A stretch of 24,368 nt of DNA from positions 1 to 24,368 of IMG/VR virus record IMGVR_UViG_3300009161_000223; one strand, 5' to 3'. This document shows, piece after piece, positions 1-24,368 of the stretch (its first letter is position 1; the number at the start of each line of letters is the position of its first letter). The stretch is from a virus (taxonomy: Duplodnaviria > Caudoviricetes). Under the pieces are notes generated by a model that made no database searches, was not told where the DNA came from, and saw only the letters and a list, made by a program, of their open reading frames with translations. The translations under genes were made by a program, and so were the position numbers.

Positions 1-1423
1 AAATTTCATATTTAATGAATACATTATACAAATTTCCAATGGCCAAATTACCAACTGAAATTGGGTCTCCGTTTTTAGGATATATCACATCACCTTTTAT
101 ATTAAATGATTTACCATTTATATGACAATCGTTATATTTATCTGTTTTTAATATGATTTTGTCTTCCGCTTTTGGTATGTTTGCAACCGTTATAAATGGT
201 AAATATCCAGGTAATATAAACGATGAATTTGTTGACATTATATTTTTATGAGAAGATACTGGTATTAAAGGTATTTTTTTAGCTTTATCTTCATAGTAAA
301 AAGAATCAATTACTCCTTTTTTATAATTTTGTATAATTTTTGAAGCATCCATAATTTTTAATATAAATTTAAAAGAAATATATGGGTCTTTTGAAACATT
401 TGTATCTTTTTCATTTTCATTAATTACTCCCCAATTAAATAATTCAGTTCTAAGAAATTCAGTAGGAAAATCTTCTTTAGTTAATTTACCTAAATTTAAA
501 TCCGATGCAATAACATTCAACCATTGTTGATAATCAGTATCAGTAACTAATGAGGCTCTTGATATTTTTCCAGTTGGTGATGATTGTTTTAATGGAACCC
601 ACATTTGTAATTCATTACCGGATGATATCTCTAATTGAATATTAAATGAACCATCGGTATCAGGACTAAATTTAAAATTTGTTAACTTTCCTGCAAAATA
701 ATCGTAATTATAATTTGTAGCTTTTAATATCTCCAAATATCTTTCTTTTGATTGTTTATATGCATTATCATTGTGTGAAAATATTTCTATAAATCTTTTT
801 TCCCATGCTTTATATCCTTTACCTACAAAAAAATGTTGGTCTATTTGATTATAATACTCACCACGAATATCAGTATTATATCCAAATTCTAAAACAATAT
901 CCATAGATGGTCTTAAAAAAAACAATTCAAACATTTCTAATTGTTTTAATGTAAATACTCTTACATTTACTTTTGCTGTTTTTAATGTATTATTATTACC
1001 ATCACTATCTATGTCTATTGATTCTATAATTGGTGTAGATACTCTTCTATTTTCTTCTCCTTCTACAACTATTGGTTTTCCATTTAAATCATATCCTGCA
1101 ATAGTTTGACCTGTTTGATACATATTTTTTATATCAGTAGTATTACTAATAACACATCCATAATATGCATCAGCATGATTATCTAATGCACCTGGTGATT
1201 TAATAAGGTTTTTAATACTTTTAATTCTGCTTTTTATTTCACCGGATGTTTTTACAACCATAGCTCCGGTACTTAATATTGCAAAGGGAGATAGTGTTGA
1301 AACATTATTCCAACCTGCTGCAGAACCTGGTGTTTTAACATCTGTCGGTGTATTAGCTAATTCTCTCGCTTCTAATTTTTTCCTTACTTCTTCTTTTATT
1401 GGAGCTATAAATGGAAATCCCAT
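1..1423 (-). CDS. Baseplate hub-like tail protein (gp27/gpD-like), 3' end beyond the left edge
   Basis: Not in the ORF track. ATG at 1421-1423 gives MGFPFIAPIKEEVRKKLEARE..., and I found no in-frame stop down to position 2 (>470 aa). Contains KTAKVNVRVFTLKQLEMFELFFLRPSMDIVLEFG and NYDYFAGKLTNFKFSPDTDGSFNIQLEIS. Follows the TMP, tube initiator and LysM genes, where hub proteins usually lie. Confidence 0.65.
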   Translation of the reverse strand, partial: MGFPFIAPIKEEVRKKLEARELANTPTDVKTPGSAAGWNNVSTLSPFAILSTGAMVVKTSGEIKSRIKSIKNLIKSPGALDNHADAYYGCVISNTTDIKNMYQTGQTIAGYDLNGKPIVVEGEENRRVSTPIIESIDIDSDGNNNTLKTAKVNVRVFTLKQLEMFELFFLRPSMDIVLEFGYNTDIRGEYYNQIDQHFFVGKGYKAWEKRFIEIFSHNDNAYKQSKERYLEILKATNYNYDYFAGKLTNFKFSPDTDGSFNIQLEISSGNELQMWVPLKQSSPTGKISRASLVTDTDYQQWLNVIASDLNLGKLTKEDFPTEFLRTELFNWGVINENEKDTNVSKDPYISFKFILKIMDASKIIQNYKKGVIDSFYYEDKAKKIPLIPVSSHKNIMSTNSSFILPGYLPFITVANIPKAEDKIILKTDKYNDCHINGKSFNIKGDVIYPKNGDPISVGNLAIGNLYNVFIKYEI

Positions 1424-1426
1424 AAC

Positions 1427-1729
1427 TTATTTATTTATTTTTTCTAAATCATTTAATATTTGTGAAACATTTGATGGTATTCTCATTTGTATACCAGGTT
1501 CAATTGATAAAGATGCGTCATTTAAATTATTTGCGACTGCTATAATCCACCATAAACTTTGGTCATTATAATATTTACTTGCCAAAATATCCAATCTATC
1601 ACTTTGTTGTGATATAACATACATATCATTATCGTTTGGTTTTATTTTTGGATATATAACACTACCTAAATATTTTTTCTTTGTATATTTGTTAGTTAAT
1701 GTTGTTGAATATTGGTATCTATTTGGCAT
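1427..1729 (-). CDS. LysM-like baseplate protein (gp53 / P2 gpX-like)
   Basis: 100 aa with SDRLDILASKYYNDQSLWWIIAVANNL...IEPGIQMRIP, a LysM/tail-X signature; lies between the tube-initiator-like and hub-like genes. Confidence 0.85.
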   Translation of the reverse strand: MPNRYQYSTTLTNKYTKKKYLGSVIYPKIKPNDNDMYVISQQSDRLDILASKYYNDQSLWWIIAVANNLNDASLSIEPGIQMRIPSNVSQILNDLEKINK

Positions 1730-1742
1730 AAATTATTTTTTA

Positions 1743-3305
1743 TTATAAACCAGATGTTATTGGATTTTTGTATATTATACCTTTTCTTAAATCTTTTTCA
1801 ATTTCAAATGTTGTATCTTTAATTGTCGTTGATTTTGAAAATAATGAATGGTCAAGTCCATTTTTATCTATTTTTGATGTTGAACGTGTTACTTTTTTAT
1901 TAACTTTTTTAGCGGTATTAGTTGGTTTTGGTGGTTCATCTTTTTTAGTCTCTTGGCCAGTCTCAAGTGGTTTTAATGGGTCGGACTTTTTTTGTGTTAA
2001 TTCTTCTGTTTCTAATATATTATAATTTCCATAATTACTCATATCTTCCAATCCGTCAAAATTATATCTATATCTTGTTATATTATCTTTAAACTCAGTT
2101 TTATGATTTTCAATGATTTTCATACTAATACTTACTGTAACTACGGATGGGTACATTGTTGTATGTCCATATGAAGAAAAATCAGCAAAGACTTCATGTG
2201 CTTCTATTGTTGGCCAAGTAATATTATCATCAACTGTAAAACTTAATGTTTCAATAAATCCAAACATATTTTTATACATATCTCCAATTGATAAATAAAA
2301 TAAATTTGGAGAAAATGCATATTGTGATGAAGGGCCATTATCCTTTCCGTCTTTATAAGTAAATTGTGCAATATGTTCATATGGAAATGCTAATGATTTT
2401 AAATAATTTATTTTTTTAATCATTGTACCCTTTTCACCAATACCTGTATAATATAATTGTAAATTAAATGTTAAAGTTCTTTCTACTCCCTGATATCTAT
2501 AAGTTTTAAATGGAGACCCTAAATATTTAAAATTAGTCCATTCAGGTGTAACATCTTCTGATATACCACTTATAGTTCCTACAAATGGAATTGTTTCGTT
2601 ATTTCCTAATTTTTTAAATGTAATTAATAATTGATTTAGAGGGATGTTATCATAAATACTTTTGTCAGATGATTTTTCTAGTTTATTATATTCTTCATTA
2701 CTTTTATCCCAACTTTTAAAACCATCAGCTCTTTTTTCAATTCCAGTTACAACCCAACTTTTAGGGCCATTTTGTTCTTGTAAACTATATGTTTCATGGA
2801 ATCCTGAAAATGTTTTGGTTTCAGCTAAAGTTTGTCCATTTATAGTAGTTTGATATTTCTGACCATATGGTGAACCCTTTGTAGGATTTTTATCTTTTAA
2901 TCCTTTTAATAAATCAATACCAATTTCTGCAATTGTTCCTAATGGATTTGATGCACCTTCTTTTATTTTACCAAGTATAGAAGCTCCTGCAGGTGATTGT
3001 TTTACAAAGTAATTTGTTTTTGCATCTACGGCAGTTCTTAAATTTGCAGGTGTTTTAAATAAAGATATTGGTTTGGCTAAAAAAGAATTATTTTTAAATA
3101 TTGTATCAGATGGTCTATTTGCTGAACCACCTACTGCACCTGCAATTTGATTACCTATTAAGTCACCTAATGAATTTGGAGATGATAAAAGTAATGCTGC
3201 ACCTCTTGGTGGATTGATTAAACCTCTGGTATCAATTCTAATAGCATCGGATTTACCATAGAGTTCTTTCTTTTGATTTTTGAATAAGTCGGATATTGTT
3301 GGCAT
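1743..3305 (-). CDS. Tail tube initiator / baseplate tube-like protein (gp48/gp54-like)
   Basis: 520 aa directly after the tape measure gene. Segment PFVGTISGISEDVTPEWTNFKYLGSPFKTYRYQGVERTLTFNLQLY...PNLFYLSIGDMYKNMFGFIETLSFTV resembles tube-fold baseplate proteins. Confidence 0.65.
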   Translation of the reverse strand: MPTISDLFKNQKKELYGKSDAIRIDTRGLINPPRGAALLLSSPNSLGDLIGNQIAGAVGGSANRPSDTIFKNNSFLAKPISLFKTPANLRTAVDAKTNYFVKQSPAGASILGKIKEGASNPLGTIAEIGIDLLKGLKDKNPTKGSPYGQKYQTTINGQTLAETKTFSGFHETYSLQEQNGPKSWVVTGIEKRADGFKSWDKSNEEYNKLEKSSDKSIYDNIPLNQLLITFKKLGNNETIPFVGTISGISEDVTPEWTNFKYLGSPFKTYRYQGVERTLTFNLQLYYTGIGEKGTMIKKINYLKSLAFPYEHIAQFTYKDGKDNGPSSQYAFSPNLFYLSIGDMYKNMFGFIETLSFTVDDNITWPTIEAHEVFADFSSYGHTTMYPSVVTVSISMKIIENHKTEFKDNITRYRYNFDGLEDMSNYGNYNILETEELTQKKSDPLKPLETGQETKKDEPPKPTNTAKKVNKKVTRSTSKIDKNGLDHSLFSKSTTIKDTTFEIEKDLRKGIIYKNPITSGL

Positions 3306-3323
3306 CGGTGGATATCTATTTAG

Positions 3324-3332
3324 TATAAATAT
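3324..3332 (-). promoter_or_regulatory. Putative late promoter ATATTTATA
   Basis: 18 nt upstream of the ATG at 3305; one of eight copies upstream of genes. Confidence 0.7.
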
Positions 3333-3358
3333 CTTATATAAAAATTATTATTATTTTC

Positions 3359-6331
3359 TTATGTAGTAGGTCGTCTTGCTGATACAGTACGTGTATCCTT
3401 AGTTCTTGAGATACCAAATTGTTTTCTCGATGTTGATTGTAAAGCTTCTAGAACCTTTTTACCATCAACATTCACTGCCAAATATTTTTCTTCATCTAAT
3501 AGTCCATATAATAGTGTGTTGGCTAATCCTAATTGAGCAACCATTTCTTCTTGTAATTTAACAGAATACATAGAATCACTTAATAGTAAACCAGCATTTA
3601 TAGCCTCGTCTATTTGTGCATCAGTTAATAGTAATTCAACTTTTTCTTGTGATTCCACTACCGGTTCGTTTGCACCTGTTATTGAATCTGCGATTGAAGT
3701 GGCTGCCATATACCCAAGCATACCTCCAATAATAGTTCCTACAACAGGCACAACACTACCCGCTGTGGCTCCAATTGCAGCGGCTGCCAGTGCACTACCG
3801 GCTATTCCACCAAGAGCTCCAGCACCAGCTCCTGCTGTGGCTTGGGTGGTCGTTTGTCCTGCATCTTTTCTTTCATTATATTCATATGCAGCAAATAATG
3901 CGGTTAATATACCACCTTTACCTTTTAATGAACTCATTACATTTGAACCAACACGTGCACCATATCCAGGTTTTACTGCTGAAAGTATCGATGGACTTGC
4001 TGCTGTTGTTGCTCCTAAAAGTGGTGATGCACTTCCTGCTATTGCCGGTGCACCCGCTGCTAACCCTTGTCTTGCTGCCAGTATTGCGGCTGCTTGTGTA
4101 CTTCCAGGTGCATACATTACTCCATTTTTAGCTGCAACCCAACCTAGGTTTGCTTTAAATGCGTCTGCAGTTGCTCTAGATACAAATTTACCTGCCGAAT
4201 TGTGTACCATATTTTGGCCAACTAACTTTAATCCGGCAAATTGACTGCCTGCAGTAGCTGCAGTTGTAGCACCTACTTTTGCTGCCGTAGTAGCAATTCC
4301 TGCATTTGTAAGTGCAGTAGTCAATGCCTTACTTAATATTTTTGGGCCTACCCTATACATTACAGCAGCACCGATTAACATAGGTATTGCTGCACCAAAA
4401 CCGGTAGCTACCGATTTCATCATCTCCGTTCTATTCAACGAATTCATTAAATCTTTAAGTCCTTGTGTATTATTTTCTATCGCAGTTTGTCTTGCTTTTT
4501 CAGCGTCAGATTCTAATAATGTTTTTTGTACATCTATCATTGCAGCTGCAACTGCTGAACCTATTGCTTTTGCAGATTCGGCTGCATTTTTAGTTAATAT
4601 AAATTGTTTATTTCCTACTTTTACTTTTTCACCCTCCAATTCACCTCCTGTTCTACCTGTTCTTGTTGCTATTTTTTGTAATGAATTTAAATCTAATCCA
4701 CCAGTTGCATTTTTAAGTGCTTCTTGTTGAAATAGATTCATTTTTGATGGGTCTAATCCTTGTGCTTTTAATGCTTTTATTGCATCTTCCGTTCTACCTG
4801 CTGCAAATAATGCTCTAACTTGTGATAAATCAACTCTTCTACCCAACATTGCTGATAAAGACATTTCGGCTTTAATACTATCTTTGTAGTTTAAAACCAT
4901 ATTTTTACCTGCATTTGCAATATCGGTAAATTTGGTTCCTAATGATGCTGCAAATGTTGCTGCTTTTGCTAATGCGGCCGGTGATTTAAGTTGGTATGAT
5001 AATGCGTCCTTTGAAGCCTCTGCAACATCTTCCATCAATGCTCCCAAATTAACATTGGCTTGTTTTGCCATTGTTCTTAGACCTTCTTCTAAGTTTATTG
5101 CTGTTTCTGCAGATACATTACCTAACCTCATAAAAGTATCTGTGATAGATGCAATACCTTCCGATGTTTGACCTGTTCTAGCTGCTAATATTGCCATATC
5201 TGCTCCGAATTCACCACTTACATTTGAACCCATTGTAGAGGATGCATCTTTCATAGCCGTTGCAATTGTTTCTGCAGCGATTCCGGCCATTTGTAATTGT
5301 GCTGCACCATATCCAACACCACCTAATTTTTCACCAAATAATGCCGTTTTAGATGCTGCTTCAAATTCAATACCCATTTGAGTTACTGTATTTGAAAAAT
5401 CTAGTATTGCACTTTCTTTTACAAAATTTCTACCACCAAATATACCTAAAGTTACTTGTTGATTTATTGCATCAATTTGTCCTTTTAAACCTGCAAGCTT
5501 TTTATCATAACTTGCAATTGTTCCTAATTTATCACCAACAAATCCTAAATCATATGCCATTTTTCCAAGTGCCGCACCTAATGCTGCAAATGCTAATGCT
5601 AATCCCATACCACCTTCTGCAGCTGCTTTAATAACACCACCCAATTCATTCATAGCCGGAATACCGGTTGATGCTGCAGTCTCTAATGCAAACCCCATCC
5701 CCTCCAAATTCTTTTTACTTTTTTCAGCGGCATCTGCAAATGCTTTTAGTCTTTCTTTTTCATTTTCAAGTGTTCTTTTTACTACCTGTGCACTTCTCAA
5801 TTGTGCAGCAGTCATTCCCTCCATTTGACCCTTCAATCTATCAAGCTGTTCTTCCATATCTTCATACCCATCTAATATAGCTTGATTATATTGTGATTGT
5901 GTTATTTGTTGTTTAACTAATTTTTTTGTATTAACTGCTATTGCATTTCCTAAACCTTTATATGCATCTGTTGTTTTAACTACTTGTTTTTTGAAATTTG
6001 TTGCACCAGATAAAGCCGGGCCACTCATCACATCTGATATTGATTTCATAGATACCGACATTCCATCGGAAAGTGAATTCATTGCCTGAAATAACTTATT
6101 AGATTTACCTACAAATACACCCAAACTTTGTACACCTGATGAAAAATCATCAATATTTGCAATTGATTTTTTTAAATTACTATTTATTTTATCAATTGCA
6201 TCTTGTATCTTCTTTAAGGATTCAGCTGATTTACCTTCAGATATGCCTTTGGCCAATTGCTCTTCTAAATCTTCCAATCGTCTATCCGAACCAGACCCTT
6301 TACCTTTTGAATATGTTTTACTTCTAGCCAA
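3359..6331 (-). CDS. Tape measure protein
   Basis: 990 aa, Ala/Gly-rich and helical-looking, with hydrophobic C-terminal stretches (AGSVVPVVGTIIGGMLGYMAATSIAD); canonical position after tube and chaperone. The start codon is TTG (6329-6331). Confidence 0.88.
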   Translation of the reverse strand: MARSKTYSKGKGSGSDRRLEDLEEQLAKGISEGKSAESLKKIQDAIDKINSNLKKSIANIDDFSSGVQSLGVFVGKSNKLFQAMNSLSDGMSVSMKSISDVMSGPALSGATNFKKQVVKTTDAYKGLGNAIAVNTKKLVKQQITQSQYNQAILDGYEDMEEQLDRLKGQMEGMTAAQLRSAQVVKRTLENEKERLKAFADAAEKSKKNLEGMGFALETAASTGIPAMNELGGVIKAAAEGGMGLALAFAALGAALGKMAYDLGFVGDKLGTIASYDKKLAGLKGQIDAINQQVTLGIFGGRNFVKESAILDFSNTVTQMGIEFEAASKTALFGEKLGGVGYGAAQLQMAGIAAETIATAMKDASSTMGSNVSGEFGADMAILAARTGQTSEGIASITDTFMRLGNVSAETAINLEEGLRTMAKQANVNLGALMEDVAEASKDALSYQLKSPAALAKAATFAASLGTKFTDIANAGKNMVLNYKDSIKAEMSLSAMLGRRVDLSQVRALFAAGRTEDAIKALKAQGLDPSKMNLFQQEALKNATGGLDLNSLQKIATRTGRTGGELEGEKVKVGNKQFILTKNAAESAKAIGSAVAAAMIDVQKTLLESDAEKARQTAIENNTQGLKDLMNSLNRTEMMKSVATGFGAAIPMLIGAAVMYRVGPKILSKALTTALTNAGIATTAAKVGATTAATAGSQFAGLKLVGQNMVHNSAGKFVSRATADAFKANLGWVAAKNGVMYAPGSTQAAAILAARQGLAAGAPAIAGSASPLLGATTAASPSILSAVKPGYGARVGSNVMSSLKGKGGILTALFAAYEYNERKDAGQTTTQATAGAGAGALGGIAGSALAAAAIGATAGSVVPVVGTIIGGMLGYMAATSIADSITGANEPVVESQEKVELLLTDAQIDEAINAGLLLSDSMYSVKLQEEMVAQLGLANTLLYGLLDEEKYLAVNVDGKKVLEALQSTSRKQFGISRTKDTRTVSARRPTT

Positions 6332-6342
6332 TTGTAATTAAA

Positions 6343-6603
6343 TTAGGCGTTTTTTAATCCGTATTTTTTTATCATTGCATCTATGTGACTAGTGTCTAAT
6401 CCCAATGATTGTAAATCTCTTTTTTGTTGTTGCATACTTTTTGACAACTTATCATCATAATCAGACCATACATCTGCTAAATCAGGGTCAGCTTTACGAA
6501 GTTTCTGAAGCCATTGACTTTCTCTTCCGTCAGCTTTCGCTTGGAAAAAACTTTTGAAAAAATCCATTAAACCGGCTTCTCTAACTAATATTTTTTTACG
6601 CAT
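6343..6603 (-). CDS. Hypothetical 86-aa protein
   Basis: Clean ATG..TAA ORF filling the gap between chaperone and TMP, preceded by the recurrent ATATTTATA motif (6622-6630). Confidence 0.8.
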   Translation of the reverse strand: MRKKILVREAGLMDFFKSFFQAKADGRESQWLQKLRKADPDLADVWSDYDDKLSKSMQQQKRDLQSLGLDTSHIDAMIKKYGLKNA

Positions 6604-6621
6604 ATGTATTGATTTATCTTA

Positions 6622-6630
6622 TATAAATAT
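6622..6630 (-). promoter_or_regulatory. Putative late promoter ATATTTATA
   Basis: 18 nt upstream of the ATG at 6603. Confidence 0.7.
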
Positions 6631-6644
6631 AACATTATTTCAAT

Positions 6645-6870
6645 TTACCTCTTTCTAGCTTTAGATGATGGATTATTTGATTTATATACCCTTTCTGCTG
6701 ATTTTTTCTCCTCTTCTTTAGTCTTTAATAATTCTCTAAAGTAGAACTCTCGAAACTTAATAGGCATGGTATATAGGTCTGTCCAATTGAATCCACCATT
6801 TGCATAGTAGAGTAATTGAAATAACTTTTGATGTAATAAAGTAGAATGATTAATCGGCAGGGTAAAAAAA
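6645..6870 (-). CDS. Tail assembly chaperone C-terminal extension (GT-like), probably reached by frameshift
   Basis: Overlaps the end of 6850..7677 in the +1 frame across a U7 run (6864-6870). Sequence LHQKLFQLLYYANGGFNWTDLYTMPIKFREFYFRELLKTKEEE resembles the small ORFs that follow gp26/gp51-like genes; no convincing start of its own. Confidence 0.7.
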
Positions 6871-7677
6871 GTCAACCCCAAAAGGTATACGAAGTGCCTC
6901 CGTTTCACCCGTAATCAACGATTCATAATCAAATGTTAAATCTAAATCAGGAGTAATTTCAGATATATGTTTTCTAAGTGCTTTTGAATCTGCTGCTAAT
7001 AACTGATTTGTAACAAAACTATTTATATATCCAATATCTCTTGTTCCGTTTACTTCAACAATAAGTCTTCTATATCTAGTTGTAATTTCGTTACTTTGTT
7101 TTAAAGTTTTTTCAGATGCTTCAATATCTCTTGCAATTGCAATCTCATCACCATGTGTCAATAATTTAAACTTAATTGGTGTTTTTGATTTTGGAAGTAT
7201 AAATTCGTATTCGTTATCTCTATTTAATTTAGATTCGTCAACTTCTTTTATCTTAATTTTAGATAAGTCAATTGTAACATTCACCTGTTCGTTATCTGCA
7301 GGGTCATTAACTGTTACATCGTATTCAGTACCAAATGCTAATATTCTAGATGAAATTAAGATTGCGTTTTTATCACCCAATACCAAATCATTAATATTTA
7401 CTCCTGGTTCAACTACTACTGATTCCAATAACTTATCTAAATGAAGTCCTTTACGAATTAAATTTTGATTTGTAATAATGTCCTCTTCTTTTGCAGTCAT
7501 CAATTTGATTGTAACCTCTCCTTTTGATAGAGGATTACTTTCTGCATATACCAATCCTTTTGATGGTAAAGAAATAATTTCCGTTGGGAATTGAAATGAT
7601 TTTTGTGTTTGAGTTGGTTGTGTACCTAATCCTCTTGTAACTTGTTGTTCGACTTGTTGTTCTATGTTTTTTTCCAT
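6850..7677 (-). CDS. Baseplate hub assembly / tail assembly chaperone (T4 gp26/gp51-like)
   Basis: 275 aa with a duplicated motif (ISLPSKGLVY...VTIKLMTAKEEDII and FILPKSKTPIKFKLLTHGDE) ending PFGVDFFYPAD; lies between tail tube and TMP. Confidence 0.8.
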   Translation of the reverse strand: MEKNIEQQVEQQVTRGLGTQPTQTQKSFQFPTEIISLPSKGLVYAESNPLSKGEVTIKLMTAKEEDIITNQNLIRKGLHLDKLLESVVVEPGVNINDLVLGDKNAILISSRILAFGTEYDVTVNDPADNEQVNVTIDLSKIKIKEVDESKLNRDNEYEFILPKSKTPIKFKLLTHGDEIAIARDIEASEKTLKQSNEITTRYRRLIVEVNGTRDIGYINSFVTNQLLAADSKALRKHISEITPDLDLTFDYESLITGETEALRIPFGVDFFYPAD

Positions 7678-7720
7678 AATAAAATATAACTTTGTGTTTA
7701 ATAATATATATACACTTTTT

Positions 7721-7756
7721 AAAAAAATAAAAGGGATACTTTGTGGGTATCCCTTT
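7721..7756 (-). terminator. Rho-independent terminator after the tail tube gene
   Basis: 10-bp stem AAAGGGATAC (7730-7739) / GTATCCCTTT (7747-7756), 7-nt loop, followed on the minus strand by TTATTTTTTT. Confidence 0.85.
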
Positions 7757-7778
7757 CGTTTATTATTTTTAGTCTAAA

Positions 7779-8267
7779 TTAGAATTCTAAGATAGCGTAA
7801 TCATATGATAATGTTAATTCGATTGAAACTGGGTCATTTGAACTCCAATCTAAATCACCAAAGTTTGCTGAGTTGATAAATGCACCTTTTAAAGTCCATT
7901 GTTCTACCTTATCACCTACTGGGCCTAAGATATAGAATGTGATATCTTTTTTGTAGAATGCAGCATATCCATCTCTACCTGTCAATGACTCATGTGATTG
8001 TCTAACCCACTCCATAACTTGTTGTGCACCTGATGGTACAATTGGGTCATAAAGAGTAATGTTTACATCATCCCATGTAGATTTTCCTTTAATCTTTCTT
8101 TTTACATTGATATGGTCTAATTCAACAACTTCCGATGTGAATGTTGGTCTACTTGCAGTTTTAACGATATATGATTCTATACCGTTAATTTCCATAATGA
8201 ATCTATTACTTAACTTAGGTTCAAAGTTCTTATAGAAAATTTTATCAAACTCTAATATTTCTGGCAT
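7779..8267 (-). CDS. gp19: Tail tube protein (T4 gp19-like)
   Basis: 162 aa: FEPKLSNRF...KGKSTWDDVNITLYDPIVPSGAQQVMEWVR...YKKDITFYILGPVGDKVEQWTLKGAF...IELTLSYDYA; directly after the sheath gene. Confidence 0.93.
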   Translation of the reverse strand: MPEILEFDKIFYKNFEPKLSNRFIMEINGIESYIVKTASRPTFTSEVVELDHINVKRKIKGKSTWDDVNITLYDPIVPSGAQQVMEWVRQSHESLTGRDGYAAFYKKDITFYILGPVGDKVEQWTLKGAFINSANFGDLDWSSNDPVSIELTLSYDYAILEF

Positions 8268-8292
8268 TTTACTTTATTTTTTAATTCTTTTA

Positions 8293-8301
8293 TATAAATA
8301 T
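8293..8301 (-). promoter_or_regulatory. Putative late promoter ATATTTATA
   Basis: 25 nt upstream of the tail tube ATG. Confidence 0.7.
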
Positions 8302-8313
8302 CTATTTCTTAAA

Positions 8314-10833
8314 TTATCCGTTAAATGCTGCTCCAGTTGGTAAGATGTTGAAATCAATTTGAATGAATTCAGCGGTTCTTGTTGGTTGTAAGTAGATAGC
8401 ACCTTTCATAATGTTTCTATCAATTACATCTGGAGTATTATTAGAATCGTCCATTACAACACGGAATGCGTACAAACCTTGTCTTTGTTGGATTGATTCT
8501 AAATAAGGGTTAACAATATTTAAAAATCTGTTTCTTGTTTCTGCTGTGTTTTGTTCGAATACTAAGTATCTTGAAGTAGATGCGATGTATTTTCTTACAG
8601 TTAATAATAATCTTCTTACATTGATTCTATCTAATGCAGATGGTTTATCTTGTAAAGTTTTTTGACCGAATACTACGATACCTTGTCCTGGGAATTGAAC
8701 GATTGGATTTACCTTTCCTTCATATAGAGTATCTTTTTCAGACTGAGTTAATCTATTCAATACACTAACTGCTCCTACTAAACCACCTCTATTCAAACCT
8801 GCTGGTGCGAACCACTCAGCTGCTACTCTATCGTTTGCTGCGAATACGCCAGGTAATAATACTGAAGGTGGAACTGAAATTAATTTGTTTGTATTAACAT
8901 CAATTGTCTTAACCCATGGGTAGTAAGTTGCTGTCATATTTGAATCTATTGCGTCTGCTTGTGTTGTAGCTTGTGAAATTGAATCATCCGCTGCATTTGT
9001 ATCCATAATATAGAAACAATCATCTCTTTGTTCAACCATATCTAAAACTGAAGTTACTACTGAAGTGTGATGTCTTCTAATAACACCTGGAGTTACAACC
9101 ATATTGATATCAAATTCGTCAGCGTTAGATAATGCAGATATGTGTTTACCATAAGCTACCGAACCTGAAGATAATGAAGTTGATAAATTAAATCCTTGTG
9201 AGTTACCTGCAATTATATTTGTTCCAGTATAAATTGGAGTTGTTGGATTCATACCATCAAATCCTTCTTGGAATGCTACAACAAATTGTGCATTTGCATC
9301 ACCTACTGATAATGTACCACCATTTGTTGCGTCTAAACCAAATACTGAATTAGAACCTATACCTGCTCCTGTTGGAATTGCTTTAATATAAATTGAGTTA
9401 TCAGTATTACCATCTAAATCAATACCACCAACTACAGTTGCTGAAGAACTTACAAATGTTACTGCAGGAACCAATGCTCCTACACCAGCTGATGCTGAAA
9501 TAGGTAATTGATATGCTGCGTGTGCAAATGGAACTGCTTGAACTGGTGCTGATTCATTTAAGTTTTTAATTCTAATATATTTTGAATTATTAACCCAATC
9601 TCCTGTTTCAGAAATTTTACCATCTGATGCGATTGTTCTTTTTCTATCACCAATTACTCTACTAATATAGTTTGGTGAGTTAGGGTCTAAGTTTACATTA
9701 GAATAAGTTTCTAATACATTTTTCTTTTTGTTTGTGTCAGAATATCCTCTTACAACTAATGTGAATGTACCATAATCTGTACCATTTACACTACCTGCTG
9801 CTTTAATATTTGTAATACCAATTTTAACTTTTGTATTTGCTGTATTTCCTGCACCAATCGTTTCAATTTGGAACAGATTGTATCTATCACCGGAAATTGT
9901 TTGAGATTTGATATATGGAGTTACTGCTTCTTGTGCATCAAATGTAAATAATTGGTCACCTAATAATGTTAAAGATTGAGTTGCAAATGCGTTTAATGAT
10001 ACGGAATGGTTATTAAATAAACCATATACATATGCACCCTTAGCTCCGATTGCAGATGTGCCAAATGTTGATTCGATATCGTTTGTATCTTCAGAATCTA
10101 CCGATGATGTTCCTGCAAAGTTTGTTGAACCTGTTATACTAACAATGAAATCTCCGTTAGATAATGATGTCAATATTGAACCACTCAATCCTGTTGTTAA
10201 TGTATTTTTATCACTAGGGAATAAAATACCTACTGATGCAGATGCTGCTAAATCTCCATTTATTAATATGGATACAGATGAACTACCAGCTCCTTGTGTT
10301 GCAGATTGTGATACATATACATTGGTAGGTAATACTTTACAACCATTACCAAATTCAGTTAATGAAACGGCTGTAACAATACCGGCTGTAATAGTCGCTG
10401 TTGCAGTTGGTTGAGTAGTATTAAATGTACTACCTTCAAATATTAAATTAGCCGTACCAGTTGTTGTATTATTTGATGCGGTATAACCACTACCTCCTGA
10501 TATTAATGATAACGATGTAATTTGTCCTTTATTTGTAGAATTTATTAGTAAAGGATTTTGTGCAGTATATCCACCGATACCTGCTACTCTACAAATAGTT
10601 GCAGTTCCAGCTTCTCTTAAATATGATTGTACTGCTAAAGGAGTATAATATGTGTCATCTACTACTCCGTATAATGTTTCAAATTCAGCTTGTGAATTTA
10701 CAATTGTTGGTACTAATGGGCCTTCTTTGAAAGGGCCTATGAATGCTGCTCCGATGTCAGCTACACCTTGTTGTAAGAATGAAAGGTCGTTTTCTTTTGT
10801 AAATACGCCTGGTGATACTATCTTTTCTGCCAT
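8314..10833 (-). CDS. gp18: Contractile tail sheath protein (T4 gp18-like)
   Basis: 839 aa: N-terminal VSPGVFTKENDLS...AFIGPFKEGP; C-terminal YYPWVK, WFAPAGLNRG, GQKTLQDKPSALDRINVRRLL and LQPTRTAEFIQIDF. Confidence 0.96.
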   Translation of the reverse strand: MAEKIVSPGVFTKENDLSFLQQGVADIGAAFIGPFKEGPLVPTIVNSQAEFETLYGVVDDTYYTPLAVQSYLREAGTATICRVAGIGGYTAQNPLLINSTNKGQITSLSLISGGSGYTASNNTTTGTANLIFEGSTFNTTQPTATATITAGIVTAVSLTEFGNGCKVLPTNVYVSQSATQGAGSSSVSILINGDLAASASVGILFPSDKNTLTTGLSGSILTSLSNGDFIVSITGSTNFAGTSSVDSEDTNDIESTFGTSAIGAKGAYVYGLFNNHSVSLNAFATQSLTLLGDQLFTFDAQEAVTPYIKSQTISGDRYNLFQIETIGAGNTANTKVKIGITNIKAAGSVNGTDYGTFTLVVRGYSDTNKKKNVLETYSNVNLDPNSPNYISRVIGDRKRTIASDGKISETGDWVNNSKYIRIKNLNESAPVQAVPFAHAAYQLPISASAGVGALVPAVTFVSSSATVVGGIDLDGNTDNSIYIKAIPTGAGIGSNSVFGLDATNGGTLSVGDANAQFVVAFQEGFDGMNPTTPIYTGTNIIAGNSQGFNLSTSLSSGSVAYGKHISALSNADEFDINMVVTPGVIRRHHTSVVTSVLDMVEQRDDCFYIMDTNAADDSISQATTQADAIDSNMTATYYPWVKTIDVNTNKLISVPPSVLLPGVFAANDRVAAEWFAPAGLNRGGLVGAVSVLNRLTQSEKDTLYEGKVNPIVQFPGQGIVVFGQKTLQDKPSALDRINVRRLLLTVRKYIASTSRYLVFEQNTAETRNRFLNIVNPYLESIQQRQGLYAFRVVMDDSNNTPDVIDRNIMKGAIYLQPTRTAEFIQIDFNILPTGAAFNG

Positions 10834-10868
10834 TTTATATGCTTTAATTTAAATTTATTAGTTCTCAA

Positions 10869-10877
10869 TATAAATAT
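10869..10877 (-). promoter_or_regulatory. Putative late promoter ATATTTATA
   Basis: 35 nt upstream of the sheath ATG. Confidence 0.7.
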
Positions 10878-10904
10878 AAAATTTTCAATCAAAACAACAA
10901 AATC

Positions 10905-12632
10905 TTATTTGTATGTTGGAGAGAAATAATCGTATACTTGTCCTACTGATGCTGCTGATTGTAATGTGTTATAGAATAATACAGGTCCAATTTGTCCGTT
11001 CCAGAATGTTGTTCTTGCACTATTACTACCAATTGTTAAATAGTTTGTTGATGCTGGTGCCGTAAATGCTGCTGCGGTAAATGTTCCTACCGATGTTTTA
11101 TCTACATAAACCGTTACAGTTCCTGATGGTTGGAATGTTGCTGAAATCATATACCAAACATTTGCTGATAATGAAGTCGTTAATTGTGCACTATTTCCTA
11201 ATGTACTACCATAGAATTTTACTCTATTTAAAGTAGAACTATCTGATGATTCAATTGCCAAACCATAAAATCCTGCGTAGTCAAAAATGTGTCTTGTAGT
11301 TGTACCTAATGTTGTAGTAGGTCTTACCCACATATGGATTGTACCTGAAGTAGTATTAAATTGTGAAATACCACCATTAATATTTGTAGTAGTATCTTTA
11401 TACCAGAATTGAGTTGTACCATTTGCACTCCAAGATTTTTCTTTTCTACCTACACCATTATTATAAGATGGGTTACCACCTGTAATACTTGCTGCGTTTG
11501 TTACACCTGCAGGTCTTACACCGGTATTATATCCACTCATATCTAACCAATCTGCCGTTGCAGTACCTGCCGTAGATGATGCCTTTGATGGGTCAACATA
11601 CATTCTTAATCCTGCAGATGGAATATATGGTTGAGTTTCTGTTCCTTTGTTGTGAGATATAATACCATTTGCTAAATATACATCGGCATTTTCAACATTG
11701 AGTGTTACAATCTCAACATCAGCAGTTACTACTTCAATATTAATTACTTCGACTTCATTTAATCCGTTGGTTTCATCATATGTTATTACTAAATCTCCAG
11801 GTAATACATCTTCTATATTTTTAAAATGATATTTTTGAATTTCATTATCCCAAACCCAAAGAGGGTGAGTTCCAGTTGCTTTAATTAAACCATTGTTTAA
11901 ATCATAATATCCACTTGCAAAGTTGAATACAACATCTGATACAATTACTTCTTGATGTGTACCTGATTGGTTTTCTAACATATAAAATCTCCAATCAACA
12001 TTTTCACTATCCATATCTTGTGACTCATCTGGTAATCCTGTTGGAACCCATGCTTTAATTGAATCACCTACTGAGATATCTTCAACATTGACAATACTAC
12101 CATCTGCTTTAGTTATTTTTGTACCAAATAATAAACAGAAGTCAGGTTGGTTAATAGTATTATAAACATCTACTGCGTATAATGTTTTAGTATATGCAGT
12201 TCCGTAGTTTGTTGCGGCAGTATTATAACCATCCTGATATTTCATCGTTAAAATTGAACTAGCTTCCGAATAGTTTGCTGCTGCAACTGCTGCAGGTGTT
12301 AAAGGAACTATGGTTGGGCCTGTTCCAAATGTTCTAGTTCCTGCTGTAAAGTTTACATTATCAAATGAACAAGTATAATTGTTTGCAACTTGTTGAACTT
12401 TGGAATAAAATAAAGAACCTGTTGAACTAAACGAAAATTGTGCATTTTCAGTTGTACTTTCTACTACATAAGTAAAAGTTGGAACTGTTACTGTAATAGA
12501 ATCGGTTGCAAATCCTAATAATGAACTATTTGCAGTGTTGCCACCCAAACCACCAATTGAAACTGTTCCTGGTCTCGCTGAACCACTTACTGCTCTGTAT
12601 AAATTTCCTAACGATAAATTTGTTCTTGCCAT
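10905..12632 (-). CDS. Putative virion protein with a central Hint (intein-like) domain and a C-terminal LamG/concanavalin A-like domain
   Basis: 575 aa. Hint domain at aa 166-328 (CLLFGTKITKADG...TGTHPLWV...VYLANGIISHN). C-terminal part has GLRMYVDPS, GTIHMWVRP, WYMISATF, VTVYVDKT and LTIGSN...FWNGQIGPVLFYNTLQS, typical of LamG-like folds. Confidence 0.85.
   Translation of the reverse strand: MARTNLSLGNLYRAVSGSARPGTVSIGGLGGNTANSSLLGFATDSITVTVPTFTYVVESTTENAQFSFSSTGSLFYSKVQQVANNYTCSFDNVNFTAGTRTFGTGPTIVPLTPAAVAAANYSEASSILTMKYQDGYNTAATNYGTAYTKTLYAVDVYNTINQPDFCLLFGTKITKADGSIVNVEDISVGDSIKAWVPTGLPDESQDMDSENVDWRFYMLENQSGTHQEVIVSDVVFNFASGYYDLNNGLIKATGTHPLWVWDNEIQKYHFKNIEDVLPGDLVITYDETNGLNEVEVINIEVVTADVEIVTLNVENADVYLANGIISHNKGTETQPYIPSAGLRMYVDPSKASSTAGTATADWLDMSGYNTGVRPAGVTNAASITGGNPSYNNGVGRKEKSWSANGTTQFWYKDTTTNINGGISQFNTTSGTIHMWVRPTTTLGTTTRHIFDYAGFYGLAIESSDSSTLNRVKFYGSTLGNSAQLTTSLSANVWYMISATFQPSGTVTVYVDKTSVGTFTAAAFTAPASTNYLTIGSNSARTTFWNGQIGPVLFYNTLQSAASVGQVYDYFSPTYK
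11649..12137 (-). other. Hint domain, 163 aa, no homing endonuclease
   Basis: Cys1 codon at 12135-12137, block-B TxxH (TGTH), terminal His-Asn at 11649-11654; the next residue is Lys. Confidence 0.85.
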
Positions 12633-12643
12633 AGTATAAAGTG

Positions 12644-13642
12644 TTATTCTCCGTTATAAATATCTAAAAGTTTTTGTTTCCACTCATCTTTATTAGAAAA
12701 GTTTTTAATCATCCAATTTTTAAGTTTTTCAAATTCTGCTTTACGGGTTTCGTAATCATCCTGACAAATTGTTTCGTAGGTTTTTTTAAATGTTTCCTCA
12801 TCAATCGCTTTGTACTTATAGTCAAGTGGAACATGCCATGTTTCATGTAATATTGGTAATTTACCCCAATCGACTGCTTCAAATATTCCATATCCAAATG
12901 GTTCATATTCAAAACAAGAATGAGATATTCCCCAATCAAGTCCATAGAACTTTTCTTTATATTTGTAATCAAACTTGTAAATTTTTGATTTCTCAAATTT
13001 GTATCCATATTTCTTTTTGTAATATTTGTTGAATGTTTCTGAATTAGTAGAAATGTATCCACCTAACCCATTCATATATTCAACATTCTTTCTACCTTCA
13101 ACTCTTGCTGCGTATCCTAATTCTATTGAGTTTGAAAGTTCGTTGTTTTGTATAAATCTATAATTATTTGGTATATGATGTAAGTTTTCTGTTTGATATG
13201 GAAAATGATATAATCCTACCCAAATTTTATTTTTTATTTTATTTATTAATTCTGTTTCCCATTCCCAATTTCCGTACCAATGTAAATATTCATCTTTTCC
13301 CATTTGTGCCATTAAAGACACCTTTGTAAGATTATGAAACACAATGGAATCAATCCTTTCTAAATTGTTGTGAACTGCAGTAGTTGGGGTGTAATGACCA
13401 TGTAATATATGTATTTTTCTTGCACCTTTAAGAATTTCATCAATTTTTAACTCGTTGGTTTCCCAAATATGGTCTATGTCAATTGGAAATTCTTCGTAAT
13501 TTGTAGGTTTGTGTCTATGGAAAAGAAGAAGTGGCTTAACATTTAAGTTAGGTGCCACTTCTTTTATCCAATTAGTTACCCATATATCAGCTCCACTATT
13601 GAACCAGGGTCCTCCTGCGGTAGTGTAGTATACATCGTACAT
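12644..13642 (-). CDS. Glycosyltransferase, GT-B fold (GT4-like)
   Basis: 332 aa: N-terminal SGADIWV (GG-x-E-like loop), IHILHGHY, YAARVEGRKN and the E-x7-E motif EPFGYGIFEAVDWGKLPI. Confidence 0.8.
   Translation of the reverse strand: MYDVYYTTAGGPWFNSGADIWVTNWIKEVAPNLNVKPLLLFHRHKPTNYEEFPIDIDHIWETNELKIDEILKGARKIHILHGHYTPTTAVHNNLERIDSIVFHNLTKVSLMAQMGKDEYLHWYGNWEWETELINKIKNKIWVGLYHFPYQTENLHHIPNNYRFIQNNELSNSIELGYAARVEGRKNVEYMNGLGGYISTNSETFNKYYKKKYGYKFEKSKIYKFDYKYKEKFYGLDWGISHSCFEYEPFGYGIFEAVDWGKLPILHETWHVPLDYKYKAIDEETFKKTYETICQDDYETRKAEFEKLKNWMIKNFSNKDEWKQKLLDIYNGE
12655..12663 (-). promoter_or_regulatory. Putative late promoter ATATTTATA inside the 3' end of the glycosyltransferase gene
   Basis: Formed by codons GAT ATT TAT AAC (DIYN), 22 nt upstream of the Hint-protein ATG. 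Confidence 0.65.
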
Positions 13643-13663
13643 CTATTATAAACCTTTTGAATA

Positions 13664-15628
13664 TTATTTAGACTTGCAATTATCGCATTTACATTCGTAA
13701 TTTTCTAAATCTATTCTTAATTTTTCTATTTGTGTTTGTTGTTCTTTAATACCTTCAATTAATAATGCTACTAATTTATCGTATTTAACTGCTTTGTATC
13801 CTGTTTCTCTTGTTGTTACTAATTGTGGTAATACTGCTTCAATTTCTTGTGCAATAACACCGACATCATTTCCTTCAAAACCATGGAACTCTTTCATGTC
13901 TGCTTTCCAATCATAAGTGTTACCACTAATCATTCTGATTTTTTCTATTGGATTTTCGATTGGAGTAATATTCTCTTTAAAGTTTATATCTGATGTAGAG
14001 TATGCTACAACATCACCACTTGCGTCAATTCTACCCGCAGTTGCTGATGCTGCCATACCAATACCCAATGAGTTAAATCTAACATCGGATGTAGTCAATA
14101 AGTTTTGGTTAATAACTGTACCATATCCAGTTGTTGAACTTAAAGTTACTTGTGCTGAACCACTTACTATTCCTGCTGGGATAGAAGAGATACTTGCGTA
14201 TGTAATTTGAGATGAACCTGATACTAAGTTTGGTATTGTTATATTTGCAGAACCATCAAATGAAGTTCCGTTAATAGTTCTTGCATTTTGTAAGGTAGTT
14301 GCAGTTGATGCATTACCTGTCAATGCTCCGGTAAATCCTGTTGAAGTTACTGAAGTTAAACCTGCTAATGAAGTAGATGTTCCACCTAATGCAGTTGATG
14401 TTGAACCGATTGTAATAGTATTTGTAGTAATTGCAGAACCAACTACTTGTGATGAACCCGAAATAACTGTATTAGAGTTTAATTGAGTTTTGATACCAGT
14501 AGACCAGTTTGTAGTTGCAGTTGCATCAATTTGTGATGAACCAGATACTATACCTGATGGGATAGATGAGATACTTGCGTAAGTTATTTGAGATGAACCA
14601 CTTACTGTACCTGTTGGTAAGTTTGCAATTGTTTGTGAAGAACCTGAAACTACACCGGTTGGTAATAATGCTGGTATTTGAGTTGAACTCGAAACTACTG
14701 AATCACCACCTACTCTTAATATTGCTAATTCACTTCCTTTAGCACCTGCTATCCATCTATCGTTTGTAGTATCCCATAACATAGAACCTGTTGCTGTATT
14801 TCCACCTGCCGCATCTTTAACATACATACCACCATTTGTAGTAAGTGTTCCGTTTAATACTATAATATTGTCACCAATGTTTATATTTGTTGAGTCAATT
14901 GTTGTTGTTGTACCATTTACTACAAAATCACCACCTACTGTTAAACCAGTTGTTGTAGTAAGTGAACCTGTAATTGCTACATTATTTCCAAATTGAATTG
15001 CATTACCACCTGAAGATGTTATTTTATTACCATCTTGAACTTGTACCGTTCCTTTAAGTGATATAACACCCGTAGTTGGGTCTAAAACTACATCTCCACC
15101 ACCTGATGATGCAAATGTAAGATTTCCGTCTGCAGTTTGTAATGTAATTGTGTCAGCAGAAGTTTCTAATAATTTTAAAGATTGTCCTGTGTCAGTTGTT
15201 AATTGTAAGTCATTTGCGGTTGACGAAAGAATTGCTGTACCATTCATATATAATGAACCGGTAGAAATATATAAGTGTCTCCATTGTTTAGAAGGAGAAC
15301 CCAAATCGAATGTATTAGTTAATGAAGGAATTATAGATGAACTTAAATTTGCGGTCATTGCTACAGTATCGGATGTATTATCACCGATTGTAATGTTACC
15401 ACCTAATGTTAAGTTACCATCAATTTTTGCGTTTCCTGTGATGTCTAATGAAGAACCTGAAATACCAGCGAATGTAGCTGCACTTCCTGTTCCTGATGCT
15501 CCTAGTGTAATATCACCAGTTGCTCCACCTACTTGTAATGTTCCTAAGTCTGTGTTTATGTATGGTTCTCCGAATGCTAACGAACCGGATTTCTGTGCGG
15601 TGGTACCGCGTCTAAATTTAAGTCCCAT
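13664..15628 (-). CDS. Tail fibre protein with a C-terminal peptidase S74 intramolecular chaperone
   Basis: 654 aa: N-terminal LKFRRGTT...LAFGEPYIN, VSGSSQ repeats, ATTLQNARTINGTSFDGSANITI fibre motif, then STSDINFKENI...GVIAQEIEAVLP...VKYDKLVALLIEGIKEQ. Confidence 0.9.
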   Translation of the reverse strand: MGLKFRRGTTAQKSGSLAFGEPYINTDLGTLQVGGATGDITLGASGTGSAATFAGISGSSLDITGNAKIDGNLTLGGNITIGDNTSDTVAMTANLSSSIIPSLTNTFDLGSPSKQWRHLYISTGSLYMNGTAILSSTANDLQLTTDTGQSLKLLETSADTITLQTADGNLTFASSGGGDVVLDPTTGVISLKGTVQVQDGNKITSSGGNAIQFGNNVAITGSLTTTTGLTVGGDFVVNGTTTTIDSTNINIGDNIIVLNGTLTTNGGMYVKDAAGGNTATGSMLWDTTNDRWIAGAKGSELAILRVGGDSVVSSSTQIPALLPTGVVSGSSQTIANLPTGTVSGSSQITYASISSIPSGIVSGSSQIDATATTNWSTGIKTQLNSNTVISGSSQVVGSAITTNTITIGSTSTALGGTSTSLAGLTSVTSTGFTGALTGNASTATTLQNARTINGTSFDGSANITIPNLVSGSSQITYASISSIPAGIVSGSAQVTLSSTTGYGTVINQNLLTTSDVRFNSLGIGMAASATAGRIDASGDVVAYSTSDINFKENITPIENPIEKIRMISGNTYDWKADMKEFHGFEGNDVGVIAQEIEAVLPQLVTTRETGYKAVKYDKLVALLIEGIKEQQTQIEKLRIDLENYECKCDNCKSK

Positions 15629-15678
15629 TTTAGTTTACTCTTTTTTTTAGTTAAAGTATAAGAAATTCCTTATACCTT

Positions 15679-15687
15679 TATAAATAT
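15679..15687 (-). promoter_or_regulatory. Putative late promoter ATATTTATA
   Basis: Immediately after the TAG at 15688-15690 and 50 nt upstream of the ATG at 15628. Confidence 0.7.
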
Positions 15688-15978
15688 CTATTTGTTTTCT
15701 AATTCCTTTACTTTTGCTGATAATTCTTTTATAGATTCTATTAAAAGTGGAATTATTTTTTCATAATCAACTGCCTTATATCCATTTTCTCTATTTACAA
15801 CAACTTGTGGAAGAACTTTTTCTATTTCTTGTGCTATAACTCCAACATCGTTTCCTTTGTGAGAATGTATTTCTTCGAATCCTTCTTTCCAATCATATGT
15901 GTTACCACTAATAGATTCAACTTTTGATAATGCGTTTTCTATTGGAACAATATTTTCTTTTAATCTAACATCGGATGA
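15688..15978 (-). pseudogene. In-frame peptidase S74 chaperone domain cut off from 15979..17922 by one TAA
   Basis: Same frame continues for 96 codons: SSDVRLKENIVPIENALSKVESISGNTYDWKEGFEEIHSHKGNDVGVIAQEIEKVLPQVVVNRENGYKAVDYEKIIPLLIESIKELSAKVKELENK-TAG (15688-15690); no in-frame ATG. Confidence 0.9.
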
Positions 15979-17922
15979 TTAAAATGCTGTAATATCATTA
16001 ATTGCTCTAATTTCACCTGCTACTGCAGTTGCCGCAGTTCCAACTCCAATTGAATTAAATTGTACGTTTGCAGATGTGTGAATATCTTGTGGTGTCGAAA
16101 GAGTTACGTCTGCACTTTCTAATCCTGAACCTGCTACTGTAATTTGATTTGCAGTACCTGTAATTGTTTGAATGTAATTGCCAGTAGTATGTGTTCCTAA
16201 TGTTATTGCGTTTGAGGTTATTACTTGAGACGAACCCGATACAACTCCCGTTGGTAATAATGCAGGTATTTGTGCTGCTCCACTTACTATTCCAGATGGG
16301 ATAGAACTAATACTTGTATATGTAATTTGTGAAGAACCCGAAACTACTCCTGTTGGTAAGTTTTCAATTATTTGTGCAGAACCTGATATAGTTCCTGCTG
16401 GTACAGATGAAGAACTTATAAATCCTAATGTAGTTATTTGTGCAGAGCCTGATATAGTTCCTGCTGGTGCAGTTCCACTTGCTACAACTGTTAAATCAAA
16501 TGTTGAACCATTACCTTTAGTGAATGTTAATACATTTATATTTACACTAGCAGTTACTAATGAACTTGCAGTTACAGATGAACTTACAAATCCAAATGTA
16601 GTTATTTGTGCAGAACCACTTAATGTACCTGTTGGTAAGTTTTCGATTGTTTGTGCAGAACTACTCACTACACCCGTTGGTAATAATGTAATTACTTGTG
16701 TCGAACCACTTACTATACCTGCTGGAATAGAACTGATGTTTGCGTATGTAATCTGTGAAGAACCGGAAACAATTCCCGTTCCACCTAATACTTGTGTAGA
16801 ACCACTTACTGTACCCGTTGGTAATAATGTAATTACTTGTGTCGAAGCACTTACTATACCTGCTGGAATAGAACTAATACTTGTATATGTAATTTGTGAA
16901 GAACCGGAAACAATTCCCGTTCCACCTAATACTTGTGAAGAACCACTTACTATTCCTGAAGGTATTGATGAAATACTTGCGTATGTAATTTGTGTTGAAC
17001 CACTCACTACACCATTGTTTGCATTTATTGTTCCGTTAAATGATGTTGCAGTTGAAGAACCTATTGTTGTAATTGAACCACTAATTTTGACTGAACCTGT
17101 GAAGTCATGTACATCATTACCAAAATCTCCAAATCTATTAGAACCACTACTGAATATGACAGATGCCGTTTCATTTACGGTTGTCAAATTTACTACTGTT
17201 AAATTTTCAATAGATGTGTTATTCAATTGAGAACTACCACTTATAATACCTCTACCAGTTGTTTCATATCTTATATCATATGAAGATGTTAATTGTGATG
17301 AACCACTTACTACTCCCGTTGGTAATAATGGAGTTACTTGTACAGAACCACTAACTATACCTGCTGGAATAGAACTAATACTTGTATATGTAATTTGTGA
17401 AGAACCACTCACTACACCCGTTGGTAATAATGGAATAACTTGTGCAGAACCACTTACTATACCTGCTGGAATAGAACTAATACTTGTATATGTTATTTGT
17501 GACGAACCTGATACTACACCATTTGTTGCTGCTATTGCTCCTGATATAGATGTTGCATATACATTTCTATATACTTTAGATGTCGAACCTAAATCGTATG
17601 TATTAGTTGCATCAGGTATAATTGAAGAACTTAAATCTGCATTAAAAATAACACTATCATTTGTAGTATCACCAATTGTAATCGTTCCACCTAATACTAC
17701 ATTGCCCGATACATATAAGTTTGAAGCAGTAATATCTCCGGATGCAGATATTCCACCTTTCAAATATAATGAACCTGTATTTAGTTCATCTAATTTTGCT
17801 AAAGTAATTTCTCTATCACCTACCGCATATTGTAATGAGTCAGGACCTTTGTTTACATATAATTCACCATCCTCTAATGATACTGAACCTGAACCTCTTC
17901 TAATTTGAAATATAGCTGCCAT
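15979..17922 (-). CDS. Tail fibre protein, Ser/Gly-rich repeats, ending at an apparently premature TAA
   Basis: 647 aa: N-terminal IFQIRRGSG...LEDGELYVN and many VSGSxQ repeats. Ends GEIRAINDITAF*, which aligns with GRIDASGDVVAY just before the S74 domain of the 654-aa paralogue. Confidence 0.85.
   Translation of the reverse strand: MAAIFQIRRGSGSVSLEDGELYVNKGPDSLQYAVGDREITLAKLDELNTGSLYLKGGISASGDITASNLYVSGNVVLGGTITIGDTTNDSVIFNADLSSSIIPDATNTYDLGSTSKVYRNVYATSISGAIAATNGVVSGSSQITYTSISSIPAGIVSGSAQVIPLLPTGVVSGSSQITYTSISSIPAGIVSGSVQVTPLLPTGVVSGSSQLTSSYDIRYETTGRGIISGSSQLNNTSIENLTVVNLTTVNETASVIFSSGSNRFGDFGNDVHDFTGSVKISGSITTIGSSTATSFNGTINANNGVVSGSTQITYASISSIPSGIVSGSSQVLGGTGIVSGSSQITYTSISSIPAGIVSASTQVITLLPTGTVSGSTQVLGGTGIVSGSSQITYANISSIPAGIVSGSTQVITLLPTGVVSSSAQTIENLPTGTLSGSAQITTFGFVSSSVTASSLVTASVNINVLTFTKGNGSTFDLTVVASGTAPAGTISGSAQITTLGFISSSSVPAGTISGSAQIIENLPTGVVSGSSQITYTSISSIPSGIVSGAAQIPALLPTGVVSGSSQVITSNAITLGTHTTGNYIQTITGTANQITVAGSGLESADVTLSTPQDIHTSANVQFNSIGVGTAATAVAGEIRAINDITAF
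16672..16951 (-). repeat. Near-identical 141-bp tandem duplication (47 aa) in a fibre gene
   Basis: acccgttggtaataatgtaattacttgtgtcgaa...accacttact at 16672-16810 and 16813-16951, with a handful of mismatches. Confidence 0.9.
17315..17508 (-). repeat. 102-bp tandem duplication (34 aa) in a fibre gene
   Basis: cccgttggtaataatgga... begins at 17315 and again at 17417; both copies encode QITYTSISSIPAGIVSGSxQVxPLLPTG. Confidence 0.85.
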
Positions 17923-17941
17923 TTAATTCTTTTATGTTTCT

Positions 17942-17950
17942 TATAAATAT
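17942..17950 (-). promoter_or_regulatory. Putative late promoter ATATTTATA
   Basis: 19 nt upstream of the ATG at 17922. Confidence 0.7.
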
Positions 17951-17971
17951 AGTAATATCTTTTTTCTTTTA

Positions 17972-20410
17972 TTATAGTCCGCCTGCAGTCAATCTCTCTT
18001 TCAATGTGTCGTTTTCTGCTTTTAATTCTTGGATTGCTTTAACTAAATATAAACTTAAATTGGATAAATTTGTATCATAGTAATCAATATCATCTCTTTT
18101 AATTGTGCCCACCATATCAGGGAATACTTCCATTAATTCTTGTGCTATAAATCCTGATATTCTTCTTTCTCTTGTTGCTTCGTCAAAACCAGATAATTCA
18201 TTGTAGTTATATGTTACAGGTCTAATTGCACAAATCTTATCCAATACATTAGTTACTACCAAATCAGTAATATTTTCTTTTAACCTTGAGTCTGACCAGT
18301 TTGTCCAAGCAGTATAACCATTTGCACCCGGTTGGCCATTCAGGTTTAGTTTATATCCAAAGTCAGTTGCAGTACCAATAGAAGTATTTCCACCAGAATT
18401 TGATTGTAATCTTAATACATTTGCATCTATATTTAACATTGCAAAAGTATTAGCTGCATCATTTACTGCACTTATACCTGCTTGGCCACCTTCTTGTGAT
18501 ATTCTTATATTTTGATTAGTAGCAGTTTTAACAGTCAAATTGCCTGTTGGGTTATTTGTATTAATTCCGACTTTGCCATCCGTTGCTAAATATAATTGAT
18601 AATCTGTTCCACTTGCTCTTATTTCTAAAGGATTATAAGCTGATATTGCACTATTTAATCCTACTACGGAAGCATATGTTGCATTATCTGTTATAAAAAT
18701 ACCTTTGTTATTAGTTCCGTTTACATATGCAGAACCAGATACTCCAAATTTATAGTTTGCAGATGTTGCCAATCTATTAACACTTACATTACTACTAAAT
18801 GTAGCTGGGCCAGTTACTATAAATTTATCTGAAGTTATTGTTGCAGTTGTTGTATCGTTACTTTGTCCATCAAGTACAATAGAGGCATTACCATATGCAC
18901 CATTACTTTCTAATCTTAATTGTCTTGCAGCACCATTTGATGAAATTCTTTGGAAATAAGTTCCACTAAAATATCTTTCCCAAATTGTTCTTGTATCACT
19001 CTCCCATGGCATGTTTATAAAAGAACCATTAGCAAATTCTAAACTACCACTCATTGTTTGATTACCTGTTGTTGTAATTGAACCACTAATTTTGACTGAA
19101 CCTGTAAAACTATGTATATCATCACCAAAATCTCCAAACCTATTAGAACCACTACTAAATAAAACACTTGCAGTTTCATTAACTGTTGTTAAGTTTGTAA
19201 TAGTTAAATTTGTAATAGTTGCGTTTTCTAATTGTGCAGAAGAACTTATAATTCCGGTTCCACCTAAAACTTGTATTGAACCTGAAACTGTACCCGTTGG
19301 TAATAATGGAGTTACTTGTGATGAACCACTTACTATTCCTGCTGGTATAGAAGAAATACTTGCGTAAGTGATTTGAGATGAACCACTAACTATACCTCTG
19401 CCTTTTGTTTCGTAACTTCCTGTTACAGATTCTATTGTTGTTAATCTTGTGCTTTGTGCAGTATTAGTAGTATCGTTTGAACCCGTATAAGTGTTTAAAG
19501 AGTTTAATATACTAACTACTTGTGACGAACCTGATACTACTCCCGTTGGTAATGCTCCTGCAATTGAAGATGTTGCAACTGCGTATGATACTCCACTACC
19601 ATTACCTACCCAAGTATATCCTTGTTGTAAAGATGATGTGAATGTTGTATTTGTATAAAAACTTTGTGAACTAATACTACCAACATATCTATCGTCTACT
19701 ACAAAATCAATAGAACGTGATGTTGGATATATAACAGTTGTATCTCCTAAATTAGATAATCCACCAACAAAGTGAATTGGACTTCCAACTGTTTCTACAT
19801 CTCCAAAATTAAGATTATATCCTAAACTTGCACTATTGAAATCTCCAAAAGTTGGGTCATCAACATTAAAGTCAAATGCGTTAGGGAATACATATGTTCC
19901 TTGTGCTCCACCTGCTGCAAGGTCTGTTCCATTTAAATATAATGAACCGGTTACATTAACTGAACCTGTGAATTGATGTGTATCGTCTAATGTATTACCA
20001 AATCTAGAACTACCACTTTCGAAAAGGACAGATGAAGAAATTACTGAAATATTGAATTGTCTTGCATTAACTGCTCCTAATATAGTTAAGTCGTTTGTTA
20101 CTAATGCCGACCCACTCATTATTGTTTCACCGTGATTGACAGTAAGTGTATCGTTTACTTTTAGAGAACCAAATGAAGCGGTTAGGGTTGTTCTTATTGA
20201 CTCTGCTGTCAATGCTCCTGTAATAGTTATGGAGCCTGTGTTTGTTACATTTGTTGTTATTACTTCTTGGACTGTATCTGTCGAACCTGAACGTCTAAAA
20301 AATATCTTACCATCGTAAGTATTTAATGCTAATTCTCCTAAATTAAGGGAACCCGTACCAGGTACCTTACCCGATAACGCAGAGCGTTTGAGTTGAACAG
20401 TTTGTGCCAT
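17972..20410 (-). CDS. Tail fibre protein with a C-terminal peptidase S74 chaperone
   Basis: 812 aa: N-terminal VQLKRSALSGKVP...LGELALNTYDGKIF, VSGSSQ repeats, GKVGINTNNP, then WSDSRLKENI...GFIAQELMEVFP...LVKAIQELKAEN. Confidence 0.9.
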   Translation of the reverse strand: MAQTVQLKRSALSGKVPGTGSLNLGELALNTYDGKIFFRRSGSTDTVQEVITTNVTNTGSITITGALTAESIRTTLTASFGSLKVNDTLTVNHGETIMSGSALVTNDLTILGAVNARQFNISVISSSVLFESGSSRFGNTLDDTHQFTGSVNVTGSLYLNGTDLAAGGAQGTYVFPNAFDFNVDDPTFGDFNSASLGYNLNFGDVETVGSPIHFVGGLSNLGDTTVIYPTSRSIDFVVDDRYVGSISSQSFYTNTTFTSSLQQGYTWVGNGSGVSYAVATSSIAGALPTGVVSGSSQVVSILNSLNTYTGSNDTTNTAQSTRLTTIESVTGSYETKGRGIVSGSSQITYASISSIPAGIVSGSSQVTPLLPTGTVSGSIQVLGGTGIISSSAQLENATITNLTITNLTTVNETASVLFSSGSNRFGDFGDDIHSFTGSVKISGSITTTGNQTMSGSLEFANGSFINMPWESDTRTIWERYFSGTYFQRISSNGAARQLRLESNGAYGNASIVLDGQSNDTTTATITSDKFIVTGPATFSSNVSVNRLATSANYKFGVSGSAYVNGTNNKGIFITDNATYASVVGLNSAISAYNPLEIRASGTDYQLYLATDGKVGINTNNPTGNLTVKTATNQNIRISQEGGQAGISAVNDAANTFAMLNIDANVLRLQSNSGGNTSIGTATDFGYKLNLNGQPGANGYTAWTNWSDSRLKENITDLVVTNVLDKICAIRPVTYNYNELSGFDEATRERRISGFIAQELMEVFPDMVGTIKRDDIDYYDTNLSNLSLYLVKAIQELKAENDTLKERLTAGGL

Positions 20411-20460
20411 TTGGCTAAGTCTTTAAAGTTATCTAACAAAAATGTAGTATATACTACGAA

Positions 20461-20469
20461 CATAAATAT
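20461..20469 (-). promoter_or_regulatory. Putative late promoter variant ATATTTATG
   Basis: One mismatch; just after the terminator and 50 nt upstream of the ATG at 20410. Confidence 0.6.
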
Positions 20470-20474
20470 AATAT

Positions 20475-20504
20475 AAAAAGAAAAACCCCTACTATGAGGG
20501 GTTT
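20475..20504 (-). terminator. Rho-independent terminator after the 182-aa gene
   Basis: 8-bp stem AAACCCCT (20483-20490) / AGGGGTTT (20497-20504), 6-nt loop, then TTCTTTTT on the minus strand. Confidence 0.8.
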
Positions 20505-20525
20505 CTATTATAATTTTATTTACTA

Positions 20526-21074
20526 TTAAAGTTCTCCTGCATCTGGACCGAATGATGCTGAAAATTCTAAATTGAATAATCTTGTTGCTACTGAACCACT
20601 AAATGCTAATACATCACCGATTCCGTAAAGAGAACCACTAAATCCTTGTGCAGTTGTGATAGTTGCGATTGTTACATCGTTATATCTAAAATCAACTGAA
20701 CTTGTTGTAGTTGCTACTTTGTAAAGAGAACCACTACCTTGAATATATCCGATTGTTCCTGCAAATGGGTCAGAATTAAAATCAAAATCATCTGGTCTCA
20801 TTGATGCGGTTACACCTGTCAATGCTCCACCATAACCTGCAAAGGCTGATGCGGTTACTGCTCCACTAAGATTGATTGAACCTGTTGTGTTTGCTCCGGT
20901 AACTACGATTTCTACTACCTCATCGGTTGAACCTGATTTGTGTAAAAATGCTTTACCATCATAGGTATTTAATGCTATTTCACCTACTTGTAACGTTCCG
21001 GTTGTTGGTTTTGAACCTGCGACACCCGAGCGTTTTAATAAAATTGATGAAGTTGGTTGATTAGGTAATGCCAT
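20526..21074 (-). CDS. Short fibre-associated (adaptor-like) protein
   Basis: 182 aa. N-terminus ILLKRSGVAGSKPTTGTLQVGEIALNTYDGKAFLHKSGSTDEVVEIV is clearly paralogous to the N-terminus of 17972..20410; ends PDAGEL. Confidence 0.8.
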   Translation of the reverse strand: MALPNQPTSSILLKRSGVAGSKPTTGTLQVGEIALNTYDGKAFLHKSGSTDEVVEIVVTGANTTGSINLSGAVTASAFAGYGGALTGVTASMRPDDFDFNSDPFAGTIGYIQGSGSLYKVATTTSSVDFRYNDVTIATITTAQGFSGSLYGIGDVLAFSGSVATRLFNLEFSASFGPDAGEL

Positions 21075-21106
21075 AATATATTTTTATTTATTCTTTCTTT
21101 TTGTTA

Positions 21107-24100
21107 TTAATATGTTCCTCCGTCTATTGTTGTGAATGAAGTTGCTATTGAACTACTAAATGTACTAAATCCGGTAGTTGCTGTTATATTAACTTGTATT
21201 GAACCACTTACTACTGTTTCTGTATTTAATTTAGTTTTAACTCTTGCATCTGTATAGTAAAGGTTTGTTCCTTCTGCTACATCCGTAGTATTAAATCCTG
21301 TGAAGTCCGCATCGTTTAATACAATTTGTGAAGAACCACTTACTAATCCTGCAGGTTTACCAACTATATTTGCAAAAGTTGGAGCTCCCGCTGCAACCGA
21401 TGCACTTATTGATGTTGCAATTGAACTACTAAATGTTGTATAGTTAGTTGTTGAAGTAATATCAACTTGTGACGAACCACTTACTATTCCTGCTGGGATA
21501 GAAGAGATACTTGTATAAGTTATTTGAGAACTACCACTTACTGTACCTGTTGGTAATAATGATATTACTTGTGATGAACCACTTACTACCGAATCTCCAT
21601 TTTGTCTTAATAATTTACTTTCAGCTCCCAATGCTCCTGCTTTCCAGTAATCATTAGTTACATCCCAAAGTAAAGAACCAGATGTTGTTGAACCACCCGT
21701 TGCGTCTCTTACAACTAAACCACCATCAGATGTTCCAGCTGCATTTAATACTAATATATTATCTGCTAAGTTAATTGTGGTTGAGTCAACAACTGTTTGA
21801 GTACCTTGTACAAACAAATTACCTTTAATAGTTGTATCACCATTGAATGTTACATTGACACCACTTGCAGTAAATGCTGCAACTAATGATGAAGTATAGT
21901 TTCCTAAAGTTGTATTTTTACTTTCTTGTGAGGAAGTAAATGAATTTAAATTAGTTACTGAAATATTTACACTCGCTGATGTGCTTTCTAAATTTGTTAA
22001 TCTAGTTAAGTTTGAACCACTAACTACATTTAATGCATCTATACTAATTTGTTGAGAAGCAGAAGATGTATTTAGAGCCGATACTGAATTATTTACACTT
22101 GCGGATGTGCTTTCTAAGTTAGTTAATCTAGTTAAGTTTGAAGCACTTACCGTATTTAAAGATGATACTGAATTATTTACACTTGCCGAAGTTGCTTCTA
22201 AGTTTGTTAATCTACCTAAGTTTGAAGCACTTACCGTATTTAAAGCCGCAACTGAATTATTTAAACTTGCAGTTGTTGTGTTTATATTTGAAATCGAAAT
22301 ATTTACACTTGCTGATGTACTTTCTAAGTTTGTTAATCTACCTAAGTTTGAAGCACTTACCGTATTTAAAGATGATACTGAATTGTTTAAACTTGCAGTT
22401 GTACTTTCTAAGTTTGTTAATCTTCCGTCTGCAGATGCTGTAAATGCGTTTAAGGCAGTAGTTGAAGTATTTGAACTTGTATAACTATTTAAAGCATCTA
22501 TACTAATTTGTTGAGATGCCGATGAGCTATTCAAAGCCAATACTGAATTATTAACACTTGCTGAAGTTGCTTCAATATTTGTTAATCTTCCTAAAGTAGA
22601 ACCACTAAATGTATTTAAAGATGCAGATGTAACATTTAAAGCGTCAATGCTAATTTGTTGAGAAGCAGTTGATGTATTTAAAGCCGTTACTGAATTATTT
22701 ACACTTGCCGAAGTTGTTTCTAAATTACTTAATCTACCATTTGCAGATGCTGTAAATGCGTTTAAAGCAGTTGTTGAAGTATTTGAAGAAGTATAACTAT
22801 TTAAAGCGTCAATGCTAATTTGTTGAGAAGCAGAAGAAGTATTTAATGCCGTTACTGAATTATTTACACTTGCCGAAGTTGCTTCTAAGTTTGTTAATCT
22901 TCCTAAGTTTGAAGCACTTACTACGTTTAATGCATCAATGCTAATTTGTTGAGAAGCAGTTGAACTATTTAATGCTGTTACTGAATTATTTACACTCGCT
23001 GATGTACTTTCTAAATTTGTTAATCTACCTAAAGTAGAACCACTAAATGTATTTAAAGATGCAGATGTTACATTCAATGCATCAATACTAATTTGTTGAG
23101 ATGCAGTTGAACTATTTAATGATGTTACTGAATTATTTACACTTGCTGATGTACTTTCGATATTTGTTAATCTGCCTAATGTAGAAGAACTGAATGAATT
23201 TAAGTTTGTTATTGAAACTCCAACACCAGAACCTACATTTGCAACAATTGATGCTAATGATGCCGATACCGAACCACTATAATCACCAAATCCAGTTGTT
23301 GAAGTAATTGTAATTTGAGATGAACCACTTACTACTGAATCACCCTCTGCTCTTAATAATTTAGATTCAGAATTTAATGCTCCGGCCTTCCAATAGTCGT
23401 TTGTAGAATCCCAAAGTAAAGAACCACTTACCGTATTAGGTGCAGTTGGGTCTTTAACTAATAAACCACCATTTGCAACACCTGTACCATTTAATTCAAT
23501 TATATTATCTCCTAATTGAATCGTAGTAGAGTTTACTGCGGTTGTTGTTCCTGCTACTGTTAAGTTACCTGCTACTGATAAGTTACCATTTGCAGTTAAG
23601 TTTACACCACTTGCAGTTAATGCTTGAAGTAATGATGAAGTAAATGAATTTAAAGATGCTGATGAAACATTTAAAGCTGCTACTGAAGTATTTACACTTG
23701 CAGAAGTTGCTTCTAAGTTACTTAATCTAGTTAAATTTGAACCACTTACAACATTTAAAGCATCAATGCTAATTTGTTGAGATGCGGTTGATGTGTTTAA
23801 AGAAGTTACTGAATTATTTACACTTGCTGAAGTTGCTTCTAAATTACTTAATCTTCCGTTTGCAGAAGCAGTAAATGCGTTTAAGGCAGTTGTTGAAGTG
23901 TTTGAAGAAGTATAACTATTTAATGCGTCAATACTTATTTGTTGAGATGCTGAAGATGTATTTAAAGCAGTTACTGAATTATTAACACTTGCACTAAATG
24001 TATTTAATGAAGTTAATATACCAACTACTTGAGAAGAACCTGAAACTACTGTCTCAGTATCTAATTTAGTTTTAACTCTAGCATCTGTATAGTATAGTCT

Positions 24101-24368
24101 AGTTCCTTCACTTACATCATCGGTATTAAATCCTGTCTTATCTGCGTCATTTAATACAACTTGTGAAGAACCACTTACAATACCTGCAGGTTTACCATTT
24201 AAGTTTGCCCATGTAGATGCTGCAACTGATGCACTTATTGAAGTTGCAACTGATGCACTAAAGTTACTAATGTTACCCGTTAAATCTGGAATATCATTTC
24301 TGTCAGAACCAAGTAAGTATAAAGTTGAACTACCACTTGCGTAGTAAGGAACACCTTTAACTAAACCA
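21107..24368 (-). CDS. Long Ser/Thr/Asn-rich coiled-coil fibre protein, 5' end beyond the right edge
   Basis: Manual translation of 23078-24367 shows no stop, so the track start at 23077 is an internal TTG and the ORF is at least 1,086 aa. It has 14-aa repeats (RLTNLESTSASVNN / SVTALNTSSASQQI), VSGSSQ motifs, and ends IDGGTY. Confidence 0.88.
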   Translation of the reverse strand, partial: GLVKGVPYYASGSSTLYLLGSDRNDIPDLTGNISNFSASVATSISASVAASTWANLNGKPAGIVSGSSQVVLNDADKTGFNTDDVSEGTRLYYTDARVKTKLDTETVVSGSSQVVGILTSLNTFSASVNNSVTALNTSSASQQISIDALNSYTSSNTSTTALNAFTASANGRLSNLEATSASVNNSVTSLNTSTASQQISIDALNVVSGSNLTRLSNLEATSASVNTSVAALNVSSASLNSFTSSLLQALTASGVNLTANGNLSVAGNLTVAGTTTAVNSTTIQLGDNIIELNGTGVANGGLLVKDPTAPNTVSGSLLWDSTNDYWKAGALNSESKLLRAEGDSVVSGSSQITITSTTGFGDYSGSVSASLASIVANVGSGVGVSITNLNSFSSSTLGRLTNIESTSASVNNSVTSLNSSTASQQISIDALNVTSASLNTFSGSTLGRLTNLESTSASVNNSVTALNSSTASQQISIDALNVVSASNLGRLTNLEATSASVNNSVTALNTSSASQQISIDALNSYTSSNTSTTALNAFTASANGRLSNLETTSASVNNSVTALNTSTASQQISIDALNVTSASLNTFSGSTLGRLTNIEATSASVNNSVLALNSSSASQQISIDALNSYTSSNTSTTALNAFTASADGRLTNLESTTASLNNSVSSLNTVSASNLGRLTNLESTSASVNISISNINTTTASLNNSVAALNTVSASNLGRLTNLEATSASVNNSVSSLNTVSASNLTRLTNLESTSASVNNSVSALNTSSASQQISIDALNVVSGSNLTRLTNLESTSASVNISVTNLNSFTSSQESKNTTLGNYTSSLVAAFTASGVNVTFNGDTTIKGNLFVQGTQTVVDSTTINLADNILVLNAAGTSDGGLVVRDATGGSTTSGSLLWDVTNDYWKAGALGAESKLLRQNGDSVVSGSSQVISLLPTGTVSGSSQITYTSISSIPAGIVSGSSQVDITSTTNYTTFSSSIATSISASVAAGAPTFANIVGKPAGLVSGSSQIVLNDADFTGFNTTDVAEGTNLYYTDARVKTKLNTETVVSGSIQVNITATTGFSTFSSSIATSFTTIDGGTY
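21950..23210 (-). repeat. Coding repeat array with 42-bp (14-aa) period
   Basis: Recurring near-identical blocks such as aagtttgaagcacttaccgtatttaaag and actgaattatttacacttgc; a second shorter array lies at about 23640-24010. Confidence 0.9.

Follow-up and report, generated by a model that had tools for sequence, protein, structure and literature searches.

What does a phage glycosyltransferase act on when its gene follows an array of Ser/Thr-rich fibre genes? The question is raised by the window, a stretch of 24,368 nucleotides from IMG/VR record IMGVR_UViG_3300009161_000223, whose own genome is known from this 24-kb fragment and whose features discussed below are all encoded on the minus strand. 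GtfA/GtfB enzymes have a GT4-type fold and are encoded beside Ser/Thr-rich fibrous adhesins carrying SAS-type repeats. The window glycosyltransferase (GT) likewise has a GT4-type fold, adjacent Ser/Thr-rich fibres and SAS-type repeats, and an earlier note on this DNA had proposed that it glycosylates those fibres, using [S/T]-[G/A/S]-S as acceptor sequon. Virion glycosylation by a phage enzyme is proven in few phages; in the available part of PMC11256854, Freeman et al. 2023 is cited for phage-encoded glycosyltransferases and virion glycans in mycobacteriophages Che8 and Rita. As far as that part goes, the likeness lies in phage-encoded GTs and glycans proposed on virion proteins, whereas the mycobacteriophages belong to another lineage with proven glycans and the window offers genes only, its own features being a tripeptide tag in scattered copies, a GT from an orphan family and the Hint protein beside it.

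The AlphaFold model of GT (12644..13642; 332 aa; pLDDT 88.5, pTM 0.86) has a GT-B fold with two Rossmann domains, and its top matches are GT4 enzymes. Retaining GT4 enzymes share a Gly loop, a His, Arg/Lys phosphate binders and an E-x7-E motif. GT has residues at all these positions, the motif reading E247-PFGYGIF-E255 (12878..12904), which bears out the earlier description of a GT-B gene with E-x7-E. The first Glu never varies within the family, and the second position holds E, Q or D; in 27 diverse members G17, E182, R184, K185 and E247 are identical throughout, and H103 and R180 are kept in 26, catalytic roles being given by position and not by superposition. The whole chain resembles CAZy GT4 enzymes (tll1590 6kih, HepE, 6eji, BshA, MshA) at Z 21-23.5, with VIA Z 23.5, rmsd 3.9 and 320 aligned residues for 6kih and Z 22 for both HepE and 6eji. 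It departs from them in its 8-15% identity and variable second Glu, and although the structural classification suggested as a check places GT nearest to GT4 enzymes, no Pfam GT profile matches it at E 0.1 (PF00534, PF13692 and PF13439 included), nor does any in PHROG or NCBIfam; PDB sequence and profile searches returned nothing. LR756508 is the sole match among isolated phages, the distant family member P0126 retrieved zero loci as query in the viral scan, and 185,579 cellular genomes yielded 4 loci, all on short MAG contigs of viral look. The GT family is phage-specific, and GT is predicted to adopt a GT4-like GT-B fold with a full catalytic residue set.

The fold matches bear on two other substrates. 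T4 AGT is among the Foldseek matches, and an AGT cluster and a Glycos_transf_1 cluster tie at 0.97 in the ESM Atlas, a feature-level likeness, as would be expected of a DNA glycosyltransferase whose substrate is a modified pyrimidine; a divergent thymidylate-synthase homologue in three GT-bearing clade-2 records (3/27) points the same way. According to the part of PMC13326640 available, the proven DNA arabinosyl/glucosyl transferases of DLP3, RB69 and RL38J1 also match 6kih, BshA and 7fg9, and GT shares with T4 AGT/BGT and the DLP3/RB69 arabinosyltransferases a fold class and overlapping fold matches. This reading is nevertheless improbable: phage DNA GTs rank below GT4 cell enzymes among the matches, GT gave no PF11440-type profile match in the Pfam search, and its gene belongs to a late tail operon, beside its Hint partner and about 41 kb away from the thymidylate-synthase homologue, which is itself missing from LR756508 and from the syntenic stretch of G030, the contig of the window's own clade (clade 1), where no base-hydroxylase gene is linked either. 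A Tet_JBP search matched 0/5 records, its control also giving no match. The LPS/wall GT4 enzymes WaaG, HepE and TarM, also among the closest folds, would suit modification of the host surface, for receptor masking or superinfection exclusion; given the late structural position of GT and the lack of a cellular family behind those four loci, we regard this as most improbable.

Five proteins are encoded upstream of GT: fibre 1 (21107..24368; 5'-truncated, at least 1086 aa, with coiled-coil-like repeats; SGS 16 versus 2.8 expected, SAS 27 versus 4.4), fibre-type protein 2 (20526..21074; 182 aa; [ST][GAS]S 10 versus 1.5), fibre 3 (17972..20410; 812 aa, S74 chaperone; SGS 11 versus 1.3, TGS 7 versus 1.2), fibre 4 (15691..17922; VSGSSQ repeats; SGS 20 versus 2.5) and fibre 5 (13664..15628; 654 aa, Mtd_N-like start, S74 chaperone; SGS 8 versus 1.1). 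An in-frame TAA at 15979-15981 cuts off the S74-type chaperone segment of fibre 4, whose counterpart in the near-identical locus L001 is intact at 744 aa. These proteins had been described as saturated with S/T-G/A/S-S; they are indeed enriched over shuffled sequences (67/26.2, 10/1.5, 25/7.0, 34/13.2 and 15/6.6, observed over shuffled mean, with 0, 0, 0, 0 and 1 of 500 shuffles reaching the observed count), but repeats supply much of the count (22 VSGSSQ copies), and SAS is enriched in the first protein only, which has no TGS. Residue order matters, with TGS 14 against SGT 4 and TAS 19 against SAT 1.

The GT ORF begins 21 nt past fibre 5, and a gene rich in S/T stands directly upstream of GT in 118 of 126 loci. 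The late-promoter-like motif TATTTATA, whose promoter function is presumed, has seven coding-strand copies in the window and none ahead of GT; one copy (12655..12662) falls in the last codons of GT, upstream of the Hint gene, and the motif recurs at the 3' end of GT in 64/67 dereplicated loci. Because it precedes GT in 0/67 of them, GT probably shares a transcript with the fibres; the earlier observation of a gene set close behind a fibre and lacking a late motif of its own agrees with both the window and the wider set. Its placement between fibre array and sheath was right on the fibre side, but the next gene encodes a 575-aa Hint+LamG protein, and only then comes the tail sheath (8314..10833; [ST][GAS]S 9 versus 4.1).

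If GT read the tag, the tag should go with GT, and it largely does not. No GT match was found in 25 sister contigs (0/25, 3 of them complete), nor in Flavobacterium phage immuto, Mel-JY01 or RM378, yet whole-proteome [ST]GS O/E is 2.4-3.0 in immuto, RM378, G004, G005 and G012, compared with 2.4 in the GT-bearing G002; three unrelated myophages give 0.98-1.41 in their structural regions. A set of 123 dereplicated sheaths holds 577 [ST]GS against about 123 expected, a 4.7-fold excess spread over 96 columns, the commonest being occupied in 53/123; this spread rules out a pure repeat artefact. No NGS was seen in place of the tag in sheaths. Throughout the wider lineage, then, [S/T]-G-S has the behaviour of a tag carried by virion proteins, so that part of the proposed sequon stands, while GT as its reader is not supported: since sister phages lacking GT carry the same tag, GT is probably not its reader. 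The proposed check, that GT presence co-varies with SGS/TGS enrichment, failed in part, tag-rich fibres and sheaths occurring also in phages without GT. The earlier note had named SGS-rich relatives lacking any glycosyltransferase as evidence against its model; relatives lacking the window's GT family are indeed SGS-rich, although this does not extend to glycosyltransferases in general.

Some observations do favour GT as a GtfA-like enzyme that initiates glycosylation at [S/T]-[G/A/S]-S in the neighbouring fibres. Besides the S/T-rich upstream gene noted above, [ST]AS is higher in two of three GT-bearing clades, in fibres (3.4 and 3.2, with 1.7 in the third, versus 1.5-1.7 without GT) and in sheaths (90/25 and 50/20 versus 72/39 and 67/45), and fibres of GT-bearing clades are tagged somewhat more consistently (O/E 4.0-4.5 versus 3.2-3.3 without GT; at least 3-fold tagged in 96/121 versus 22/45). 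The model is still distinctly unlikely, for phages without GT show the tag at about the same strength, LR756508 combines a GT homologue with a scarce tag (O/E 1.38), and GtfA/GtfB structures are absent among the fold matches listed. Moreover, GT differs from GtfA/GtfB in being one protein of 332 aa that lacks a GtfB-like partner and has a fibre and a Hint protein as neighbours, and in that the lineage's tag occurs without it.

A tandem GT4 pair, encoded elsewhere in the replication region, is the better candidate tag reader, judging from gene content. It occurs in 5/5 complete IMG/VR genomes, in immuto and in Mel-JY01, as well as in G030, so that the window's own clade has this pair too, and its arrangement appears to resemble GtfA/GtfB more than GT does. 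The step from this pair to the tag is imperfect because G006 (74% complete) has the pair and no tag (O/E 0.67), RM378 has only a remote second gene, and the first gene is split into two ORFs in Mel-JY01; an unbiased tripeptide scan of G006 and LR756508 turned up no clear substitute for the tag. In the part of 10.1101/2023.04.13.536721 available, LC-MS of immuto DNA gives dA, dC, dT and fdPreQ1, which argues against the pair as a bulk DNA glycosylase. A widespread aquatic myophage lineage appears to carry tag-directed virion glycosylation, in which three parts can be separated: a tag found throughout the lineage, the GT4 pair, a better candidate than GT for reading it, and GT itself, which represents a distinct, unannotated, Hint-linked family. 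If this holds, a cytoplasmic O-glycosylation system with a short tag would be a useful glyco-engineering tool.

The gene directly following GT (10905..12632) encodes the 575-aa protein, presumed to be a virion component, with a conserved N-domain (residues 1-165), a bacterial-intein-like Hint domain (166-328; 11646..12137) and a LamG domain (PF13385 by Pfam; 10944..11366). In clades 2-3 a shorter beta domain, which looks FN3-like by eye, takes the place of LamG, and L469 lacks LamG; the N-domain falls in unnamed viral clusters of the ESM Atlas (scores <0.9), and the protein has no match among isolated phages. Its Hint domain has Cys1, the block-B TxxH and the terminal His-Asn, but no +1 Cys/Ser/Thr, and hence is not a canonical intein; C166, H256, H327-N328 and +1 K329 are invariant and T253 and D317 nearly so, the +1 Lys occurring in 50/50 aligned Hint proteins and the HNK junction in 220/223 genes downstream of GT. 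The best sequence matches are Tetrahymena BIL2 (6tmm/6y75) and Clostridium BIL (2lwy), at E 5e-7 and Z 17.9. These share Cys1, TxxH, His-Asn and the lack of a +1 Cys/Ser/Thr; the window protein differs in its invariant +1 Lys, its GT linkage and its flanks, which are the uncharacterised N-domain and the LamG or shorter beta domain instead of ubiquitin-like domains. On these residues the protein is predicted to be self-cleaving. It is S/T-rich, yet not enriched in [S/T]GS.

The Hint gene lies directly after GT in 159/159 clade 1-2 loci with enough downstream DNA, most GT-Hint loci being drawn from three related clades, and synteny within a conserved tail operon can be hitchhiking. The order nevertheless recurs at a second place in the genome: the GT copies of L469-L471 share 33-42% identity with the query P0121, and there GT and then the Hint gene come first in a cluster that also holds methyltransferase, radical SAM and/or GT7-LamG genes. 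A full-length Hint partner occurs in 5/5 GT-bearing and 0/16 GT-lacking records, an agreement of presence and absence in 21/21. The next two best Hint matches adjoin the G001 paralogue and the LR756508 homologue, the latter lying upstream of its GT and similar in the Hint domain only; one of four GT paralogues stands beside a Hint gene (G001, not G002, G028 or G029), and none adjoins the GT copy of L472. A literature search, thin on subscription journals and bioRxiv supplements, found nothing on the GT family or the pair. The pairing appears to be new here, and the loci suggest that GT and the Hint gene are passed on together as a fixed pair.

There is, in our estimate, an even chance that GT is an accessory late virion-glycosylation enzyme acting on or with the Hint protein and not the [S/T]-G-S reader. 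In the host cytoplasm, the tandem GT4 pair would initiate O-glycosylation at [S/T]-G-S; GT, expressed from the same transcript as the fibres, would take a sugar from a nucleotide-sugar donor and transfer it to the S/T-rich, tag-free Hint protein or to a glycan at the fibre tip. The Hint domain may then process itself at Cys166, its thioester being resolved, as in BIL2, by Lys329 or a different nucleophile, so that in the tail the N-domain and LamG would be released or ligated. A bolder version, which we hold to be a long shot, makes the pair an ATP-free, Hedgehog-style ligation module, in which GT would make a glycosylated nucleophile (a glycan or sugar-bearing residue) and Hint would couple it to a tail protein; if true, this module would be a second virion coating layer atop the lineage-wide sequon system. 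In a stricter Hedgehog analogy GT would help to produce a glycan or a sugar-bearing small molecule, which Hint would link covalently to the C-terminus of its own N-domain, in keeping with the tight linkage inside glycan clusters, the invariant Cys1 and block-B His, and the fold match to Hedgehog domain 1at0 (Z 17.4); this is very unlikely, since the invariant His-Asn-Lys fits BIL2-type lysine chemistry better, as described in the part of PMC8616854 available, and no conserved substrate-recognition domain follows Hint in the aligned partners.

Glycan genes also surround GT paralogues and relatives. In G002 the paralogue comes first in a cluster that follows the baseplate/fibre genes and also encodes a methyltransferase, a GT2, two GT7-LamG proteins, epimerases, RmlC and TPP enzymes, and the G001 cluster has the same layout by eye. 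GT might accordingly be a chain extender, adding a later sugar to glycans primed at [S/T]-G-S tail-wide, its Hint neighbour being incidental: the paralogues head such clusters mostly without a Hint neighbour, GT is probably co-transcribed with tagged fibres, and its fold matches include the chain-extending HepE and 6eji, which we take to be Campylobacter PglH. This is unlikely, given the order kept at two genome positions and the full agreement in partner presence, and the accessory role with the Hint protein is preferred. Within the same fibre array, relatives L072/L075 carry, as a sporadic gene, a true Aah/TibC protein O-heptosyltransferase, which in L072 scores 290 bits against TIGR04414 (cut-off 200), a profile that GT itself does not match; protein O-glycosylation genes therefore do occur in these arrays.

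The window spans an entire 24-kb viral record and holds the tail operon of a myophage, encoded wholly on the minus strand. It comprises five fibre-type genes, a glycosyltransferase gene (GT, 12644-13642, 332 aa), a 575-aa gene (10905-12632), and genes for sheath, tube, hub, baseplate and, probably, a tape measure. Identity of the tube protein is 62% to that of Mel-JY01, 48% to that of Flavobacterium phage immuto and 44% to that of Rhodothermus phage RM378. The complete relatives G001 and G002 have genomes of 276 kb and 289 kb, and bS21 is encoded by G001 and by Mel-JY01. From immuto and from PMC9723584, we infer a Bacteroidetes host.

The features that had drawn attention to the GT in an earlier note, namely a 21-nt gap after a fibre gene, an E-x7-E motif and a missing late motif, are all real; its placement between fibres and sheath holds on the fibre side, one gene before the sheath, the 575-aa gene, having been overlooked. 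Across 67 dereplicated loci the late motif TATTTATA has no copy in the 60 nt ahead of the GT, and is found at the GT 3' end 64 times and after the next gene 66 times; the GT is therefore probably read with the fibres, and transcription of the next gene probably starts separately. In the window, the late motif of this next gene (12655-12662) coincides with the codons for the conserved IYN at the C-terminus of the GT.

The product of this next gene comprises a conserved N-domain, a Hint domain and a variable tail. Invariant residues of the Hint domain are C166, H256, H327, N328 and K329, and its closest relatives in sequence are BIL2 and a Clostridium BIL (structural Z 17.9); BIL2 is described in PMC8616854 as making a Lys isopeptide without ATP. 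In clades 1 and 2, the gene downstream of the GT matches the window Hint protein in all 159 loci with more than 1.4 kb downstream (of 160). The His-Asn-Lys junction is present in 220 of 223 mutually redundant loci with a complete downstream gene (exceptions L472, L477 and the 235-aa L494), and in 72/72 after dereplication, three of 75 being dropped (L472 and L477 again, plus a locus whose GT is incomplete). A full-length partner occurs in 5/5 GT-bearing records versus 0/16 lacking the GT, and the next-best Hint matches adjoin the G001 GT paralogue and the GT homologue of the isolated phage LR756508. The pair recurs in the distant loci L469-L471, where it heads a methyltransferase/radical SAM/GT7 cluster; the Hint neighbour is missing beside three of four GT paralogues. 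Pairwise identities of GT and partner are correlated (Spearman 0.85), a value that shared ancestry alone could produce. Nothing on a GT-Hint module was found in the literature searched, and the module is newly described here. The glycosylation role itself is predicted; with about even confidence, the window GT would most likely act late, as an accessory enzyme of virion glycosylation that is linked to the Hint protein.

The GT is not named by any of the profile libraries searched (Pfam, PHROGs, NCBIfam). It has 406 homologues, reduced to 187 representatives by 50% clustering; among 185,579 prokaryotic genomes, a scan by one exact motif found four loci, each on a short MAG contig beside viral-looking genes. 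The conserved residues, whose catalytic roles are assigned by position, fit an active retaining enzyme. The predicted structure is GT-B, and GT4 enzymes lead the Foldseek and VIA matches (Z 23.5 to 6kih), T4 AGT ranking below. The acceptor cannot be named from this fold, because DNA arabinosyl- and glucosyltransferases yield the same matches, according to PMC13326640. That the GT glycosylates DNA is nevertheless improbable: a divergent thymidylate-synthase homologue, with an Asp (by eye) at a position that the same paper ties to dCMP preference, occurs in 3 of 27 records, each of clade 2, but is missing from LR756508 and from the syntenic stretch of G030, a contig of clade 1, the clade of the window. 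In G002 (L452:9784-14054), and also in G001 and G031, the neighbours of this homologue encode a PLP-type enzyme, an ATPase and, by eye, an amidotransferase resembling asparagine synthetase; together these genes are a candidate for an undescribed cytosine-modification cluster.

The earlier note had proposed that the GT O-glycosylates the neighbouring fibres at [ST][GAS]S. The underlying observation was confirmed, this tripeptide exceeding composition in all five proteins upstream of the GT, favouring one residue order over the reverse, and VSGSSQ occurring 22 times; virion glycosylation is partly supported, and the GT as reader of the [ST]GS tag is not, since the tag is about as strong without it. 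The GT does not track tag enrichment among relatives: the GT profile matched none of 25 sister contigs (3 complete, the others 20-78% complete), nor immuto, Mel-JY01 or RM378, and neither GT nor Hint was matched in 57 loci chosen by an immuto or Mel-JY01 tube with at least 7 kb upstream. Sheath [ST]GS counts (observed/expected) are 233/43 and 156/35 in the groups chosen by these tubes, and 95/22 and 86/22 in GT-bearing clades. In S/T-rich proteins, the GT-bearing clades are modestly ahead (O/E 4.0-4.5 versus 3.2-3.3). Whole-proteome values are 2.4-3.0 in five genomes without the GT and 2.4 in GT-bearing G002, and in LR756508 a GT homologue (E 1.5e-84) comes with a tag O/E of just 1.38. Tag-enriched proteins are mostly structural, judged by position, other proteins having O/E near 1 (RM378 2.0); structural regions of unrelated myophages give 1.11 (Melnitz), 1.41 (KVP40) and 0.98 (SP-15). 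Tag positions in the globular sheaths turn over across 96 alignment columns, so the tag looks like a signal more than a repeat. The Hint partners are S/T-rich and not tagged (SGS 36/41, TGS 27/43, SAS 9/31, TAS 14/33 in 75 dereplicated downstream genes, including two non-Hint).

On genomic distribution, a better candidate reader may be a pair of tandem GT4 genes within the replication region, present in 5/5 complete IMG/VR genomes, immuto, Mel-JY01 and G030. In the Mel-JY01 isolate record the first gene is split into two ORFs (L187:555-2046); RM378 carries the first gene plus a remote version of the second, and LR756508 the first only. Immuto DNA is described in 10.1101/2023.04.13.536721 as having three canonical nucleosides plus fdPreQ1. 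Counted against the pair is G006, which has it and lacks the tag (O/E 0.67 over 120/122 kb; genome 74% complete). Sheaths of its sub-lineage (L210 of G006, L209, L211, L216) have 0-1 [ST]GS though G006 retains the pair, so this sub-lineage offers a natural test of the sequon hypothesis.

Other tailoring genes are inserted in the fibre arrays of relatives: a GT4 together with a heptosyltransferase of the Aah/TibC type that scores above the TIGR04414 cut-off (L072:4481-6557 and L075), and exchangeable cassettes of 2OG-Fe oxygenase, TPR, radical SAM and methyltransferase genes between fibre genes (L005:3960-7448, L013:2-2022, L027:605-5830). In Mel-JY01 a 1226-aa GT4-to-GT9 fusion adjoins [ST]GS-rich genes (L180:4750-8430). 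Behind the GT paralogue, G002 (L170:13847 to L171:11502) and, in what by eye is the same layout, G001 (L173-L174) carry a nucleotide-sugar pathway with a methyltransferase, a GT2, two GT7-LamG fusions, a radical SAM protein, three epimerases, RmlC and split TPP-dependent E1 genes, a content suggesting branched-chain sugars. In the window's own array, an in-frame TAA (15979-15981, minus strand) truncates fibre 4 ahead of an S74-type chaperone segment; L001, a locus whose GT is 100% identical, has an intact 744-aa fibre 4 gene, and the stop is either a misassembly or an uncommon variant. Fibre 1 ends in DGGTY (21107-21130), and the following genes begin with KRSG, KRS or RRG segments (20526-21074).
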